From: a virus
Lineage: Duplodnaviria; Caudoviricetes
Length of the DNA: 64,000 nt
Reading direction: 5' to 3' (one strand)
Virus record (IMG/VR): IMGVR_UViG_3300020036_002415
Location: 6,316-70,315 of that record
In this document: piece after piece, positions 1 through 64,000 of the stretch
How positions within the stretch are numbered: position 1 is the stretch's first letter
Layout: each line of letters starts with the position of its first letter
The notes under the pieces: generated by a model
Told to the model about the DNA's origin: nothing
Seen by the model: the letters and a program-made list of their open reading frames with translations, nothing else
Database searches by the model: none
Translations under genes and position numbers: made by a program

Positions 1-38
1 GATATTATTTTGAAATACACAACTCTAATAAATAAAAT

Positions 39-170
39 ATGGAAGACAGGCTTGGAATTATATTAGTATTAGCGTTCTCTCCGCTCGGATGGATAGCAGC
101 TATACTAGCAGTATCATTAGTAATATCAATAACAACACACATTAAGTATTTAATAACCGGCAAAATATGA
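39..170 (+). CDS. Small membrane peptide (43 aa), not in the ORF track
   Basis: Manual translation MEDRLGIILVLAFSPLGWIAAILAVSLVISITTHIKYLITGKI; hydrophobic; ATGA overlap with the gene at 167. Confidence 0.55.
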   Translation: MEDRLGIILVLAFSPLGWIAAILAVSLVISITTHIKYLITGKI

Positions 171-838
171 GTAAAAAAGATATATACTATTTCTCACATG
201 ATTCAAACGCGAGAAGAGATCCAAAGATAGTTGCCTTAATGAAAGATTATTGTAGCGCAGGGTATGGTATGTATTGGATATTAATAGAAATTCTTCGCGA
301 ACAAGAGAGCTATAAGATAGACCTAACGAAAGGATATATAATAGAATCAATAGCTAGCGAGATGATGTGTGATAAAGATACTGTTACACAATTCATAAAG
401 AAATGCATATCATTTGAGCTAATAGAGACTGATGGAATTAACATCTGGTCTAATAGCCTTAACTCTAGAATGGAGTTATTTAACGAGAAAAGAAGCCGGT
501 ACTCATCAATGGCGCGAAAAAGATGGGAAGAGAAAAAAGAAATTAAGAAAGAAGAAAATAAAGATGATGTAGAAAAGTTTGATTTCAAGAAAAGTTTAAT
601 ATCTTTGGGTGTAAGTTCTGAAATAGCATCCGACTGGATGAAGGTTCGTAGTAAGAAGAAATCAGCCAATACAAAGACAGCTTTCAATTCAATAGCCTCT
701 GAGATAACAAAGTCAGGAGGTAGTCCTAGCGACTGCATTAGTCTGGCTGTAACTAAATCTTGGGCTGGATTTAAGGCTGAGTGGTTTATAAACGAGAACG
801 GTGGAGCGACTAAGAGTAGAAACGAAATGGTTTATTAA
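167..838 (+). CDS. Phage replication initiator, DUF4373/Lin1244-like N-terminal wHTH
   Basis: N-terminus YYFSHDSNARRDPKI...GYGMYWILIEILREQ; C-terminal W...R..K..A.T helical domain; directly upstream of the primase-helicase. Confidence 0.75.
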   Translation: MSKKDIYYFSHDSNARRDPKIVALMKDYCSAGYGMYWILIEILREQESYKIDLTKGYIIESIASEMMCDKDTVTQFIKKCISFELIETDGINIWSNSLNSRMELFNEKRSRYSSMARKRWEEKKEIKKEENKDDVEKFDFKKSLISLGVSSEIASDWMKVRSKKKSANTKTAFNSIASEITKSGGSPSDCISLAVTKSWAGFKAEWFINENGGATKSRNEMVY

Positions 839-840
839 GT

Positions 841-2670
841 ATGGCTGACGCAAATGTAATAGCGAAATTATTAAGTCTTGGGATAGAAGTCAAGCACTCA
901 CCTAGACAACAAAAAGTTAAATGCCCTAGTTGTAACAATCAGCGTAACGACAAGCGAGACAAGTCATTATCAGTAAATATAGAACTAGGTGTGTACCGGT
1001 GTCATTACTGCGGTATGTCCGGGTGTGTTATAGAGAACTCAACACAAACCGAATCATATAAACCAATAGAACCGACAAAGAATGATAAGCTATCTGATGA
1101 GTTGATAAACTTTTTAGATAGCCGGGGAATCTCAAGAGAAACTGCGCGCGAAGCAAAATTGTCTCAAGAAGAAAAATGGATAGCCAAGGCAGATGATGTA
1201 GTAGATTGTTTAACATTCAATTACTATGAGAAAGGCAGGCTAGTGAACAAAAAATACAGATCAATTAAAGATAAAGGCTTCGCGCTGGAGCCTAATGCAA
1301 AATTAGTATTCTACAACATCGACTCAATAATAGCTGAGAAAGAAGTTGTTATAACCGAGGGTGAGATTGATTGCCTTACGTTTATGGAGTGCGGAATAAA
1401 GAATGTGATATCTGTTCCAAATGGAGCCAACAGAAATCAAAACAACCTAAAATATCTAGATAATTGCATAGATTATTTCAACGACATTGAAAAGATATAT
1501 CTCGCTGTAGATAACGATGATGCTGGATTATCATTAAGAGATGAGTTGATAAGAAGATTCGGAAAAGACAAATGCTTTATCGTAAAGTATCCAGAAGGAT
1601 GCAAGGATGCGAATGAGGTGTTACTTGAATACGGAGGCAGAGAAGTTGTTAGACTGATACAAGAGGCGGAAGAATTACCGCTTGAAGGAATCGTTTACGC
1701 TGATTCAGAGACTGAGAATATTATGTCACTGTACCGTAGCGGAATCGAAAGAGGTATTGAATTAAAGGAGCTTGGAGATGAATTTTGTAAGCTATGTACG
1801 TTTCAAAGAAGTAGATTATATACTGTAACCGGAATACCGTCACACGGTAAGTCTGGATTTACAGAAGACATTGAGGTAATTCTCGCTGCGAAGGAAGGGT
1901 GGAAGTTCGGGATATTTTCTCCTGAACACTACCCTCTTTCTTATATGGTGTACAAGTATGCTGAATTAATAGTAGGTAAACCTTTCTTTGCTGGTAGTGC
2001 AACAAGAATGTCAGTAGCTGAATTGAATAACGCAATAGAGTTCATTAAAGACCATTTCTTTTTCATTAGACCGAAAGATGAGATGTTTACATTAGATGCG
2101 ATTCTAGATATAGCTAAGAGCCTTGTAAAGAGATATGGAATACACGGAGTAGTAATTGATCCTTGGAATACAGTAAACCATGAATTTGAAGGAGAGAGCG
2201 AAACAAAATACATTGAGAAGGCATTAAATAAAATAACGCTATTCAAACAAGAACATAACGTGCTATTCATTATAGTTGCTCACCCTAAAAAGATGATGAA
2301 GGAGAGCGGTGGTGAACGCGGTGGTCAGTATGAAGTGCCTAATCTTTATGAGATAAACGGTAGCAGTAACTTCTTCAACAAGACAGATGTAGGATTTACT
2401 GTGTATAGGGATTACAAAGAGGACTGCACGTATATCTATATGCAGAAAGTCAAGTATAGAAACCTTGGTGAAGTTGGTCAATGTAAGTTTAAATTCAATA
2501 GACTTAATAATAGATACACACCAATAGATACATTTGGTCAATATAAATTTGACGAGAAAAGTTATTTATCAGAAGGAGATCAGATAGAAATACCTATAGG
2601 ATCGACAGCTATAAGATCGAACAGATCATTTGAAGACTTTGACGATGAGATGGACTCATTGCCATTTTAA
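841..2670 (+). CDS. Bifunctional DNA primase-helicase (Twinkle/T7 gp4-like)
   Basis: Zn ribbon CPSC...CHYC; TOPRIM ITEGEIDC and LAVDNDDAG; Walker A TGIPSHGKS; Walker B VVIDPWN; AHPKK motif. Confidence 0.92.
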   Translation: MADANVIAKLLSLGIEVKHSPRQQKVKCPSCNNQRNDKRDKSLSVNIELGVYRCHYCGMSGCVIENSTQTESYKPIEPTKNDKLSDELINFLDSRGISRETAREAKLSQEEKWIAKADDVVDCLTFNYYEKGRLVNKKYRSIKDKGFALEPNAKLVFYNIDSIIAEKEVVITEGEIDCLTFMECGIKNVISVPNGANRNQNNLKYLDNCIDYFNDIEKIYLAVDNDDAGLSLRDELIRRFGKDKCFIVKYPEGCKDANEVLLEYGGREVVRLIQEAEELPLEGIVYADSETENIMSLYRSGIERGIELKELGDEFCKLCTFQRSRLYTVTGIPSHGKSGFTEDIEVILAAKEGWKFGIFSPEHYPLSYMVYKYAELIVGKPFFAGSATRMSVAELNNAIEFIKDHFFFIRPKDEMFTLDAILDIAKSLVKRYGIHGVVIDPWNTVNHEFEGESETKYIEKALNKITLFKQEHNVLFIIVAHPKKMMKESGGERGGQYEVPNLYEINGSSNFFNKTDVGFTVYRDYKEDCTYIYMQKVKYRNLGEVGQCKFKFNRLNNRYTPIDTFGQYKFDEKSYLSEGDQIEIPIGSTAIRSNRSFEDFDDEMDSLPF

Positions 2671-2688
2671 CAACCAAAAATAAGAAGT

Positions 2689-3006
2689 ATGAGCGAAAAG
2701 TTAGACTTTAATTACGAGAATCACAACAAAGAAACAGACACCTGCTTCTCATTAAAATCAAGAATGAGTGACGATAATAAACTTGCACTAGAGATTGATT
2801 TTTATGGAGACAGATACAATATGATAATGAGCTTCTTAACACTCATAGCTACAGATGAGGTGGCAAGAGATGTTATTTTTGACATAATGAATCAGATTGT
2901 CATAAACAGAATGGTTACCGAAATCACAGGAGAAGATGGAGAATCAGAAGAGAAAACAAAACCAGAAGACGAAAACAATAGTTCTGGTGAATCATTATCT
3001 AGTTAA
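2689..3006 (+). CDS. Hypothetical acidic protein
   Basis: 105-aa ORF in operon context with an A-rich leader. Confidence 0.6.
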   Translation: MSEKLDFNYENHNKETDTCFSLKSRMSDDNKLALEIDFYGDRYNMIMSFLTLIATDEVARDVIFDIMNQIVINRMVTEITGEDGESEEKTKPEDENNSSGESLSS

Positions 3007-3058
3007 TATCTTAATAACAGCGAATAGAATAGCTTATTTTTTAAACTAAAAAACAAAT

Positions 3059-3751
3059 ATGAAAAGAGGAATAGAGTTAGTAGAGAAGTTTCACGAAGTG
3101 TTTAAACATGATGTGAATAAGATACCGGCGGTATTAAATGAAGAAGGCTCTCACCTTCGTTATGAATTAATGAAAGAAGAGAACGAGGAATACATTGATG
3201 CTTGTAATCAACAAGACATTGAGAAAATAGCTGATGCATTAGGGGATCAAATGTACATACTATTCGGATCAATAGTCGCTCACGGTATGCAAGATATAAT
3301 AGAAGAGGTTTTCCTTGAGATTCACCGGTCAAATATGTCTAAGTTAGATAAAAGCGGAAATCCTATTATAAACGGTGAGAATGGAATCACAGATCCTGAT
3401 AAGCCACTAGGTAAAATCTTAAAAGGAGATGGATATACACCTCCGAATATTGCTGGAATATTGGATAAGTATTTTCAAAATATGCTTGCCGAGAAGTTAA
3501 TGGATGCCGAGCTTAAGGATCATATCGACGATACTGTTGAGCTTAGAGAAACATTCTTGCGCGCAATAATCGAGAAGAATTTATCTAAAAGTGATTGGAA
3601 AAAATTCCAAAAGTTTGAGGAACTTGCCGACTACTTTAAAGATAAGGTTAGACTTATTCAAGAAAGAGCATCGTTTGATTTTACTAAGTTCGGTGTAGAT
3701 GTTAACGGTGAGGTACATTGGTATAAAGAAAAACAAGAAAGTGAGTACTAG
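3059..3751 (+). CDS. MazG-like NTP pyrophosphohydrolase with C-terminal extension
   Basis: LMKEENEEY...IADALGDQMYI...FLEIHRSNMSKL...GKILKG motifs. Confidence 0.8.
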   Translation: MKRGIELVEKFHEVFKHDVNKIPAVLNEEGSHLRYELMKEENEEYIDACNQQDIEKIADALGDQMYILFGSIVAHGMQDIIEEVFLEIHRSNMSKLDKSGNPIINGENGITDPDKPLGKILKGDGYTPPNIAGILDKYFQNMLAEKLMDAELKDHIDDTVELRETFLRAIIEKNLSKSDWKKFQKFEELADYFKDKVRLIQERASFDFTKFGVDVNGEVHWYKEKQESEY

Positions 3752-4007
3752 AAAGCCGATAAGGTTCTCAACTTGGACTTTAAGTAACCGCAAGAAACGA
3801 TCTGAGGTACACGTAGTTAAGGAAATAATTGTATCAGGAACTGAAGAAGATATAGATGAAATCAAAAAAGATTTACTATATTTGGGAAATGTTTACAAAA
3901 GTATCTACGGTAAGGAGAAATATCTTGCCAAGCGAAAAGAAGGCGATCTTATTGTAACTAAAATTGAATTATCTGAAAAGATTTTAGGATATACCAACGG
4001 ACAATGA
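3699..4007 (+). CDS. Hypothetical protein (probable GTG start at 3741)
   Basis: ORF track; ATGA overlap with the next gene. Confidence 0.55.
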   Translation: MLTVRYIGIKKNKKVSTRKPIRFSTWTLSNRKKRSEVHVVKEIIVSGTEEDIDEIKKDLLYLGNVYKSIYGKEKYLAKRKEGDLIVTKIELSEKILGYTNGQ

Positions 4008-4384
4008 GATCAAAGTACGGGAACAAGAAAGTAGTATCAAACGGAATAAAATACGATTCAAAGTTAGAGGCGTTCATGTATCAAATGCTTAAGGCACATG
4101 ATATAGAATTTGAGTTTCAAGTTGAAATAGAACTAATACCTAAGCATAGAATAAATTTCGTAGCAGTACGTAGAACATTTATGAAGGTTGACTTTGTTAT
4201 TAAAAGCGATAGCGAAGTGATCTACGTAGATACTAAAGGATTTGCTACAGATACATCAAAGCTTAAGTATAAGATGCTTGGATATAAGAAATTAAAAGAG
4301 GATGCCATGTTTAGAATAGTTTGGCTTAAAACAAAAACAGAAGTAATAGATTTTATTAATAAATTAAAGAAAGATGAGCGATAA
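4004..4384 (+). CDS. DUF1064-like PD-(D/E)xK endonuclease (possible resolvase)
   Basis: SKYGNKKV...YDSKLEA...VDF...VDTKG. Confidence 0.7.
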   Translation: MRSKYGNKKVVSNGIKYDSKLEAFMYQMLKAHDIEFEFQVEIELIPKHRINFVAVRRTFMKVDFVIKSDSEVIYVDTKGFATDTSKLKYKMLGYKKLKEDAMFRIVWLKTKTEVIDFINKLKKDER

Positions 4385-4706
4385 AAAAGAGTCGATTAAA
4401 GACGACAAGGGGTATGATATCATGCCAAACTCGATTAAGTTATTCGAGAACAAGAAGAAAGATAAAGAATCTCACCCTGATTATACAGGAAAGATGTACG
4501 ATGAAGATGGTACTGAGTTCTTTGTTTCTTGCTGGACAAAAGAAACTAAAGCCGGTGATACGTACCTAAGTGGTAACATCATCAAAGCTTCAGTAGCTAA
4601 GGCTCAGTGGGAGAAAAAGAAAAGAGGTTCTGAGAAATTAAATGAAAGCAAATCAGGAGCTATGTCTTCAGGGAATGCTAAGGTTGATGAAGATCTTCCA
4701 TTCTAG
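4374..4706 (+). CDS. Putative ssDNA-binding protein
   Basis: K..ESHPDYTG motif; acidic DEDLPF C-terminal tail typical of SSBs. Confidence 0.45.
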   Translation: MSDKKESIKDDKGYDIMPNSIKLFENKKKDKESHPDYTGKMYDEDGTEFFVSCWTKETKAGDTYLSGNIIKASVAKAQWEKKKRGSEKLNESKSGAMSSGNAKVDEDLPF

Positions 4707-4728
4707 TATTTCTAATCCACGACGAATT

Positions 4729-4762
4729 AATAGGGCTATCTTTTGGTAGCTCTATTTTTTTT
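4729..4762 (+). terminator. Rho-independent terminator
   Basis: AATAGGGCTATC-TTTT-GGTAGCTCTATT stem followed by a T run. Confidence 0.8.
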
Positions 4763-4773
4763 ACCTATATTTG
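4742..4773 (+). promoter_or_regulatory. Bacteroidota housekeeping-sigma promoter
   Basis: TTTG (4742-45)-N20-TATATTTG (4766-73) matches the -33/-7 consensus. Confidence 0.75.
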
Positions 4774-4792
4774 TCATCATATTCAAAACAAA

Positions 4793-4996
4793 ATGGCAAA
4801 GAAGAAGATAAGAATCAAGATGCGTAATTCTAAATCAAGTGAATTAGCAAGATTATACGAAGACGATATATCATACTACAGACCTTGGACTGATGACAAC
4901 GGAGATGAATCAAAGAGCGTTATCTATTTGAAATCTGGTAAAGAAATGATATGCGAACACTCTGTAGCAGAGTTAGACGAAATGCTAGATAAGTAA
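4793..4996 (+). CDS. Small hypothetical protein (FlbD-like beta fold possible)
   Basis: SVIYLKSGKEMICEHSVAEL pattern; downstream of a promoter. Confidence 0.55.
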   Translation: MAKKKIRIKMRNSKSSELARLYEDDISYYRPWTDDNGDESKSVIYLKSGKEMICEHSVAELDEMLDK

Positions 4997-5001
4997 AAGT
5001 T

Positions 5002-5235
5002 ATGGAAAAATTTTGGTGTGAAGGATCTCTAAGTAAAGACGATCTAGGAGAAATGTTGCTAATGATGATTAAACGATCTGGTCTTAGCGACAAAGAATTT
5101 GCTGATAAGATTGGATGCCCGGTAAACAATGTGGTTATATCTAAGAATGGAAAAGGCGCGCATATATTCTCTACACTAGAGAAAGCTGTTGAAACATTCG
5201 GATATAAGACGGTAGTTACAATCTCAGAAAATTAG
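5002..5235 (+). CDS. XRE/Cro-like helix-turn-helix regulator
   Basis: IKRSGLSDKEFADKIGC...STLEKAVETFGY. Confidence 0.7.
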   Translation: MEKFWCEGSLSKDDLGEMLLMMIKRSGLSDKEFADKIGCPVNNVVISKNGKGAHIFSTLEKAVETFGYKTVVTISEN

Positions 5236-5255
5236 TATTAACTGATTAAAAATAT

Positions 5256-5278
5256 AGCCACCTTAGAGTGGCTTTTTT
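5256..5278 (+). terminator. Rho-independent terminator
   Basis: AGCCAC-CTTAGA-GTGGCT followed by a T run. Confidence 0.65.
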
Positions 5279-5283
5279 AGTAT

Positions 5284-5592
5284 ATGGAAATAGCATTATT
5301 AATATTAGCAGCAGCGTCACTATCAATAATAGTAACCAAGTCTGATGCATTCAAGTTTCTGCGAAGAAATCTTACAATAAAGAATAGGAATAAATACGGG
5401 ATCAAAAGAACAATCAGAGCGTACAATCCACTTAGAAGATTTGCAAGTAAGGTAATAAATTGCCCTTTGTGTTTTGGATTCTACTCGTACTTTGTATGCT
5501 ACGGAATATCCGTTATACCAATACTAGGGTGGCACATATTAACCGCATTATGTGCGGCGATTGTGTCTATGTTTATTTGGTCAAAAATGTAA
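5284..5592 (+). CDS. Membrane protein, DUF1360-like
   Basis: Hydrophobic ends and a CPLCFGF motif. Confidence 0.55.
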   Translation: MEIALLILAAASLSIIVTKSDAFKFLRRNLTIKNRNKYGIKRTIRAYNPLRRFASKVINCPLCFGFYSYFVCYGISVIPILGWHILTALCAAIVSMFIWSKM

Positions 5593-6262
5593 AAGCAATA
5601 GCTAATCCGGCTCCAATTGCTATATTAACAATAGGTCTTTCAAAAAACTTTTTCTTTTCATTGATAACATAAGGCTCTATCTCTGAGCTTACAATATATG
5701 GGTTCGTATTCTTTATCGCGAATACATACTCATTCTTCTTGAATAAGCCATTCTTCTTTACACCAACCACAAGAGTTTGAGTATTTGGAACGGTTATGTT
5801 ATTAACAATCAACGAATCTTTATTTATAGTCATGCTGAGTTTATAGTAGGTAGAATCTATCTCTATAAGCTTAGTAAAATCCTCACAAGGAAGGGTATCA
5901 GTAAACACGTATGAAATCGTGTCAACTCTAAACTGCATAACATTCTTAACTACCACAGTAGGCTTCTTTATCTTCATCTCATTCAACTCAACAAGAAGAC
6001 CATCATTATAATGCTTCATGTCTTTTAAGTCAGTAACGATAACATTATTGTAGTGTATCAACTCTCCGTTCTTAGATTTATAAGTCTTAACAGAATCCTC
6101 TAGTATCTTATAGTTCTTATGCATTTGATCTTCGTACTTACAACCACGAATCAAAAACAAACCCATCCATACTATAACAAATAGGTATAAAAAATCAATC
6201 TTTCTCATATTATTTACGTTTACCATTCTGGTGACTTTTTTTAGTAGCTGAAAACCCATCAA
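5573..6262 (-). CDS. Putative spanin/membrane-anchored coiled-coil lysis protein (likely start 6208)
   Basis: N-terminal TM ending in IRGC, coiled coil, C-terminal hydrophobic segment; last gene of the lysis block. Confidence 0.5.
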   Translation of the reverse strand: MMGFQLLKKVTRMVNVNNMRKIDFLYLFVIVWMGLFLIRGCKYEDQMHKNYKILEDSVKTYKSKNGELIHYNNVIVTDLKDMKHYNDGLLVELNEMKIKKPTVVVKNVMQFRVDTISYVFTDTLPCEDFTKLIEIDSTYYKLSMTINKDSLIVNNITVPNTQTLVVGVKKNGLFKKNEYVFAIKNTNPYIVSSEIEPYVINEKKKFFERPIVNIAIGAGLAIAFTFLTK

Positions 6263-6338
6263 CTACTTTTCTTTCTCTTACAAGTCTAGCCGCATCAGTC
6301 GGGTTCTTAGACTTTGATTTTCCTCTACCGCAACACAT
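6210..6338 (-). CDS. Small basic protein (42 aa), not in the ORF track
   Basis: Manual translation MCCGRGKSKSKNPTDAARLVRERKVVDGFSATKKSHQNGKRK; fills the gap exactly. Confidence 0.5.
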   Translation of the reverse strand: MCCGRGKSKSKNPTDAARLVRERKVVDGFSATKKSHQNGKRK

Positions 6339-7658
6339 TTATTTTTTCCATTTAAAAAGTTTGTAACTAATATCTATCTCTTGTTTATTTGGATCTATTA
6401 CTTGAATAACGAATCCACTATTACCTCTCTTGAAATTGGTCTGAACCCAGTCAGATGAAGGACTAAACGCCGGATAGTTCATGTAATTGAAATCATCAGA
6501 CGATGAATAATCAAATAACATCTGGTGAGAATCTCCCTTTGAAAACTCAAACCAACTTGCCTGCTGATAAAGATCATTTAGTTTTATGTATTGATCTATC
6601 TTAGATATTCCCTTATCGTCAATATCAGTTTTAAATCCAAACTTCAAATGCTTATCATCTTTTCCGTGACACAGTATGAAACAATGTCTTCCAACGAAAT
6701 AATGACACATAAACTTCTGGTGATTGTTTACGGTAACTCCTGCACTATACTTAGCTTCTAATATGCTTTTTACTGCTGAATTAACAACATACCCAAAAAC
6801 TCCGGCATGATTATCATTACAGATGTTGTTCATTGTTACGTTGACATCATATCCACTATCAATAATCTTGTCAATCAACTCAACCTTAAATCTAACCCCA
6901 GCATCGAAACATTGAGCTGTTGTCATGTTCTGTGGCAATTCGTGACCCTTTCTAGTAGTCTCTCCTTCCCAGCCATCCATAAAGTCTCCAAGATCGTCTA
7001 TAATGACATCATTAAGGCATCCTGAATCAAGCTTATCAATAACTGAATTAGCGAAATCATCCATTCTAGCGATCAGCTCCTTTTCATTCCATGATCCACC
7101 AAATAAAGAATTGCCATCAATATTAGGAGACATTCCTACGTGTATATCAGTAATTATACCTCTTACAGTCTTAGATATTTTCTTCTTCTTTAAGTCTGGT
7201 TTCTTTACTGACTTTGATTTACCAATATACTTGCTAACCACTCCTTCAATGAAATCTACATTCATTACATCAGATACTGATAGCAATTGATCCTTGAATC
7301 TAATGTTGTAATACGGTGTTCCTGTGTGAGTTACAAGTTTGTATTCTCTTATATCAGTTCTCGGTAATCTGTATAGTTCGCAGTACTCATCTATATCCAT
7401 CATTTTACCGGTGGATTGATTCCAAGCTGACAATATAAATTTAGGCGATTCTTCTATTTTGGGCGATTCTTCTGTTTTACGCTCCTTGATTTTCTCAGGC
7501 TTAACATCATTCGCATTTATCTTCTCAATGAATCTGCTAACCCTCTTTCTGGCTACTCTTGGATCAAGATCAGGATAAACTATTTTAGCTATATTCGTTG
7601 GGCTAATAACACCACTACCATCATCATACAATTTTCTAATCTTTTCTTTTGCAGTCAT
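6339..7658 (-). CDS. Calcineurin-like metallophosphoesterase
   Basis: ITDIHVG, DLGDFMDG, DNH, HG and GDSH metal-binding motifs. Confidence 0.75.
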   Translation of the reverse strand: MTAKEKIRKLYDDGSGVISPTNIAKIVYPDLDPRVARKRVSRFIEKINANDVKPEKIKERKTEESPKIEESPKFILSAWNQSTGKMMDIDEYCELYRLPRTDIREYKLVTHTGTPYYNIRFKDQLLSVSDVMNVDFIEGVVSKYIGKSKSVKKPDLKKKKISKTVRGIITDIHVGMSPNIDGNSLFGGSWNEKELIARMDDFANSVIDKLDSGCLNDVIIDDLGDFMDGWEGETTRKGHELPQNMTTAQCFDAGVRFKVELIDKIIDSGYDVNVTMNNICNDNHAGVFGYVVNSAVKSILEAKYSAGVTVNNHQKFMCHYFVGRHCFILCHGKDDKHLKFGFKTDIDDKGISKIDQYIKLNDLYQQASWFEFSKGDSHQMLFDYSSSDDFNYMNYPAFSPSSDWVQTNFKRGNSGFVIQVIDPNKQEIDISYKLFKWKK

Positions 7659-7670
7659 ATCTTAAATTGT

Positions 7671-7955
7671 TTAATTTTTAAAAAACTTCTTTAATGCTTT
7701 TCTATTTTGTGAAAAATGTTCTTGCTTAGTTTTGTTTTTCGATTGATGCGCTTCGTCTTTGTTGTCAAGGTTACCATGTGTTCCCTTTTTTCTATTTATA
7801 GCCTGCAGAACAGCTCTATATTTTTTTCTTTCCGGTGTACTGTGGTATTTAGTATCGTATGCCTTTTTATTCTCTCTGGCTTCAGGATTCTCCTGATAAT
7901 ATTTAGCACTCTTACTATTACCTCTTTTAGTTCCGGCTAATCTATTTCTAGCCAT
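7671..7955 (-). CDS. Basic hypothetical phage protein
   Basis: 94 aa, K/R-rich, translationally coupled to the endolysin gene. Confidence 0.6.
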   Translation of the reverse strand: MARNRLAGTKRGNSKSAKYYQENPEARENKKAYDTKYHSTPERKKYRAVLQAINRKKGTHGNLDNKDEAHQSKNKTKQEHFSQNRKALKKFFKN

Positions 7956-8575
7956 TATATACCCTCCTTTTCTATTGCTTTTATAGCATTAACAATACAC
8001 TTAGCCATTCTATTCTGACCTTCTTCTGTCATAAGAATTTCCTTACATTCTTTTCTGTTAGTCATAAAGAATAGCTCCACCAATACAGCAGGGCAATTAC
8101 TTTTAGTCGTAACATACAGGGGATTCTCTTTATCAATGTCTCCATCTGCTTTATCAACTCTAAACTTAGTGTCTTTAAATTCAATAATAAATTCCTTGTA
8201 GATGTAATCAGCTATTTTATCAGACTTAGTTTGACCCGGAGAAGTAAATATCTCCCATCCAGAAGCTGACTCAGAACTAGCCGCGTTAGAATGGATACTA
8301 AGAAGCATCTTATTCTTTTGCATTAGCTTATTCACAAAGTTAATTCTAGCTCCAAGAGGAACGTCTTTAGGATCTTCAGGCAACACAGTGTACGTGTAAT
8401 CAATGCCTAATTTATCTAGCTCAATCCCTACTTTTTTAGCAATTTCTCTATTTCCTACGCCTTCGTAGTAAACAGTTCCGTCGCTCCATATTGGAGATCT
8501 TTTACCGCTAGTCTGGTAAACATTATTTAATAGACCGCCGTGACCGGGATCTAGAATCCAGAAATACTTTGACAT
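7955..8575 (-). CDS. Endolysin, N-acetylmuramoyl-L-alanine amidase (Amidase_3)
   Basis: ILDPGHGG, E in NREIA, SIHSNA, PAVLVELFFMTN. Confidence 0.92.
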   Translation of the reverse strand: MSKYFWILDPGHGGLLNNVYQTSGKRSPIWSDGTVYYEGVGNREIAKKVGIELDKLGIDYTYTVLPEDPKDVPLGARINFVNKLMQKNKMLLSIHSNAASSESASGWEIFTSPGQTKSDKIADYIYKEFIIEFKDTKFRVDKADGDIDKENPLYVTTKSNCPAVLVELFFMTNRKECKEILMTEEGQNRMAKCIVNAIKAIEKEGI

Positions 8576-8576
8576 A

Positions 8577-8765
8577 TTACTCGCTAAAAAGGTTAGTAAT
8601 AAATTTACCTAAAGCTCCAGTCAGGATTATAGCAATAGTTAATCCTTTTCCCCAATCATCAGCTACTGAGTAGGTTCCAAGAAGAGAGCTAACTCCAAGT
8701 AAAGCATCTCCTATTTTTCTCCATTTAGCAGGAGTTGGCGCGTAAAATTTATTCTTCAAGCTCAT
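8577..8765 (-). CDS. Putative holin
   Basis: 62 aa with two hydrophobic segments, APTPAKWRKIGD N-terminus, adjacent to the endolysin. Confidence 0.7.
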   Translation of the reverse strand: MSLKNKFYAPTPAKWRKIGDALLGVSSLLGTYSVADDWGKGLTIAIILTGALGKFITNLFSE

Positions 8766-8779
8766 AATTATTTGGGATT

Positions 8780-9562
8780 TTATATTACATCATCTAAATC
8801 TAATGCAACTGTAGTTCTTTCACTATCAGTCATATCAGCTATAACTCTATCTTGAGTATCATTAATATCTCTAAAAGTAACAGTAGCTAATCCTCCACCA
8901 AGATCAACAATAGTAGTTTTTCCAGCGGCAACAGCAGTTAAAAGTCTTATGCATTGCTCAAATGTATAGTTCCCTTCAACCATGTAATTCATTATAGCAG
9001 CAGATAAGCTTTCAGGACTCAGTGCTGTAAATGGAGTGATCTCAGCCTCCATGTTTGCAATACCTGTCAATAACGCGCCGGAAATTGTTCCTGATCCAGA
9101 AAGCGCAACAGACATATTTGTAATCAAGCTGAGCGAACCTTGAAGATCTCCTGCTCCAGCTAAATTCGCAGCCATCTGAATTACTCCAACCATATCAGCA
9201 GTTAAAGCTCCAGACCCAGAAAGTGTTGATGCAAGCTGAATAATGACACTCATGCTTGCTGTCAAATCTCCAACTCCAGATAAGTTAGCCGCTATATTAA
9301 TCCCCTGAGCAAGTCTACCTTCTACGGCTCCTTCTCCGTTAATCAAAGTAGTAGATGAAAACAATGATCCTTTAGGTGCTACTAAAAACGAATACGGAGG
9401 CTCTGTAGCTGTAGGAAATCCGCTTTTGTCTGTTTGTCCTGAAACTACGTGATCTCCAACATAAAATTGCCTACATGTGCTATCTTTAAAATACATATAC
9501 GGGTTAGTCCTGCCGTATTCACGACCAAGACCAGTATTGTTTATGTAATTATTCAGAAGCAC
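8780..9562 (-). CDS. Virion structural/tail-associated protein
   Basis: Repeated A.LSG.G.L.A units; located in the tail block. Confidence 0.55.
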   Translation of the reverse strand: MLLNNYINNTGLGREYGRTNPYMYFKDSTCRQFYVGDHVVSGQTDKSGFPTATEPPYSFLVAPKGSLFSSTTLINGEGAVEGRLAQGINIAANLSGVGDLTASMSVIIQLASTLSGSGALTADMVGVIQMAANLAGAGDLQGSLSLITNMSVALSGSGTISGALLTGIANMEAEITPFTALSPESLSAAIMNYMVEGNYTFEQCIRLLTAVAAGKTTIVDLGGGLATVTFRDINDTQDRVIADMTDSERTTVALDLDDVI

Positions 9563-9723
9563 TATTGTTGTATTATTTTCTCAGCAATTTCTGGTGATCC
9601 ATTTGCTTCTGCTATTTGAGCGTCAATTTCTTTTTGAACTGAGGTAAATTCTGCCATTATTCTAAAAGCATCCCATCCCTCAGTTATTGCTCTTTGAGCT
9701 ATCTCTAAAAATTCCTTTTTCAT
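9562..9723 (-). CDS. Small hypothetical protein (53 aa), not in the ORF track
   Basis: Manual translation MKKEFLEIAQRAITEGWDAFRIMAEF...; TAG overlaps the next GTG start. Confidence 0.55.
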   Translation of the reverse strand: MKKEFLEIAQRAITEGWDAFRIMAEFTSVQKEIDAQIAEANGSPEIAEKIIQQ

Positions 9724-9724
9724 A

Positions 9725-10897
9725 TTATCTCCAAACAAAATCTAAGTGACCATTAACGGCTGAGTTTACAGGAGTAGCAACTCCACTAACCCATAACCAA
9801 TATAATGCAGCTCCATCATAAATGCGAGGTAAACTTGGCATTTCAAATTGGAAGTTTCTTTCAGCTCCCACACCTAATGTAGTGATAGGCATTCTTGCCA
9901 ACTCTTTTATTAATGCTGTTGAGTACTCTCCAGACACATAAGAAGTTGAGTTCTGAATAGTGTCAATCTGAGCAATACCTGCATCTCCGCTTTGAAGTGG
10001 CATTGTGAAATTATATTTACCCACGCCTGTTGCTCCAGAATAAAGTATTTGACTATTAGGACAAGCCGTTTTTCCAATTGGTAATACAGTAGGTGTAGCC
10101 CTTGAACCTGTTTGAGTAGAGTTAGTATACCCAATAGATAGGTTTGGAGTAGCAGCCCCAAGTGGAGTAGCATTTGAGTTGAACATTATTGCTTGTAATC
10201 CAGCTCCATTTGTGTAACGTGGAAGTAACCAAGTAATTGTGTGTGTTCCTGTACCAGCATCAGTGATGTTAATAGCAGTTCCTGCCACAGCGTTAGCATA
10301 AGAGGTAGATAAACTAAACGTAGTATCAGATAATCTGATTACATAATAATCTGTAGCTAAAGCAAGTCCAGCTGGAAGTGTTGTAGTTGTTGTTAAACGA
10401 ACTCTTGTTCCAGTTAAGATGTTACTTGGGCTATTTGCAGTTGACGTATAAGTACAAATATCTGTACCAGCATCAGCAGTAAATGTATCTGACTGAGAGA
10501 GTGTGTTTGTTGTAGCTTGAGCTGTAGTTGTGGTAACAGAAGTTAATCTATAGAATCCAACAACATCAACAAGAACTAACCAGCCCGGAGCCATAGTAGC
10601 AGCAGCAGTTACAGCAGAGGCATTAATTAAGTGTTTTGTATAGCCAGCAGCCTGCACATTCCCGCCATGTTGAATACACGAAGCATTTGTAGTTGTATCT
10701 TTTACAGCTTGAAACAAAAGGTTTGTTCCGGCGTTAAAAATAGCATCTGCTCCGGGATTTCCTGCTCCTCTAAAAAGAGTGTGTACCTCGTTAGCAACAG
10801 CTGCTGTAGTAGGTGCTGTATTCTTTGACCAAACAGCTTTATAACTAAGTCCGTTTGTCAATGATTCAATAATCTGATCTCCACTTGCGAATGGCAT
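9725..10897 (-). CDS. Tail-associated structural protein (paralog of 10918..11781, with internal insert)
   Basis: T/A/G-rich; LQSGDAGIAQIDTI and terminal FVWR resemble the neighbouring gene. Confidence 0.6.
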   Translation of the reverse strand: MPFASGDQIIESLTNGLSYKAVWSKNTAPTTAAVANEVHTLFRGAGNPGADAIFNAGTNLLFQAVKDTTTNASCIQHGGNVQAAGYTKHLINASAVTAAATMAPGWLVLVDVVGFYRLTSVTTTTAQATTNTLSQSDTFTADAGTDICTYTSTANSPSNILTGTRVRLTTTTTLPAGLALATDYYVIRLSDTTFSLSTSYANAVAGTAINITDAGTGTHTITWLLPRYTNGAGLQAIMFNSNATPLGAATPNLSIGYTNSTQTGSRATPTVLPIGKTACPNSQILYSGATGVGKYNFTMPLQSGDAGIAQIDTIQNSTSYVSGEYSTALIKELARMPITTLGVGAERNFQFEMPSLPRIYDGAALYWLWVSGVATPVNSAVNGHLDFVWR

Positions 10898-10917
10898 ATA
10901 TTTTTCGTTTTAAATTA

Positions 10918-11781
10918 TTAATCCCAAATTACTTGCATGTATCCACCGTAAGTTGGTACTGAACTGTTTGATGAATTACCTATAAAACCTAAAAAAGCAT
11001 CGTCTTTTATGATAGGTAGTGATCCTTCATGCATTAAAAAATCTTTCTCGAATGGGGCAGCAGAGTTATTTATTACTATCTCAGCTATAGGTTTTACCAA
11101 AATTAATGAAAATAATCCAGTATCAGCTCCAAGCATTGTAACTGATTCAATTGATCTTATACCTGTATCTCCGTTTTGTAAGCTTATAAAATAAGAAGCT
11201 GATTGAGTTAATGATCCTCCGGTTGCCATTGAACCAAGAAGTGTATTATTTCCCGTTGCCGCAACTTGATAACAAGGATTACTTACTCTACCAGCAACAC
11301 CTTGGGAGTTGGTATAATTAATTGTAAATCCAGCTCCGCCAGATCTTGTAGCTATTGAAACAGCAATAGCCATTACTCCTTCGCCATCTGTATATCTCGG
11401 AAGAGTTACTGTATTGTCAAATACTTGAGGATCTAAAACTCCATCTTCAATTGTAGGATAATATAATAAGTAATCCATTAGTATCAACATGCTTGGAAGT
11501 GTGCCTCCTTGGTTATTTAATAATGATAATTTTCTTAGGTATTTAGTACTCGGAGAAACATTTGCGCCGTGAAATAATCCACCATCAGTTGATTGGTAAA
11601 CAGCTTTTGCAACAAGAGGAGGCGCGTCAAACCAATATTTAGATACAGGATTTCCAGAAGCTGATGATAAATCAAAGAACCATCCAGATTGATAAGAAGC
11701 TGATGAAATCTTACGAAAGTTATAGGTACGAGTTTTGCCTTGTAATTCGGCATCTACCACTTCTCCTATTGACTTAAACAT
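10918..11781 (-). CDS. Tail-associated structural protein
   Basis: LQNGDTGIRSIESV and terminal VIWD; tail block. Confidence 0.6.
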   Translation of the reverse strand: MFKSIGEVVDAELQGKTRTYNFRKISSASYQSGWFFDLSSASGNPVSKYWFDAPPLVAKAVYQSTDGGLFHGANVSPSTKYLRKLSLLNNQGGTLPSMLILMDYLLYYPTIEDGVLDPQVFDNTVTLPRYTDGEGVMAIAVSIATRSGGAGFTINYTNSQGVAGRVSNPCYQVAATGNNTLLGSMATGGSLTQSASYFISLQNGDTGIRSIESVTMLGADTGLFSLILVKPIAEIVINNSAAPFEKDFLMHEGSLPIIKDDAFLGFIGNSSNSSVPTYGGYMQVIWD

Positions 11782-11786
11782 CGTAA

Positions 11787-12005
11787 TTACATTTTACAGT
11801 TACCTGTTCCCTGAGCAGTCGCAGACATATCTGTAACTATTGAACATCTTTTTAACCGGTAATATTTTCTTCCAAAGAACGCGCAGAATTTCTCAAATTT
11901 AGAAATAGGATCTCTCTCTACTTCTTCAAAACAGTCGCATCCTCTCATTATCGGACTATCCTTAACCACAAGGGCTAAAGTTCCACATCTACTACATTTA
12001 TACAT
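11787..12005 (-). CDS. Small Cys-rich protein
   Basis: CSRC...CDC motifs; coupled within the tail block. Confidence 0.55.
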   Translation of the reverse strand: MYKCSRCGTLALVVKDSPIMRGCDCFEEVERDPISKFEKFCAFFGRKYYRLKRCSIVTDMSATAQGTGNCKM

Positions 12006-12008
12006 AAA

Positions 12009-12419
12009 TTAATCTTCGGTTACTACAAGAGCGCCAATTGCGAATTGTGGCTGGATACCAGATGAAACGTTACGAGGAGCAGTTAATGCACCACTGTAGA
12101 AAATCTGACCAGCGCCAGAAGCTGTCTCAACTATTGCTACGTGAGTTACAGTTTCAGATCCACCAGAACATTCAACAAACTGAATAAGCCCAGTATTACT
12201 TGATGATCCACCAGCTGCTGCTGTAAAGCCAGTTGCTGCAACTACAGCTACTCGTGCATACGCACCAAAAGCACATTCGTTTGTTGTAGCTGTTCCGGCC
12301 TCACCCGGATCTGCTGTATACAAAGCAATGTATCTATTAGCGTTAGCTCTCCATGAAGGATCTACAGCTCTTAGAATAGCGTTTAATGTATCGTTTTCTG
12401 TTGTGTTTGATTTACTCAT
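12009..12419 (-). CDS. Phage tail-fibre-associated small beta protein
   Basis: YIALYTADPGE...YARVAV...TVTHVAI...GAL pattern. Confidence 0.65.
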   Translation of the reverse strand: MSKSNTTENDTLNAILRAVDPSWRANANRYIALYTADPGEAGTATTNECAFGAYARVAVVAATGFTAAAGGSSSNTGLIQFVECSGGSETVTHVAIVETASGAGQIFYSGALTAPRNVSSGIQPQFAIGALVVTED

Positions 12420-12440
12420 TACTAAGTGTTTTAAATTTAA

Positions 12441-12647
12441 TTACCCCCAACCTGAAGGAAAATAAGATCTACCCGTTCCGCCTCCACCTCCGCTTGAAGC
12501 GATTGTGATTGTAGTTACATCGTTTGCTTCACTATCAGTAGCGGTTATGGTTACATTGGTTCCTTCAACAAAATCAATTGTCTTTCTAGCTGGAAACGTA
12601 GTACCATCTTTCCTTATTTTCGGATATATAGGCTTCGGTGCTTGCAT
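12441..12647 (-). CDS. Small structural/hypothetical protein
   Basis: IDFVEGTNVTITAT...SSGGGGG pattern. Confidence 0.55.
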   Translation of the reverse strand: MQAPKPIYPKIRKDGTTFPARKTIDFVEGTNVTITATDSEANDVTTITIASSGGGGGTGRSYFPSGWG

Positions 12648-12667
12648 TATTATTCTTAAACTTTTGT

Positions 12668-12698
12668 CAAAGTTAGTTATTTAAAACCAAACAGGCAA
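12668..12698 (-). promoter_or_regulatory. Bacteroidota-type promoter
   Basis: Minus strand TTG-N20-TAACTTTG upstream of 12647. Confidence 0.6.
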
Positions 12699-12713
12699 GA
12701 ATACTTGATTTAT

Positions 12714-12920
12714 TTAGTTAAACAAAAACTTTATGCCATTGATAATAGCCGTTGTTATAGCTATAAAAACAGCACCTATAGATGTGTACCACTTTTTTTC
12801 AAGCGTGCGCACCCTTTTTTCATGGTCTATTTTATGCTCTAGAACTGAATCCATCTTTGTTTCTAGTCTAGCTTGACCTAATTCAATAGCATTCAACTTA
12901 TTTAAGATCTCTTGACTCAT
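12714..12920 (-). CDS. XhlA-like coiled-coil plus TM protein (holin/antiholin-like)
   Basis: LETKMD...RVRTLEKK coiled coil followed by a C-terminal TM. Confidence 0.6.
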   Translation of the reverse strand: MSQEILNKLNAIELGQARLETKMDSVLEHKIDHEKRVRTLEKKWYTSIGAVFIAITTAIINGIKFLFN

Positions 12921-12921
12921 G

Positions 12922-13890
12922 TTAGTCTTGAATAACAGTTACAATAATTCTTAATCCGTTAGCAGTATATGTTCCGGTTCCTCTTGAGATCATACTTAAG
13001 TATATAGTATCAGAAGCATCTCCTTTAACACCAATACCTAAGTTATTCTTTGTAGCAACAGTGCTATTAATAACATCTAAGTAGTCTCCAGAAGCAACTC
13101 TAATCATACCAAGAATCTCTTCAGCATTTGTATCAGTAATATTCGGAACAGCGTTCTTTGTTCCAAGAGAAACGTTTGTTCTAAATATCACAATATCAAG
13201 ACCTTGTGATTGCTTGTCTTTATCTAATATAGTTATAGATTGAAGAATACCGGTTCCATTGGTTCCACTTAGTATTGATGTTAGGGCTACAGTATCTGTC
13301 AATACATCTCCAGAAACGTATGCAGAGGTATCAAGAGTCATGTTTGTCTCAACATAACCATTTGCCCCAACTGTAATAAGTCTTCCTTTTTGGTCAACAG
13401 CTATAGGTGAATAATCACCGCTTGTTGAGGCAAAGCTAGCTAAAGAGTCATTTCTAACAGCAAGCGCCATTATACCGTGATCTCCAGAAACGTGAGGTTG
13501 ATCTTCTCCTATTGTTAATAGATTAATATTAGTGTCAATATCAGTAATAGATGTGTCAAAATTTGCATCACCAAGCCAAGTAGTAATATCATTCATGGCA
13601 ACCTGAACGCCGGCTGCTGAGTTAGACCATGTGCCTTGATTCTGTACATCAGCTAAATCAAACTCAAGAGCTGGATTGACGTTAGAATTAGAGGCGTGTC
13701 TAAGTAAGATAACATAAGAGATATCTTTTTTAGCTATAGGAGATGATGTATTTTTCTTAACCTTTTTAAAATAAACACCAAGACCGTCCTTGCTAACATT
13801 CTGCCATGACAACCCATCAAAACTGTACGAGATGTGATTATTCCAATCAAGAGCTACATCTACACCATTTGCTACCCAAATTCCTGCCAT
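12922..13890 (-). CDS. Structural/tail-fibre-like protein
   Basis: EDQPHVSGDHGIMALAVRND...GDYSPIAVDQKGRL module; beta-rich C-terminus. Confidence 0.55.
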   Translation of the reverse strand: MAGIWVANGVDVALDWNNHISYSFDGLSWQNVSKDGLGVYFKKVKKNTSSPIAKKDISYVILLRHASNSNVNPALEFDLADVQNQGTWSNSAAGVQVAMNDITTWLGDANFDTSITDIDTNINLLTIGEDQPHVSGDHGIMALAVRNDSLASFASTSGDYSPIAVDQKGRLITVGANGYVETNMTLDTSAYVSGDVLTDTVALTSILSGTNGTGILQSITILDKDKQSQGLDIVIFRTNVSLGTKNAVPNITDTNAEEILGMIRVASGDYLDVINSTVATKNNLGIGVKGDASDTIYLSMISRGTGTYTANGLRIIVTVIQD

Positions 13891-13906
13891 AATTTATTTT
13901 TTTATA

Positions 13907-14482
13907 TTAAGCTAATATAGGAGCAGTCACTCCATCTACAGAATTACCAAGTTCTATTGGATACCATTCTGTTCCACCCCATTGCAATATAGCGAAATCA
14001 CCAGCATCTGTAAAAGTGATAGTTGTTCCACCGGCTAAGTTAACAGGAGTCAATGTAGATGATCCACCATCGACAACTAAATGTATTTTCTTAATCTGAC
14101 CAATAGTAACACCATCAATAAGTGTGATAGCATCCGCACCTAATGATGTAACAGCACTATAGTACTCAGTGATTGTGATTGCTCCAGATCCTGAAATTCT
14201 CTGCTCAGATGCAATAGGAGCGCTAGGAGTAATGCATGATCCAGATCCTTGAATCTTACTTCCAGTTAATATATTGAATGTATCAGAGGTTAAAGAAAAA
14301 TCTTTAGCACCATTAACATACATATCTAATGTATCATCTGTAGTTGCCTCAAAATACGTATCTCCATCGGCATCAAACTTTACACCACCAGCAGTTCCAT
14401 TAACATCAACTGTTCCGTTCTTTAAAGCAACGCCGTCGATAACCATTCCATTGCCGTCTGTATTGTATTGTACTAATCCCAT
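13907..14482 (-). CDS. Structural/tail-fibre-like protein
   Basis: DADGDTY...DDTLD repeat; G/T-rich beta C-domain. Confidence 0.55.
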   Translation of the reverse strand: MGLVQYNTDGNGMVIDGVALKNGTVDVNGTAGGVKFDADGDTYFEATTDDTLDMYVNGAKDFSLTSDTFNILTGSKIQGSGSCITPSAPIASEQRISGSGAITITEYYSAVTSLGADAITLIDGVTIGQIKKIHLVVDGGSSTLTPVNLAGGTTITFTDAGDFAILQWGGTEWYPIELGNSVDGVTAPILA

Positions 14483-14502
14483 TTTATATCTTTTTTAATT
14501 TT

Positions 14503-15153
14503 TTAAGCTAATTTGCAAACACATTCAAAGTGAACATTTATAATATAACTACCATTCTTCATTTGTAAGTTAGTTTCCCCTATGCTGATTAGGTTTAATC
14601 CAGCAGTTGTTGAAAATACAGCACAACCAACACCATTAGGTATCTCAGTAGTAGCTGTTGATGTAAATATAGCAATCGGAACCCTTTGAATCATAGGATC
14701 TATAAGCTTTGTTCCAGCAAACCAACTGCTTCCACCAAAAGCAGGAAATCTAAAATTCAAATTAACTGAATCTGTTAATGCATCAATAGTTACGTTTGAA
14801 ACTATCTGGGCTTTAATAACAACAGCATCCTCAGATATTATCTTGTAAGTCATGTCTATTGTTGTGCTATTGTTTACAGCAGTTCCAGCCCAAGTAACAA
14901 GAGTCATTCCTGTTTCATCAACATCAACCCAAGGATCATTAGGAATAGTGACAGGAGCTGGAGTAGCTGCTGCATTTATTAAATCTATTAGATCACAGAA
15001 TTTTCCACCGAATGCCTCAATAACATCATTTAAGTCGGCTCCAGCAGGAAGATCAACGCAGTTTAAATTAGACCCATCATACAACGAAACATCGCTAGTA
15101 TGTATAGATAATCCTAATTGTCTTGGTCTTTTATAGTTTTCGCAATTTGCCAT
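14503..15153 (-). CDS. Tail fibre/spike-like protein
   Basis: Cys-containing N-terminal attachment-like segment plus beta-rich C-domain. Confidence 0.55.
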   Translation of the reverse strand: MANCENYKRPRQLGLSIHTSDVSLYDGSNLNCVDLPAGADLNDVIEAFGGKFCDLIDLINAAATPAPVTIPNDPWVDVDETGMTLVTWAGTAVNNSTTIDMTYKIISEDAVVIKAQIVSNVTIDALTDSVNLNFRFPAFGGSSWFAGTKLIDPMIQRVPIAIFTSTATTEIPNGVGCAVFSTTAGLNLISIGETNLQMKNGSYIINVHFECVCKLA

Positions 15154-15389
15154 TAGCAGCAGTTATTTAGTCCTTTAGTCATTTTACCAATAAGGCAATC
15201 TTGATCGCATTTGCCAAGATTTACCATCCCTGTACAGTCTATCATATCAGCTATGATATATCTAGCCATAACGTCAGCCCACTTATCTCTGCACCCTAAA
15301 CCGAAAACATCAGCGCGCGCAAGACGGCTAACTTTTTTAGCTATATAGGCTTTAGCTACTTCAGTTTCTATACCATCAATTATCGGCAT
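15153..15389 (-). CDS. Small Cys-rich tail-hub-like protein
   Basis: Cys-rich; coupled between tail genes. Confidence 0.5.
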   Translation of the reverse strand: MPIIDGIETEVAKAYIAKKVSRLARADVFGLGCRDKWADVMARYIIADMIDCTGMVNLGKCDQDCLIGKMTKGLNNCC

Positions 15390-16645
15390 CCGCAGATTTT
15401 ATAAATCAAGTTAAATATATCAACAACTTCGTGCCAAGCATTTCTGTTAACAGCGTATCCTACTTCATCTATAAGTATTCTTAACTTTATAGTATTAAGT
15501 AGCTTCTTGTTTTTACAAAGAACGTCATCATTACAGAAGTCTTCAGTTATAGCGCAGAAAGCATCTCTAGTTAGTTCTTGGTAACACTTGTAAGTGTTTA
15601 AACACAATACAGCTATCTTAGCACAAGTGCAATATCTAGTAAGGTATTCGTCAGCAGGATCTGTTAACTCGTAAAGCTCCCAATAAACACTATCAACCTC
15701 ATCAGGAAGATTGCCGGTAGAATTTTGTAGCAATTTATACAACTCTCCATTGTAGAAAACTATCACAGTATTTGTAGTTTCGTAAGCATATCTAGCTCCC
15801 CAAGTAGGGTAATTGCACATATCGAAAATATAAACACCATCTTTATCTACATCTGGATCAAGAAGGTAATAAAAAGAATCATTGTTAGACGATGCAGGGA
15901 ATATTGATTGATCTACTGTTAAATCATCAAAAGCAATTGATGACATATAGTAATATTCTCCGGTTGGTTTTGTTATTCTTATAAATCTATAATCAGAAAA
16001 ATCAGATCTTGAGTGACCAACTTCACCGTTATCGTAAGTTGAGCTGTCAATCATCTCTATATGAGAGCATTCATCATCAACAGTAACGTTAAGTATGCCA
16101 TCTAAATCGACAAAGCTAGTTGCAAATCTACCTGTTGCTGTAGGACTTGCTATAGTAACAGGAAAGCCTTCAGATTCTGAACGATATTTACTCTGAAGAG
16201 TGCTGCGTGTTTTTATAGCCCAATCTGGATTACCGACAGCAGGAGTAGATGTAACAGATGCGTTAACTGATTGCCATAATGTATTTTGATAGAAAACTGT
16301 ATCAGCTCCAGTTATAGCAGACCCATAAGACTCTTCATCAGACCACGCTGGAACTGAATATAAGTTTACATAATAAGTACCTGATGGATCTGAATCAGTT
16401 AAAACTAATGCAGTGTCTAATATATTTAGACTTGCTGAAGGTATAGCCGTATCAGCGCCGGGTTGATTTGAAATTACATGAACAGTTGAATCGGGTTTCT
16501 CGATTCTAACCATGTAGTAAGAGTCCTGATTGAACCTAGCTAAAGAGTGTTCCGGCTCGCCATTTGCAACATAGTCGGTTAAGTCAGCTATTAATATAGC
16601 TTGTTCTGTTGGGTCGTAACTGAAATCTAGTACCGCTTGAAACAT
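15380..16645 (-). CDS. Tail hub/fibre protein with two carbohydrate-binding-like repeats
   Basis: VFYQNTLWQS...P..W and VFYNGELYKL...P...YWEL repeats; Cys-rich C-terminus. Confidence 0.55.
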   Translation of the reverse strand: MFQAVLDFSYDPTEQAILIADLTDYVANGEPEHSLARFNQDSYYMVRIEKPDSTVHVISNQPGADTAIPSASLNILDTALVLTDSDPSGTYYVNLYSVPAWSDEESYGSAITGADTVFYQNTLWQSVNASVTSTPAVGNPDWAIKTRSTLQSKYRSESEGFPVTIASPTATGRFATSFVDLDGILNVTVDDECSHIEMIDSSTYDNGEVGHSRSDFSDYRFIRITKPTGEYYYMSSIAFDDLTVDQSIFPASSNNDSFYYLLDPDVDKDGVYIFDMCNYPTWGARYAYETTNTVIVFYNGELYKLLQNSTGNLPDEVDSVYWELYELTDPADEYLTRYCTCAKIAVLCLNTYKCYQELTRDAFCAITEDFCNDDVLCKNKKLLNTIKLRILIDEVGYAVNRNAWHEVVDIFNLIYKICGCR

Positions 16646-16649
16646 GAGA

Positions 16650-16657
16650 CAAATATA
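16650..16657 (-). promoter_or_regulatory. Bacteroidota -7 promoter element
   Basis: TATATTTG on the minus strand, 4 nt before the ATG of 15380..16645. Confidence 0.55.
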
Positions 16658-16700
16658 GTAATTTAATTTATAAAAAAAGCTTTTCTGGTTTTATTTATTT

Positions 16701-19700
16701 TTATCTAGACCTACTTCTATCGCCACCGCCTCTATTTCCTCCGCCTCTATTGCTTCCTCTTGAGTTAGATGAACTTGCTTCAGCTTTCTTTTCTTGCTCT
16801 TTTTGCTCTTCAGTAGCAGCTCCACCAATCGAATTCAAATTGCCATCTCTAGCTATTATAGCTTCAAACCTGTCAATCAATCTATTAGCTTCAATTCTAT
16901 ACTTCTCAGCATAAAGATCTTTTTGAGCATCAGTGTCAGATTCCTTATAATGCTTGTATATATTATTAAGCTCATCGAATTCCTTATTATTACTCTTCAT
17001 TCCCTTCTCTCCCATAATCTGGTCAAGTTTTTGGAATGTAGCTGAGTTTTTAGTAGGAGACTCTGTAATTAAACCTGTGTGTTTCTTTTTTAAGACTTCA
17101 AGCGGCTCAAAATAATCGCCATCTTCATCATTAATAGTCTCGTAGGCATTAAGGAACATATTTCCCCAATCAGAGAAAGCTTTAGATGTAAATTGATCCA
17201 CATACCTAGGATCTACTCCAATAAACTCACTAAAATCTTTACTGAAGCTTGAAGAGTATTTAGTATTTCTTAAGTTAACATCAAGATTCTTTTCGTATGA
17301 AGGAATGATATCTTTCCCTCTAAACTCATCTCTACCTGTATATAATTGAGCTATAGGATTATCTAATAACATTCCCGGCTTAAAGAACGGAGGAAGCATA
17401 CCTTCCAATGATTCACCAAACCCAGACCAAGCATATTCATTTCCGTTGGCTGAGGCATAGGCTCTAGACATAATAGAAGAAAGCATACCATATTCAAATG
17501 GCTTAGGAACCCGGAACCAGCTATTATCAGCTATTTTAAAAGACCAGAAAGTGTCTTTCATATATCCGGGTTGATTATACAACTCATCATCGTCATCATT
17601 GGCAGCAGACCATGCAGCTTCAGCTGTTGTAGCTATAGCAGACCAAATAACCCATCTTCCTAAAATTCTAGATAAAGCAGCTTTTTTGCCACCTTTTTCA
17701 GCTCCGGTAAAAGTTTTAGCTGATCTATTCCATCCTTGTATAGAAGGATTATTGAACATAAACAATTTATTCAATACACCCATATTAGACCCGGCTACAG
17801 TAAAGTCCATTAAGTCTTTAGCTTCAAAAGCAGCAGCGGTTCTAGCGTGGTGAGTAGCATGAAGCTTAGCATCTGTTTCGTTCATGCCTTCTTTTATAAA
17901 TTGCTCGTAGTTTTTCTTGTACTCAATAGCAAATACTTTTTTAAACTCAGCAATCCTGTTAACATTCTCAGCGCTAGACAACATTCCAAGCCAGCCTCTT
18001 CTTATAGATCCGGGTGTAACTTTAGATCCAAATTTAAACAAAACACTTCTTCCGTCATGCTTAAATTCATCTTGAAGTTCTTTTAATACAGCATAGTATT
18101 TCTTAGCGCTTCTGTGATACCATCCAGACATTGTGCCACCATATAACTCTAAAATACTTGCATCTGAATCGGCAACATTTTTCTCTAGTTTAAATAGCTT
18201 GGCTTTTTCATCTGAAGTCAACCCTACGCTTCTTTGTTTTGTTTTAAGCTGAGATATCTTGATAGAAGTTCTAACGTGTTGAAGAAACTCTTTAGGTAAA
18301 GATGCTGTTTCAGATAAAGCAGTTTTTATATCAGCAGCATCTCTTTTATATCTTGATACAAATGGACGAGTAAATGTATCCCTTATGATGTTTCTGTTCA
18401 AGAATCCGGGAGTAGAAGTAAGGAATGCTTTTGGAAGCTTATTAGTAATTGTACTAATCAATTCAACTATAAAATCAACAACAGGATTTCCAGTAACAGA
18501 TGGAGAATTCATAGCATCTATAACATAAGCTATATCTTCGCTTACAAAAACAGTTTTAAATTCACCATTCTCAAAATAAGATATAGGCTTTAACCCATCG
18601 TGCTGCTCAGTAAATATTTCAGTTCCTCCAGTTTTATCACCTAACTGTTTCAATCCACCAACAAAAGATGATATAGCATGGTTTCTATCACCTTCGTAAT
18701 AAGACTCCATTATAAGCTCAAGTAAGCTAGCGTATGGGTTCTCTATCTTTTCTTCACTTCCTTCTCTCTTATGAACCTCTTGTGCCTTTCTTTGAGTTGA
18801 TTGTTTTTTACGAATGACATCAGTATTCCTTTCTTCAAGATCTCTGAATAAGGCAACGTAGTTATCCTGACCTTCTGATATTTCTTTGTATCGTTTTTCA
18901 GTAATCAATCCTTTATCGTATCTATATTTAACAGTCTGTAAAGCCATTTCTTGCCATCTACTAGCAGACTCAATTATGACTTTATGTAGATCAGGATTTG
19001 ATTTTTTTATGTCCTCTATTACCTCTATTTGTTTACGAACTACTTCATCGGTGAATTTTCCGCCAAGCTTATTAGTTATAATGTCTATATTTCCTTTAGA
19101 GTCGATCTCATACACAACTCCTTTAGCTATCAAATAGCTTGAAACGTAGTCTGATATCTTACTAACACCTCCGCCCATCTCTTCAAACAACCACTTGAAG
19201 TTCATTAAATTACCAGACTTAGTGATAACTCTGTTTCCAAATTTATCAACAAGACCCATTGATGTTAAATTCTTAAATCTGTTTTGAGAAAAGTTAGACA
19301 TATTACGAATCAAGGTGTACGGATTGTTTCCGGCTAGAAACTCAACACCTCTTTTTTTCATAAATTTAACTGTAGCTCCAAGCGCTCCTGTTTTTTCAGC
19401 TACAGATGTGTGGAGATAAGTCCACCAACCCATAGATATTCTTCCTTTGTTGTCGTTAACCCTAGATTCACCCTTACCTCTAAGAACATCACGAATTCCA
19501 TTAAGTATTCCATTAGTCTTGGTTATAACTCTATTGTGCCACTTGTCTCTCTGTAGGTACTGTTCTACGTAAGCTTGGTTATTATAAAGCAACTCCATTA
19601 ACTCTTCTTGAGGAAGAGAATCTAATACAGCAAAATCAAAACCAAATTCAGCTACAGCTTTCTTAACGTCAGCGGAAACCTTAGATTCATATAATGCAGT

Positions 19701-22700
19701 AAGGGCAGGGAAATTAGCTTTAGCTATTTCTGGATTTACTGAGTAAGCTCTTATAAATTCAGCAATACCTTCTTCTCTTTTGTATTGCAATTTATCATTA
19801 GCATTCGTCTTAACTGATTTAACAACACCACCTACAGTTACTTTTTTAGTAGCAGGCGGTCTAGAGCCAAAATCCCAAAGCTTAGCAAGCTCAGTATCAT
19901 AAGCTCCAGAAGATATAGCGTCATTAAGTTTGAATCTGTAAGAAATGGCATGACCAACCTCGTGAATAAGTGTATTTAAATCGTTCTTGCCTTTTAATAC
20001 GATGTAGTTTGCGGATTTCTTGAACACACCAATCCATCTTGGAGTTACCTTAACTCTCTTTTCATCTACTTTCTTGGTAAGCTTAAGCTCTTGTTCAAAA
20101 ACAATTGTTCTAGTTTTTTCTATTAAATCTCTTTTTATATCAGAGATTGTTTTATTCTTCATTTTACCTCTGAATTTATCCCATGCTTTTTTAAGGAAAT
20201 TTCTTTGGTCTTCAATTTTTACAAACGCCGGAGCAATTCTACCTCTAGTTTGACCTTGAGTTTGTCCGTGAGTCTCAGCATACTGATAATTATCATCAAT
20301 CATTGAATCATCAGATGTAGGCTTGTTTGAGTTAAGCGCAGCCTTAACAGCTTTTTGATCCTCAGCTTTAATTTTGTTATTTCCGGCGGTTGCTGATAAC
20401 GAAATTGTTCTATACTCATCCATAAGAGCAGCATACTCTTGATCTGTAATTTTACCAGACTCATGTAGCGCTTTTATAGAATCATATATAGGTTTCATTT
20501 CTTTAGGGAAATTGATAACCCTTTTACCTGTAAATGATTTTACTTCATCTAAAGACGAAATAACAGAATCATACTCTTGTTTGCCAGTTTGTTTTGATTT
20601 TTTAGCCGGCTTCTTTTCTGTTGATTTTTCTTTTTTAACTGGAGCAACTACCTCTACTTTTTCGGCAACAGCTAAAGCTTCAGCTTCTTCATTGATGTTA
20701 GTTTCAGAATCTTTCTCAGATATAGAATCTATCATGTTTCTCAGCTTGCTTCTTATCTTAATATCTTGAATTGATTCACTGTCTTTAATGAGACCATTTA
20801 ATTCAGATTTAAGATCAGCTATATATTGAGGAGTAACTCTTTCAGATAAGCCATAAGCTATCTTTTTAAGCAATGATTTAAACGCGCGCTTAATACCCTT
20901 AACCTCTCCGTCTTTATCTAAGTCTAAAGCTATTTCACTTCCGGCAGAATCAGAGTCAGTTATTAATTTAGCAGTAAGTCTATCTATAACATCTTGTTGT
21001 TTCTCTTTCTTTTTCTCAGGAGAGGATTTTTCTTTTCTTTCCTTGCTGTTTTCAAAATTAGATTTGTTTGAAATCTCCTCGCCTTTCTCTTGAGGGATTA
21101 TAGTAAACTCTTTTGTGTCAGGATTGTATTTAGCTTTAGTTGCTGATTTACCATCTCCATTGTCTATAAGAACTTCATATCCACCACTCTTAGATTTCCT
21201 ATTAACACTAAGAACTTTACCAGAAACAGATCTTTTGTCGCCAGATTTATTAGAGGCTGTAGCGGTTACTTCACTATCAATAAGCTTAGATCTAACATCA
21301 TCCAAGCTTTTAACTGATTCTTCTTCAGCAACAGCTGCTTCTTCAGCAGCAACCTCTTCTTTAAGTTTTATTGACTTAGCATCAACCACCTCTGATTTAG
21401 CAACATCAATAGCAACATCAATCCTTTCAGACTGATCTGGCATTATTTCTTTTGCCTTATTGTAAAGTTCAACGGCTTTTTCAGACTTTCCTTCTTTTCT
21501 AGCTTTCTCAGCTTCATTAAATACAGAATCAAACTCAGCTCTTGTTTGAGCGTAGGTCTGAACAGATTCTCTTTCAATTTCTTCAACAGCAGCTATGAAA
21601 TCATTCACATCTCCACCTGAAGCAGCAAAGTCTTTTTGAACTTGCTTACCATCAGATGTTTTTGTTTTTGTTCCAAGCTTCTCTCTTAATTTAGATACCT
21701 GCTCTTTATTTAGTGATTGTACTGACTGATTCTGCTCGCGCGTTAGTTGTTTTTGTTTTTTCTCAACTACCGGCTCCTTTTTTACTGTTGTTGATAATTT
21801 CCTTTCACCAATAACTGGACGAACTTTTTTATTGCCGGATTTTCCTGATTCCACTTCAGTAGCAGGCTGTTCCTTTCTTCCAGTGTCTTCGGTTCTTGTA
21901 GTTCCTTCTGTGACAACTGGTTCGACAACTGGTTCTGGTGTTTTGGTAACTGGCTTTTCTTTAGCAACATTCTCTTCTTTTTTAGTTTCTACTTTAGGCG
22001 CTTCTTTAACGACATCGACTTTAGTTGCCGTTTTTCTAGTGGTTGTTTTTCTGTTTGGAATCTTACGAGATTCTTTTACAGGCTCTTCTTTTACTTCAAC
22101 TTTAGCATCTTCGGCTATTTGTTCATCTATCTTTTTTTGAGCCTCTGCTATTTTTTCTTGCTTAATATTCTCTTTCACAGAATCAACTTTAGTAGTATTC
22201 TCTACTATTGGCTTTTCTGTTTTTTTAATAGCAATATCTTGTTGCTGCTCAATAGTCATTGAACTAATATCACTGTCGGAATAACCAAGATTTTTTAGAG
22301 CTGTAGTAAATCCTTCGGGTTTTGAGACCTTCATCTCTGGAGCCTTAACTTCAACTACCGGAGCAGGCTTAGCTTCTACTTTTTCAGATTTAACTGTTGT
22401 CTTAGTAGCTGTTTTTCTTGATGGAGCTTTCTTCTCTGTTGCCTTAACAACAGTGGTAGGAGTTTCTACGATTGCATTTCCAACAACCTTTGTTCCTTTT
22501 TGCTCAGCTTTTGATTGTTTCTTTTCTTCAACAGCGGGAGCAACAGCTTCTTCTTTTTTAGCTTCAGCAGTTATACCATCAGAGAAATCAAATGAAGATG
22601 CAGTTTCAGTAGAAATAACAGGGTCATACTTAGCCCCTTCTTTTGATTCTTGGAATATTATTTTCTCCTCAACAAGCTCAGCTTTAGCTATTTCTTCTTC

Positions 22701-25355
22701 TGTAATATCTTCTCCAGCCTCTTTTTTAGCTAATATTTCATCTTTTTCAGATATCTCTTTTTCTGTAGCTGGAACGGTAAAGTCATTCTCTTTCGCGTAC
22801 TTAACAATAGGGCTTTTTGAGTCAGAGTTTCTAATCTCTTCCATAGCCTTTGTGCAAAAAAGGAAAGATCCTTCGTCTCCATTCGTGCTAGAACCCATAG
22901 CAGCTCCGGGAACACCATAAAATCCAGCGACAAGTAATGTTATAACTAATTTCTCAACTCCTTCAGAAGCAGTTTTGCCAAAAGTAGCTTCACACGCCTT
23001 TTGAACATCACTACCCTCTTTAAACATCTCTTCTGTAAACTGACCGGTATATTCAGCTAGTGATTCAGTAATAGCACCTGCTCCAAGTCTAACAGCGAAA
23101 TTTGCAAATATATTAGTAACGCCTAATTTACCAAGCATCTTTGTTCCTATAGCTTGACCTACACCTTCACCAACACCAGCAAAGGCGCTTTCGCCAGATG
23201 CAGAAAATGCATAACCCTGACTAACCATATCCCATGCCACGTTAGCATAAAATTGCTTAGTTTTGTTAGCTCCAGCCCACAATTGAGCAAGCTTAGGCAC
23301 TTGTAATATTCCTGCCGCTTTATTAGCAACCCAAAGGTTTACTCCGATCTCAACCATCATTGGAAAAGATTCTCCTGCTGCGCGACCAGCTGATTCCCAA
23401 AAACCTGATCCTACTTTATCAACCTGATCGTCAGTTAATTCAAATCCTATATTTTGTATTCCTTCTATAGCGCGATCCTTAAGAGCTGACTTAGAGAAAG
23501 ATTCAAATCCTAATCCTGACTTAATTCCCTCGCTAAAACCGGTAGTGAAACCATCATCTTCTCCAGTTCCCGGATCTTCGTTTAGCACCAGAGCGCGATT
23601 AACTCCCATGAAATACGCAAGCCTATCATCCATGTATGATTGAGTCTTAGATATTTCATCTCTAGCTGCATTTACATGGACATCAGGAGATCCGTATTTA
23701 ATCATATCGTAATACTTAACTGCGCTATCATACGAGCGTTTAGCATTTACGTATTGAAAAAATGCATTATCTAATTCTTTAGTTAATGTTCCTTTGTCAG
23801 TATTCTCATAAATCTCAGCATACTTATTAACAGCGTTAACAAATTTGCCTTGATCTTGAACGGTTACAGCTTTATTAGAAATAAACTTTCCTTCTTTATC
23901 AAATAAATCTTCTCCGGTAATCTGAAGGTCTTTTAATACAGAAAGACCTTGTTTATATTTTTTTAATTCAACCTCTTGCTCAAGAGTTCTTTTCTCAAGC
24001 TTTTCCAAAGAAGTAATCTTTTGTTTAAGCGAAGCTATCTGTAGATCCTCTTGACTTAGGTAATCCATAGATATTTCGTTTCTTTTTTTAATCCAATACT
24101 CAGGAGCTTTATCACCAAGCTCTCTTTTCATATCAGTGAAATACTCAGATTTAGTATCATTAGCTTCCTTAACGGCATAGCTATTAGCATATTTATCTCT
24201 TATTTGTCTTTCCTCAAGACTAAGACCATCTTCACCATCAGGGAACTTAAGCTTATGGTCGTAAGCCCACTTCTCTTTATTTTCGTCTACTTTCTCTACA
24301 GTTATGTTGCTCTGTATTGCTATTTTTTTCTTAAAATTCTCTTCAGCGTTTGTATTTATTTGGGCATTAACAGCAGCAGCTGAATTAAAGAAATCAGTTG
24401 TTTTTTTCTCAATAGCTTCTGATAGACTAGGAGATCCAACCACTTCCGCTTTTTTACGCTGTATAGCAGTTAGTTCCTCTTGAGCGATAAGAGATCCAAA
24501 AGGTTTGCCTGTGTTTATATCTAGAACAAGGCTACGTTTATCTTCTGCATTTTCTTCACTTCCAATTCCACTAAGTATCTCATCTATTGATTTATAACCA
24601 ACTGGTTTTTTCTTAACAACGGGAGAAGATTCTTCTCTTGACACAGGAGACGTATCTCCAAGCCCAGCTTTATAAACACCTTTTGGAGCTTGATTCCAAT
24701 CTGAAGAATCAACTTGACCGGCTGCACCACCACCAAGATTAGAACCTGAAACAGAAATAGGCTCTGGTATAGGTAAACCATCGGCTTGAGCGCCAAGATC
24801 TGTCAAAGAACCTAATACAGATGGTTCTGATAATGCTGGATTTGGAACCAACATAGATTCATCAGCGCCAGCAACAGCTTTACCGATATTTGCAGCATCA
24901 GAAACAACGCCGGCGGTTGATTGAGGAATAATCTCCTCTTGTTGCGCTGGTTTCTCTGCAGCTACTTTATGACCAAAATAATTATTATATTCGTTAGCTT
25001 TAAAGTCATTCCAATTGCTTGACTGGAAAGGTGTTCCAGTAGTTGAGTTAATCGTTATAGTAGAAAACAATCTACGAAGGTTTCTTTCGTCATTCGCATA
25101 TTTATTTACAAACTGATCGTAAGAAAGATCAGTTCCAAACTCGTCGCTAGTTGAAATGAAGTTATACAATCCCTGCCAGCTAGAATCTTTTACATCAGGC
25201 TGTGCAGCAGCAGGTGTAGCCGCTTCAGCTTCAGCTTTCATCTTTTCGGCAGGCTTGCTTACCCCGGCTGATTTAATTGATCCAGCAGCCGGCTGGTTTA
25301 CAGATTTAACAATAGCGCCTGTTTGCGTGTTCGATACGTCTTGAGATAAACCCAT
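16701..25355 (-). CDS. Large polyvalent ejection (internal virion) protein with HExxH metallopeptidase-like and LPD38-like domains
   Basis: 2884 aa; LIHEVGHA plus EEGIAEFIRAY; FRVPKPFEYG near the C-terminus; long E/K/A/P-rich linker; follows two other ejection-type genes. Confidence 0.7.
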   Translation of the reverse strand: MGLSQDVSNTQTGAIVKSVNQPAAGSIKSAGVSKPAEKMKAEAEAATPAAAQPDVKDSSWQGLYNFISTSDEFGTDLSYDQFVNKYANDERNLRRLFSTITINSTTGTPFQSSNWNDFKANEYNNYFGHKVAAEKPAQQEEIIPQSTAGVVSDAANIGKAVAGADESMLVPNPALSEPSVLGSLTDLGAQADGLPIPEPISVSGSNLGGGAAGQVDSSDWNQAPKGVYKAGLGDTSPVSREESSPVVKKKPVGYKSIDEILSGIGSEENAEDKRSLVLDINTGKPFGSLIAQEELTAIQRKKAEVVGSPSLSEAIEKKTTDFFNSAAAVNAQINTNAEENFKKKIAIQSNITVEKVDENKEKWAYDHKLKFPDGEDGLSLEERQIRDKYANSYAVKEANDTKSEYFTDMKRELGDKAPEYWIKKRNEISMDYLSQEDLQIASLKQKITSLEKLEKRTLEQEVELKKYKQGLSVLKDLQITGEDLFDKEGKFISNKAVTVQDQGKFVNAVNKYAEIYENTDKGTLTKELDNAFFQYVNAKRSYDSAVKYYDMIKYGSPDVHVNAARDEISKTQSYMDDRLAYFMGVNRALVLNEDPGTGEDDGFTTGFSEGIKSGLGFESFSKSALKDRAIEGIQNIGFELTDDQVDKVGSGFWESAGRAAGESFPMMVEIGVNLWVANKAAGILQVPKLAQLWAGANKTKQFYANVAWDMVSQGYAFSASGESAFAGVGEGVGQAIGTKMLGKLGVTNIFANFAVRLGAGAITESLAEYTGQFTEEMFKEGSDVQKACEATFGKTASEGVEKLVITLLVAGFYGVPGAAMGSSTNGDEGSFLFCTKAMEEIRNSDSKSPIVKYAKENDFTVPATEKEISEKDEILAKKEAGEDITEEEIAKAELVEEKIIFQESKEGAKYDPVISTETASSFDFSDGITAEAKKEEAVAPAVEEKKQSKAEQKGTKVVGNAIVETPTTVVKATEKKAPSRKTATKTTVKSEKVEAKPAPVVEVKAPEMKVSKPEGFTTALKNLGYSDSDISSMTIEQQQDIAIKKTEKPIVENTTKVDSVKENIKQEKIAEAQKKIDEQIAEDAKVEVKEEPVKESRKIPNRKTTTRKTATKVDVVKEAPKVETKKEENVAKEKPVTKTPEPVVEPVVTEGTTRTEDTGRKEQPATEVESGKSGNKKVRPVIGERKLSTTVKKEPVVEKKQKQLTREQNQSVQSLNKEQVSKLREKLGTKTKTSDGKQVQKDFAASGGDVNDFIAAVEEIERESVQTYAQTRAEFDSVFNEAEKARKEGKSEKAVELYNKAKEIMPDQSERIDVAIDVAKSEVVDAKSIKLKEEVAAEEAAVAEEESVKSLDDVRSKLIDSEVTATASNKSGDKRSVSGKVLSVNRKSKSGGYEVLIDNGDGKSATKAKYNPDTKEFTIIPQEKGEEISNKSNFENSKERKEKSSPEKKKEKQQDVIDRLTAKLITDSDSAGSEIALDLDKDGEVKGIKRAFKSLLKKIAYGLSERVTPQYIADLKSELNGLIKDSESIQDIKIRSKLRNMIDSISEKDSETNINEEAEALAVAEKVEVVAPVKKEKSTEKKPAKKSKQTGKQEYDSVISSLDEVKSFTGKRVINFPKEMKPIYDSIKALHESGKITDQEYAALMDEYRTISLSATAGNNKIKAEDQKAVKAALNSNKPTSDDSMIDDNYQYAETHGQTQGQTRGRIAPAFVKIEDQRNFLKKAWDKFRGKMKNKTISDIKRDLIEKTRTIVFEQELKLTKKVDEKRVKVTPRWIGVFKKSANYIVLKGKNDLNTLIHEVGHAISYRFKLNDAISSGAYDTELAKLWDFGSRPPATKKVTVGGVVKSVKTNANDKLQYKREEGIAEFIRAYSVNPEIAKANFPALTALYESKVSADVKKAVAEFGFDFAVLDSLPQEELMELLYNNQAYVEQYLQRDKWHNRVITKTNGILNGIRDVLRGKGESRVNDNKGRISMGWWTYLHTSVAEKTGALGATVKFMKKRGVEFLAGNNPYTLIRNMSNFSQNRFKNLTSMGLVDKFGNRVITKSGNLMNFKWLFEEMGGGVSKISDYVSSYLIAKGVVYEIDSKGNIDIITNKLGGKFTDEVVRKQIEVIEDIKKSNPDLHKVIIESASRWQEMALQTVKYRYDKGLITEKRYKEISEGQDNYVALFRDLEERNTDVIRKKQSTQRKAQEVHKREGSEEKIENPYASLLELIMESYYEGDRNHAISSFVGGLKQLGDKTGGTEIFTEQHDGLKPISYFENGEFKTVFVSEDIAYVIDAMNSPSVTGNPVVDFIVELISTITNKLPKAFLTSTPGFLNRNIIRDTFTRPFVSRYKRDAADIKTALSETASLPKEFLQHVRTSIKISQLKTKQRSVGLTSDEKAKLFKLEKNVADSDASILELYGGTMSGWYHRSAKKYYAVLKELQDEFKHDGRSVLFKFGSKVTPGSIRRGWLGMLSSAENVNRIAEFKKVFAIEYKKNYEQFIKEGMNETDAKLHATHHARTAAAFEAKDLMDFTVAGSNMGVLNKLFMFNNPSIQGWNRSAKTFTGAEKGGKKAALSRILGRWVIWSAIATTAEAAWSAANDDDDELYNQPGYMKDTFWSFKIADNSWFRVPKPFEYGMLSSIMSRAYASANGNEYAWSGFGESLEGMLPPFFKPGMLLDNPIAQLYTGRDEFRGKDIIPSYEKNLDVNLRNTKYSSSFSKDFSEFIGVDPRYVDQFTSKAFSDWGNMFLNAYETINDEDGDYFEPLEVLKKKHTGLITESPTKNSATFQKLDQIMGEKGMKSNNKEFDELNNIYKHYKESDTDAQKDLYAEKYRIEANRLIDRFEAIIARDGNLNSIGGAATEEQKEQEKKAEASSSNSRGSNRGGGNRGGGDRSRSR

Positions 25356-25369
25356 TATAAAATTTTAAA

Positions 25370-27754
25370 TTAAGGAATCATTATCTTGCCTTTTGGGGCT
25401 GGTTTTGAAGCTGGTTTTTTTCCAGTATTTGTGCTAGTTTTGCTTGTATTTTCTGATGTGGTTTCGGCATATTTATCTGTTCTCTCGAATCCAGCAGATG
25501 TTCCAGCGTGTTGATCTTCTAATACAGCAGCAGATGTTGTATAGGTAGGATTGTTTACAGTACGAACATTAAGATCAGCAAAAGTTCCTCCGCCACCAAA
25601 AACTTCATACGTTCTATGATGATAAGGGATATATCCACCATCTCTAGGGTCAGAATCATAAGTCATATACACCGGCATTCCATTATCATCTTCATAGCCA
25701 AGCACAACTCTCTCTTCAACAAGACCACCTTCTATAGTAGAGTTAGCTGATTTAGAGAATAATACAGCGTCACTAGCTGGAACTTTATTAGTTCCTTTCA
25801 AATAAGCAACAATTGCCTCCTCGGTAGTTCCATTTGTCTTAATGAGTGATCTATATGCAGCAACCTCATCTTTACTGAACCCATATTTATTAATAAGAGT
25901 ATTTTCTTGCCATTGAGTAAACGGAACCCAATTTCCATCTTCATCTTGAATCTCCATTGAGTTAACTGACACTCTTTGAGAAACTCCTGATTCTTTAGGG
26001 TCTATAGGTATAATCACATCAAGCTCATTAGTAGTTTCATCAGGATCACTATTCATATAGCCACCTAGAACTTGATCTATTTGAGCAGGGTCTGATCCAG
26101 CTAAAAGATGTTTATTGAGGTCGATTGCAAATTCAGGTTTATTTGTGTTGTTTACTATATTTCTAATAATAGACCAATCTTCAGGCTGATCGTTATTATT
26201 GTTAACGGTAACGCTAGTACTTCTATTTGATGCCTCCATGTAAGACTTATTCCACTCTGTAGAAACAAGGCTAGTTATATAGGCAGTCATGTCTTTCTTA
26301 ACTTGCTCAGGATCTCCATAATAATGACCATAATCAACCTCTTGGTCAACAGCAGCCATTATACGGCTCATTGGAATAAACTTAAACTTTTGAGTTCTAA
26401 GAATATCGTAATTATTGTGATCCATTACAATAGCTATTTCGGACTCGAATTGTTTTAACTCTTCTTCTGTGTAATTTCCTTCTGGATCAGCTGACGGAGA
26501 AACAGTATAGTCAATAACGCCTTTAAGCGTTTGACCATCTTTAGTCATGTTATCATAAGATACCATCTCGCTCTGAATCTTCTCCATCTCTTCAGGATGT
26601 TCCATCAAGTACTCTATGTTGTAAGATCCATCTTTCCAAGCATTCATAACAGCCCATCCAGATTCAGGAACGTATGCGCCATCACCCTTATTCCACTCTT
26701 CAAGCGTCTTCTGATACTGAGCCTGAATTTGAAGAAACCTTTTAGCGTTGCTTCTATAGTTTTGAATTTTTCCAGTTGCCGCGCGACCATACTCTGTTGT
26801 CATATCAGTCATGGCATTGTAATCCCATCCAGCAGCTTCACCTAAATCAGAATAAAGACTCAATCCATATTCAGTCAACTGATCTTGATATTGCTCAGCA
26901 GTAGGAACAATAAACAGCTCTTTAATCTTCTCAGCTTGAGCTACTCTATTAGCAGCAGCTGTTTCCATTGCGCGCTTTCTAGCATCAAGAACACTAAAAG
27001 GAAAGTATCCTCCACCGCCAACAAATATTGGGTTATTACCAACTATGCTTCCAGAGTAAGTGCCTACTTGTAATGGGGTGTTTATATCTGGGTAATATTC
27101 TTCAAGACCTAATCTCTCGATAGCAGCTTCACCATATTTTACCGGTTTACCTTTATAAGAGTTTAGTAAATTTGTTAAAGCAGCGTCATCAACAGGAGCG
27201 CCACTTCCATCACCAGCAACAGTTTGATTAACCTCATTTTCTAAATCAGAAACCTGCATGGTTGCGGTTGGATCAGGAGTATCTCCTGTTGGCTGAGTGT
27301 ATGATGTTAATACCTGAGCTTTTTGCTGTTCAAAAGATAATTCATTATCAAACTCAGAAGCAGTATTAAGCTCATCGGCTATTACGTCAAGAGGTCTATC
27401 ATCTGAATAATCATTAGGCTTTGTTATAGCATCTACGATTTGACCATACGGAGTTCTAAATCTACCTTCACTATCAATACCGCCACCTTTTATATTTGGG
27501 TCTATAGCATTAACAAGCGGAGCAGATACTCCAATATCATTAGAGACCTCATCGCTAGATATTTTGCTTTTGATTTTAGGATCGTTCTTTCTTTTTATTG
27601 GTTTATCAGTAGGAGTTTCTACATTCCCTTCAATAACCTTTTTGGAATTATCAGTTTTACCAAGACCTTGACTCTCACTATTTCCTGTTGGTGGAATTAG
27701 ATTCTTGTTTGCCTTTACTTTCAATAGCGGATCACCTCCTATTTTCGTAGCCAT
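25370..27754 (-). CDS. Putative ejection/internal virion protein
   Basis: 794 aa, disordered N-terminus then helical; canonical position after the muzzle. Confidence 0.55.
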   Translation of the reverse strand: MATKIGGDPLLKVKANKNLIPPTGNSESQGLGKTDNSKKVIEGNVETPTDKPIKRKNDPKIKSKISSDEVSNDIGVSAPLVNAIDPNIKGGGIDSEGRFRTPYGQIVDAITKPNDYSDDRPLDVIADELNTASEFDNELSFEQQKAQVLTSYTQPTGDTPDPTATMQVSDLENEVNQTVAGDGSGAPVDDAALTNLLNSYKGKPVKYGEAAIERLGLEEYYPDINTPLQVGTYSGSIVGNNPIFVGGGGYFPFSVLDARKRAMETAAANRVAQAEKIKELFIVPTAEQYQDQLTEYGLSLYSDLGEAAGWDYNAMTDMTTEYGRAATGKIQNYRSNAKRFLQIQAQYQKTLEEWNKGDGAYVPESGWAVMNAWKDGSYNIEYLMEHPEEMEKIQSEMVSYDNMTKDGQTLKGVIDYTVSPSADPEGNYTEEELKQFESEIAIVMDHNNYDILRTQKFKFIPMSRIMAAVDQEVDYGHYYGDPEQVKKDMTAYITSLVSTEWNKSYMEASNRSTSVTVNNNNDQPEDWSIIRNIVNNTNKPEFAIDLNKHLLAGSDPAQIDQVLGGYMNSDPDETTNELDVIIPIDPKESGVSQRVSVNSMEIQDEDGNWVPFTQWQENTLINKYGFSKDEVAAYRSLIKTNGTTEEAIVAYLKGTNKVPASDAVLFSKSANSTIEGGLVEERVVLGYEDDNGMPVYMTYDSDPRDGGYIPYHHRTYEVFGGGGTFADLNVRTVNNPTYTTSAAVLEDQHAGTSAGFERTDKYAETTSENTSKTSTNTGKKPASKPAPKGKIMIP

Positions 27755-28503
27755 TATACTTTTTCGTTTTTAGCAACTATAGTTTCGTCTTTGTAATTTC
27801 CTTGTCCATAAGGATTAAGCTCAGGTATGCCTAAACTTTTAGCTAAAACAACACCTCCTGTAGACTTACCTTCTTTAATCATTTGAGCGGCGCGCGCCTG
27901 CTGAGTATTATACTTAAGTAAACCTAACTCTAATCTTCTTTGTGAAATTCTAGTTTTAGTATCTCTTTCTGCTTGTCCGTATTGCAATTCTCCGGCTAAT
28001 TCTACATCTTTTAATCCAACTTGAGCTTGATTAAACATTTGAGTCATGGCATTCAAACCTTTAGCGCCTCCACCAACCTTAAATGAATTATTTATTCCTG
28101 TTCTCATTGCAGTGGCAAGTGCATTTCTTTGGGAAGATGTAGCTGTTCCGGTTTGAAAGGCACGTTTTCTTCTAGCAGCATAAGAAGCTAGTGATCTTTC
28201 TTCAGCAGATTCCATAGATGGAACCATAGCATCGGCTTTTTTCTCTTTAACTTTGCCAGTTATAAACTTTCCGACAGCTAAAGCAGCTGGAACTATAGCA
28301 GATAATCCACCAGTAGCTGCAAGAACAGCAGGATTTAAGCCGACTCCGGCAGCAACCTTCATTCCCGGCCCACTTACAGCATTTTTAAGAGTAGTGAATT
28401 TATTGCCTACATCAGTTCTTCGCTGATCCTTACTTCTTCCATTGGATTGTGCAGAGCTAGCAACTTGAGATATGCCTTTTATTAAAGCTGGATCAACGTA
28501 CAT
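27754..28503 (-). CDS. Putative ejection/DNA pilot protein
   Basis: A/G-rich helical N-terminus, Q/R/A-rich C-terminus. Confidence 0.6.
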   Translation of the reverse strand: MYVDPALIKGISQVASSAQSNGRSKDQRRTDVGNKFTTLKNAVSGPGMKVAAGVGLNPAVLAATGGLSAIVPAALAVGKFITGKVKEKKADAMVPSMESAEERSLASYAARRKRAFQTGTATSSQRNALATAMRTGINNSFKVGGGAKGLNAMTQMFNQAQVGLKDVELAGELQYGQAERDTKTRISQRRLELGLLKYNTQQARAAQMIKEGKSTGGVVLAKSLGIPELNPYGQGNYKDETIVAKNEKV

Positions 28504-31500
28504 TATTTAAGTTTTTTATATTGAATTTCAGTAGAAGAAATCTTAAACCCTTCGTCAAAGGTATTAATAATATTGTAAATAACCAAGCGTCCTTGCATTC
28601 TAAAATTAGGAATTATTAATTTTCTAGGTATATATCCCTCATAACCAAAGTAATCCTTCATTATGTTAGGGCTTAAAGAATTATCAATTTGAGCCTCTGG
28701 AGCAGTAGCTACAAGATATTGTTCAAAGTTATCGTAGAAATCCACGAAGTTTGGCTTGAAGTTACTGTTAACTCTAATCCTAAGAAATTCTTTATCCATG
28801 AATCTGTTATCAGAAGGAGCGCGATCTTCATACGCAACGTCTCCAGCACAAACACCAATCAGCTCACTTATTATAGGAACTCCATTAATCTCATTGCCTG
28901 AATTAAGGAGATATGTTCCGGCGTTCTTTATACCATAAGTTTCGTTATCTATTGTTACATATCTATCGAAGTTATAGTCAAAACCACCTTGCCACATCTC
29001 TTGCTGATCTCCCCAAACTAATGTAGGAGATGGTATCATGTTTCTATCTAAAACATGACCACCGAAGTTAACCCAGTATTCATTATGAAGCTCATCATAA
29101 ACTCCAGTCAAATGCTTGGTATAATCGCTTGACATATTAGATAAGAAGTATGGATATAGCTTTGAGTGATACCCGGCTCTACCAATATCGACTAATTCAT
29201 TATCAATGAACTTGTAAGCAGACTTATTGTTAACAAACCACATAATATTATTGAACTCAGCGCCAGATCTCCAAGATTCTCCATTTAAACCTATATCTCT
29301 AGAAATCCAAAGCTCATTAAGTATTCCTCCAATATCTGAACCAACAGTAGCTAATTCGCTCGCATTAATCTCATGGATAATTCTCTTATCAACAAGAAGA
29401 AGACAAACACCCTTCTCTGTGAATGCGTAAAGATTATTACCTTTAGCTGAAATAGAAGAGAATGCTTTCTTTATTTCTCCACTATCATCTGAAATATCAT
29501 ACGTGTTATTACTAGGGAAAGTCCTAACGGTTGGAGAATCTTGAATATTAACGGGTCTTTTAACGCTCCAGCAAACTCTTGTACAGTATTTATTCTGCTC
29601 TGTGAATCCAAGCTCAGGAGTAGATGAAATAGTTTTAGTATCATCTGTCTGACTGTAATCCAAATTAACCATTGGAGTAGCGGTAGCTAAGTTTATGAAT
29701 CTTAATCCACCATATTGCCACAATAGATATTCACTTCCGTAATCATTCTCATACTCGGCATAGATGTTATTGTCTTCATATACATCAGCAGCAACTTCAT
29801 TAGCAAATAAAGAATCATCCCATCTATTAGGGCGCATAACATAGTTCTTTAAAGGGAACCATTGATCGCTAGAATGTTTAGGATCTTCGTTATTGAAGGC
29901 ATAATTTAGATTAACTCTGGTCTCACATATAAAGTTAGATACGAGCTGTCTGATTTGAGCAGAAGCTACACCTAATTCTTGAAACCTGAATTTATCTTGC
30001 TGTTGAATACTACCAAGAAGAACGCCAGAATCTTTAGAGCGCTTAACTATGAACATTCTTGGATTAACATGGTATTTTCTATAAGGGAATGCCACGTTTA
30101 ATTTGAAGTTATCACCGGCTGTAACAGGATCACCTCCTTTATCATACTCATTATCTTGCCAAGCACAAACATTGTCTCCTATCCAAGTATCTCCACCAAA
30201 AACCCTAACCGGTATTCTGTTGTCATAAGATACTAATACTTTGCTACCCAAAGCCGGAACCTGAGTTCCTTTAGCAAACAAAACATTGAAGTAGTCGAAA
30301 TTTAAAGAAAACGTCTTAGCAACACCATCGTTTGATTCCGTACTTGTGTACACTCCATAAACGTTATAAGATCCAGAAGCGTCAGTTGCAACATAAAACC
30401 CATCATCTGTTATATCAGTTAATATAGTAGTTATCTGAGGGTTGGAGAATTCGTTTACATTTAACCATCTCAATTTACCACCATTAGTATCCTCAATAAA
30501 GCAAAATCTATTCAAACCAGAGTAGTAACCACCATTGTCTCCAACAGTAACTGGAATGCAATCCTCCCATCTCTCATCAACAAGAGAGTAAGAATTAGTA
30601 TCATCATAGCTAGAAACTCCAATAAGAGAATCCAACTTCACATAGTTCCCACAGTATTTAAACTGAGTAGTGTTATTGTTTGGAACAACAGCATTTCTTT
30701 TAACTATGTTAACCATATATATAGGTTCATGCCAATTTTGAACATCTGGCTCGTCACCCTGATATTCTCCATTAGAATATTCTTGAGTATATATTGGCTG
30801 AGTGGTTCTTATTCTTAAATATTTTGATCTACCTTTTGTTATCTCTTCTACATCATCAATATCGTACAAGAAGTTTCCGTTATCCCCGGAAGTATGTTGT
30901 GGAGAAAACTGAGAAGTAGCTCTCCATTTGCCATAAGCAACAAATCTATCAAGAGTGGTCGCATCCAAAATACCCATATCCGGGTTTTCATCAGGATTGA
31001 TTCTAGCATTAGACCCCTCACCATCATTCAATAAACGACACCAAGTAACAACATCAGCCATTATGTCGCCGGTAACTGCATCATCAAAAGAGTAAACCTC
31101 TGTAAAGAATCCTAAAGGAGAAGCAAGCTCTAATCCATACGGTTCAAAATCAGATAATAATGAATCTACAAGTGAGTTATTTATGCCGTAATTATCATCA
31201 GCATCTGGAAGATACAACCAGAATTCATAAGGATCTTTAGATGTATTCGCGCCAAATTCTCCATCAGCTGATCTCAATTTGTAAAACCCAATTCCTTGAG
31301 CAGATATCTTTTCAGCAGGGGCGGTTCTAACAACAGAGAACGCTTTAGCCCAACTAGGAAATCCAGAAACGCCATTCAAAGCCATGCCCATAGAGAAGTA
31401 CCTTGGGCTGAATCCAGCAGGGTTATAATCAGAAGCAGCTCCTGAGTTCTCAACTTTATAGTTTACCTTATAGTCAAGAGAGTCAATATTTGTGTCGTCT

Positions 31501-33158
31501 TGATTAGTTGGGTAAAATGGTCTATATCCTAATTCGCTACCAGTAACAGTAACACCAAATCCATCATCAGCAGCAGTTGGACAAGATACGTCGTAATTTA
31601 CCTCTCCATCAGACTTATGAGCCGTTCCGGTTATATTGCCAAATATTGATTCGCTGAATATGTTTTTGTAATCACAACCATCTTCTTTAGCTGTGGCATC
31701 AATTAAATCAAACACTTCGTGCGTTTGAGAAACGTTTCCATCAGTATCAGCAGCCCTAACGGTTCCGTAATAAGATATATCTTCAGTTAATGTACTAATT
31801 GTATCTCTACGGCTAGGTAATTCATAGCTTTCAAATCCGGGAATCTCATCAGCATAAGACCAGTTTCCTTGAGAATCCCAGAGTATTGTAGCCCACCCGT
31901 AAGTTTCATGCCTCATTAAAGACTTGAAAGAGGCTCCATTATAAGGTTCTCCATGACCACGAACACCCATGTTGTGTATAACCGGGAACATTGCGTTGGA
32001 TCCTCCGTTATAAACTAAGTCTCCAGAAATATCCATTGACTCGTACTCAACATTCATTAAGTACAAGGTGTTGTTAAAATATCTTACTGTTTTAGCCTTT
32101 TTAATAGAAGCTAATACCTCTATAGCTTCATCTCCGCTTACAACTTCTTCAGCAGCCTTTCCTTGATCTAGAATGTCTCTAACAGATAATTCTCCGCTAT
32201 TTACATCTATTCTGGCTATAATCTCCATAACAGGAGGGCTACCTAAAGCATCTTCTGCATACCAAGAATCACGACGAAGCTCTATAAAGTCATAGTCGTT
32301 TGAATTATCTATACGCAACTTTATATGCGCCCCATATATACTTGGAGATGATATATCAGCAGGTTTAGATATAGTTTGAAGGTGCGGGAAATGTGGTTCG
32401 TTTCCGCTAGTTAAACGCTTTACAACTGGTATCATATCAGTTGGAGGAGACCATTGTGTTCTATCTCCAGCCGCAGTAGCGAATCTGTAAGAGTATGTGT
32501 AGTAACCAACAGGCAATCCTAAACCGTAAAGTACATTTGTGTATCCACCGGTACTTGCATCTAATTTTATAAACACCGGGTGATTAACAGCGCGACTTAA
32601 AGAAAGTCTATATAAGTCTATATTGAAGTCAGCGAAGTACTTTTCAGAGCAAACGCCATCATCAGTCATTCCACTATTATTCATTAAATCCAATGCATTG
32701 AATATCATTGGCTCAACGTTAAAGTCGGTGACATATATTTCTCCACCAATACAAGATTCATTTACATCAATCTGTAAAGGAAATGGATATGTTATCGGAA
32801 AGTCTGCAGAAAGAAGTACAATTTGACCATTAATTCTAACGTAAGACGGAAGCACTCCTTCTTCGTCAGCCCAAAACTCAACTATATTTCCATTTACTAC
32901 GCACGTTCCAATATTTGAATAAGTGGCAGCCATAGGAGAATCATCTCCATCAATACAATTGTTATTTATGTTTGGGTATATTAGCTCTTCTCCACCAATC
33001 TTTTTTATTGCCCCATTAGTTGAGTCCATAGACATATTACGCATATTTCTTGCGTCTATGTATTGACCCTGACCTATTGTTGTAAATTCCTTATCAGTAT
33101 CAAAATTAGCACCCTTATCGTAAGTCCTTCTGTCTTTTGGATGGTGATATTGCTTCAT
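28503..33158 (-). CDS. Tail muzzle/stabilisation protein (crAss-like, tubular protein B position)
   Basis: 1551 aa; Y.DARNMR N-terminus; KSLMRHETYGWATILWD; VRVFGGDTWI; follows three ring proteins. Confidence 0.7.
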   Translation of the reverse strand: MKQYHHPKDRRTYDKGANFDTDKEFTTIGQGQYIDARNMRNMSMDSTNGAIKKIGGEELIYPNINNNCIDGDDSPMAATYSNIGTCVVNGNIVEFWADEEGVLPSYVRINGQIVLLSADFPITYPFPLQIDVNESCIGGEIYVTDFNVEPMIFNALDLMNNSGMTDDGVCSEKYFADFNIDLYRLSLSRAVNHPVFIKLDASTGGYTNVLYGLGLPVGYYTYSYRFATAAGDRTQWSPPTDMIPVVKRLTSGNEPHFPHLQTISKPADISSPSIYGAHIKLRIDNSNDYDFIELRRDSWYAEDALGSPPVMEIIARIDVNSGELSVRDILDQGKAAEEVVSGDEAIEVLASIKKAKTVRYFNNTLYLMNVEYESMDISGDLVYNGGSNAMFPVIHNMGVRGHGEPYNGASFKSLMRHETYGWATILWDSQGNWSYADEIPGFESYELPSRRDTISTLTEDISYYGTVRAADTDGNVSQTHEVFDLIDATAKEDGCDYKNIFSESIFGNITGTAHKSDGEVNYDVSCPTAADDGFGVTVTGSELGYRPFYPTNQDDTNIDSLDYKVNYKVENSGAASDYNPAGFSPRYFSMGMALNGVSGFPSWAKAFSVVRTAPAEKISAQGIGFYKLRSADGEFGANTSKDPYEFWLYLPDADDNYGINNSLVDSLLSDFEPYGLELASPLGFFTEVYSFDDAVTGDIMADVVTWCRLLNDGEGSNARINPDENPDMGILDATTLDRFVAYGKWRATSQFSPQHTSGDNGNFLYDIDDVEEITKGRSKYLRIRTTQPIYTQEYSNGEYQGDEPDVQNWHEPIYMVNIVKRNAVVPNNNTTQFKYCGNYVKLDSLIGVSSYDDTNSYSLVDERWEDCIPVTVGDNGGYYSGLNRFCFIEDTNGGKLRWLNVNEFSNPQITTILTDITDDGFYVATDASGSYNVYGVYTSTESNDGVAKTFSLNFDYFNVLFAKGTQVPALGSKVLVSYDNRIPVRVFGGDTWIGDNVCAWQDNEYDKGGDPVTAGDNFKLNVAFPYRKYHVNPRMFIVKRSKDSGVLLGSIQQQDKFRFQELGVASAQIRQLVSNFICETRVNLNYAFNNEDPKHSSDQWFPLKNYVMRPNRWDDSLFANEVAADVYEDNNIYAEYENDYGSEYLLWQYGGLRFINLATATPMVNLDYSQTDDTKTISSTPELGFTEQNKYCTRVCWSVKRPVNIQDSPTVRTFPSNNTYDISDDSGEIKKAFSSISAKGNNLYAFTEKGVCLLLVDKRIIHEINASELATVGSDIGGILNELWISRDIGLNGESWRSGAEFNNIMWFVNNKSAYKFIDNELVDIGRAGYHSKLYPYFLSNMSSDYTKHLTGVYDELHNEYWVNFGGHVLDRNMIPSPTLVWGDQQEMWQGGFDYNFDRYVTIDNETYGIKNAGTYLLNSGNEINGVPIISELIGVCAGDVAYEDRAPSDNRFMDKEFLRIRVNSNFKPNFVDFYDNFEQYLVATAPEAQIDNSLSPNIMKDYFGYEGYIPRKLIIPNFRMQGRLVIYNIINTFDEGFKISSTEIQYKKLK

Positions 33159-33163
33159 TTTGT

Positions 33164-33931
33164 CTATTTATGATAAATTGCAGATAAATATTCATTCATG
33201 TCTTCCTTCTCCCATGAGTCCATACTAGATGCTCTCATTAGTGCTTTTCTCCAGCTACCGGTTCTAATATTGTAAAGCTTGTCGTATGAATCTCTCCATA
33301 GCGTATTATACATTCTAGCATCAGTAGATTTCATCGAGTTATACCATCTTTCCTCTAAGTAGTCAACAATAGCTCTCTCAAAGAATCTAGGTATAATTGG
33401 AACATCTCCAACTTCAGCTCCCATTCCATTACAGATGATTCTAATCTTTCCGTATGAAGAACAGTGAGAAGATAGCATTAAAGTTCCATTTTGGACATTG
33501 CCGTAGTATTTAGGTGATCCAAATGTATTGTCGTGGATATTAGATATCTCAGATACAGAAGGAACGAATGGAGAAGCATTTCCTCCGCCTTCCATTACTC
33601 TAGCAGTATATCCACCATTCTTATTATCGAAAGTTCTCTTAAAGTGAACTATTTGAGATCCACTAGGAGTGCAGCAATTATCACCATTATAGATGTATAT
33701 CTCTCTGATGTTAAATACATTACTAGGTAATTCCAATCTAAGGTTAGACGGAATATCGTAATCTAGTGTAATTTCTTGATAAAATGAATCAAAGTTCAAC
33801 TCCTGAAGAGCGTCTTGTATTCTAGACATATACCATCCCTTGCTAAACCCTTTTCTAAAGGATCTATCATTAACAATAGTAGCAGCCTCTGCTATAATAT
33901 GATTAGAGGAAACAAATGAATTACTTGTCAT
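33164..33931 (-). CDS. Tail ring/tubular protein
   Basis: 255 aa; one of three similar-sized coupled genes between capsid and muzzle. Confidence 0.6.
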   Translation of the reverse strand: MTSNSFVSSNHIIAEAATIVNDRSFRKGFSKGWYMSRIQDALQELNFDSFYQEITLDYDIPSNLRLELPSNVFNIREIYIYNGDNCCTPSGSQIVHFKRTFDNKNGGYTARVMEGGGNASPFVPSVSEISNIHDNTFGSPKYYGNVQNGTLMLSSHCSSYGKIRIICNGMGAEVGDVPIIPRFFERAIVDYLEERWYNSMKSTDARMYNTLWRDSYDKLYNIRTGSWRKALMRASSMDSWEKEDMNEYLSAIYHK

Positions 33932-34626
33932 TATTGCTCAGGATTTGTTTCAGGAGCGCTTGGAATCTCAGCAGGTCTTGCGCTGTCAGCTCCTTGGTTA
34001 ACGTTCTCATTTGGTATCATCATAACGAATCTACCAAGCTGAAGAACAGCAGTCATTAATTCTTCAATTCTTTCATTAGGTATTGGAATCTCATCGTCAA
34101 GATCACAAATAGTTGCAGGGTTTATAGATCCGCGAATAGCGATATCAAGGCATCTAACCTCTATACACTCTATTCCAAGAAGGTATAATCTGTTTACTTT
34201 AACACTATCAACTTTATCGCCTACTCTATAAAAATAAGGATTATCAGCAGCCGGCGTTGTGTACTCATCCATGTAAAGCATAAATGCCTCACTCATTCTA
34301 GTTGGTTGAAAGAATACCTTTGTAAATGGGTATGGATTACACTCATCAGCACAATAAGTCAACATCTCTATACCGTTCTCGTTAGTAAGATCCATTATAT
34401 CAGCAGGAAGATCAATATACTTCTTACCACTAGAATCTGTCATTATCGGAATATTTGAGAATGTAGAAGTATATAATCCAGTATTAGTCTTTAAAAACTG
34501 ATCTACATTTATTCTGTTAGAAACAACAGAGATCCAATACAAGACATGAGAGAGTCTTATATCAGCATCATCAAACATCTTGTTTAAAGACGATAATAAA
34601 TCATATCCTACGTATCTATATGTCAT
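33931..34626 (-). CDS. Tail ring/tubular protein
   Basis: DLDDEIPIP...EEL C-terminal motif typical of ring proteins. Confidence 0.6.
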   Translation of the reverse strand: MTYRYVGYDLLSSLNKMFDDADIRLSHVLYWISVVSNRINVDQFLKTNTGLYTSTFSNIPIMTDSSGKKYIDLPADIMDLTNENGIEMLTYCADECNPYPFTKVFFQPTRMSEAFMLYMDEYTTPAADNPYFYRVGDKVDSVKVNRLYLLGIECIEVRCLDIAIRGSINPATICDLDDEIPIPNERIEELMTAVLQLGRFVMMIPNENVNQGADSARPAEIPSAPETNPEQ

Positions 34627-35390
34627 TAAAGAATAGTTTGAATTAATGTATTTATATCATCTTTTGTTATTGCATCTAAGTTAGTTCCGTCTCCTTGTTT
34701 ATACGCGATATACGAAAGAGCTTTATTGAACACTATTTGAAACAAAGAAGAAGGCAATTCTATATCATCAGTGAGTGCCGTAACATCAGATGGCTTTTTC
34801 ACGTAGATAACAGTTGCCAATCCGTTAACAATATAAGGTCTTATTTCGACATCTTTTACAGATGTTGCTCCGGTTTCCTTAAAATACTTTATAGGATTCA
34901 GGTACGCGAAGTCTAAAAGCTCAGGACATAGTTGATTTTGAACAACATTACCGGCAGCGAATGGATTATTTCTATTGATGCTCCATTCTTCTACAGATAA
35001 ACGTTTTGCATCGTAATCAGAAGAAATATGATAAAGATCAGATCTATGAACTGATTTTTTCAAGTCAGGCTGAAGAACAGCTGCACTTCCGGTTGAGTCT
35101 GTAGTAGGTCTTGGATATATAGCCAAAATAGTCCACACCTCATCTGGTATGGACTCTATTTCGACTCTACTATCTTTAGAAGTTTGCATTACTCTAGCGA
35201 TTGAGATATCAGAAAGTGATTCCTCACTAATCTTCTTTTCTCCTAGAGCTACATTTATAACACCAACAGACCATCGTACAGAAGCGTTGATTGCTGGAAT
35301 TATATCGAGTGTGTCGCTATAGTGATCCGAATCTTCCGCATCTAGCGCGAACCTTAATTGATTCGCAATATCTTGAGCCAGTATTGGCAT
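34626..35390 (-). CDS. Tail ring/tubular protein
   Basis: IYVKKPSDV...IELPSSL...KAL motif typical of ring proteins. Confidence 0.6.
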   Translation of the reverse strand: MPILAQDIANQLRFALDAEDSDHYSDTLDIIPAINASVRWSVGVINVALGEKKISEESLSDISIARVMQTSKDSRVEIESIPDEVWTILAIYPRPTTDSTGSAAVLQPDLKKSVHRSDLYHISSDYDAKRLSVEEWSINRNNPFAAGNVVQNQLCPELLDFAYLNPIKYFKETGATSVKDVEIRPYIVNGLATVIYVKKPSDVTALTDDIELPSSLFQIVFNKALSYIAYKQGDGTNLDAITKDDINTLIQTIL

Positions 35391-35408
35391 TGTTTATGTT
35401 TTTAAAAG

Positions 35409-36167
35409 TTAATAAATATCAGAAGACGCTGATCCCGCTGATCCTGCATCTCTGTACTCAACTTTTCGATTGTTGTCATCTCTCTCAGCTTTAAACTCCA
35501 TCTCCTGTTTTAATTTAACCTTCTGGATACTTTGTTTTGCCAATTTTTGGATCAACTCTTTTCTTAATTGATCTAAGTCGCTATGAACCCCCATTCCTTC
35601 TGATTTGCATCTTTCGATAACTTGCATATCACTCATCCCGGAAACTCTAGCTGCACTTTCAGCCATCTTCTCAGCTAAAGTAACATCTACCGACTTAACA
35701 TCATTTATATTCTCAAAAAACTTAATTCCAAATAAAGAATGTTTTCTCAACCATTCAGATGTAGCCTTGCTTCTGATAGTTGCCTGTGAAACAGCTACTG
35801 TCTCAACAGCTCTACCGGCTCCTTTTCTGTTGTATCTATAAAGCTTTTTAAACTTTACAAACTCACGGTTTGGTGGAAAACTTTCTTTCCCGCTTCTTTT
35901 ATCACTGTGAACAGCATATTCAGAAGAAAAAGAAAAGAATACAGCAGGGTATTCCATGTAATCCTCTAAAATATCATATTCCTCTGGTGTCTCAGGAGCT
36001 TTCTTTTCATTCTTTAGAATGTTTATCTGCTCTTGTAGATCTTTTAAAATCTGTGAAAAATCTGTAGAAGAAGCTTGCTCTTTTGTTTCGGTGGCAACTT
36101 CTGTTTTAAGACTAGATTCTACTTTATCTTTTTTGTCTCCCTTTTCTGAACTCTTTACGTTACTCAT
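35409..36167 (-). CDS. Conserved hypothetical virion-block protein
   Basis: 252-aa ORF directly downstream of the MCP terminator. Confidence 0.6.
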   Translation of the reverse strand: MSNVKSSEKGDKKDKVESSLKTEVATETKEQASSTDFSQILKDLQEQINILKNEKKAPETPEEYDILEDYMEYPAVFFSFSSEYAVHSDKRSGKESFPPNREFVKFKKLYRYNRKGAGRAVETVAVSQATIRSKATSEWLRKHSLFGIKFFENINDVKSVDVTLAEKMAESAARVSGMSDMQVIERCKSEGMGVHSDLDQLRKELIQKLAKQSIQKVKLKQEMEFKAERDDNNRKVEYRDAGSAGSASSDIY

Positions 36168-36206
36168 TTTTCTTGTGTTAAAAAGATTATTAATTGATTA
36201 AAATAA

Positions 36207-36253
36207 GGGGTGACTCCTAAGAGCGTGTATAACACACTCCTAAAAACCACCCC
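36207..36253 (-). terminator. Long-stem terminator after the major capsid gene
   Basis: ~22-bp imperfect stem GGGGTGG...TCACCCC followed by TTATTTT on the minus strand. Confidence 0.7.
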
Positions 36254-36267
36254 AAGTGTTTGTTAGA

Positions 36268-37506
36268 TTAGTCTAGCAAGTCAATCCATCCGCAAGCAAG
36301 AGGGTTATTGAATTTAACACCCATGTTTGCATCAACCCACATTTCCTCGTAACGCTTAGGAATACCATCTTTTCTAGAAAGAGTGTCTCCTGAACGCTCA
36401 CCCCACATTCTACACATTGAGATATTTTTCATATCCAAGATGAAGATACGGTTAGCGAAAGACGCAGGGAAAGAAGCCTCATCTTCAAATCGTTTGTAAG
36501 GAACAAGAACGATACGAGACGATCCAATGTTGATCTCATCAAGCGCAAGCTTAGCGATCATGTCATTAGGAGTGTAACGTGTTTTTTCGTCTTTGTATGC
36601 CTTAGACAATTTAAGGATTTGGCGTGGAGTTGCAAAAGCAAAACGAACAGCACCATAGTCACCAAACTCTGTAGACAATACGATGTCTTCAAAAGCGTCT
36701 GGCAATGTAGCAGTAGTTGCAGTAGAGTTAGGTGATCCAGCAGCTACCATCGCAGGGAATACTCCTTGAGTGATTTTTGCTTTCTCATTTTTAGATGTGA
36801 TACCTTCTCCTTTTTCTCCATTCCAAAAAGCATTTGAAATATCAATACGGAATTGGTTGTACATCGCAGCACGCTCCATTTGCAAGAAGTTGCTAGTTAC
36901 AGCAGCTTGCTTCAATTTGAACAATTCAACTTCGCCATATTTAATAACTTTGTTGAACAATTGAACGTAATTGAAACGCTCTACTGTAGATGCGCGGAAA
37001 TATTGAGCCCATCCATCAGTTCCATCTGCCTCTAAAGAAGAGAGGTTAGAGAATAAATCTCCAATAACAACAGCCGGAAGAGAATCGTTAACAAGAGGAG
37101 CTACAGTGATTTCCAAAGTAGTTTTGTTAACATCAATTACAGTTCCTTTTTTGTTATTAGGATAAGTGATGATTGTATCAGTAGAAATGTTCTCTACAGA
37201 AGACAAAGCAAATGTTTGAGTAGCCGGGTGAGAAACAGCTCCTGTGTTAGCAGTTGCAGTCAAAGGCTCACGTTGGTAACCCATTTCTTTGTAGAAGAAC
37301 TCATCTGAATTCACTTGCTCAAACTCCTTCATGTTAAGAAGTTTCAAGTCAAAGAATTGGCGAGGAGCCGAATCAAAGATAACTTTGTTTGTTGCCTTTT
37401 GGACTAATAGGCTAATTTCATGTCCATAATCATTCGCATATTGCGATCCGATTGAGTTCAAATTTTGGTTGTTGAACGTGTCATTCGGTAAGTTGTATAA
37501 AGCCAT
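36268..37506 (-). CDS. Major capsid protein (HK97 fold, SU10/DUF5309-like)
   Basis: 412 aa, strongly biased codons, between scaffold and a terminator; FNYVQLF and NAFWNGEKG patterns. Confidence 0.85.
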   Translation of the reverse strand: MALYNLPNDTFNNQNLNSIGSQYANDYGHEISLLVQKATNKVIFDSAPRQFFDLKLLNMKEFEQVNSDEFFYKEMGYQREPLTATANTGAVSHPATQTFALSSVENISTDTIITYPNNKKGTVIDVNKTTLEITVAPLVNDSLPAVVIGDLFSNLSSLEADGTDGWAQYFRASTVERFNYVQLFNKVIKYGEVELFKLKQAAVTSNFLQMERAAMYNQFRIDISNAFWNGEKGEGITSKNEKAKITQGVFPAMVAAGSPNSTATTATLPDAFEDIVLSTEFGDYGAVRFAFATPRQILKLSKAYKDEKTRYTPNDMIAKLALDEINIGSSRIVLVPYKRFEDEASFPASFANRIFILDMKNISMCRMWGERSGDTLSRKDGIPKRYEEMWVDANMGVKFNNPLACGWIDLLD

Positions 37507-37530
37507 TTTTATTTTTTGGTTTAAAGGTTA

Positions 37531-38724
37531 TTATTCGTATGGGTCTTTATTGAAGTGAGAACTTAAATGTTCCACAGCTTTATTCGCAACTTGCTCTTTT
37601 TGCATAGCAGATGATGACTTACCCTTGTCTAACTTTTTCTTGCTTTTATTCACAATTTCTAAGTTAGCCTCGGTAATCCCTTGATTCTTCGCAACTGAAG
37701 CAGACCTCTTATTCAGTTTCTCGTAATGTAGGGCATTTGCTAAACGTAATGCTGCATCATCTTTATACGAACCGTCTTTGTTCCGAAAGATGCTATCAGT
37801 ATCTCCATTAACCAAAATCTGACGAATTCTTTGTTTTTCGGCAGAATTGAAGTTAGGGAATTGCTTCTCTAGGTTTTTAACGGAACTGACAACACTTTCT
37901 TTTACTTTCTTAGTCTTAACTTGTTCTTGGCGTATTAGGTCAGCACGTTTATCCTCAATACTTTTTCTATCTTTCTTATATAAAGCCTTTGCTGCATCAG
38001 CAAGGTCGTTTATTCTTTCATCAGCAACATCTTCAGTGATGTCATCCTCGTCAAGCTTCTTGATAATACTTTTGTATTTATCAGGAAAGTAATAATTGAC
38101 AATATCATCCTTTTTGTGATCGTCAAAATCTCTGTTGAAGTCGAATCTATTTACTGATCCGAATGCTTCATTATAATCAGCACCGCTAGCAAATGCATTA
38201 ATTGATGCCTTTAGATTATCAGGTAGTGACGCTAAAGCTTCTAATAGCTCTTCTTTCTCTTCCTGAATATCTGTTAACTTCTGGCTATCATTTCTCCATT
38301 TATCAACACTACCAAAGAACTTAGATTCCTCACCTATAGAGTATTTCTTCTTAATAAAATCTTTCGCTTTCTCATCAAAAGCAAAAGGAACCTCTACAGA
38401 TTTAACTTTTTTGCTGGAACCAAACACATCGTCCTCATCTTCATCTTCTTCAGCCTCATCTTCATCTTCATCTTCGACTCCTTCTTCGTCTTCAGCTTCT
38501 TCACTATCATCGTATTCTTCTTCGTCTGAAACGGAATCGGTTAGATCATCTTCGTCTTTTTTCGGCTTATCTGTAGAGGCAGCCTTTTTAATTGTATCAG
38601 CAAGCCCTGAAAATTCAGCTTCTTCAGCTAGTTCAGGAAACATTTCTGACAACACATTTACTTGCGCTAAACTATCGTAAATCTCGTTAGCTTTAGCAGC
38701 TTCTTTTTCGTTTTCTTTCGCCAT
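37531..38724 (-). CDS. Capsid scaffold/assembly protein
   Basis: Highly acidic N-terminal half, helical C-terminal half; immediately upstream of the MCP with its own promoter. Confidence 0.7.
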   Translation of the reverse strand: MAKENEKEAAKANEIYDSLAQVNVLSEMFPELAEEAEFSGLADTIKKAASTDKPKKDEDDLTDSVSDEEEYDDSEEAEDEEGVEDEDEDEAEEDEDEDDVFGSSKKVKSVEVPFAFDEKAKDFIKKKYSIGEESKFFGSVDKWRNDSQKLTDIQEEKEELLEALASLPDNLKASINAFASGADYNEAFGSVNRFDFNRDFDDHKKDDIVNYYFPDKYKSIIKKLDEDDITEDVADERINDLADAAKALYKKDRKSIEDKRADLIRQEQVKTKKVKESVVSSVKNLEKQFPNFNSAEKQRIRQILVNGDTDSIFRNKDGSYKDDAALRLANALHYEKLNKRSASVAKNQGITEANLEIVNKSKKKLDKGKSSSAMQKEQVANKAVEHLSSHFNKDPYE

Positions 38725-38742
38725 CTTAGTCGTTATTGGTTA

Positions 38743-38760
38743 CAAATATAATTATTTTTT
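38743..38760 (-). promoter_or_regulatory. Late promoter (Bacteroidota type)
   Basis: AAAAAATAATTATATTTG, an identical 18-mer to 43515..43532. Confidence 0.75.
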
Positions 38761-38770
38761 TTTAATTAAA

Positions 38771-39067
38771 CTACTTTCTTGGTTTAACTTTTTTATTTAT
38801 CTTACCCCTGACAGAGGAATTATTATGCTTGTTATACTTATAATCTGAAGCTTTTCCGCCCCTATCTTTAGCAGCGCGATCATTAGATCTCTCAGCAGGA
38901 CTCATTTTTCCACGACGCTCTCCTTTATCAGTAGCCTCATTAGAACCCTTTTTAATATTACCGGCTTTTTGTTGTCTCTTAGTTGCTATAGCTATAGCGA
39001 TACCTGTTGGTATTCCTTTAGCTTCTAATTGAGATACAAGTCTTTTTAAAATTGGAGCTACTGCCAT
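38771..39067 (-). CDS. Small basic hypothetical protein
   Basis: 98 aa, K/R-rich, coupled to the portal stop codon. Confidence 0.6.
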   Translation of the reverse strand: MAVAPILKRLVSQLEAKGIPTGIAIAIATKRQQKAGNIKKGSNEATDKGERRGKMSPAERSNDRAAKDRGGKASDYKYNKHNNSSVRGKINKKVKPRK

Positions 39068-41271
39068 TACTGTTGTGGTTGTTGAGGAGCCTTTGCGGAA
39101 GACTTAATAACAGCCTCTGCTAATTTAGCTTCTCTGTCCATTCCTCTCTGCTCTGCTTCAAATCCTAGTTTCTTGTCTTCTGCTTGTTGTTGCATACCCA
39201 TTTGAGCTTGCTCCATAGATGCAGCTTGTTGTTGAGCAGCCGGTTCTATTTTAGCTTGCTCCATCTCTTGTAGTTTTTTAAGCTTAACTTCTTCTCTCAA
39301 TGCGTCAGAAACCATATCAGGAGTAGCTCTGTTTAATAGAGTTTTAAAGTTATCCTCACCAATCATTCCAACTTGAAGCAAACTCCAAAGCAATTGATTT
39401 CCTTTTTCTTTAGCTGTTGGCTCATCTTCTACTCTCTCTATAAAGATTCTGTAATCATCTAAAAGAGTATCTTCAGAAATAAGGATTCTCTGCATACCAA
39501 GATCACCTACAGCAATAGATAATCTTCTTGGGTTATCATAATATATCCTCTTACCAACTGTAGCCATGTGTTGATAAGCTTGTTTCATTACGCTAGACAA
39601 AGCCCAATAGAACGGCTCCTGAAGTAAAGATCCTCTTTGAATCTGAGCTTCAACAACACCTACTAATTTATCAGACGCTCCTTGAGTTCCAGTCATTGAC
39701 TCATTAACACCGGTAACTTCTTGTATGCCTTGTGATATTGTAGAAACGACATCAAACAAACTAAGAACACCTTGGTTCATATTGTTACCATACGTTCCAA
39801 CAGAGTTCTGAACAGATCCGGTTCTAGTAGTATCAACGAACACAGGCTTAGACTTATTCATTGATCTTAATACTTCTCCTTCTCCATCTCTAGGATCAAC
39901 AGCATCTTTAGCAATGATTGTTCCACTACCTCTTGAGTTGTTTATTTGACTCTCGGCAACTGAAATCAACCTGTTAATAAAACGCTGAGGTGAGATTATA
40001 TTGTCAATTGGAGACAAGATATCGCCTTTATCGTAAAATAACGCGTATTGTTTGTAAGGAAACTTTATATTAGATGGAGAGAATAAATACTTCTCACCAT
40101 AAGGAACAATTCCGTGTTCATAAACAATATCCTCTCCTTTAAACTCAATGCATTCAGCAGGAGTGAAAACACAATATCTTAGAACATCATTATAGATCTT
40201 AGTTTTCTTTTCTCCTTCAGCTATAGGGCTTTTAACCTCTAACTTTGGTGGATCAATAAGATCTTTATCTGTATATCTTCCATCTTCTCCGTTTATCTCA
40301 GTAAACATCTGATAACCGAATCTATCAAGAACCCATCCATACTCCTGAACCTCGATATCTCTCCAATAAACCTCATACATAGGAATTTTAGAGTTAGACT
40401 GATAGAAGCTGGCGTTTAGAATATTATTCATGCCATTCATGTTAGGGGTATTCCCGGTAACATATTTTTCTATAGCCTTTCTTTTATCTGAAGATAGGTT
40501 TTGATATCTCTCAAACACAGAAGCTGCATCAGAATAGTACCAATCACCCATATATTCTGCATCAGAGAAGTCTGGTTTAACTGCAGACATATCCCAAAAG
40601 TAGAAAAGAGAGTTTAGAGCCTCTCCTTCATATTCAAGGTTATGTTCTTTTCCTTTGTAAACGCATAATCCAGAAAGCGCAAGTTGTTGAGCCAATTGAA
40701 CCTTTATTTCTTCGGTGTCAATACGGCTTTCAATCCACTTTAATAGGTTATTAATGTCTGTTTCGTGAGTTTCTACCCAAGAGTTTTCAAATATCTCCTC
40801 AGTTTCAGCCTCATTCTCTCCAATAGGGAAGCGATCAGTGATTGCCTTCTTTAAATCAGTGTTATTTTTAGCAACATTAGAGAAATACTTAAGTCTGGCT
40901 AGTTCCTCTTCGCGTCTATTTATGATAAAATCAGAATCAGATTTAGCGCGCGCATTATAAGAAAGACGAATAGCATTTCCTACGTATTGAGAAACAATAG
41001 GAAGTATTAAGTTCCTAGTCATTTTAAGGCGGTTCCGAACATCTCCAGATTCATCCAAGAAGAATGACTCAAGATCCTCATCGAATATCCATTGACCATC
41101 ATTTCCTTTAAAGAAACTCCAGTTAACCAATGTCTTAGCAACAAATTTTCTATAAAGAGGGTGGTTCATACTATTTAAACACCACTTAGCGAAATCAGAA
41201 TGATACTTCTCATTCTTTTCGTCCTCAAGTCTATTTGGTCTTAATACGCTAGGCGTTATAAATAGAGACAT
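39067..41271 (-). CDS. Portal protein (P22/crAss-like)
   Basis: 734 aa between terminase and scaffold; Q-rich C-terminal barrel; portal-like wing/stem motifs. Confidence 0.8.
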   Translation of the reverse strand: MSLFITPSVLRPNRLEDEKNEKYHSDFAKWCLNSMNHPLYRKFVAKTLVNWSFFKGNDGQWIFDEDLESFFLDESGDVRNRLKMTRNLILPIVSQYVGNAIRLSYNARAKSDSDFIINRREEELARLKYFSNVAKNNTDLKKAITDRFPIGENEAETEEIFENSWVETHETDINNLLKWIESRIDTEEIKVQLAQQLALSGLCVYKGKEHNLEYEGEALNSLFYFWDMSAVKPDFSDAEYMGDWYYSDAASVFERYQNLSSDKRKAIEKYVTGNTPNMNGMNNILNASFYQSNSKIPMYEVYWRDIEVQEYGWVLDRFGYQMFTEINGEDGRYTDKDLIDPPKLEVKSPIAEGEKKTKIYNDVLRYCVFTPAECIEFKGEDIVYEHGIVPYGEKYLFSPSNIKFPYKQYALFYDKGDILSPIDNIISPQRFINRLISVAESQINNSRGSGTIIAKDAVDPRDGEGEVLRSMNKSKPVFVDTTRTGSVQNSVGTYGNNMNQGVLSLFDVVSTISQGIQEVTGVNESMTGTQGASDKLVGVVEAQIQRGSLLQEPFYWALSSVMKQAYQHMATVGKRIYYDNPRRLSIAVGDLGMQRILISEDTLLDDYRIFIERVEDEPTAKEKGNQLLWSLLQVGMIGEDNFKTLLNRATPDMVSDALREEVKLKKLQEMEQAKIEPAAQQQAASMEQAQMGMQQQAEDKKLGFEAEQRGMDREAKLAEAVIKSSAKAPQQPQQ

Positions 41272-41274
41272 AGA

Positions 41275-41880
41275 TTATTGTTTTACTTCTTCAACTCGTT
41301 CAATTATATCTTCCACGCTGGCAAGAATCTCGAACTCTCTTTGCTTTTCTCTCTTAATCTTAACTCCATAGCTTGACTCCATATTTGTTACCATTTTTTG
41401 GAGCGCGTCAGATGTTTTTATTAAAAGCTCAGCATATTTTTTTCTATCCTCAATGTCAAAAGCTTTTTTCACATCAGAGTCAAGGTAAACCAAAGACTGT
41501 AGTTGGTCAAAATTATACTCATTGAGCATTTTTGCCCTCATTCTAAAGTCCGGGTTAAACTTAGACATTACTGATATAGCAGCAACTATATCTTCCGGCA
41601 TAAGTGATTTTTCGTAAATATCGTTTATGCGCTTATTATTCTTTAATGCCTTTTTATCGTAGGCTAATTCACAAGCTTTCTTTATTCTTTTAAGGCGAGG
41701 CTCTCTGATTAGAGGACTGGTTCTGTTTGACACATACCACACAAACTTAAGATCTCTTGGTGTAATTTTTGAAAACTCTTCATACTGAGCAAGCTCAGGA
41801 TAATCAATAGTCATACTCCTATCTGATGGTTCAAATAAGAGTATATCACTTGATGTTATAACAAAAGGCTCTTTAGCCAT
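41275..41880 (-). CDS. Conserved packaging-block protein (possible small terminase-like)
   Basis: LKFVWYV...TSP motif and helical C-terminus; directly upstream of the portal. Confidence 0.4.
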   Translation of the reverse strand: MAKEPFVITSSDILLFEPSDRSMTIDYPELAQYEEFSKITPRDLKFVWYVSNRTSPLIREPRLKRIKKACELAYDKKALKNNKRINDIYEKSLMPEDIVAAISVMSKFNPDFRMRAKMLNEYNFDQLQSLVYLDSDVKKAFDIEDRKKYAELLIKTSDALQKMVTNMESSYGVKIKREKQREFEILASVEDIIERVEEVKQ

Positions 41881-42083
41881 TATTTTTTTAGTCTATTGCT
41901 AGAAACTTTTTTAGCTTGATAAGTACTTGCAGATTCGTCTTTTGGACTTAAACGACTTTTAGCTATTTCTTTTCTTTGACTTAAAACACTATCTTTAGAT
42001 ATGGCGTTTTTTGCAGATCTATTTGCTTTTTTAGGCTTATCTCCGCCCATCATTTTCTGAGCATATTCAGATGTATATCCCAT
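41880..42083 (-). CDS. Small basic protein with MGYTSEYAQKMM leader (copy 3)
   Basis: Shared 12-aa N-terminus; K/R/S-rich tail. Confidence 0.75.
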   Translation of the reverse strand: MGYTSEYAQKMMGGDKPKKANRSAKNAISKDSVLSQRKEIAKSRLSPKDESASTYQAKKVSSNRLKK

Positions 42084-42085
42084 GA

Positions 42086-42268
42086 TTAATAATCTTTAGT
42101 AGTAGATCTTTTAATAGCTGCTTTATCTTTACGTTTATCAGCGATAGCCTTTACGTCAATTTTTTTGTAAGCAGGAGTTGTTGATGACTTTGGAGCCATA
42201 CCAGCTTTTTTAGCTGATGGATCAGTTCCGCCCATCATTTTCTGAGCATATTCAGATGTATATCCCAT
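42086..42268 (-). CDS. Small basic protein with MGYTSEYAQKMM leader (copy 2)
   Basis: 46-nt perfect repeat, 42227..42272 identical to 42042..42087. Confidence 0.75.
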   Translation of the reverse strand: MGYTSEYAQKMMGGTDPSAKKAGMAPKSSTTPAYKKIDVKAIADKRKDKAAIKRSTTKDY

Positions 42269-42274
42269 GATTGA

Positions 42275-42418
42275 TTATTTTTTAGTTAAAGTTCGCTTCA
42301 TTGGCATAGACTTAACAGTCTTTTTCATACCAACTGTACTAGAATTTGCTTTAATTGATTTACCAGCTTTCTTTGATGGCTTGTCACCACCATTATCATA
42401 ATCTATAAAATTCACCAT
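42275..42418 (-). CDS. Small basic protein (47 aa) with divergent leader, not in the ORF track
   Basis: Manual translation MVNFIDYDNGGDKPSKKAGKSIKANSS...; shares GGDKP with 41880..42083. Confidence 0.6.
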   Translation of the reverse strand: MVNFIDYDNGGDKPSKKAGKSIKANSSTVGMKKTVKSMPMKRTLTKK

Positions 42419-42420
42419 GA

Positions 42421-42606
42421 TTAGTAGTTTGGATTGTTTGGATTGTTTTTGCTCATTTTCTTAATATCAGCATTACGAGCAGCTATTCTGTCACCTTCAT
42501 TTAAAGCGACGTGTTTAGTTGAAGCCTTAGCCTTCTTTCTAGCAGAAGGAACAGGAAGTTTATCTCCTGACATCATTTTTTGTGCGTACTCAGATGTATA
42601 TCCCAT
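42421..42606 (-). CDS. Small basic protein with MGYTSEYAQKMM leader (copy 1)
   Basis: Same 12 aa encoded with four synonymous differences. Confidence 0.75.
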   Translation of the reverse strand: MGYTSEYAQKMMSGDKLPVPSARKKAKASTKHVALNEGDRIAARNADIKKMSKNNPNNPNY

Positions 42607-42620
42607 AAAAATATAAAATA

Positions 42621-42647
42621 AGGGAGGGGTTTTTACGCCACCTCCCT
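42621..42647 (-). terminator. Rho-independent terminator
   Basis: AGGGAGGTGG-CGTAAAAA-CCCCTCCCT followed by TATTTT on the minus strand. Confidence 0.7.
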
Positions 42648-42658
42648 GTTAGTAATTA

Positions 42659-43429
42659 TTAGATTCCGTCGTAATCAGTAGCAGGAGTATGCGTACCAGC
42701 GAAGATAGCATTAATCTCAACTACTAAAGCAGCAGTATCTCCATCTGCACTGTTCAAGAAGATTTTAACATCTTCAGGGAACTCAACAAGACCTCCAGTT
42801 ACTGCATTATGACGACGTTTGTCGCGGAATGAAATAGTGTAAGTGTTGTATGAAGCAGAAGTAGCAAGACCCGGAGCTAAAAGCTCAACCATAGCAGGTG
42901 TTCCAGCAGGAGCAACGAAAGCAGTGTTAACTGCAGTTGTAGCACCATCAGGATACTCAAGAGTGAAATCACCTTGATACAAGCTGTTAGTTAAAGTCAA
43001 ACGCATGATATCACCAGCTACAGAAGCAGCAGATACATCAGCACCCAAATCAGCGTTGATACGAGCAACAAATAGAGCAGCTAGTTGTGTTGCAGTTGGA
43101 GCAACAGATCCAGTTGAAACTACATATTCGCGAATTGGAATAAGTTGGTTTGCTTCCTGACCTCCGCCATGAAAAGCAACTTTGCCCGGAACACGAACAG
43201 CAACGCGATATTGGTAGTTAGCCAAAAGCGTAACTCCAGTGAAGTCGATATCTTTGATCGAAGCTGTACCAGCGGCATAAGCATCGTAATCAACAACATC
43301 AATTTGAGACAAGCTGATCTCGCGACCAAGACCAGTAATAGTAAATTTGTTGCCAGTTAAGTCGGCATCTGCAGCCAAAGCCTGAACAGTGTTCAGTACA
43401 GCAACAGCAATAGGTTTTTTTACAGCCAT
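42659..43429 (-). CDS. Auxiliary capsid/decoration-like structural protein
   Basis: A/T/V-rich, highly biased codons, own promoter and terminator; TQLAALFVARINAD motif reminiscent of crAss auxiliary capsid proteins. Confidence 0.55.
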   Translation of the reverse strand: MAVKKPIAVAVLNTVQALAADADLTGNKFTITGLGREISLSQIDVVDYDAYAAGTASIKDIDFTGVTLLANYQYRVAVRVPGKVAFHGGGQEANQLIPIREYVVSTGSVAPTATQLAALFVARINADLGADVSAASVAGDIMRLTLTNSLYQGDFTLEYPDGATTAVNTAFVAPAGTPAMVELLAPGLATSASYNTYTISFRDKRRHNAVTGGLVEFPEDVKIFLNSADGDTAALVVEINAIFAGTHTPATDYDGI

Positions 43430-43514
43430 TATTTATTTTGTTTTTTGTTTAACACGGATCGTGTGTAGTTCGATCTGTGCGAGTTAGTTTTAACCCTACA
43501 CGGTGTACAGTACG

Positions 43515-43543
43515 CAAATATAATTATTTTTTCTTAGAAACAA
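43515..43543 (-). promoter_or_regulatory. Late promoter (Bacteroidota type)
   Basis: TTG-N18-TATATTTG; 18-mer shared with 38743..38760. Confidence 0.75.
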
Positions 43544-43544
43544 G

Positions 43545-43922
43545 CTATAATATAAAATTTTTCTTAACTTGATCTATAATCCAAGCATTCAGATAGGCAT
43601 AAGCCTCATCGCTAACGCCTATTTCAAACTTCATTCCAATGCGGTCTAGGATAAAATGTGTGGCATGAAAACACTCATGGTTTATTACATTGTCGTAAGA
43701 TCCATCTTTATTTTTATGAATAAGCATAACCACATTTCCATTTGGCATTATATGAGTCAAGCCGACATCTCCAGGATCTCTATTTATAACTTCATCGTAC
43801 TGATCTCTATCATAGCCAAGGGAATCAAAATGTTTTATTACGTCACTATCAACTACGTCGAACATTATAAAAATACTGTGGTCGTATATAGGTATCCTTA
43901 ATCTATCAATAAATGATTCCAT
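43545..43922 (-). CDS. Small HExxH zincin-like phage protein
   Basis: INHECFHATH...DEAYAY. Confidence 0.6.
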   Translation of the reverse strand: MESFIDRLRIPIYDHSIFIMFDVVDSDVIKHFDSLGYDRDQYDEVINRDPGDVGLTHIMPNGNVVMLIHKNKDGSYDNVINHECFHATHFILDRIGMKFEIGVSDEAYAYLNAWIIDQVKKNFIL

Positions 43923-43926
43923 AAAA

Positions 43927-45951
43927 TTAGTTTTCGTTTACAAATTTAACGAATTTTCCGTTCTCATCAAACTCAGCAAGCCTTAAATTAAAATTAGTTG
44001 TGTGATCCTGCATATACCGGCGGACTTTTTTCTTTCCTTCGTAATCCTTACTAACTTTGGTAGGATAATATTGCCTATTGCACTCGGCATTTATATACGC
44101 ATAAACTATAGCGAAGATAACGTCATCGTAGTCGTATCTAAGATCGGCAGCCTGATACCGGCTCTGTCTATGGCTAGTAGAAGCAGATAAATCTTTCTCA
44201 ACAAAAGTCTTCATTTGTTTAAAGAACCAAGGTATGTAGATATTTTCAACGCGAGTCTGAAGCATCTCAATAAGCTTATTCATTATATGGCCGGCAGTAT
44301 TTGTCTTATTGTTTATGCCCCACCATTTTCCACCGGATCTCATAAATAAAGGAAGCATTGATTGAGGCTGTATCTTTCTTCCGTGTTTACGAGTGTCTAG
44401 CCATTCAACATAACCATCACCAATATTCGCCTCTATTAACTCCTTAGCTCCGTCGCGCGGACTATAATATAATCCAAGTAAAAGACACTGTAAATAACAC
44501 TCCTTAAAGTTACGAACCCTATAAAATACTACAGCCGGAACAGTTTCAGCGTATGAATCCCATATCGCGCTAGCCATCTTAGAGTGACCAGTTTCTGAGT
44601 TAATTGGATCGGTTCCTTGCCAGTATCTGTTTTCGTATTCTTGCTCAGGGTGCTTAAATACCACAGCTGTAGTTCTTTCATCTCCTATTCCATCTGAAGG
44701 AATCCATTCTGCCCCAATTATTCTGTAAGGAGTTTCAAGTTCCGGGGTAGGTTGATTCAAATCAAACACCGGCTCAAAGTATCCATACTGAGGCTGATCT
44801 TTTAAATCAAGCGAGAATATTTTAGAAAGATGTGAGTTGCACTGATCTATAGGTAATAGCGTCTTCGCGTTACGAAGGAACATGTCATCTATAGTAATTG
44901 GATAATGCTGATGGAACTGAACTTTAAACTTCTCTTTATCTATACCTGTTTTAGAGTAAGCTACATCTTTCTCTGATTTTAAAATCTCAGCGGTAATACC
45001 TTCGCGCGCCCAAGCGTCAAAGAATAACGGAATAACAGCATATCCGTATTTACGATCATGCCAAGCTTCCAAAGCTGCCTTAAACTCGGACTCGAAAGCA
45101 GCTCCACCTTTTTCCATTTCTCCACCGGTTCCCCAAGCAAAGAATTGACGACGCATCTCCATTTTCTTTGTTTCTGGATTAAACATATACAATGTCGGTC
45201 TACCCTCACCCATCATCTGAGCGAATATATCAAACAAACCTATCTCATCAATAAGTGTTATCTGAGGAGATCCACCATTAATAGCATCAATAGCCGGAGT
45301 ACAAACTTCCGCGCGCGAATGCGCTCCTTCAGTCTTACCTTTATTCTTACTATTCTTCTTATGTATTGATAATGTGGTCTTTGTGTCTGATCCAATACCG
45401 CGCAAAAGCCAAGCCGGTATCTTACCAAAACCCCATTTAAGCTTATCTCTGAATATTTCCTCTCCCTTTAACTGACTGTGGGTTATATACTTAGCGTAAT
45501 AAGATGGATTGAAAGCTATACGCTTCATAACCGCAAGCATCAGAGTGGTCGTGAAACCAATCTGCCTTGCTTTACCTATCATACAGTTGTAGCCGCAATC
45601 GAACAGAAATAGAATAAGTCGTTGTGCTTCCCAAGCTTTATACTTAACTTGACCTCCAGCGGCATTACCCTCTTTTAACCAGCCATACTTATCTGCGAAG
45701 TACAACGTATTTTGTTTGCACCGGGTATATTCCTGCGCGATATAATCTTCCTGATCTTCCTTTTCTATGTAATTCTCAATGCGATCATCTTCCTCAATCC
45801 ACTCCCTAGCTTGTTTTTTGTAAAGCTCAAATGGAGTGTACTTTTTCATATTACGCCAACCAGTGTTGACACTATCTATGAATTTAGCAAAATCCTCTGT
45901 ATAATCTAGAGGATCATGTGTTGGAAACCAATCGCTAACTTGAACTGACAT
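43927..45951 (-). CDS. terL: Terminase large subunit
   Basis: Walker A GKARQIGFTT; Walker B LIDEIG; RNase H-like GTDP and DDVIFA. Confidence 0.9.
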   Translation of the reverse strand: MSVQVSDWFPTHDPLDYTEDFAKFIDSVNTGWRNMKKYTPFELYKKQAREWIEEDDRIENYIEKEDQEDYIAQEYTRCKQNTLYFADKYGWLKEGNAAGGQVKYKAWEAQRLILFLFDCGYNCMIGKARQIGFTTTLMLAVMKRIAFNPSYYAKYITHSQLKGEEIFRDKLKWGFGKIPAWLLRGIGSDTKTTLSIHKKNSKNKGKTEGAHSRAEVCTPAIDAINGGSPQITLIDEIGLFDIFAQMMGEGRPTLYMFNPETKKMEMRRQFFAWGTGGEMEKGGAAFESEFKAALEAWHDRKYGYAVIPLFFDAWAREGITAEILKSEKDVAYSKTGIDKEKFKVQFHQHYPITIDDMFLRNAKTLLPIDQCNSHLSKIFSLDLKDQPQYGYFEPVFDLNQPTPELETPYRIIGAEWIPSDGIGDERTTAVVFKHPEQEYENRYWQGTDPINSETGHSKMASAIWDSYAETVPAVVFYRVRNFKECYLQCLLLGLYYSPRDGAKELIEANIGDGYVEWLDTRKHGRKIQPQSMLPLFMRSGGKWWGINNKTNTAGHIMNKLIEMLQTRVENIYIPWFFKQMKTFVEKDLSASTSHRQSRYQAADLRYDYDDVIFAIVYAYINAECNRQYYPTKVSKDYEGKKKVRRYMQDHTTNFNLRLAEFDENGKFVKFVNEN

Positions 45952-46466
45952 TACTCCGCGAACATTTTAAGTTTCTTATACATATTATACACACTACCTC
46001 TCCAGCATAAACCGGGGCTGAGGTGATAAACAATATTGGTTCTTTTACCGGTAGCTAGCAAATACTTCTTCTCAGTTAACTCGGCAAACGCGCCGGTGAT
46101 TGTTTGAAAAGACATACCTAACTCTCCAGAGATGTCGGCATACTTAACATCATATACGCAGTTATTGAAAGAAAGCTTAGACATCATATACATGATAATC
46201 TTAAGCGCGCCTCCGCTTAACTCGTGAGCCATCTTAAGCATAGATTTGTTATAAACCATACAGAACTTAGTCTTGGATTTATTCAAAGCCTTTAGTTTGT
46301 CAAACAGATGAGTATAGTCTTTGTCGATTATATCAGCCACATGGATGAACTCGCCATCATACTTAATATAAACTTCGCTTTCAACGACACCTTCCGGCGG
46401 AATCTTCTCTAGTGCAAAGTATAGTATATCAACTATATCTTTTTCTTCTTTTATTGGATTACTCAT
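45951..46466 (-). CDS. RepL-like winged-helix DNA-binding protein
   Basis: YADISGELGMSFQTITGAFAEL HTH; Y.LSP...WRG. Confidence 0.65.
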   Translation of the reverse strand: MSNPIKEEKDIVDILYFALEKIPPEGVVESEVYIKYDGEFIHVADIIDKDYTHLFDKLKALNKSKTKFCMVYNKSMLKMAHELSGGALKIIMYMMSKLSFNNCVYDVKYADISGELGMSFQTITGAFAELTEKKYLLATGKRTNIVYHLSPGLCWRGSVYNMYKKLKMFAE

Positions 46467-46747
46467 CTTCCTCTTACTACTGTATCTTCTACTTTAATAA
46501 AGTTCTGCTCAAGGTTGTGGACTACAGCCTTAAGTAGGTGTGCATCATTATTGCCTCTCTTTTTATAGTCACGAATCAGTATAGAGATAGCCTCACTAAG
46601 AATAAGGCAGTCGATCTCATGCTGTATCGTATTGTTTGTTCCGTTATAATTTAATGTGATTTTCTTACCTTTTGATTTATCATTATACCCTACCACTACG
46701 GTTTTATGAGCTAGGTAATTCTTTTTTAGTTGGTCGAACTCTAACAT
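46463..46747 (-). CDS. Hypothetical protein
   Basis: ORF track; coupled. Confidence 0.5.
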   Translation of the reverse strand: MLEFDQLKKNYLAHKTVVVGYNDKSKGKKITLNYNGTNNTIQHEIDCLILSEAISILIRDYKKRGNNDAHLLKAVVHNLEQNFIKVEDTVVRGR

Positions 46748-47087
46748 CTTTTCTGTTCTCTATAAGCTTATCTACATTAATCAGGACTTTTTTCAGGAAC
46801 CCGACTCTTTCCCGGCTTGACATTAATTCAAACGTTATCATTTTTTCAAGGATTGCCTTAAATTCAAATGGATCGCAGTTAGCTTTAAGCTGATTACACT
46901 TCTTACAGGCAAACACTTTATTATCATTTGATCTTATACCTCCTTTACTTTGAGGAACCAGATGATCTACAGTTCGACTATAGTTATCTAGTTTGCAGTT
47001 GCAGAAAAAACAATGATCTTTATTTGAACGCAGAGAGTTTCCAAACCTTGAAATCTTCCTGAACTTTTTCGTTTCGTTTTTCTCCAT
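46704..47087 (-). CDS. HNH endonuclease
   Basis: CFFC...TVDHLVPQSKGG...N...ACKKCNQLK; near the terminase, like HK97 gp74-type packaging HNHs. Confidence 0.88.
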   Translation of the reverse strand: MEKNETKKFRKISRFGNSLRSNKDHCFFCNCKLDNYSRTVDHLVPQSKGGIRSNDNKVFACKKCNQLKANCDPFEFKAILEKMITFELMSSRERVGFLKKVLINVDKLIENRKDVRVRPTKKELPSS

Positions 47088-47226
47088 TGATGTACTTGTG
47101 TATTACAATCTGTGATGCACCATTCTCAGTTATCTTTTCAGGAGAACAAGAACAGCCTACAATACTATGTAGGCTATCCTCTCCTTTTGGAATCCAATGG
47201 TATATAAAGATCCTCAGGCCAGTCAC
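47020..47226 (-). CDS. Small His/Cys hypothetical protein
   Basis: H.IP..D..H...CSCSP...H pattern. Confidence 0.5.
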   Translation of the reverse strand: MTGLRIFIYHWIPKGEDSLHSIVGCSCSPEKITENGASQIVIHKYINGEKRNEKVQEDFKVWKLSAFK

Positions 47227-47426
47227 TACTCTTCCTCTGATTTAGAATAGTTAACCAATGAAGCAGCTTCTTCTAATTCAAGAGCCTTAATAACTGAATC
47301 GTTAATTGATTCTCTATCCGCTAATTCATCGGCAGCGATCTCAGCATTTGTTCTACGTTTACGTTTTGGAGCCTCAACTACCGGAGTAGCTTCTCTTTCT
47401 TTTATTAATTTTGCACTAATTCTCAT
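47226..47426 (-). CDS. Hypothetical protein
   Basis: ORF track; PKRKRRTNAEI basic patch. Confidence 0.5.
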   Translation of the reverse strand: MRISAKLIKEREATPVVEAPKRKRRTNAEIAADELADRESINDSVIKALELEEAASLVNYSKSEEE

Positions 47427-47430
47427 ATTT

Positions 47431-47730
47431 CTAGTATTTAAAAGTTAAACATTTTACAACATTCATCTGCGCGTCAAGGATGTCTACAATAGCTTTATTG
47501 ATTAACATATTGTGCAAAGGACTAGCATCAGCGGGAGTATTCTCAGCTAACAGGTCAGCAAGCTCAGCGCATAGAACTTTCGCTAGCAAAACTTTATCAT
47601 CACCGGATGGGTTAAATGTAATACCAACTAACTTCTCACCGAAGGTTGGGTTGTAGTATTTACGATCTAATTCTTTCTCTGGATTTTTAGCAGCCTCCAG
47701 AATAGCCTCCTTTTCTTTTTCTTCAATCAT
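47431..47730 (-). CDS. Acb2/Tad1-like hairpin-domain protein (candidate nucleotide sponge)
   Basis: GEKLVGITFNPSGDDKV..AK...AEL.D...A...I.DAQMNVVK..T pattern. Confidence 0.5.
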   Translation of the reverse strand: MIEEKEKEAILEAAKNPEKELDRKYYNPTFGEKLVGITFNPSGDDKVLLAKVLCAELADLLAENTPADASPLHNMLINKAIVDILDAQMNVVKCLTFKY

Positions 47731-47825
47731 TTCGTTTCGTTTTAAAAGTAAAAAAACCAGCCTTCGTTAAACCATCGTGAGTTCAATTCTTCAATAATCT
47801 ACTCAGGGTATCCGGCTAGCTTTTA

Positions 47826-47897
47826 TTGCGAGAGGTGGGATCGAACCACCGACCTCCGGGTTATGAGCCCGGCAAGCTACCACTGCTCTACCTCACT
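47826..47897 (-). tRNA. Initiator tRNA-fMet (CAT); CCA not encoded
   Basis: Cloverleaf; anticodon arm CCGGG-CTCATAA-CCCGG with three G:C pairs; A1:A72 mismatch; A11:T24. Confidence 0.9.
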
Positions 47898-47906
47898 AGT
47901 TGGGTA

Positions 47907-47936
47907 CAAATATACAACAATTTTTGACATATCCAA
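47907..47936 (-). promoter_or_regulatory. Bacteroidota-type promoter for the tRNA/packaging operon
   Basis: TTG-N19-TATATTTG on the minus strand. Confidence 0.7.
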
Positions 47937-48102
47937 CTAACTACGCAAAAAGTATTCAGTCAATACACCTATTTTCTTCTGTAGCCCGCGTCAATATTGC
48001 ATCTATGAAAATACCCTTTATTATGTTTCTTCCGTGTAATTCGGTTCCATAACATTGTTCCATCACTCAACAGTATGATTTTTACAAACTTCCATTGAGG
48101 TA

Positions 48103-48476
48103 TCGTATGTTTCATACAATCCAACAATGAAAACAGGCAACTAAACTTCTTTACAACATTGTACACATCGTACAATATATTTCTTTCTTTTACTTTACTT
48201 TACTTTACCTTTTCTTTGCATTACGTACGCAATACCTATGTTATGCACAAGCTATGCCTACGCATTACTTAAGCAACATCGTTGGCTAAAATACCAACTC
48301 AATCATAAGCTTCGATTTAAAGGCATGATAATTTAGCGACATAGATAATCCTATCATTCGCGTCACATAATTCAACAGGCAGCATTTAAAATGCGGAATT
48401 TCGTATGTTCCATACAAAAATAAAGCCTAATTTAGTTCCGAGTGTGTGCCTCCAAACATCGTATGTGTCCATACAA
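48103..48476. repeat. Three TCGTATG-N3/4-CATACAA palindromic repeats
   Basis: 48103..48119, 48401..48417, 48459..48476. Confidence 0.8.
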
Positions 48477-48552
48477 TAGTACCAGTACCTTAAAAAAGAC
48501 CCCCTCCGGGTAGCTATATGCGTGGGCTATGCTTAGGCATTACGTATGCATC
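48176..48552. repeat. Iteron-like repeats plus A/T-rich pentamer repeats (candidate origin/terminus region)
   Basis: GCTATGC/GCATTAC/GCAATAC units; tandem TTTAC repeats; 20/21-nt inverted match to 58093..58113. Confidence 0.55.
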
Positions 48553-49004
48553 ACCTTTGGATTTCGCGCGCTACATAAAAAGCTTCATCTGTATATGTAG
48601 GGGTACTATACTAATATAAAGCCCCCACCCGTTTCGCACAGAAAACTCTGATTTTCAGCACGTTAAACTCGATCACCTTTATTTTCGCTTCATCTGTACA
48701 TATTCGCTTATATGTCTGGCAGTCAGCGAGTTATCTGGTATTACTTAAAGCTTTTGTTTAGGTGTGGTGTGTTGTGTCTATGTTTGTTGGTTCATTACAT
48801 CTCATCTCATCTTCACTGATTATCAGTTAGTTACATTCTCCTACGCGTGCGCGTGCGTTCCATGTACTATGCACATTCACTGCTAACTTGCTGCATATTA
48901 GATATTTACATGATATATACTCTACTTTCCAACCTTTCAAACAGTCTGCACAAAACCTGAAACCCGCATAAACACTGGGCTTTTAGAATGTTTTCACAAT
49001 TTCC

Positions 49005-49035
49005 TTTGTCAGTTAGCAAATAATAACTATAATTG
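49005..49035 (+). promoter_or_regulatory. Early promoter
   Basis: TTTG-N19-TATAATTG (one mismatch to TAnnTTTG); also reads as TTGTCA-N16-TATAAT. Confidence 0.65.
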
Positions 49036-49189
49036 AATCACAACCAATCAGAACAACGGTTGCCCAGCCAAGCGAGGCGGGATATTAAGAACCGAAATTT
49101 AACGCACAGACGTTCACGTTGAAAGTTATAAGTATGCGTACCAAGCAACGAGCTTTTAAATTAGGGGATATAGATTGAATAATTAGCAG

Positions 49190-49795
49190 ACAATAATTTG
49201 TTGGATGTATAGGAGAATACTGCGCTCACTTTCGAGCCTGAGTCCTAGCCTTCAAATGGAGTCTTAAATTGCTAAGCGATTTGTGAGTATGGAGTTACCA
49301 CGAATCGGCCAAGAACGTTTAAAGTCTAGGTTTTACAATCGTACTGCACAGTATAAAATATAACATACCTGCGCTTAAACTGTAGCGCAAATTTAGCAAA
49401 CCGAACGAAAGTGAACCATTGAAATGTGGAGGAATTAGCTAGAAAGTTGAAAATTTGAAAACTATATTCATTCAACTAAAAGAGCCTAAGATAATAATTA
49501 GGTAAACTGTAGTGTCTAGATAGCTAGTAAAGTATAAACGGGTTAACCCGCTAAAAGTAAACTTATAAACCTACGAATTAGATTGTAGTTAGCAAACTGC
49601 AAAAGTCAAGCGTAAAATATTGGCGACTAATTGTAAGGAAACGTAATAAATCTAAAATTGCTATTCACATTAAACGGTAGCCCAAGTGGTCGTGGTGTGT
49701 CTTAGCGCAGTCTTGGTCGGAGGTAACACCCCGACTAAGTTATCTTATAATGTATGCATGGTAGGCTGCACTGCGCCTAACTTTAATATATATAG
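49190..49795 (+). ncRNA. ROOL-like large ornate non-coding RNA (possible 5' extension to ~49040)
   Basis: ORF-free and hairpin-dense; colinear blocks TTCGAGCCTGAGT, AATTGCTAAGCGAT, GAATCGGCCAAGAA, GAAATGTGGAGGAATT, TGTAGTGTCTA, AAAGTCAAGCGT, TTGGCGAC, AATAAATCTAAA and CTTGGTCGG/CCGACTAAG match my recollection of the ROOL consensus; not verified by covariance search. Confidence 0.78.
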
Positions 49796-49798
49796 TTT

Positions 49799-50290
49799 AT
49801 GGCTAAATTAGAATTCGAGATTGAACAAATCAATCCAGCAACAGAAAAAAGACCTGAATTGGTAACAAAATTCAAGGTGGTTATTTCATCACGTTATGAA
49901 TTAACAAGACAGTTCGTATTGTTACAAATCAAATCAAGAGTAGCTAAACTCTTATTAATGCGAGTAAAAACTAAGCAATCGTGCGGGTTAACATTGAGCA
50001 GACCAATTAACATTCGTGTTAAAATTGGTAAACGCTTCATTGAAACGGCTGAAATTTCAGAAGAAACACACCTGCAGCTCAAAATGGCTAACAATCGTGA
50101 GCGCCAAAACGCATTCTATCGTGCGCTTGATGAGATTGTTGACTATGCGATCAATGGTAAAAAAGCAACTACCCGCGATGAATTCGATGCTATGAATGAA
50201 TCACGTATCTCAATCCTTGAGCAAGAAAAGAAAGCTCGATTGGAACGTAAAGCAGCAGCATTGGCACAATTGGCAACATCACCAAACTAA
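49799..50290 (+). CDS. Basic hypothetical protein immediately downstream of the ncRNA
   Basis: 163 aa, codons like highly expressed host genes (CGT, GCA, AAA); followed by a terminator. Confidence 0.8.
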   Translation: MAKLEFEIEQINPATEKRPELVTKFKVVISSRYELTRQFVLLQIKSRVAKLLLMRVKTKQSCGLTLSRPINIRVKIGKRFIETAEISEETHLQLKMANNRERQNAFYRALDEIVDYAINGKKATTRDEFDAMNESRISILEQEKKARLERKAAALAQLATSPN

Positions 50291-50313
50291 ATCTAAGTTT
50301 TGCCATACTTAGT

Positions 50314-50347
50314 AGCCCACTTGTCTTAGGATAGGTGGGCTTTTTTA
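50314..50347 (+). terminator. Rho-independent terminator
   Basis: AGCCCACTTGTC-TTAG-GATAGGTGGGCT followed by a T run. Confidence 0.8.
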
Positions 50348-50518
50348 TTAACCAAGATCAGATCAAACAGGCTTGACAACCTGAACCAAGTGTGTTATAT
50401 GGAAACTAAACAGTTTTTCTTTTAGAATAAAGTATCATTGAAATCGGTTGGCTACGGCATCATACTGCTAAAACTTTGATAGGATTAGTTCTCAGGTTGC
50501 ATCGCGGCAACCATTGGG

Positions 50519-50553
50519 GCGCATCATTCTCTAGGGAGTGGTGCGCTTTTTTT
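50519..50553 (+). terminator. Rho-independent terminator
   Basis: GCGCATCATTC...GAGTGGTGCGC followed by T7. Confidence 0.75.
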
Positions 50554-50555
50554 AT

Positions 50556-50598
50556 TCCCTGAACGGTTATATTATTGGTTCGATTCCAATGCAGGGTA
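50556..50598 (+). ncRNA. tRNA-like minihelix (acceptor stem plus T arm only)
   Basis: CCCTG/CAGGG acceptor-like stem; ATTGG-TTCGATT-CCAAT canonical T arm; 11-nt linker instead of D and anticodon arms. Confidence 0.45.
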
Positions 50599-50680
50599 CA
50601 TAAATACAGTCAAAATTAACGCGAGTATTGAGGCGGCACTCCTGTGTGTAAATCATTTAATCAAATTAAAACAAATAATT

Positions 50681-50968
50681 ATGGCTATTCCATCAATAAG
50701 ACCTAATACATTAGGCATACATTCATTCGAGCAATTAGTAGATGAATTAGTAAAACTAGGTGTGCCTTGTGATGAGGAACGTCAGGTATTTTTCAATGAG
50801 ATAATGGATCGAGTTAAGGAATTAGCTAGTGAATCAGATGACTCATATTTTGCAGCATTGGAAGAAGGAAACACTAAAACTCCAGAGGGATTAGTGGAGG
50901 ACAGATGCAACAAGGCTATTCGTGTACTAGAATTAGCTAAAATTTACAGTGAAAATTACGGATTCTAA
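50681..50968 (+). CDS. Early hypothetical protein
   Basis: ORF track; AT-rich leader. Confidence 0.6.
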   Translation: MAIPSIRPNTLGIHSFEQLVDELVKLGVPCDEERQVFFNEIMDRVKELASESDDSYFAALEEGNTKTPEGLVEDRCNKAIRVLELAKIYSENYGF

Positions 50969-51224
50969 TACTATACTTATGACATTGGCTGAACTAAAAA
51001 AGGGAATTAAGGTATGGGTTAAAACTAACATACCTTTAGATGATCTATCAGATCTAGTGGATATTACACACGAGAACCCAAAAAATGTTTATTCGTACAT
51101 GAATTTGTATGGTATAGACGGTGATTCAATGGTACGTGAGTGGATATTCAACTACATATCAATCAAACATTATGGCGGAAACTATGATGTGATATACAAC
51201 AAGTGGTTAGGAATTAAAAAATAA
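50949..51224 (+). CDS. Early hypothetical protein
   Basis: ORF track; DSMVREWIFNYIS...YDVIYNKW motif. Confidence 0.6.
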   Translation: MKITDSNTILMTLAELKKGIKVWVKTNIPLDDLSDLVDITHENPKNVYSYMNLYGIDGDSMVREWIFNYISIKHYGGNYDVIYNKWLGIKK

Positions 51225-51229
51225 TTGCC

Positions 51230-51349
51230 ATGAAAGTAATTAACTATACTGTGAACTATACCAATGTCTCAGCCAATGGTAAGTTCAGTGAGGTATTTGA
51301 TACTATACTTCACACACTAAGCAATAAGTTTTTATTCAGCATGAACTAA
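51230..51349 (+). CDS. Small early peptide (39 aa), not in the ORF track
   Basis: Manual translation MKVINYTVNYTNVSANGKFSEVFDTILHTLSNKFLFSMN. Confidence 0.4.
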   Translation: MKVINYTVNYTNVSANGKFSEVFDTILHTLSNKFLFSMN

Positions 51350-51359
51350 TACTATTCTT

Positions 51360-51536
51360 ATGAGTTTTGCCGTCAATCTTGATGTGATTAATATAATTAT
51401 TGATCGCACTGAAACACTAATTGATATTCAAAAGGGTATAGTTCCGCATCGTTTAATGTTCGACTGCATTAAATTTGTAGCTGAATCGGATGAATTAATA
51501 CAACTAGCATTTGATCGTAATGAATTCAAGAACTAA
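51360..51536 (+). CDS. Small early protein (58 aa), not in the ORF track
   Basis: Manual translation MSFAVNLDVINIIIDRTETL...; tiles the gap. Confidence 0.45.
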   Translation: MSFAVNLDVINIIIDRTETLIDIQKGIVPHRLMFDCIKFVAESDELIQLAFDRNEFKN

Positions 51537-51705
51537 AGATATGGTAAGATTCAAGACCTTAAGTAAGCTAAGCAAGGCTCACTCTAAAATAGCTAACGAC
51601 TTCACAGGCTCACGCCTTGTTAGGTGGTTGGCTAATGAAAAAAAACAAGGGAGAAGTGTGTCCAATCACTATCAAAGGGTTGGGCTAAGTCGTTTAACTA
51701 ATTAA
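51511..51705 (+). CDS. Early hypothetical protein (likely start 51541)
   Basis: ORF track. Confidence 0.45.
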   Translation: MIVMNSRTKDMVRFKTLSKLSKAHSKIANDFTGSRLVRWLANEKKQGRSVSNHYQRVGLSRLTN

Positions 51706-51772
51706 AACTACATAAGATGGACAAAGTATTTGATTTAATTCACTCGATATTAACAACTAAAAAGAAATAGTT

Positions 51773-51982
51773 ATGCAAATATCATCTAAAAAAGCCCCTG
51801 TAGTTTTTACTCCTGTTGAAGTAAAGATGACGATTGACAGTCATAGTGAACTTACTGCATTAATAAGACTTATTGAAGGAAGGTATATAGAGATTACTAA
51901 GCTTCTAGGTACAGAAGCACCATCTGAAGAGAGGTCTATGCTTAGAGAGTTAATGCTTGAGTTAAAAGGACATTTAAAATAA
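51773..51982 (+). CDS. Early hypothetical protein
   Basis: FTPVEVKMTIDSHSEL pattern; ORF track. Confidence 0.6.
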   Translation: MQISSKKAPVVFTPVEVKMTIDSHSELTALIRLIEGRYIEITKLLGTEAPSEERSMLRELMLELKGHLK

Positions 51983-51989
51983 TAATATT

Positions 51990-52250
51990 ATGCATCTAAG
52001 AAAGATGAGTGATGAAGAGGTCAGAAATTTAAGACCGAAATCGCTAACACCTAAAGAAATTAATGTTAAATTTGCACTAATCGTAGGATATTCACCGGTC
52101 AATGGGTACACTCTATACTACAAATCAGGAGGTGGTGATACGGCGTTCAAAGATGAAGCGTTAAAATTTAATTGCGAAACGGCAGCTAAGTACTTCGCAT
52201 CAAAGACATTAGGAATTAAAATGGTAATAATCGACAAACTGTACGCATGA
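51990..52250 (+). CDS. Early hypothetical protein
   Basis: ORF track. Confidence 0.55.
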   Translation: MHLRKMSDEEVRNLRPKSLTPKEINVKFALIVGYSPVNGYTLYYKSGGGDTAFKDEALKFNCETAAKYFASKTLGIKMVIIDKLYA

Positions 52251-52280
52251 AAAAACTATCGAGAGTAGTAAGCAAGGCTA

Positions 52281-52472
52281 TTGATTCGTATATCAAAGGT
52301 CTATCGTCAATTCGTTTCACTAAAAACTATTAACATGAAAACTTTAGTAAAAGAGGAATACACGTATGTTCCGCTAACTCTATTGATTGAGTTCTGCACA
52401 TCATTCAACCTACTTAATTTAACGATTAAAGAGGCAAGAGAAATTTATGTTGAGTATCATAAACATATCTAG
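52281..52472 (+). CDS. Early hypothetical protein (likely later ATG start)
   Basis: ORF track. Confidence 0.4.
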   Translation: MIRISKVYRQFVSLKTINMKTLVKEEYTYVPLTLLIEFCTSFNLLNLTIKEAREIYVEYHKHI

Positions 52473-52723
52473 AAAGGAGGACTGTATATGAAGAAGAAAT
52501 AAGTAATTAACTATACTAAAATTATCTAATGATTATAGACAACGTTTTATCCGTTCTGCTCCTGAAAACGATACGTGCATTGACTACACTAAAAGTCAAC
52601 CACTATCATCAGGCTGCAAAGTATCAGGGATATATTGAACGATATATTGACCTGCCTGTGCCGGACACCTGAGTTCAGGGCTTCGATTAAATTATATCTA
52701 ACAATAAACAAAAAAGAAATTTG

Positions 52724-52758
52724 TAGCCACATCTGTCGTAAGGTGTGGCTATTTTTTT
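52724..52758 (+). terminator. Rho-independent terminator
   Basis: TAGCCACATCT-GTCGTA-AGGTGTGGCTA followed by T7. Confidence 0.75.
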
Positions 52759-52760
52759 AA

Positions 52761-52837
52761 GGGTCTTTAGCTCATTCGGTTAGAGCAGCTGACTCATAAT
52801 CAGCAGGTGGTTGGTTCGATTCCAACATGACCCACCA
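52761..52837 (+). tRNA. tRNA with CAT anticodon, probably Ile2 (lysidine type); elongator Met not excluded
   Basis: Cloverleaf with encoded CCA; GCTGA-CTCATAA-TCAGC; GGGTCTT acceptor; lacks initiator hallmarks. Confidence 0.85.
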
Positions 52838-52855
52838 AACAATAAAAAGTAAATT

Positions 52856-53335
52856 ATGGCTACTAAAAAACTAGCACCAAAAGCAAAAGTCAAAGCACCA
52901 GCTAAGACTAAAAAAGATAGTCCTATTGTGAAGACAATAATGGTCGAGAAGAAGGTTATTGACTGGAAGAAAGTTAAGACTGGAATGTACTTCACTGCAA
53001 AAATTTACAGAACGAAAGTATTTGGAGCTATATACAGAGGGTCTGGAAATTATATTTATTTGTGTCAGAATAGCAAAGACGGATCTTCTATTCCAAATAA
53101 ATTAGGATATAAATATTCTTGGCTTTTACTCAGAGATGAGTATGATATAAAAGGATTCAGTAGTCACGTAAAAGATCTTGATTTTCCTACTCCTCCAAAA
53201 GGATATGAGCCGCCAACCGTCATGCCTGAGATGGCTGGATATTTACCAGTAATTAATAAAGGATATGTTCAATTCGGATGCAAGAAAGTATCTAATACAC
53301 TCATCCGATTCTTGGCTAAGCAGCTTAAAGACTAG
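52856..53335 (+). CDS. Early hypothetical protein
   Basis: 159 aa; K/A/P-rich N-terminus; YIYLCQN...GYKYSW motif. Confidence 0.65.
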   Translation: MATKKLAPKAKVKAPAKTKKDSPIVKTIMVEKKVIDWKKVKTGMYFTAKIYRTKVFGAIYRGSGNYIYLCQNSKDGSSIPNKLGYKYSWLLLRDEYDIKGFSSHVKDLDFPTPPKGYEPPTVMPEMAGYLPVINKGYVQFGCKKVSNTLIRFLAKQLKD

Positions 53336-53421
53336 AATAAGTTTGGCGTGCTACAGTAATTTGCAGCGAGAAAAGCGAATTGACAAAACTGAAAGGACAG
53401 GATGACACCTACTGTAGTAAT

Positions 53422-53488
53422 TTCCCGTATTTGGATAAGTATACCTCAGCGCATTGGTTGCTTAGCGGATCGTTACCGTAACGGGAGC
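53422..53488 (+). ncRNA. Degenerate tRNA-like element
   Basis: 7-bp TTCCCGT/ACGGGAG acceptor; GCGG-ATCGTTA-CCGT T-like arm; AGCG-CATTGGT-TGCT anticodon-like arm. Confidence 0.4.
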
Positions 53489-53501
53489 AAAAAATAATGT
53501 T

Positions 53502-53609
53502 ATGAAATCAACTCAACTTAAACCGAAAGAAAAAATTAAGCCAGTAGTGGATTCAATCACTATCAACTGGGTGTTAATTAAGAATAAGAAACTATCTAAA
53601 CTTAATTAA
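53502..53609 (+). CDS. Small peptide (35 aa) containing a 30-nt segment duplicated at 61880
   Basis: Manual translation MKSTQLKPKEKIKPVVDSITINWVLIKNKKLSKLN. Confidence 0.35.
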   Translation: MKSTQLKPKEKIKPVVDSITINWVLIKNKKLSKLN

Positions 53610-53699
53610 GTATGCAGCTAACGATATTCGGAGCGTTCTTGCTAATAGCAGTAACGCTTCACATAGGTAGATTTGTTTATCTAAAAAAATTCAAGCGTT

Positions 53700-54173
53700 A
53701 TGATTAGTTACATATTTAGAACAATAGAAGAGATTAATGCTATTGAAAATTCATGCGGTTATAACCGCTACCATACTTATACTGAAGAAAGTTTTGATCC
53801 TCGATTTTTAGATGCGTTAGGAAGAGACGTAAGAGAGATGGATATGTATATGTATAACGACATTCCTGCTATAATTAATAACATATATCTCAATAGAGAG
53901 CCTTATATTCATTTTGGAGAAGGTCTTTACTATTTTGTTCCTATTAGATGGTTCGCTAGAATTGTGGTAGGTATTAAAGTAAAAGCGGCTAAAATACATT
54001 CAAACACCATTAAAGTAGGAGATGCCTTTATTTATCGTAATGAAATCTACTTAGTAGAAACTATTAAAAAATCAAGTGAATCAATATTCATTAACGAGTC
54101 GATTGATCTATGTAAGACACATTTAGGTGAGATAATCATCATAGATGATGAAGTATCTAAAAACTTATTATAA
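53700..54173 (+). CDS. Early protein, Y-F-K/R-T-x-x-E paralog family member 1
   Basis: YIFRTIEEI start; C-terminal IKVGDAFIY...YLVETIKK domain. Confidence 0.65.
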   Translation: MISYIFRTIEEINAIENSCGYNRYHTYTEESFDPRFLDALGRDVREMDMYMYNDIPAIINNIYLNREPYIHFGEGLYYFVPIRWFARIVVGIKVKAAKIHSNTIKVGDAFIYRNEIYLVETIKKSSESIFINESIDLCKTHLGEIIIIDDEVSKNLL

Positions 54174-54178
54174 TCGTT

Positions 54179-54649
54179 ATGGCAAGATATAGATTTAAAA
54201 CAAAAGATGAGCTAGTTAGAGACTTCGGACGTAGTTGGGAAAATAAAACACCATGCTGGAATGATAACATGAAGCTAGCCATTGGGAGACCAATAGATGA
54301 AGTGTTTAATGAATCTGAGGTAAGAAATGCTGTGTCTATAATTTTGACAGGTACGCCAGAAGATAATGAGGACGGATTATATATCCGTGGAGTATGCAGG
54401 GTATCTAGATCAGAATCGAGATGGAATTGGAACATAAACTGGTTTGTTAGAATAGATGACGGAATAAATGTTGTATTTATTAATCTAGGAGACAAGCAAG
54501 TGAGTAAAGGTCAAGTGTATATCCATTCTAAGAAATTATTTTTAGTAGAGAAGATTAATAAAAAAGGAAATAAAATAATACTAAATGATAAGCACGACTT
54601 AGCTGACTGCGATATTGTAGATGAATCAATTAAAAAGGATTTGCTATGA
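54179..54649 (+). CDS. Early protein, paralog family member 2
   Basis: YRFKTKDEL start; VSKGQVYI...FLVEKINK C-domain. Confidence 0.65.
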   Translation: MARYRFKTKDELVRDFGRSWENKTPCWNDNMKLAIGRPIDEVFNESEVRNAVSIILTGTPEDNEDGLYIRGVCRVSRSESRWNWNINWFVRIDDGINVVFINLGDKQVSKGQVYIHSKKLFLVEKINKKGNKIILNDKHDLADCDIVDESIKKDLL

Positions 54650-54891
54650 AGAACAAAGAAGAGTACTTAAATCAAATTAACAAACTAAAGAAGGCTATAG
54701 CTGTCTTATGTGAAATTAATAAGGAGGAGTATATAGATTTCCACTATCATCACATGACATCTGAGCGGCTAATTCAAGAGGCACGCATGGTGTTTATGGC
54801 TACTAAGTTTGGAAATAGCTTTGATGAAGTTAATCAAAAAGTAAAACTTTATAACATAATTTTCTTAAAAAAGTATGATGTACAGATTTAA
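54646..54891 (+). CDS. Early hypothetical protein
   Basis: ORF track; coupled. Confidence 0.55.
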   Translation: MKNKEEYLNQINKLKKAIAVLCEINKEEYIDFHYHHMTSERLIQEARMVFMATKFGNSFDEVNQKVKLYNIIFLKKYDVQI

Positions 54892-55492
54892 AACAATAGA
54901 CGAGTTGAGGATTCAACGAGCTATAGAAAGAAAGCTAAAAAGAATACCAACAAGAGAAAAAATAATTGACCTTTTTGGGCTTCAAAGTAATTTGGATTAC
55001 GATAGAAGATACAAACATCTTGAGGGAAAAGTGATACCATCTGAAATATACAGTATCTTATCAGGCACAACTAGATCAGGTTTTGGTGGAGACGTTATAG
55101 AATATGATACTTGTGAAATTTATGATGATTATTGGGAATCGTTTAAAGAATGGGTTCTAACTGAAGTTGCTCCCGGAAACACACTAGACTACACTGAAGA
55201 TAATTACAATGGTTGGCATCCAGAACTTGAGAGATTTTTTCCGCATGGGTTAGGGTTTTCTTTCTCTGGTAAATTAATAGCAATCGAGGGCTACACTGGA
55301 GAGGTGGTAGTTGATGTAGCTATTGGAGATAATGTTATTATAGATGTTATTGACAGAGTTGTTAATGTACATGACATCGTAAAAGACTTAGACAAAGAAG
55401 AAATTTTTATTGTCACTGAAGACGGATTAAGAATACCAGTAAGTGCAGTAAAATGTAAAGTTGAAGATAAAGTAATAAACAAGTTTAAATAA
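54875..55492 (+). CDS. Early protein, paralog family member 3
   Basis: YRFKTIDEL start; VAIGDNVI C-domain. Confidence 0.65.
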   Translation: MMYRFKTIDELRIQRAIERKLKRIPTREKIIDLFGLQSNLDYDRRYKHLEGKVIPSEIYSILSGTTRSGFGGDVIEYDTCEIYDDYWESFKEWVLTEVAPGNTLDYTEDNYNGWHPELERFFPHGLGFSFSGKLIAIEGYTGEVVVDVAIGDNVIIDVIDRVVNVHDIVKDLDKEEIFIVTEDGLRIPVSAVKCKVEDKVINKFK

Positions 55493-55498
55493 ATCAAT

Positions 55499-56806
55499 AT
55501 GAAAAAGGCAAATTTAGAAGACATTCAGCAATATCTTGTTGATTGCAAAGGGTGTGGTAAAAAGCACTTACCGATTGGAGTACTGTTTAGGGGAGGAAGC
55601 TATTGCGCTAGTTGTAAAAAAGAAATGGAAACTTGTGCAATTAGCGGTGAGAATTATATGAAGAAGGAAATGAAGCACTTCAAGCTTCAAGACATCTACA
55701 TTAAATCACCAAACATTGACCTTATTGTTAAGTCATCTATATCTAAAAAGGAGATATATATTGGCACTGTAATTAAATCTAAGTTAACGCCAGATTTATT
55801 TGCTGGTAAACTAGCTAACGGTAAATATGCCTTAGTTGGTGAGTTGGTTGGCATTGGGTATATCTTAACATCTGCTAATGTTTGGGCTGACGGATCTACT
55901 TTATTTAGATACGGAACAGAGACTGTACCGAGAGAGAATACCTCAGATCATTTAGAAAGCGCCGGTAAATTAGTACTTGGTTATTCAACTAAGCCTGAGC
56001 CAATCTTTAGAAAGATGTATGAGAATGAACACATGGGAATAGGTGTTCCTTACTTAGGGTTAGAGCTTGAGGTTAATACGATGTCTAGAGATTCAGCTGA
56101 AAAGGTTTTGTCTAAAAAAGTCATCGACTTAATGGTAAAGACTGACCTTATAGAGAATTTCTATATGAAGCACGACGGATCTATTGGTAATGGAGTTGAG
56201 ATTGTATCTCATCCTACAACATTATCTTACTTTAAGAAATCAAAACTTAAAGAAATGATTGAAGGTATAAAAGAGATTGGTTTTCAAGATGATGATACGT
56301 GTGGATTACATATCCATGTAAGCAGAGATTCACTATCAAAAAAAGGCTGGTGGACACTAATGAGCTTCATTAGCAAAGTAAACAATAAGTTCGTTAAGCT
56401 GTCAAGAAGACAAAAAGATAAAATGAGCTACTGTAGCTTCGACGGACTTAGAGGTGGTGTAATGGATGCTTTATTAAGTGGTAAAGAAATATTTACACAT
56501 GACATCACTAAAAACGGAGAAAGAAGACTTGCTGTAAACTTCAACAACAAAAACACAGTAGAGTTCAGATTATTTAGATCTACGGTTGACCATGACACAC
56601 TAATAGCAACTATGGAGCTAGTAGAGGCTCTTGTGTTGTTTTGTAGAGAATATAGTTTCATGTATGTTCAAGATGAGCGATCATCTGAACTATGGAACGA
56701 GTTCACTAAATTCGCATCAAACAAAGGTTACAAGAAACTCATTAACTTAATGAAATCAATGGGTCTTGTTTATATTAACGAAAAAACCAAAAAAGTATGT
56801 GCATAA
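55499..56806 (+). CDS. Putative amidoligase (COOH-NH2 ligase fold) with N-terminal Cys motifs
   Basis: LGLELEV, KHDGSI, GVEIVSHP, TCGLHIHVS, NF...TVEFRLF. Confidence 0.85.
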   Translation: MKKANLEDIQQYLVDCKGCGKKHLPIGVLFRGGSYCASCKKEMETCAISGENYMKKEMKHFKLQDIYIKSPNIDLIVKSSISKKEIYIGTVIKSKLTPDLFAGKLANGKYALVGELVGIGYILTSANVWADGSTLFRYGTETVPRENTSDHLESAGKLVLGYSTKPEPIFRKMYENEHMGIGVPYLGLELEVNTMSRDSAEKVLSKKVIDLMVKTDLIENFYMKHDGSIGNGVEIVSHPTTLSYFKKSKLKEMIEGIKEIGFQDDDTCGLHIHVSRDSLSKKGWWTLMSFISKVNNKFVKLSRRQKDKMSYCSFDGLRGGVMDALLSGKEIFTHDITKNGERRLAVNFNNKNTVEFRLFRSTVDHDTLIATMELVEALVLFCREYSFMYVQDERSSELWNEFTKFASNKGYKKLINLMKSMGLVYINEKTKKVCA

Positions 56807-58071
56807 TAGCAGTAAAAAAAGAAGGCGTTAAAATGCCTAAAGAGAAGATCATCAGAAAGATGTTCAGCTCAAACTCAGATGGCGCTGGTCTTATGATTAA
56901 GAAAAAGCATGACACAAAAATTCGACTCGTGAAAGGGTTAATGACAATAGATGGATTTCTTAAAGCTATAGCCTCATTAGAAATAGAAGACGATGATATA
57001 GTTGTCATGCACTTCAGGATTGCAACTATAGGCGGAAAGCTTGATCGGTTAACGCATCCTTTTGTTGGTAATGCTGACAAAGATCTTTGTGAGTCAACTA
57101 ATTACTATGGAGATGAGTTGTGCTTCGCTCATAACGGAACACTATCATCATATTCACACGCTGCGAAAACAGTAGAAAGAAGCGATACTTCATTATTTGC
57201 CTCTATGATAATGTCAAGCCCGGCTATCAAAAATAATCTTAACGATAGAGTTATTAAAAGACTCTTGGAAGATTACATAGGGTCAGGTAATAAGCTAGCA
57301 GTAATTAATCCAAATGAACATAACGTTCATCTTTTCGGTAGTTGGAGCTCTGAAGGCAAAAAAGAATACCTGTGGAATAAAGCAGAAGACGGAATGATTT
57401 ACTCAAATTTTTCTTGGGAGGTGGATCATACACCCTTCTACTGGGGGTACTCAGATATGTACTCCCGAAATATTTCAGAGGTGGAAGAGGTGGTTCCCAA
57501 AGATGTCAGACGACGAAATAATAAGAGCAATAGCAAGGTTGGGAAGGTAGTCGATATAAATAACTTTGGAAGAACAAATGAGGAGTTATTCTCAGATGAT
57601 GATTCACTAAACGGAATAAACACAACCACTGTAATGCACATCATGGATGACATTAGAGCATTAAGCGAAGAAGAATATGAATCTTGGCTTGATTACATAG
57701 GAATGAGAAAACACGAATTCGAGAAAGAAGTTAGAGAAGGAGTGATTGGACTTACTTGGTATATAAAAATGCAAGAGGAGTGGATGGATGAGTTGTTTGA
57801 AGAAGAAAGACTTAATGAGGCTGATGAAAACGGAGATGTTGTTTACCGATCAGGAGTAATTGTAACAGACAAAGGCAGAGAACCTTTAAAGAACTCAAAA
57901 AAAAAAGTAAAAACTGAACCAGAAATGTGTGATTGGTGCTTAATCTCAGCAAGTGATGCGAAAGATATAGGTATAAAAATAAACGAACTAAGCGAGGCTT
58001 TATTTGCTGGTAGATGTTTATGCGATCATTGCGTTAAAGATCTAAAGTTTAGACAAGGTGCAGGTTATTAA
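56797..58071 (+). CDS. Class II (Ntn) glutamine amidotransferase with acidic and Zn-finger C-terminal extension
   Basis: N-terminal MC nucleophile; NSDGAG, HFRIAT.G, HPF, AHNG, SDT; terminal CDWC/CDHC. Confidence 0.88.
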   Translation: MCIIAVKKEGVKMPKEKIIRKMFSSNSDGAGLMIKKKHDTKIRLVKGLMTIDGFLKAIASLEIEDDDIVVMHFRIATIGGKLDRLTHPFVGNADKDLCESTNYYGDELCFAHNGTLSSYSHAAKTVERSDTSLFASMIMSSPAIKNNLNDRVIKRLLEDYIGSGNKLAVINPNEHNVHLFGSWSSEGKKEYLWNKAEDGMIYSNFSWEVDHTPFYWGYSDMYSRNISEVEEVVPKDVRRRNNKSNSKVGKVVDINNFGRTNEELFSDDDSLNGINTTTVMHIMDDIRALSEEEYESWLDYIGMRKHEFEKEVREGVIGLTWYIKMQEEWMDELFEEERLNEADENGDVVYRSGVIVTDKGREPLKNSKKKVKTEPEMCDWCLISASDAKDIGIKINELSEALFAGRCLCDHCVKDLKFRQGAGY

Positions 58072-58151
58072 TGCATAAGCTATGCCTACGTATTGCTTAG
58101 GTAATGCGTAGGCTATGCAAAGAAAATAAAAGAAAATAAAAGAAAATATAT
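58071..58151. repeat. Second iteron-like palindrome plus AAGAAAATAA tandem repeats
   Basis: GCCTACGTATTGC-TTA-GGTAATGCGTAGGC hairpin; inverted homology to 48176..48276. Confidence 0.65.
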
Positions 58152-58793
58152 ATGAACTACATACCATTAAGCGATGATTATAAATCGTCAGCGATATACC
58201 ACATGAGGCATGGTCGTAATAATATTCTATTTGTATGCTCGAATATAATTAACTCACTAACGTCTAAAGAGGATAACGATCTTAAGAAGTGGGCTACATC
58301 AAGCAGATATAATATTCAACACCTAATAAGATTCTTAAGATATACTGATAAATATCAAATCTATTTAATACCTAACGGGGTTGAATGTAAATTTGGTGTT
58401 GGATGCGACGAAATAGATACATCTATTAGCACCGACATGAGAAGAGACGTTAACGGAGCTGGGTACTTACTTATAAATAGAAAGCGCGTCACTATCAACG
58501 ACAGCGAATCTAAGGACAGAGATCCATTCATAAATCAACTGCCTTTAAAGTTTGAGTCGCATGACTTTACTGGAAAAGAGATATGGGCTAATAGATTATT
58601 CATGGCTATCACTAATGAAAAAAGTGGTAGATGGTTCCTTGATAATTATGACACATACAACACATACTGCGCTCTCTTCCCAGATGAACAAAGAGGATAC
58701 AGTGAAGGAAGTGTTGATTTATTTAGTGATTTATACTTTAGAATAGGAGATGAAATTAAAGAATTTAAAACATTAAACAAGCAATATTTATGA
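58152..58793 (+). CDS. Hypothetical protein in the amidoligase operon
   Basis: 213 aa; ATGA overlap with the ATP-grasp gene. Confidence 0.65.
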   Translation: MNYIPLSDDYKSSAIYHMRHGRNNILFVCSNIINSLTSKEDNDLKKWATSSRYNIQHLIRFLRYTDKYQIYLIPNGVECKFGVGCDEIDTSISTDMRRDVNGAGYLLINRKRVTINDSESKDRDPFINQLPLKFESHDFTGKEIWANRLFMAITNEKSGRWFLDNYDTYNTYCALFPDEQRGYSEGSVDLFSDLYFRIGDEIKEFKTLNKQYL

Positions 58794-59584
58794 AAAAGGT
58801 ATCAGTAATATCAAGGCATCCAAGTCACAAGAATTTTGAGTTGCCTCTATTTGATAAATCTGTTAGAATCAGATTCGGATCTACAACCACATTCACAAAA
58901 AGAAAGCAGATTGAGTTCCCGTCTATTGACAAGATAAAGCTAACATCAAACAAGCTTGAGATGAAAAGAATATTTCAAGAGTCTGGAGTAGCTAGTCCTG
59001 TGTGGGGATTTGTTAGTTATCGACAATTGAGATCGCTATCAACAGACAAGGTTATTCCAGATGAGTTGAGTCATTTGTTTGTAATAGCCGAAGGTAAGCC
59101 TGAGCCGGTATTTGAACTCATCTTCAAAGAAAAGAATCACTCAAGAGGAGAAGGTATAATGTTTATTAGTAATTTCGACGACATAGTTTCTGTATTCAAT
59201 AATGGAAAAGATGGATACGTTGAGCAAGTTGTTGGAAATCACAGAGAATTTAGAGTTCATGTTTGCGATGGCGATGCCTTCTATATTGATGAGAAACGAC
59301 CAAGAGAGCGCGGACATGTAGCTAGAATTAAAAACCTAGCCAACGGATATAAGTATCGCGAACCTAGAAAAGAATATCCAGCCACTATCAAAACTGAGGC
59401 AATTAAAGCTGTTGAGGCTATAGGTATTGACTTCGGTGCGGTAGATGTATCAATCTCTGAAGACGGAGTAGTAAATGTGTTTGAGGTTAACTCAGCTCCG
59501 GGCTTAAGGTCAAGAACTAGAAAGCTTTACAACAAAAAGTTAGTAGAATTGATTATCAAAAAAGGTGCAGAAATTGTTGAATAA
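58790..59584 (+). CDS. ATP-grasp ligase (RimK-like)
   Basis: NKLEM, YVEQ, EFRVHV, DFGAVD, EVNSAPG. Confidence 0.88.
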   Translation: MKKVSVISRHPSHKNFELPLFDKSVRIRFGSTTTFTKRKQIEFPSIDKIKLTSNKLEMKRIFQESGVASPVWGFVSYRQLRSLSTDKVIPDELSHLFVIAEGKPEPVFELIFKEKNHSRGEGIMFISNFDDIVSVFNNGKDGYVEQVVGNHREFRVHVCDGDAFYIDEKRPRERGHVARIKNLANGYKYREPRKEYPATIKTEAIKAVEAIGIDFGAVDVSISEDGVVNVFEVNSAPGLRSRTRKLYNKKLVELIIKKGAEIVE

Positions 59585-59596
59585 AAAAACATAGTT

Positions 59597-60031
59597 ATGA
59601 GCAAGACAATAGTAAAAAAAGTTATCGTTTTACCGGAAGAGGTTAAAAAGAAAATAGAAGGAGTTAAATTCGGGTGGGTAGCTCAAGAGCAATTAGAGCA
59701 GCTAGTGAAAGAATCTACTGACATGGAGGATATTACATGCCAACGAATTGATTACTACCTGAAAAAAACTACACATCAGTCGTTCTTAGTTGATGAACAC
59801 TACAGAATGATTGAAGTTAATTATCCGAAAAAAGGATTCCCTGTATTGGTCTTCAAGAAAAATGAAAGCGGAGAAGAAGTGTTACATGGGTTTGTGTTCA
59901 TTCCAAAAGACAAGATAGAAGAGATTGCCTATTTTAATGATGGCGGCTGCTCTATTGAGGACATGTATGAGTCTACTGTAGATGGTCAACAAGATCAAGT
60001 TTTATTTAATCTAATGGTTCAAACGCTTTAA
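59597..60031 (+). CDS. Hypothetical protein
   Basis: 144-aa ORF. Confidence 0.65.
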   Translation: MSKTIVKKVIVLPEEVKKKIEGVKFGWVAQEQLEQLVKESTDMEDITCQRIDYYLKKTTHQSFLVDEHYRMIEVNYPKKGFPVLVFKKNESGEEVLHGFVFIPKDKIEEIAYFNDGGCSIEDMYESTVDGQQDQVLFNLMVQTL

Positions 60032-60284
60032 ATTAAGATATGTCAACACAAGTGATTCCATCAGCAAAAGAATTTATTAAAAAAGAAGAATAAACATCGG
60101 GAGGGAGTGCTGAAAAAGCAGAGTCAGTGGGGTAATTCCTAACGGTAAAAAGTGATACTTCTCTCTCTCGGTGTTTATAATTTGGTCATGTTGGTGAAAT
60201 AGTAAGTCACTGTATGGTTCCGTAGCCGGTATAACAAATCTTACCTTACAAACAGAAATTCACCGCATGACCATTTTTTAGATT

Positions 60285-60343
60285 GCGCATAACGTGATGC
60301 AGCTATGCGCTCGTTTTAATGGCGCATAGGTGCTGTTATACGC
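60285..60343 (+). repeat. attC-like site 1
   Basis: GCGCATAAC...CTATGCGC-loop-GCGCATAG...GTTATACGC. Confidence 0.8.
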
Positions 60344-60402
60344 TGGCACGGTTTATTAAACGAAAAACTTAAATTGAAACACAAAACAAAATTTTTATTA
60401 AA

Positions 60403-61389
60403 ATGAGCGAAGGCAAAAAAGAAATATTATTAGGAGATTGTTTGGAACTTATGAAGGATATACCAAACGGAAGCATTGATATGATACTTTGTGATTTACC
60501 TTACGGAACAACTGCTTGTGTTTGGGACACAATTATACCTTTTGACAAACTTTGGGAACAATACAAGCGAATTATTAAAGATAAAGGTGTAATTGTTTTA
60601 TTTGGTTCAGAACCATTCTCATCTTTATTGCGGACATCTAATTTAGATTGGTATAAATATGATTGGATTTGGGAAAAAAATAATGCAGGAAATTTTCAAT
60701 TAGTAAATTACCAACCATTAAAAATACACGAAACAATATCAGTATTTTACAACGAAACACCTAATATGGAATTTGCTAATATTATGGTTGAAAATATGAA
60801 ACGACTTAACTTGAAACAGATTGATATTTCTAAATTAGAATTGTCAAGAACAGGTGGAATGACTGGTTGGGTTACTAATAAAATGAATGGTTCACAATTA
60901 CCAACAGAACAGCAATGGGGTAAGATTTGTAATTTATTTGGAATTGAAAATAAGTATGATGAAATACTTTCAACAGTTAAAAAGATTACATATAACCTTG
61001 AGCTTGATGAAACTGAATTGATATTGTCAAATAAAGGTAAATCAGGAACACTTGGTCATTTATCAAGTGAGAGTAAAAGAGAAACGTACATACAAGACAA
61101 AACAGGCTATCCCAAAAGTATATTGAGATATAATAGAGAAAATGGACTACACCCAACGCAAAAACCTATACCATTAATGGAATTTTTAATAAAGACATAC
61201 TCAAATGAGAATGAGATAGTATTAGATAACACAGCAGGAAGCGGAACAACCGCAATAGCTTGTTTGAATACGAAACGCCAATTTATAGTAATGGAAAAAG
61301 AACAAAAGTATTACGATATTATTTTAAAGAGGGTGGCAGATTTTAATAAAAATTTTGAAACGCAAACTCTCTTTGGAAATGAAATGTAG
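60403..61389 (+). CDS. Orphan beta-class DNA methyltransferase with internal XRE-HTH insertion (cassette)
   Basis: DMILCDLPYG catalytic motif before the VLDNTAGSGTT SAM motif; HPTQKP. Confidence 0.9.
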   Translation: MSEGKKEILLGDCLELMKDIPNGSIDMILCDLPYGTTACVWDTIIPFDKLWEQYKRIIKDKGVIVLFGSEPFSSLLRTSNLDWYKYDWIWEKNNAGNFQLVNYQPLKIHETISVFYNETPNMEFANIMVENMKRLNLKQIDISKLELSRTGGMTGWVTNKMNGSQLPTEQQWGKICNLFGIENKYDEILSTVKKITYNLELDETELILSNKGKSGTLGHLSSESKRETYIQDKTGYPKSILRYNRENGLHPTQKPIPLMEFLIKTYSNENEIVLDNTAGSGTTAIACLNTKRQFIVMEKEQKYYDIILKRVADFNKNFETQTLFGNEM

Positions 61390-61394
61390 TGCTT

Positions 61395-61495
61395 GCGTAT
61401 AACGGTTTGTGTATGGTTTGAAAGCCAACACACGACATTTGATTAAATGTACGAACATTAATTTGGCTTTTTAACTATACACTTTGTTATAAGCC
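61395..61495 (+). repeat. attC-like site 2
   Basis: GCGTATAAC, 20-bp imperfect inner stem, GTTATAAGCC. Confidence 0.8.
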
Positions 61496-61522
61496 GTTTT
61501 TACTAACTTAAATAAAAGAACA

Positions 61523-61822
61523 ATGGACACAGGAATAAGAGACTTTTGCGTTAAATACAACGAGAAGCTGAAAAATGATAAAGACATTAAAGAGAACCAA
61601 TTAGATTTTTTTAGAGATTTTAGAGACAGAATTAACTTTAATCTAAATATGTATGTTAGTTGCCCTAATACAATGTGGATGGGACAATACAACGGACAAA
61701 ACTTATTTAGATTGGATGAGGAAGATTTGGAATACTTATACAAGAAGTACTCTAAAAAAATTGAGGCTGAAATGGAGCAGAATATAGCAAAAATTAAAGA
61801 TAGCTACAAGGATGCTCTTTAA
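61523..61822 (+). CDS. Hypothetical cassette protein
   Basis: Single ORF between sites 2 and 3. Confidence 0.7.
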   Translation: MDTGIRDFCVKYNEKLKNDKDIKENQLDFFRDFRDRINFNLNMYVSCPNTMWMGQYNGQNLFRLDEEDLEYLYKKYSKKIEAEMEQNIAKIKDSYKDAL

Positions 61823-61824
61823 AT

Positions 61825-61884
61825 GGCTTATAACGGACGAGTATTTGCGCTCGTTTTAATGGCGCAAATACTGTGTTATAGCCA
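61825..61884 (+). repeat. attC-like site 3
   Basis: GGCTTATAAC, 11-bp stem AGTATTTGCGC/GCGCAAATACT, GTTATAGCCA. Confidence 0.85.
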
Positions 61885-61925
61885 GTAGTGGATTCAATCA
61901 CTATCAACTTAAATAAAAAACGAAA

Positions 61926-62264
61926 ATGAAAAAAACGAAAATTGTATGCTTTTGTGGTTCAACAAGATTTGCCCAATACTTTATGATTGAGCGATGGAAA
62001 TTAGAAAAGCAGGGAATAATTACTTTAGGAATAAATATATTGCCCGATGGATATTTTGCAGGTGAAAATCATCACGGAGCAGAGCAAGAAGGTGTCAAAG
62101 ACATTTTAGATGAACTGCATAAACGTAAAATTGATATTTCTGATGAAGTAGTGATTTTGAATGTTGGTGGATATATTGGGCAATCCACAAAAGCGGAATT
62201 GGAGTACGCTCTTGAAATTGGTAAACCAGTAAGTTATTTAGAACCGCTAACGATTGGCAGCTAA
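61926..62264 (+). CDS. Nucleoside 2-deoxyribosyltransferase-like/DUF4406-like protein (cassette)
   Basis: VCFCGSTRF...HKRKIDISD...GGYIGQST..ELEYA. Confidence 0.7.
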   Translation: MKKTKIVCFCGSTRFAQYFMIERWKLEKQGIITLGINILPDGYFAGENHHGAEQEGVKDILDELHKRKIDISDEVVILNVGGYIGQSTKAELEYALEIGKPVSYLEPLTIGS

Positions 62265-62313
62265 AATTAAGCGTAGCGACCTGAAAGGTTAATTTTTAGG
62301 TGATGTTAGCCAC
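62243..62313 (+). repeat. attC-like site 4
   Basis: ACCGCTAAC, CAGCTAAAATTAA/TTAATTTTTAGGTG, GTTAGCCAC. Confidence 0.75.
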
Positions 62314-62352
62314 AGTTTATTATTTGATTATTAACAACTTAATTTTATAAAA

Positions 62353-62715
62353 ATGAAAAATTTAAAAGTAGTATCAATTGATTCGGATTCGCTGGAATTT
62401 AACAACGGAGTGAAATTGTATTCAAACCACAAACAAGATTGTTGTGAAAGCCATTATTTGAGTTTATTAGATTTAACCTTGGAAGATTTTGAAGGTTTAG
62501 AATTTGACTTAACAAACGATGACTTCTTTGAAAGAATTGAAGATTATGGAATTGCATTAAAACCTTTAAATGGTTATCCTGTTAGAATACCTGGTTATGG
62601 TTCAAATAACGGTTACTATTCATCAAATTTAGATTTGATTATTACCGATATAGATGGAAGAACAACTTTAAAAGAGTACGATATTTCCGAATGCCAAGAT
62701 TGGGATGGTTATTAA
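62353..62715 (+). CDS. Conserved phage hypothetical protein (QDCCE/SNNGYYS family; cassette)
   Basis: HKQDCCES and GSNNGYYS motifs. Confidence 0.7.
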   Translation: MKNLKVVSIDSDSLEFNNGVKLYSNHKQDCCESHYLSLLDLTLEDFEGLEFDLTNDDFFERIEDYGIALKPLNGYPVRIPGYGSNNGYYSSNLDLIITDIDGRTTLKEYDISECQDWDGY

Positions 62716-62734
62716 AAACCGTAAACGGAACATT

Positions 62735-62869
62735 ACTTATAACGTTTGACGGTATGAGATGTGCCGTATTAGAAGCATAAACTATCAATTATAAATAAAC
62801 TTAATTATGAAACTGAAACTTGAATTTACCGAAAAAGAAAGGCATATCTTATACCGTGTGTTAGCGGTA
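62735..62869 (+). repeat. attC-like site 5 (long loop containing a start codon)
   Basis: ACTTATAAC, 16-bp CGGTATGAGATGTGCC/GGCATATCTTATACCG, GTTAGCGGTA. Confidence 0.8.
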
Positions 62870-63028
62870 GTGCTATCTATTACATTTATGGCAACTGGAG
62901 TGTATGCCATAAGTTATTTTGAAAAACTTGGCTTAATAACAGGGCAATGGCAAATAGTACCAGCACTAGGATTGCATATACTTCAATGGTGGTTAGTTAT
63001 GCGAGTGGTATTCAAGCATTACCGCTAA
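62807..63028 (+). CDS. Small membrane protein (cassette); stop codon lies in the R'' box of site 6
   Basis: Two hydrophobic segments; ATG inside the loop of site 5. Confidence 0.6.
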   Translation: MKLKLEFTEKERHILYRVLAVVLSITFMATGVYAISYFEKLGLITGQWQIVPALGLHILQWWLVMRVVFKHYR

Positions 63029-63146
63029 CGTATGGTGCTATACTTAGTGCCGATTTATGAAAACGAATGTTAATTATTAAAAACAAAAAGATGTTAAAAA
63101 ACGAAATAACCGAGAATGAGGCATTGAGTATAGCACGTGTTAGTGG
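63020..63146 (+). repeat. attC-like site 6 (long loop containing a start codon)
   Basis: TACCGCTAAC, 16-bp TGCTATACTTAGTGCC/GGCATTGAGTATAGCA, GTTAGTGG. Confidence 0.82.
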
Positions 63147-63882
63147 TAGTACTTTTGTGAACGCAGATTGCTTCGATGTTTTTCCTTTTATTAAGGATAA
63201 ATCAATTGATGCTATTATTTGTGATTTACCTTACGGAACTACACAAAACAAACAGGATATAATAATCCCATTTGATAAACTTTGGGAGCAATACGAAAGG
63301 GTAATAAAAGATAATGGTGCAATAGTACTATTTGGACAAGGATTATTTTTTGTAGATTTAATAAACTCAAATAGAAAGTTATTTAGATACGATTTAGTTT
63401 GGGATAAGCAATTAATTAGTGGCTTTCTAAATGCTAATCGTATGCCTTTGAGAGTTCACGAAAATATAGCAATATTCTATAAAAAACTTCCAATATATAA
63501 CCCACAGTACACTGAAGGTAAACCACTTCATTCAAAAGGTAAAACGTATATGAATAAGGAGCATAAAAACGAAAACTATGGTAAGTTTGAAATGACAGAC
63601 GACAGTAGGGCAGGGAGCACTCAAAAGCACCCTAAAAGTATTATATCTTTTCCAAAACCACATCCAAGTATAGCACAACATAGAACTGAAAAATCTATTG
63701 AAATGCTTGAATGGTTAGTAAAAACATACACAAACGAAGGCGATATGGTTTTAGATAATACAATGGGTTCAGGAACTACAAACTTGGCTTGTATCAAATT
63801 AAATCGTAAATCAATTGGAATAGAAAAGGAAAAACAATATTATGATGTCGCTGTTCGTAGGGCTTCGGAGTATTGCCACTAA
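63067..63882 (+). CDS. Orphan beta-class DNA methyltransferase (cassette); likely start 63091
   Basis: DAIICDLPYG, HRTEKS, VLDNTMGSGTT; stop TAA within CCACTAAC. Confidence 0.9.
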   Translation: MLIIKNKKMLKNEITENEALSIARVSGSTFVNADCFDVFPFIKDKSIDAIICDLPYGTTQNKQDIIIPFDKLWEQYERVIKDNGAIVLFGQGLFFVDLINSNRKLFRYDLVWDKQLISGFLNANRMPLRVHENIAIFYKKLPIYNPQYTEGKPLHSKGKTYMNKEHKNENYGKFEMTDDSRAGSTQKHPKSIISFPKPHPSIAQHRTEKSIEMLEWLVKTYTNEGDMVLDNTMGSGTTNLACIKLNRKSIGIEKEKQYYDVAVRRASEYCH

Positions 63883-63883
63883 C
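63876..63883 (+). repeat. attC-like site 7, left (R'') half only
   Basis: CCACTAAC complements the R' of site 6; no convincing right arm follows. Confidence 0.5.
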
Positions 63884-63961
63884 ACCCTCCTAAAATCAAT
63901 AACTTTAGCCGACATTCTGGGCGGGTTGATAATTAAATAGTTAAATAAAAAAAATAGAAGG

Positions 63962-64000
63962 ATGAAATCAAGAGATGAATTTAAAACAGACTTAGAATAT
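63962..64000 (+). CDS. ORF start truncated by the window end
   Basis: MKSRDEFKTDLEY... after an A-rich leader. Confidence 0.4.
   Translation, partial: MKSRDEFKTDLEY

What the first reader, a model, noticed from the sequence alone, without database searches (positions are those of the whole stretch)
49040..49795. ROOL-like giant ornate RNA as the first early transcript of a Bacteroidota phage
Seen in sequence: about 750 nt without an ORF directly after the early promoter, dense in stems (TGCGCT/AGCGCA 49370-89, GTTGAA/TTCAAC 49446-76, CGGGTTAACCCG 49539-50, TGTAGTT/AACTGCA 49584-601, CTTGGTCGG/CCGACTAAG 49712-39, TTAGCGCAGT/ACTGCGCCTAA 49702-80). Nine colinear sequence blocks match the ROOL consensus as I recall it. 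Established: ROOL RNAs were described mainly from rumen metagenomes and Firmicutes, Fusobacteria and Tenericutes elements, often near tRNAs; they assemble into RNA-only multimeric cages, and their function is unknown. Inference: a copy in a Bacteroidota podovirus at the very start of the early region would extend the host range and suggests an immediate-early role in host takeover or anti-defence. About 150 nt of extra 5' hairpins (49040-49190) may be an undescribed extension.
Basis: partly seen in the sequence, partly recalled or inferred. Interest (0 to 1): 0.85.

Follow-up and report, generated by a model that had tools for sequence, protein, structure and literature searches.

The report
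Structured early leader RNA, not ROOL
The 760-base gene-free stretch after this phage's early promoter is a real, evolutionarily maintained folded RNA. It belongs to a previously undescribed family rather than to ROOL, and close relatives swap it together with the small protein gene behind it as one cassette.

Summary
**ROOL is not supported.** The Rfam ROOL model and all other Rfam families give no match, even at E<=10.

**The RNA is real.**
- 49040-49798 has no coding potential under any stop-codon reassignment.
- Its differences from a close relative (L005) preserve base pairs far more than chance: 18 compensatory pairs against 4.5+-1.8.
- Two other lineages show the same pattern.

**Architecture in at least six lineages:**
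- a conserved early promoter;
- 5' hairpins;
- a 0.7-1.1 kb fast-diverging structured body;
- a conserved 76-nt three-way junction 2-21 nt before the ATG (covariation 0.75 against 0.26 in shuffles);
- a homologous ~155-185 aa protein;
- usually a strong terminator.

**Cassette exchange.** Phages 95-99% identical to the window on both flanks carry a different allele of leader plus ORF.

**Reading.** This is a new modular immediate-early leader RNA that co-evolves with its protein. It either acts in cis, or is cut free at the tRNA-shaped junction. The function is inferred, not shown. No expression data could be obtained. The host is unverified; genes lacking Shine-Dalgarno motifs fit Bacteroidota. 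The scan had no earlier notes on other DNA, only on this window.

The parts
49006..49033 (+). Early promoter, TTGTCA-N16-TATAAT, followed by TG
   Evidence: Best promoter-like site in the region, 11 of 12 matches. The same -35/-10 layout is conserved in L006, L007, L008, L033, L110, L115 and L023. The start site near 49040 is inferred.
49041..49081 (+). 5' module: hairpin H1 (49041-45 with 49058-62) and GC-rich hairpin H2 (49063-69 with 49076-81, loop AAGCGA)
   Evidence: Each hairpin has one compensatory change in L005 (A-U to U-A; G-C to C-G). H2 recurs in L006, L007, L008, L033, L110 and L023 with a changed stem and an ARCG-type loop. The left cassette breakpoint against L114-L116 lies at about 49060.
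49102..49700 (+). Variable structured body. A predicted long-range closing helix (49102-17 with 49686-700) encloses many hairpins, including 49370-89.
   Evidence: RNAalifold on window plus L005 gives 178 pairs: 18 compensatory, 15 one-sided, 0 broken. The null with the same substitutions placed at random gives 4.5+-1.8 compensatory pairs. The closing helix itself is invariant, so covariation does not test it. No sequence similarity to the bodies of other lineages.
49705..49780 (+). 3' three-way junction: Pa (7 bp, 49705-11 with 49770-76), Pb hairpin (49712-39), linker plus Pc hairpin (49740-69), then CUAA (49777-80)
   Evidence: Covariance model R1 finds it directly upstream of the homologous ORF in L005, L006, L008 and L033 (the seed sequences), in L110 (47 bits, not in the seed) and weakly in L114-116 (17.7 bits). 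93% of cells are paired and 9 of 12 pairs change on both sides; covariation score 0.75 against 0.26 in shuffles, 0 of 500 shuffles as high. The 7 basal Pb pairs are kept in all five checked sequences with different letters.
49799..50290 (+). First ORF (163 aa), co-inherited with the leader
   Evidence: Homologues at 22-47% identity follow every leader that carries the junction. No Pfam or PHROG family. Confident model (pLDDT 84) with no fold match. Differences from L005 fall mainly on third codon positions (33 of 44).
50314..50341 (+). Intrinsic terminator closing the leader-ORF unit
   Evidence: 12-bp stem followed by a T run. It is conserved at about 95% identity in L114-116 although the cassette differs. 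Comparable terminators follow the ORF in L005, L006, L033, L110, L114 and L117.

Best explanation
**What it is.** 49040-49798 is the long structured 5' leader of a monocistronic immediate-early unit: promoter, leader RNA, 163-aa ORF, terminator. It belongs to a previously undescribed RNA family in an uncultured group of ~70-kb phages. It is not ROOL.

**How it is built.** The RNA is modular:
- a conserved promoter-proximal hairpin module;
- a 0.6-1 kb body whose sequence and length change quickly while its helices are kept;
- a conserved 76-nt three-way junction that ends 2-21 nt before the start codon.

**How it most likely works.** Leader and ORF are inherited and exchanged as one cassette. 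I therefore think the RNA works together with, or controls, its own protein. The junction would gate translation or bind the protein. The 5' hairpins would stabilise or mark the transcript. The large body would serve as a structured platform during host takeover.

**Shown:** non-coding nature, structure-preserving evolution, modular conservation, cassette exchange, and co-transcription layout.

**Inferred:** the transcription start, early timing, any RNA-protein contact, and the biological role.
For: - No ORF under any genetic code, and substitutions show no codon phase (37/37/35). In the ORF they fall 9/2/33 by codon position.
- Compensatory changes far exceed a matched null in three independent pairs: 18 against 4.5+-1.8, 16 against 5.9+-2.1, 42 against 23.6+-3.0.
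- The + strand is favoured. About 28 of the 178 predicted pairs involve G-U in at least one sequence (my count from the pair table). The consensus energy is lower than for the reverse complement (-148 against -130 kcal/mol).
- The junction is conserved and covaries across lineages, always directly before the homologous ORF.
- No terminator lies between RNA and ORF; a strong one follows the ORF.
- L114-116 match the window at 95-99% identity on both flanks. Between about 49060 and 50279 they carry an unalignable leader and a protein only 22% identical.
Against:
- A translation gate alone would not need 0.7-1.1 kb of maintained structure.
- Distant relatives keep a long ORF-free stretch after a promoter-like site but have unrelated first ORFs (L011, L004). 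This suggests the RNA could matter independently of this protein.
- The protein model shows no recognisable RNA-binding fold.
- Each whole-RNA covariation test rests on a two-sequence alignment, so individual helices in the body are not established.
Confidence: 0.55

Rival explanations
1. The RNA is released and acts on its own. The three-way junction would be a tRNA-shaped processing signal, cut by RNase P or RNase Z as at the MALAT1-mascRNA junction. This would free a 0.7-1.1 kb RNA that acts in trans as a decoy, sponge or scaffold, leaving a short-leader mRNA. It would work like ROOL or GOLLD in spirit without being related to them.
For: - Pa is 7 bp, and Pc is 5 bp in L006, L008, L033, L110 and L114. 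Pc runs straight into the Pa 3' strand, as the T arm and acceptor stem do in tRNA.
- The Pc loop reads UUCGAUU in L111 (a canonical T-loop by my knowledge) and UUCGCUA in L114.
- In L004 a genuine tRNA-Leu occupies this position, between a ~750-nt ORF-free stretch and the first ORF.
- Long ORF-free stretches persist in relatives whose first ORF is unrelated.
Against: - The tRNA covariance model does not match the junction at E<=10, and ARAGORN in its standard mode finds nothing.
- The lenient mitochondrial mode of ARAGORN calls it in 4 of 8 sequences, but that mode also gives 106 hits in the 64-kb window.
- The Pc loops of the other lineages are 8-9 nt and not T-loop-like.
- No cleavage has been shown.
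Confidence: 0.3
2. It is a processive antitermination cassette, laid out like lambda pL-nutL-N-tL1 or the Bacteroides UpxY leaders. The promoter-proximal hairpins, with or without the ORF163 protein, would modify RNA polymerase so that it reads through the terminator at 50314 into the remaining early genes.
For: - The layout is promoter, a conserved short GC-rich hairpin about 25 nt from the start, a small first gene, a strong terminator, then more same-strand genes.
- The hairpin is conserved out to L023, whose terminase is only 53% identical.
- The RNA-protein cassette is exchanged while the terminator and downstream genes stay 95-99% identical.
- The comparison with lambda N/nut and UpxY rests on my own knowledge.
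Against: - Known nut and put sites are under 100 nt. This reading does not explain the large maintained body or the junction at the ATG.
- The left cassette breakpoint lies at or just before hairpin H2, so specificity pairing is unclear.
- The protein shows no resemblance to NusG or N.
Confidence: 0.12
3. It is a true but very divergent ROOL or GOLLD homologue that the Rfam models miss.
For: It is similar in size, is phage-borne, and has tRNA genes nearby at 47826-97 and 52761-834. ROOL and GOLLD are described as phage and prophage RNAs often near tRNA islands (PMC12286853).
Against: - No ROOL match at E<=10 in three searches with increasingly lax filters, nor in the whole record. No other large-RNA family matches either.
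- The body is not conserved even between sister lineages of this phage group, so distant homology could not be shown.
- No positive control genome was available for the ROOL model.
Confidence: 0.02
4. It is a DNA-level or replication element. The stretch would be part of the origin, with its transcript priming replication in the manner of ColE1 RNA II or a T4 R-loop origin, or with single-stranded DNA hairpins as the selected feature.
For: It adjoins a conserved non-coding block with short repeats at 48218-48559. It lies at the turning point of cumulative GC skew near 49000.
Against: - The skew turn coincides with the switch in gene orientation, so it does not discriminate.
- The maintained pairs include many G-U pairs specific to the + strand.
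- The junction is tied to the start codon of a particular gene family.
- The cassette is swapped while the upstream repeats stay conserved.
Confidence: 0.05

Closest known systems
ROOL and GOLLD large ornate RNAs (Rfam RF03087 for ROOL; PMC12286853)
   Same: Several hundred nucleotides long, densely structured, encoded by phages, function unknown, tRNA genes nearby.
   Different: No covariance-model match at E<=10. No shared consensus. Here the RNA is the 5' leader of a protein gene with no terminator of its own. Its body is hypervariable, unlike a conserved fold. Multimeric cage formation is untested.
Lambda pL-nutL-N-tL1 early unit and Bacteroides UpxY leader-dependent antitermination (from my own knowledge)
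   Same: Order of parts: early promoter, a short hairpin near the 5' end, a small first-gene product, a terminator, then further early genes. The RNA site and the protein travel together as a specificity cassette.
   Different: The leader is three to five times longer, with maintained structure throughout. The protein is unrelated to N or NusG. Antitermination is untested.
tRNA-like 3' processing modules such as MALAT1-mascRNA, and tRNA-mRNA co-transcripts (from my own knowledge)
   Same: A three-way junction with a 7-bp closing helix stacked on a mostly 5-bp hairpin sits between a long structured RNA and what follows. In the relative L004 a real tRNA-Leu holds this position.
   Different: tRNA models do not recognise it. 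It has no D arm, and only two lineages have a T-loop-like loop. Cleavage has not been shown.
T7 early leader with the RNase III site R0.3 upstream of gene 0.3 (from my own knowledge)
   Same: A podovirus early promoter followed by several hundred non-coding, structured nucleotides before the first early gene.
   Different: The T7 leader is shorter and carries one processing hairpin. Here 0.7-1.1 kb shows compensatory evolution and cassette exchange.

Membership tests
ROOL (RF03087) | Match to the Rfam covariance model (574 positions, gathering score 99.1 bits) | tested here: not met
   No match at the gathering score. None at E<=10 on 2.3 kb or on 0.85 kb, nor in the whole 70-kb record. The model also rang in none of the 14 control genomes, so no positive control was available.
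ROOL (RF03087) | Assembly into an RNA-only octameric cage (PMC12286853) | not testable with these tools
   Needs mass photometry or cryo-EM of the transcript.
ROOL / GOLLD | Phage or prophage location, often near tRNA islands (PMC12286853) | tested here: inconclusive
   The element is phage-borne. Two single tRNA-Met genes lie 1.1 kb upstream and 3 kb downstream, which is not an island.
GOLLD and all other Rfam 15 families | Match to any of the 4227 covariance models | tested here: not met
   Only chance-level hits (E 5.9 and 7.6) to two small RNA families fall inside the region.
tRNA / tRNA-like structure (for the 3' junction) | Recognition by the tRNA covariance model or by ARAGORN | tested here: not met
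   No tRNA model hit at E<=10. ARAGORN in standard mode finds nothing. Its lenient mitochondrial mode of 8 junctions but has a background of 106 hits per 64 kb.
tRNA / tRNA-like structure (for the 3' junction) | A 7-bp acceptor-like helix running directly into a 5-bp arm with a 7-nt T-loop | tested here: inconclusive
   Pa is 7 bp in all lineages except L006, whose outermost pair is a U-U mismatch. Pc is 5 bp in five lineages and runs into the Pa 3' strand. T-loop-like loops occur only in L111 and L114.
New family: long structured early leader of this phage group | Conserved 3' three-way junction directly upstream of an ORF163-family gene | tested here: met
   R1 hits in window, L005, L006, L008, L033, L110 and L114-116, each 2-21 nt before the ATG. 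Covariation statistics.
New family: long structured early leader of this phage group | Structure-preserving evolution along the whole leader | tested here: met
   Three independent sequence pairs exceed matched nulls in compensatory pairs and in consensus energy.

The most novel reading that the evidence does not exclude
A new class of giant phage RNAs (up to about 1.1 kb), made in the first moments of infection. A tRNA-derived junction would release the RNA from its mRNA. Closely related phages would exchange it, together with a dedicated partner protein, as a hypervariable cassette. On this reading it is an RNA-based host-takeover or anti-defence weapon under arms-race selection.
Probability: 0.25. 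Interest if true: 0.85.

Novelty: new variant of a known kind. Interest (0 to 1): 0.62.

Why it matters
Very few large structured RNAs of bacteria and phages are known, and their functions are mostly unsolved. This one comes with unusually helpful context:
- a fixed place at the start of the early transcription unit;
- conserved end modules;
- a co-inherited protein of unknown fold;
- natural allelic replacements in otherwise near-identical phages.

Together these point to specific tests: swap alleles, cut the junction, pull down the protein. It also shows that a 'ROOL-like' appearance recalled from memory can hide an unrelated RNA family.

Tried and rejected
**Family assignment**
- ROOL, GOLLD or any other Rfam family: no match at any threshold.
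- I mis-remembered RF01998 as GOLLD. It is a group II intron domain model, so says nothing about GOLLD.

**Coding potential**
- A hidden gene under TGA, TAG or TAA reassignment: all frames stay closed, and substitutions show no codon phase.

**Searches for more members**
- Nucleotide search of GenBank phages found nothing. The terminase large subunit (TerL) found no cultured relative above 29% identity over a fragment.
- IMG/VR with the ORF alone, with the ORF alignment, and with three DNA patterns gave no true member.
- GTDB genomes searched with TerL gave none, so there is no host assignment.
- blastn and nhmmer between lineages detect only the 3' domain. The bodies cannot be aligned across lineages, so no whole-RNA model was built.
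- MAFFT could not align Pb or the 5' module structurally. Pb was therefore left unpaired in model R1 and checked by script.

**Protein function**
- No Pfam or PHROG family. Foldseek against the PDB and BFVD found nothing at E<=0.001.

**Expression**

**Other**
- ARAGORN in lenient modes is too unspecific to count.
- Complex prediction was not used because it cannot take RNA.

Full report
**Setting.** The window is most of a 70,315-bp IMG/VR virus record that CheckV rates complete.
- Leftward genes include the portal, the terminase large subunit (TerL) and a 2,884-aa protein with an LPD38 domain. They end near 47730. Rightward small genes begin at 49799.
- Between the two blocks lie a tRNA-Met (47826-97, minus strand) and about 1.9 kb without ORFs.
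- Only 2 of 49 genes have a Shine-Dalgarno-like motif, and the regions upstream of start codons are A-rich. A close relative carries a DUF4494 gene. Both fit a Bacteroidota host.
- Neither a cultured relative nor a genome-borne relative was found, so the host stays an inference.

**Is it ROOL?** No.
- cmscan against all 4,227 Rfam 15 families finds only the two tRNAs at gathering scores.
- At E<=10 it finds nothing relevant on 47700-50000 or on 48980-49830, where the filters are laxer.
- The ROOL model itself (RF03087, 574 positions) gives no match at E<=10 in the whole record.
- ROOL and GOLLD are described as phage and prophage RNAs, often near tRNA islands, that form cages (PMC12286853). 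Only the general setting resembles that.

**Is there an RNA?** Yes.
- The stretch is non-coding under any stop-codon reassignment. Its differences from the relative L005 fall equally on the three phases (37/37/35). In the ORF they fall 9/2/33 by codon position.
- L005 is a 1,405-bp NCBI metagenome contig whose protein is 96% identical. It differs from the window at 109 leader positions.
- RNAalifold gives 178 pairs, of which 18 changed on both sides, 15 on one side and none broke.
- When the same substitutions were placed at random 60 times, the runs gave 4.5+-1.8 compensatory pairs (maximum 9). Consensus energy was -102+-6 kcal/mol against -148 observed.
- The reverse complement does worse (14 compensatory, 7 one-sided, -130 kcal/mol), and many pairs are G-U. 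The + strand RNA is therefore the selected object.
- The same test succeeds in two other lineages. L006 against L007 gives 16 against 5.9+-2.1. L033 against L110 gives 42 against 23.6+-3.0.

**Relatives and architecture.**
- A TerL-based scan of metagenomes gave 58 loci.
- In the clade with TerL at least 70% identical, the first rightward ORF is a homologue of the 163-aa protein at 23-39% identity. It is preceded by 693-1,064 ORF-free nucleotides and a conserved TTGTCA-N17-TATAAT promoter.
- A profile search of 1.8 billion proteins found 20 relatives. Their contigs added L110, L111 and L114-L116.
- Only two parts of the leader are recognisably conserved between lineages.
  1. **A promoter-proximal module.** It has a short GC-rich hairpin with an ARCG-type loop and is also present in L023, whose TerL is 53% identical.
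  2. **A 76-nt three-way junction, window 49705-49780.** It consists of Pa (7 bp), a variable hairpin Pb, a UUAU...UAAUG linker, a hairpin Pc that runs into the Pa 3' strand, then CUAA. The ATG follows 2-21 nt later.
- Covariance model R1 finds the junction only at that place. It hits the five seed sequences, L110 (47 bits, E 3.5e-9, not in the seed) and L114-116 (17.7 bits, E 0.016). It hits nowhere else in about 0.9 Mb of related and unrelated loci.
- On the model alignment 93% of cells pair and 9 of 12 pairs changed on both sides. The covariation score is 0.75, against 0.26 in shuffles (0 of 500 as high) and at most 0.20 in slid controls.
- The bodies between the two modules cannot be aligned across lineages.

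**Cassette exchange.**
- L114-L116 come from three JGI samples. They match the window at 90-95% identity over 48881-49060 (L115 and L116; L114's contig end instead carries an inverted 86% copy of 48879-49002). They match at about 95% over 50279-50346 and at 95-99% from 50527 onward (98.7% over 1.2 kb in L114).
- Between about 49060 and 50279 they share no nucleotide similarity with the window.
- In that gap they carry a ~915-nt leader of their own, which still ends in the junction, and a protein only 22% identical.
- L006 and L007 are 99% identical upstream of the start site and 84% identical, with a 100-nt indel, downstream of it.
- L008 and L033 are 80% identical upstream. They share only the last ~290 nt of the leader.
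- Leader and ORF are therefore a recombination hot spot and are inherited together.
- A strong terminator follows the ORF in 7 of 11 lineages examined.

**Mechanism.**
- No terminator lies between RNA and ORF, and the junction abuts the start codon. As transcribed, the RNA is a 5' leader.
- Co-inheritance with a fast-evolving protein suggests a co-adapted pair. I consider cis control of that protein, or binding by it, the most likely role (about 0.5).
- Against a purely cis role: 0.7-1.1 kb of maintained structure is far more than a translation gate needs. Also, more distant relatives keep an ORF-free stretch of about 750 nt after a promoter-like site, ahead of unrelated first ORFs (L011; L004).
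- In L004 a genuine tRNA-Leu sits where the junction would be.
- The junction has tRNA-like proportions (7 bp plus mostly 5 bp, contiguous). L111 has a canonical-looking T-loop and L114 a near one.
- This supports a rival in which the junction is a processing site that frees the large RNA (about 0.3). However, tRNA models do not recognise it.
- The layout also parallels lambda pL-nutL-N-tL1, so antitermination is a third possibility (about 0.1).
- The three readings are not mutually exclusive.
- The protein model is confident (pLDDT 84) but matches no known fold.

**Limits.**
- No expression data could be obtained.
- Each whole-leader covariation test uses two sequences, so individual body helices, including the long-range closing helix, are not established.
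- The start site, early timing and host are inferred.

Noticed in passing
L004:5362-5451 (minus strand): In this 70-kb relative (TerL 42% identical) a tRNA-Leu(taa) lies between a ~750-nt ORF-free stretch and the first ORF. That is the position the three-way junction holds in the window's clade.
   Followed up: partly
L112:1213-1257: Partial match to the type-P1 twister ribozyme (30.4 bits, E 0.003, cut off by the contig end). It lies about 300 nt downstream of an ORF163-family gene.
   Followed up: no
L117:2800-2897: A tRNA with a 38-nt insertion in the anticodon-arm region, possibly an intron or a long variable arm. It sits in the early gene block of a relative.
   Followed up: no
window 48218-48559; L011:5150-5470; L110:660-720: The non-coding block upstream of the promoter carries short repeats spaced 11 nt apart (GCATTACGTAYGCA type). 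Relatives carry analogous ATGCGTCCGCAT-type repeats. This block is conserved between lineages (70-80% identity) although the leader is not. It could be an origin or an operator array.
   Followed up: partly
L114:10-133: The end of this 14-kb contig is an inverted copy of window 48879-49002 (86% identity). This is either an assembly artefact at the contig end or a real inversion beside the promoter.
   Followed up: no
window, all genes: Only 2 of 49 genes have a Shine-Dalgarno-like motif. The regions upstream of start codons are A-rich, as in Bacteroidota.
   Followed up: partly
window 47226-47730, compared with the relative: The close relative from GCA_020051655.1 has an extra 166-aa DUF4494 gene and a 46-aa ORF between the 66-aa and ~100-aa genes. 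The window lacks both, so this is an indel in the leftward block.
   Followed up: no
P0011 (889 aa): A long protein matches positions 95-136 of the ORF163-family profile in six separate stretches. This suggests the motif can occur as a tandem repeat.
   Followed up: no

Follow-up and report, generated by a model that had tools for sequence, protein, structure and literature searches.

A probable integron-like array of gene cassettes, without its own recombinase, in an uncultured phage

Positions 60290–63883 (+ strand) of the window, a 64,000-nucleotide stretch from an uncultured phage of 70 kb, contain six single-gene units in a row. This region is probably a recombinase-less array of an integron-like gene-shuffling system of Bacteroidota and their phages, a system that is barely described. 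Each unit comprises a folded head, in which TAAC/GTTA close an imperfect palindrome, and a gene body bounded by an inverted repeat of its own (GTTA-barcode...barcode'-TAAC). The first-pass annotation had proposed that the phage carries an array of single-gene cassettes on one strand, and this description was supported. Every box and coordinate it quoted was found in the sequence, and the layout TAAC-N8-10-TAT...ATA-N6-GTTA was confirmed, site 3 having TTT/AAA and site 4 TAA/TTA instead. Its six full palindromes and half site were all located, but only five palindromes are strong; site 4 is decayed by a 13-nt deletion. A stop codon within TAAC was seen in two of the six cassettes (ORFs ending at 63028 and 63882) and not in the others.

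Table 1. Sites, gene bodies and reading frames of the array. Site coordinates run from the start of TAAC to the end of GTTA; R1, site model.
Feature	Position	Strand	Description	Evidence
Site 1	TAAC 60290-60293, GTTA 60335-60338 (part 60283-60338)	+	short head, array left end	folds; R1 84.5 bits
Body 1	60339-61399	+	ends GTTA-TACGC...GCGTA-TAAC (9/9)	end match
ORF 1	60403-61389	+	N6/N4 DNA methyltransferase, 328 aa	Pfam PF01555 3.5e-27; phrog_67
Site 2	61400-61489	+	head of 90 nt	fold, 19 stem pairs
Body 2	61490-61830	+	ends GTTA-TAAGCC...GGCTTA-TAAC (10/10)	end match
ORF 2	61523-61822	+	99 aa, no family found	family profile searches
Site 3	61831-61878	+	short head, 21-nt core identical to that of site 1	fold; R1 75.6 bits
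Body 3	61879-62264	+	own R'' box lost	93% identical to L031 cassette
ORF 3	61926-62264	+	112 aa, no family found	
Site 4	62248-62308, GTTA 62305-62308	+	decayed head	alignment; R1 only 24 bits
Body 4	62309-62739	+	ends unmatched	
ORF 4	62353-62715	+	DUF7448, 120 aa	Pfam PF24240 3e-8
Site 5	62740-62863	+	long head of 124 nt, ATG 62807 in loop	fold
ORF 5	62807-63028	+	73 aa, no family found	ends 10/10; stop is TAA of next TAAC
Site 6	63026-63142	+	long head of 117 nt, in-frame ATGs 63067 and 63091 in loop	fold
ORF 6	63067-63882	+	N6/N4 DNA methyltransferase, 271 aa	Pfam PF01555 2.8e-29, from residue 47
Terminal half site	63872-63883, TAAC 63880-63883	+	ATTGCCAC-TAAC	body-end comparison, >35 loci

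Folding gave a hairpin at each site, closed by TAAC/GTTA and with a bulge of about 5 nt after TAAC. Five sites have at least 12 stem pairs, all on the + strand within 2.9 kb, against none in the other 67 kb; 100 simulated genomes (Markov-1) held a mean of 0.45 such sites and a maximum of three. The fold of site 4 was no better than those of shuffled sequences. Site 1 combines an R''-like box (ATTGCGCA), a 12-bp stem and the invariant loop TCGTTTTAATG, and its 21-nt core occurs exactly in 64 viral contigs. Among aligned sites TAAC/GTTA was invariant (42/42), core and loop showed zero variation, and all 12 stem pairs covaried (119 double changes, matched by 0 of 500 shuffles). The half site is the true right end of the array. 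Many related arrays stop at TAAC without a hairpin; the sequence after this TAAC is unrelated between loci.

The pairing rule proposed earlier, by which the box following a GTTA is complementary to the one that precedes the next TAAC, was borne out in four of the six window cassettes, with cross-site R'(i)/R''(i+1) matches of 9, 10, 10 and 8 nt as claimed. Pairing within sites is imperfect, as had also been stated, with perfect runs of 4–6 nt inside one site. A wider sample of 315 sites on about 250 other viral contigs gave complementarity between boxes of neighbouring sites in 143/180 pairs (viral loci), against 16/313 for boxes of the same site, which is the chance rate (random pairing, 5.3%). 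The inverted repeats at body ends measured 8–16 nt.

Only one of the two window exceptions to this rule can be explained. Alignment to a 93%-identical copy of cassette 3 (locus L031) shows that site 4 has lost its true left box: a 13-nt deletion took the R''-TAAC together with the bulge. A C-to-A change within ORF 3 gave rise to the TAAC now at 62248, and the remainder of the stem and the GTTA were retained. Identity with the L031 cassette begins exactly at GTTA, and homologues of ORF 3 occur in some cases as cassettes and in others as ordinary phage genes. The second exception is body 4, whose ends are mismatched (GTTAGCC... versus ...CTTATAAC); an ORF 4 homologue in another locus (L036) is a cassette with matching ends.

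Comparison of related phage arrays placed breakpoints at both TAAC and GTTA, on either side of the hairpin. One methyltransferase body (methyltransferase-2) kept its ends, GTTA-GTG...CAC-TAAC, in more than 35 loci, with divergence immediately past TAAC, and was joined at GTTA to at least six head types. Where bodies were 0.76 identical, identity of the upstream head was 0.93 and that of the downstream head 0.51; a wider count of same/different (upstream/downstream) hairpins gave four cases, and of different/same none. The hairpin is thus inherited together with the downstream gene. Site and gene lay on the same strand in 104 cases versus 1. The first-pass annotation had read the pattern as the footprint of an IntI-type cut at G|TT of R'; this did not hold, given the co-inheritance of hairpin and downstream gene and the loss of homology at TAAC as well as at GTTA. 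Such breakpoints are unlike the prediction of a single integron-type crossover.

Units are also mobile. The unit 62740–63029 was recovered with 0–1 differences in contigs of three studies, with unlike flanks, and the match to a contig of run X1 ends at 61399, adjoining the TAAC of site 2. Several joints in this contig comparison have short sides, possibly from other organisms, and its uncovered parts were left out of the evidence. A first HSP-endpoint histogram suffered from sparseness and from confounding by the conserved hairpins. No excised circles or unit-sized deletions on one phage backbone were seen in the contigs, which cannot reveal rare forms. Relatives of the flanking genes 58790–59584 and 59597–60031, sought for a same-locus comparison of arrays, were not found in viral contigs.

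The window was said to lack an integrase, and none of the three recombinase classes searched for was found in the record (CheckV 100% complete): PF00589 had no match, and no transposase, serine recombinase or Y1 enzyme was found. Neither an attI site nor an integrase gene is present in the window at the array head. Of 13 viral records with sites and a completeness of 90% or more, none had a tyrosine recombinase; it follows that the majority of arrays are orphans, which may be fossils. In relatives, a Xer-like tyrosine recombinase of about 277 aa follows the last TAAC on the same strand, at the 3' end of the array, and a TAYTATATGTAAA-like motif lies after this TAAC, about 60–70 nt before the recombinase start codon. 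Among viral homologues of this enzyme, 32/38 had same-strand sites upstream (87 versus 2), and none had same-strand sites downstream.

As regards the chemistry and the strand used, we infer that the folded site is the substrate of a tyrosine recombinase, with strand exchange inside the invariant TAAC/GTTA core. Because exchange would fall within this core, a unit would exit as a circle with its two private boxes paired; it could then re-enter at another TAAC. This enzyme is likely to be the Xer-like recombinase of related phage arrays; for the present phage, a co-infecting phage or the host would provide it in trans. Heads also serve as expression modules.

An alternative is that the palindromes act purely at the RNA level or in regulation (as ribosome-loading heads, processing sites or stabilizers) and that genes are shuffled by ordinary homologous recombination across conserved motifs. 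Long heads carry a start codon and the first 14–24 codons, in frame, and 35/64 of them have an ATG whose ORF runs through GTTA. Six head types, from relatives, are each fused in frame to the methyltransferase body. A short leader ORF in the heads (TGA overlapping a GTG start) was considered and rejected, as translation puts all six types in frame. In ORF 6 the first ~24 residues come from the head, and the body starts GTT-AGT-GGT-AGT (VSGS). An AACTTAA-like motif precedes every start codon, and the top strand is the better folder at 6/6 window sites. Wobble pairs favored the sense strand about 3:1 (358 G.T versus 120 A.C), as counted in sites detected by Watson–Crick pairs only, since a scanner that accepts G.T biases the count. 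Hairpins may accordingly be kept mainly for RNA-level roles, because the sense strand folds better and heads bear start codons. The absence of a recombinase from most complete array-bearing phages also fits a purely RNA-level role.

Against this, homologous recombination leaves unaccounted for the complementarity of gene ends without same-site complementarity, the stop of homology at a 4-bp core and the fixed place of one recombinase clade beside arrays. Two arrays with mapped ORFs in metagenome-assembled genomes (MAGs) have ORFs opposite in strand to the sites, yet the wobble bias in Bacteroidota genome loci still follows the site (15 versus 5 in a small sample of 10 sites). The hairpins have no T-tail: a terminator/promoter scan found no T-tailed hairpin and no sigma-70-like excess, Bacteroidota promoters lying outside its coverage. 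Rfam gave no match to the sites with the gathering cut-off, nor with E values up to 1. PeSL cassettes of T4-type phages, reportedly promoter/stem-loop units with proposed homologous recombination, similarly place a conserved stem-loop and expression signals beside accessory genes where the genome of a lytic phage is plastic, and these mark swap breakpoints. They differ in that they are not known to have gene-specific inverted ends, a 4-bp breakpoint core or a linked recombinase. Gene-specific inverted ends argue against homologous recombination alone, and we regard the RNA-only explanation as unlikely.

The integron-like reading shares much with integrons proper: arrays whose cassettes share one orientation and mostly hold one gene; imperfect palindromes that fold and have inverted R''/R' boxes and an AAC/GTT core; a box opening the cassette that complements the box closing it; and, in relatives, a tyrosine recombinase and attI-like motif at one end. 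Differences are equally specific. The recombinase follows the array on the same strand rather than standing at its head, and the hairpin belongs to the downstream gene, whereas in an integron the attC follows its ORF and moves with it. The hairpin has breakpoints on either side instead of a single G|TT crossover, and the sites have a 5-nt bulge beside TAAC. Short sites have an invariant loop, and long ones encode a protein start. The earlier implication of an IntI-type recombinase was not upheld either, since the enzyme beside related arrays is Xer-like and scored 159.6 bits against the TIGR02249 integron-integrase cut-off of 265. Its alignment to IntI4 (2a3v) falls into two stretches, of which the first runs to residue 179 of the enzyme (IntI4 residue 181). 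Its best sequence matches are archaeal XerA and bacterial XerC/XerD (PDB 4a8e and 5hxy; NF040815 at 192 bits), all under curated cut-offs; it differs from these in standing beside cassette arrays and not a dif-type site.

A published precedent exists, contrary to the earlier statement that no characterized phage example was known. Qi et al. 2023 (PMC9892861) listed P12002L_attC1, from a Polaribacter phage, as attC1 of a CALIN predicted by HattCI. This site belongs to the same class (TAACG, covarying stem, loop TCGTTTTAATG, GTTA) and lies between two methyltransferase genes (L078:7011-7059). It was described there as one integron attC, with family, recombinase and polarity unrecognized. A classical CALIN, that is, a true integron attC that the phage has captured and on which a host IntI acts at G|TT of R', would agree with this call and with the resemblance of the boxes to RYYYAAC/GTTRRRY, including the extra bases on the R'' arm. 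However, P12002L_attC1 was the only one of six tested sites without IntI1 x attI1 recombination (PMC9892861), and IntegronFinder 2.0 reported almost no integrons in Bacteroidetes. Together with a hairpin that accompanies the downstream and not the upstream gene, and with the divergent enzyme, this makes a classical CALIN very improbable. Still more improbable is that every gene forms a small element, transposable or invertible, with terminal inverted repeats GTTA...TAAC, moved or flipped by a transposase or invertase: each body has its repeats, but these differ from gene to gene except in the core, genes are almost never inverted relative to sites, units share boundary cores without target duplications, and the record has none of the corresponding enzymes.

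Integrons are seen as bacterial devices whose defining component is IntI; the data point to a parallel cassette system with its own site geometry, a Xer-like enzyme and DNA methyltransferases among its cargo. The two methyltransferases carried here are probably anti-restriction genes. A broader reading, which we offer tentatively and hold to be somewhat doubtful, is a second, unrecognized kind of integron shared by Bacteroidota and lytic phages, with a small Xer-like recombinase, a sense-strand hairpin and separately exchangeable heads and bodies, through which phages might rebuild anti-defence gene sets combinatorially during co-infection, the enzyme acting in trans. If active, the system would explain concretely how lytic phages come to have mosaic accessory regions and how genes pass between phages and the chromosomes of Bacteroidota, and hairpin-site recombination would be possible without the IntI-specific domain. 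Phage P12002L and its Polaribacter host provide a cultured system for testing.

The suggested link to Bacteroidota was supported. Recombinase homologues were found in 130/401 sampled Bacteroidota genomes, and a search with a custom site model, as the first-pass annotation had recommended, matched 15/151. This is a lower bound because the model (R1), derived from short sites alone, misses site 2 and barely detects sites 5 and 6. The recommended look for adjacent tyrosine recombinases gave three MAG loci (G052, G132 and G162) with site and enzyme a few kb apart. Of 12 matches to a 19-mer in bacterial genomes, five were due to chance and lay within genes. Megablast/blastn of the region against isolate phages returned one weak match and a 108-nt stretch, 90% identical, shared by a window methyltransferase and P12002L. 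Arrays were common in uncultured phages of wastewater, freshwater and marine samples.

The array at 60290–63883 is real and forms part of an integron-like recombination system, distinct from a classical integron. Six plus-strand ORFs are separated by six plus-strand palindromes, and all boxes and coordinates quoted in the first-pass annotation are present in the sequence. Every palindrome forms a hairpin with TAAC/GTTA as its closing pairs, a bulge of approximately 5 nt after TAAC and one of 1–3 nt before GTTA. Stems of 12–19 pairs were found in five of them, all inside 2.9 kb; no such sites occur elsewhere in the genome, and chance alone gave a mean of 0.45 per simulated genome. The right end is a bare TAAC, as in many other arrays. 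The cassette rule proposed earlier, whereby the R' box (after GTTA) pairs with the R'' box (before TAAC) of its own cassette, was borne out for cassettes 1, 2, 5 and 6. Here the match reached 9, 10, 10 and 8 nt, respectively, versus 4–6 nt within one site.

Cassettes between sites 3–4 and 4–5 had been set apart as breaking this rule. Both are indeed mismatched, but the former case was traced to a 13-nt deletion. From GTTA onward, cassette 3 shares 93% identity with a cassette at L031, another locus, and that copy terminates in the expected box ATTGGCTA-TAAC. Alignment of the two revealed that the end box of cassette 3 and the bulge of site 4 are gone from the window. It also corrected the reading of TAAC at 62248 as the left core of site 4, which is a C-to-A change inside ORF 3. 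The ends of cassette 4 (DUF7448) are mismatched in the window and match in its homologue at L036, a further locus. The end of ORF 3 contains a false R'' box (GAACCGCTAAC) whose sequence is complementary to R' of site 5 across 9 nt. Since GTTAGCGGTTCG is frequent as an R' box in other places, the false box may be the relic of an older cassette end.

Coordinates of features in and around the array (window positions)
Feature	Position	Strand	Remark
Long ORF, 2884 aa	16701–25355	−	structural region
Long ORF, 1551 aa	28503–33158	−	structural region
Genes upstream of array	56797–59584
Gap ahead of array	60032–60289		370 nt
Hairpin in gap	60090–60107 / 60161–60178		18-bp arms
Replaced segment	60200–60261
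Site 1	60290–60338	+
Alternative hairpin	60330–60349		GTGC...GCAC
Motif, ORF 1	60365–60375		AACTTAA(A/T)T-like
Site 2	61400–61489	+
Motif, ORF 2	61505–61515		AACTTAA(A/T)T-like
Site 3	61831–61878	+
Motif, ORF 3	61906–61916		AACTTAA(A/T)T-like
False R'' box	62241–62251		end of ORF 3
Site 4	62248–62308	+	decayed
Motif, ORF 4	62335–62345		AACTTAA(A/T)T-like
Site 5	62740–62863	+
Motif, ORF 5	62796–62805		AACTTAA(A/T)T-like
R' box of site 5	62860–62870
Site 6	63026–63142	+
ORF 6 (methyltransferase-2)	63067–63882	+	N6/N4 DNA methyltransferase
Terminal half site	63880–63883	+	TAAC

The sites form a widespread family. The 21-nt core common to sites 1 and 3 has exact copies in 64 other viral contigs, MAG contigs supply a further 7 true sites that contain it, and the variability of the flanks starts exactly outside TAAC and GTTA. 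An alignment of 42 short sites shows covariation at each of the 12 stem pairs and no change in TAAC, GTTA or the 11-nt loop TCGTTTTAATG. Sites fall into size classes of approximately 48, 88 and 125 nt and are arranged in same-strand arrays. For 315 unique viral sites, 3-nt barcodes following GTTA were complementary to those preceding the next TAAC in 143/180 neighbouring pairs, versus 16/313 within a site (random pairing, 5.3%). Complementary cassette ends reach 12–16 nt (GTTA-nnn-GCAGT.. / ..ATTGC-nnn-TAAC). At five loci (L004, L005, L012, L062 and L071), some short sites close with GTTG, not GTTA, followed by shared sequence; at L071 a recombinase gene starts ~170 nt past such a site. At site 1 the R' box sits within a small alternative hairpin, and motifs resembling this hairpin, GC(A/T)G..GCGG, come after many sites.

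Each unit comprises a folded head (the palindrome) and a gene body. The methyltransferase-2 body retains GTTA-GTG...CAC-TAAC in >35 loci at only 55–85% protein identity, with divergence beginning immediately past TAAC. Identity within this family was 0.93 for upstream hairpins, 0.76 for bodies and 0.51 for downstream hairpins. In a wider count, the same upstream site with a different downstream site was seen four times and the reverse never; this polarity differs from that of integrons. This body also occurs behind at least six distinct heads, GTTA being the breakpoint. Public metagenome contigs from three studies carry the unit 62740–63029 with 0–1 differences and unlike flanks, and in others the match breaks off at 61399 and 62744, next to TAAC of sites 2 and 5.

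A search of the record turned up no recombinase of the tyrosine or serine type and no Y1 enzyme, extending the earlier remark that the window has no integrase. A tyrosine recombinase of 270–287 aa is present in 6/50 site-bearing viral records, and in 0/13 of those nearly complete. It is Xer-like, with NF040815 and archaeal XerA structures as its top-scoring matches; its scores stay under every curated cut-off, and its alignment to IntI4 is split into two stretches. The 277-aa enzyme encoded at L083:1195-2028 is one example. For 38 viral homologues with ≥1 kb of upstream sequence, same-strand sites lay upstream in 32 (87 sites, plus 2 on the opposite strand) and downstream in none. Past the last cassette's TAAC comes a TAYTATATGTAAA-like motif, then the recombinase start codon ~60–70 nt on. 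Breakpoints, end pairing and recombinase linkage together strongly imply recombination at the TAAC/GTTA core. The array in this phage is an orphan with one decayed site.

A further role of the heads in expression is very likely. All six methyltransferase-2 heads keep the reading frame of the body: ATG lies 42–72 nt from GTTA, in each case a multiple of 3. An ATG with an ORF reading into the body was found in 35/64 long heads versus 5/76 short or middle heads. With stems detected by Watson-Crick pairs only, transition mismatches on the sense strand were 358 G·T versus 120 A·C, and each of the six window sites gives the better fold on the plus strand. An AACTTAA(A/T)T-like motif lies ~0–30 nt ahead of the start codons of ORFs 1–5, at site 5 within the hairpin loop, and may be a phage promoter or translation signal.

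Recombinase homologues (36–46% identity) were present in 130/401 sampled Bacteroidota genomes, and short-site model matches in 15/151. A site lay just downstream on the opposite strand at 6/30 of the recombinase loci from these genomes. ORFs are antisense to the sites in the two mapped MAG arrays (L241, G132:C56:38000-49000; L242, G162:C1:333000-343000). There, the recombinase too is antisense to the sites, and one cassette with matching ends contains three ORFs. Bacteroidetes are almost without integrons according to IntegronFinder 2.0. CALINs have been described in virulent phages (Qi et al. 2023, PMC9892861), and one site from that work, P12002L_attC1, is of the window class; it was the sole one of six not recombined by IntI1. 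Phage P12002L and Polaribacter IMCC12002 are available as a cultured pair. Our literature search found no paper on the site family, its recombinase or its polarity.

The source record, an IMG/VR virus of 70,315 nt with linear ends (window, bases 6316–70315), is 100% complete by CheckV and carries the array at its right end. This phage is present in wastewater samples (runs X1, X2, X3 and X12). G+C is 36%, and the window encodes a portal protein, a weak large-terminase match and two tRNA-Met genes. Two very long ORFs occupy the structural region. Genes just upstream of the array have weak glutamine-amidotransferase and ATP-grasp matches; no relatives were found among viral contigs. The gap ahead of the array contains a hairpin, and 60200–60261 is replaced by 21 other letters in contigs from three runs.
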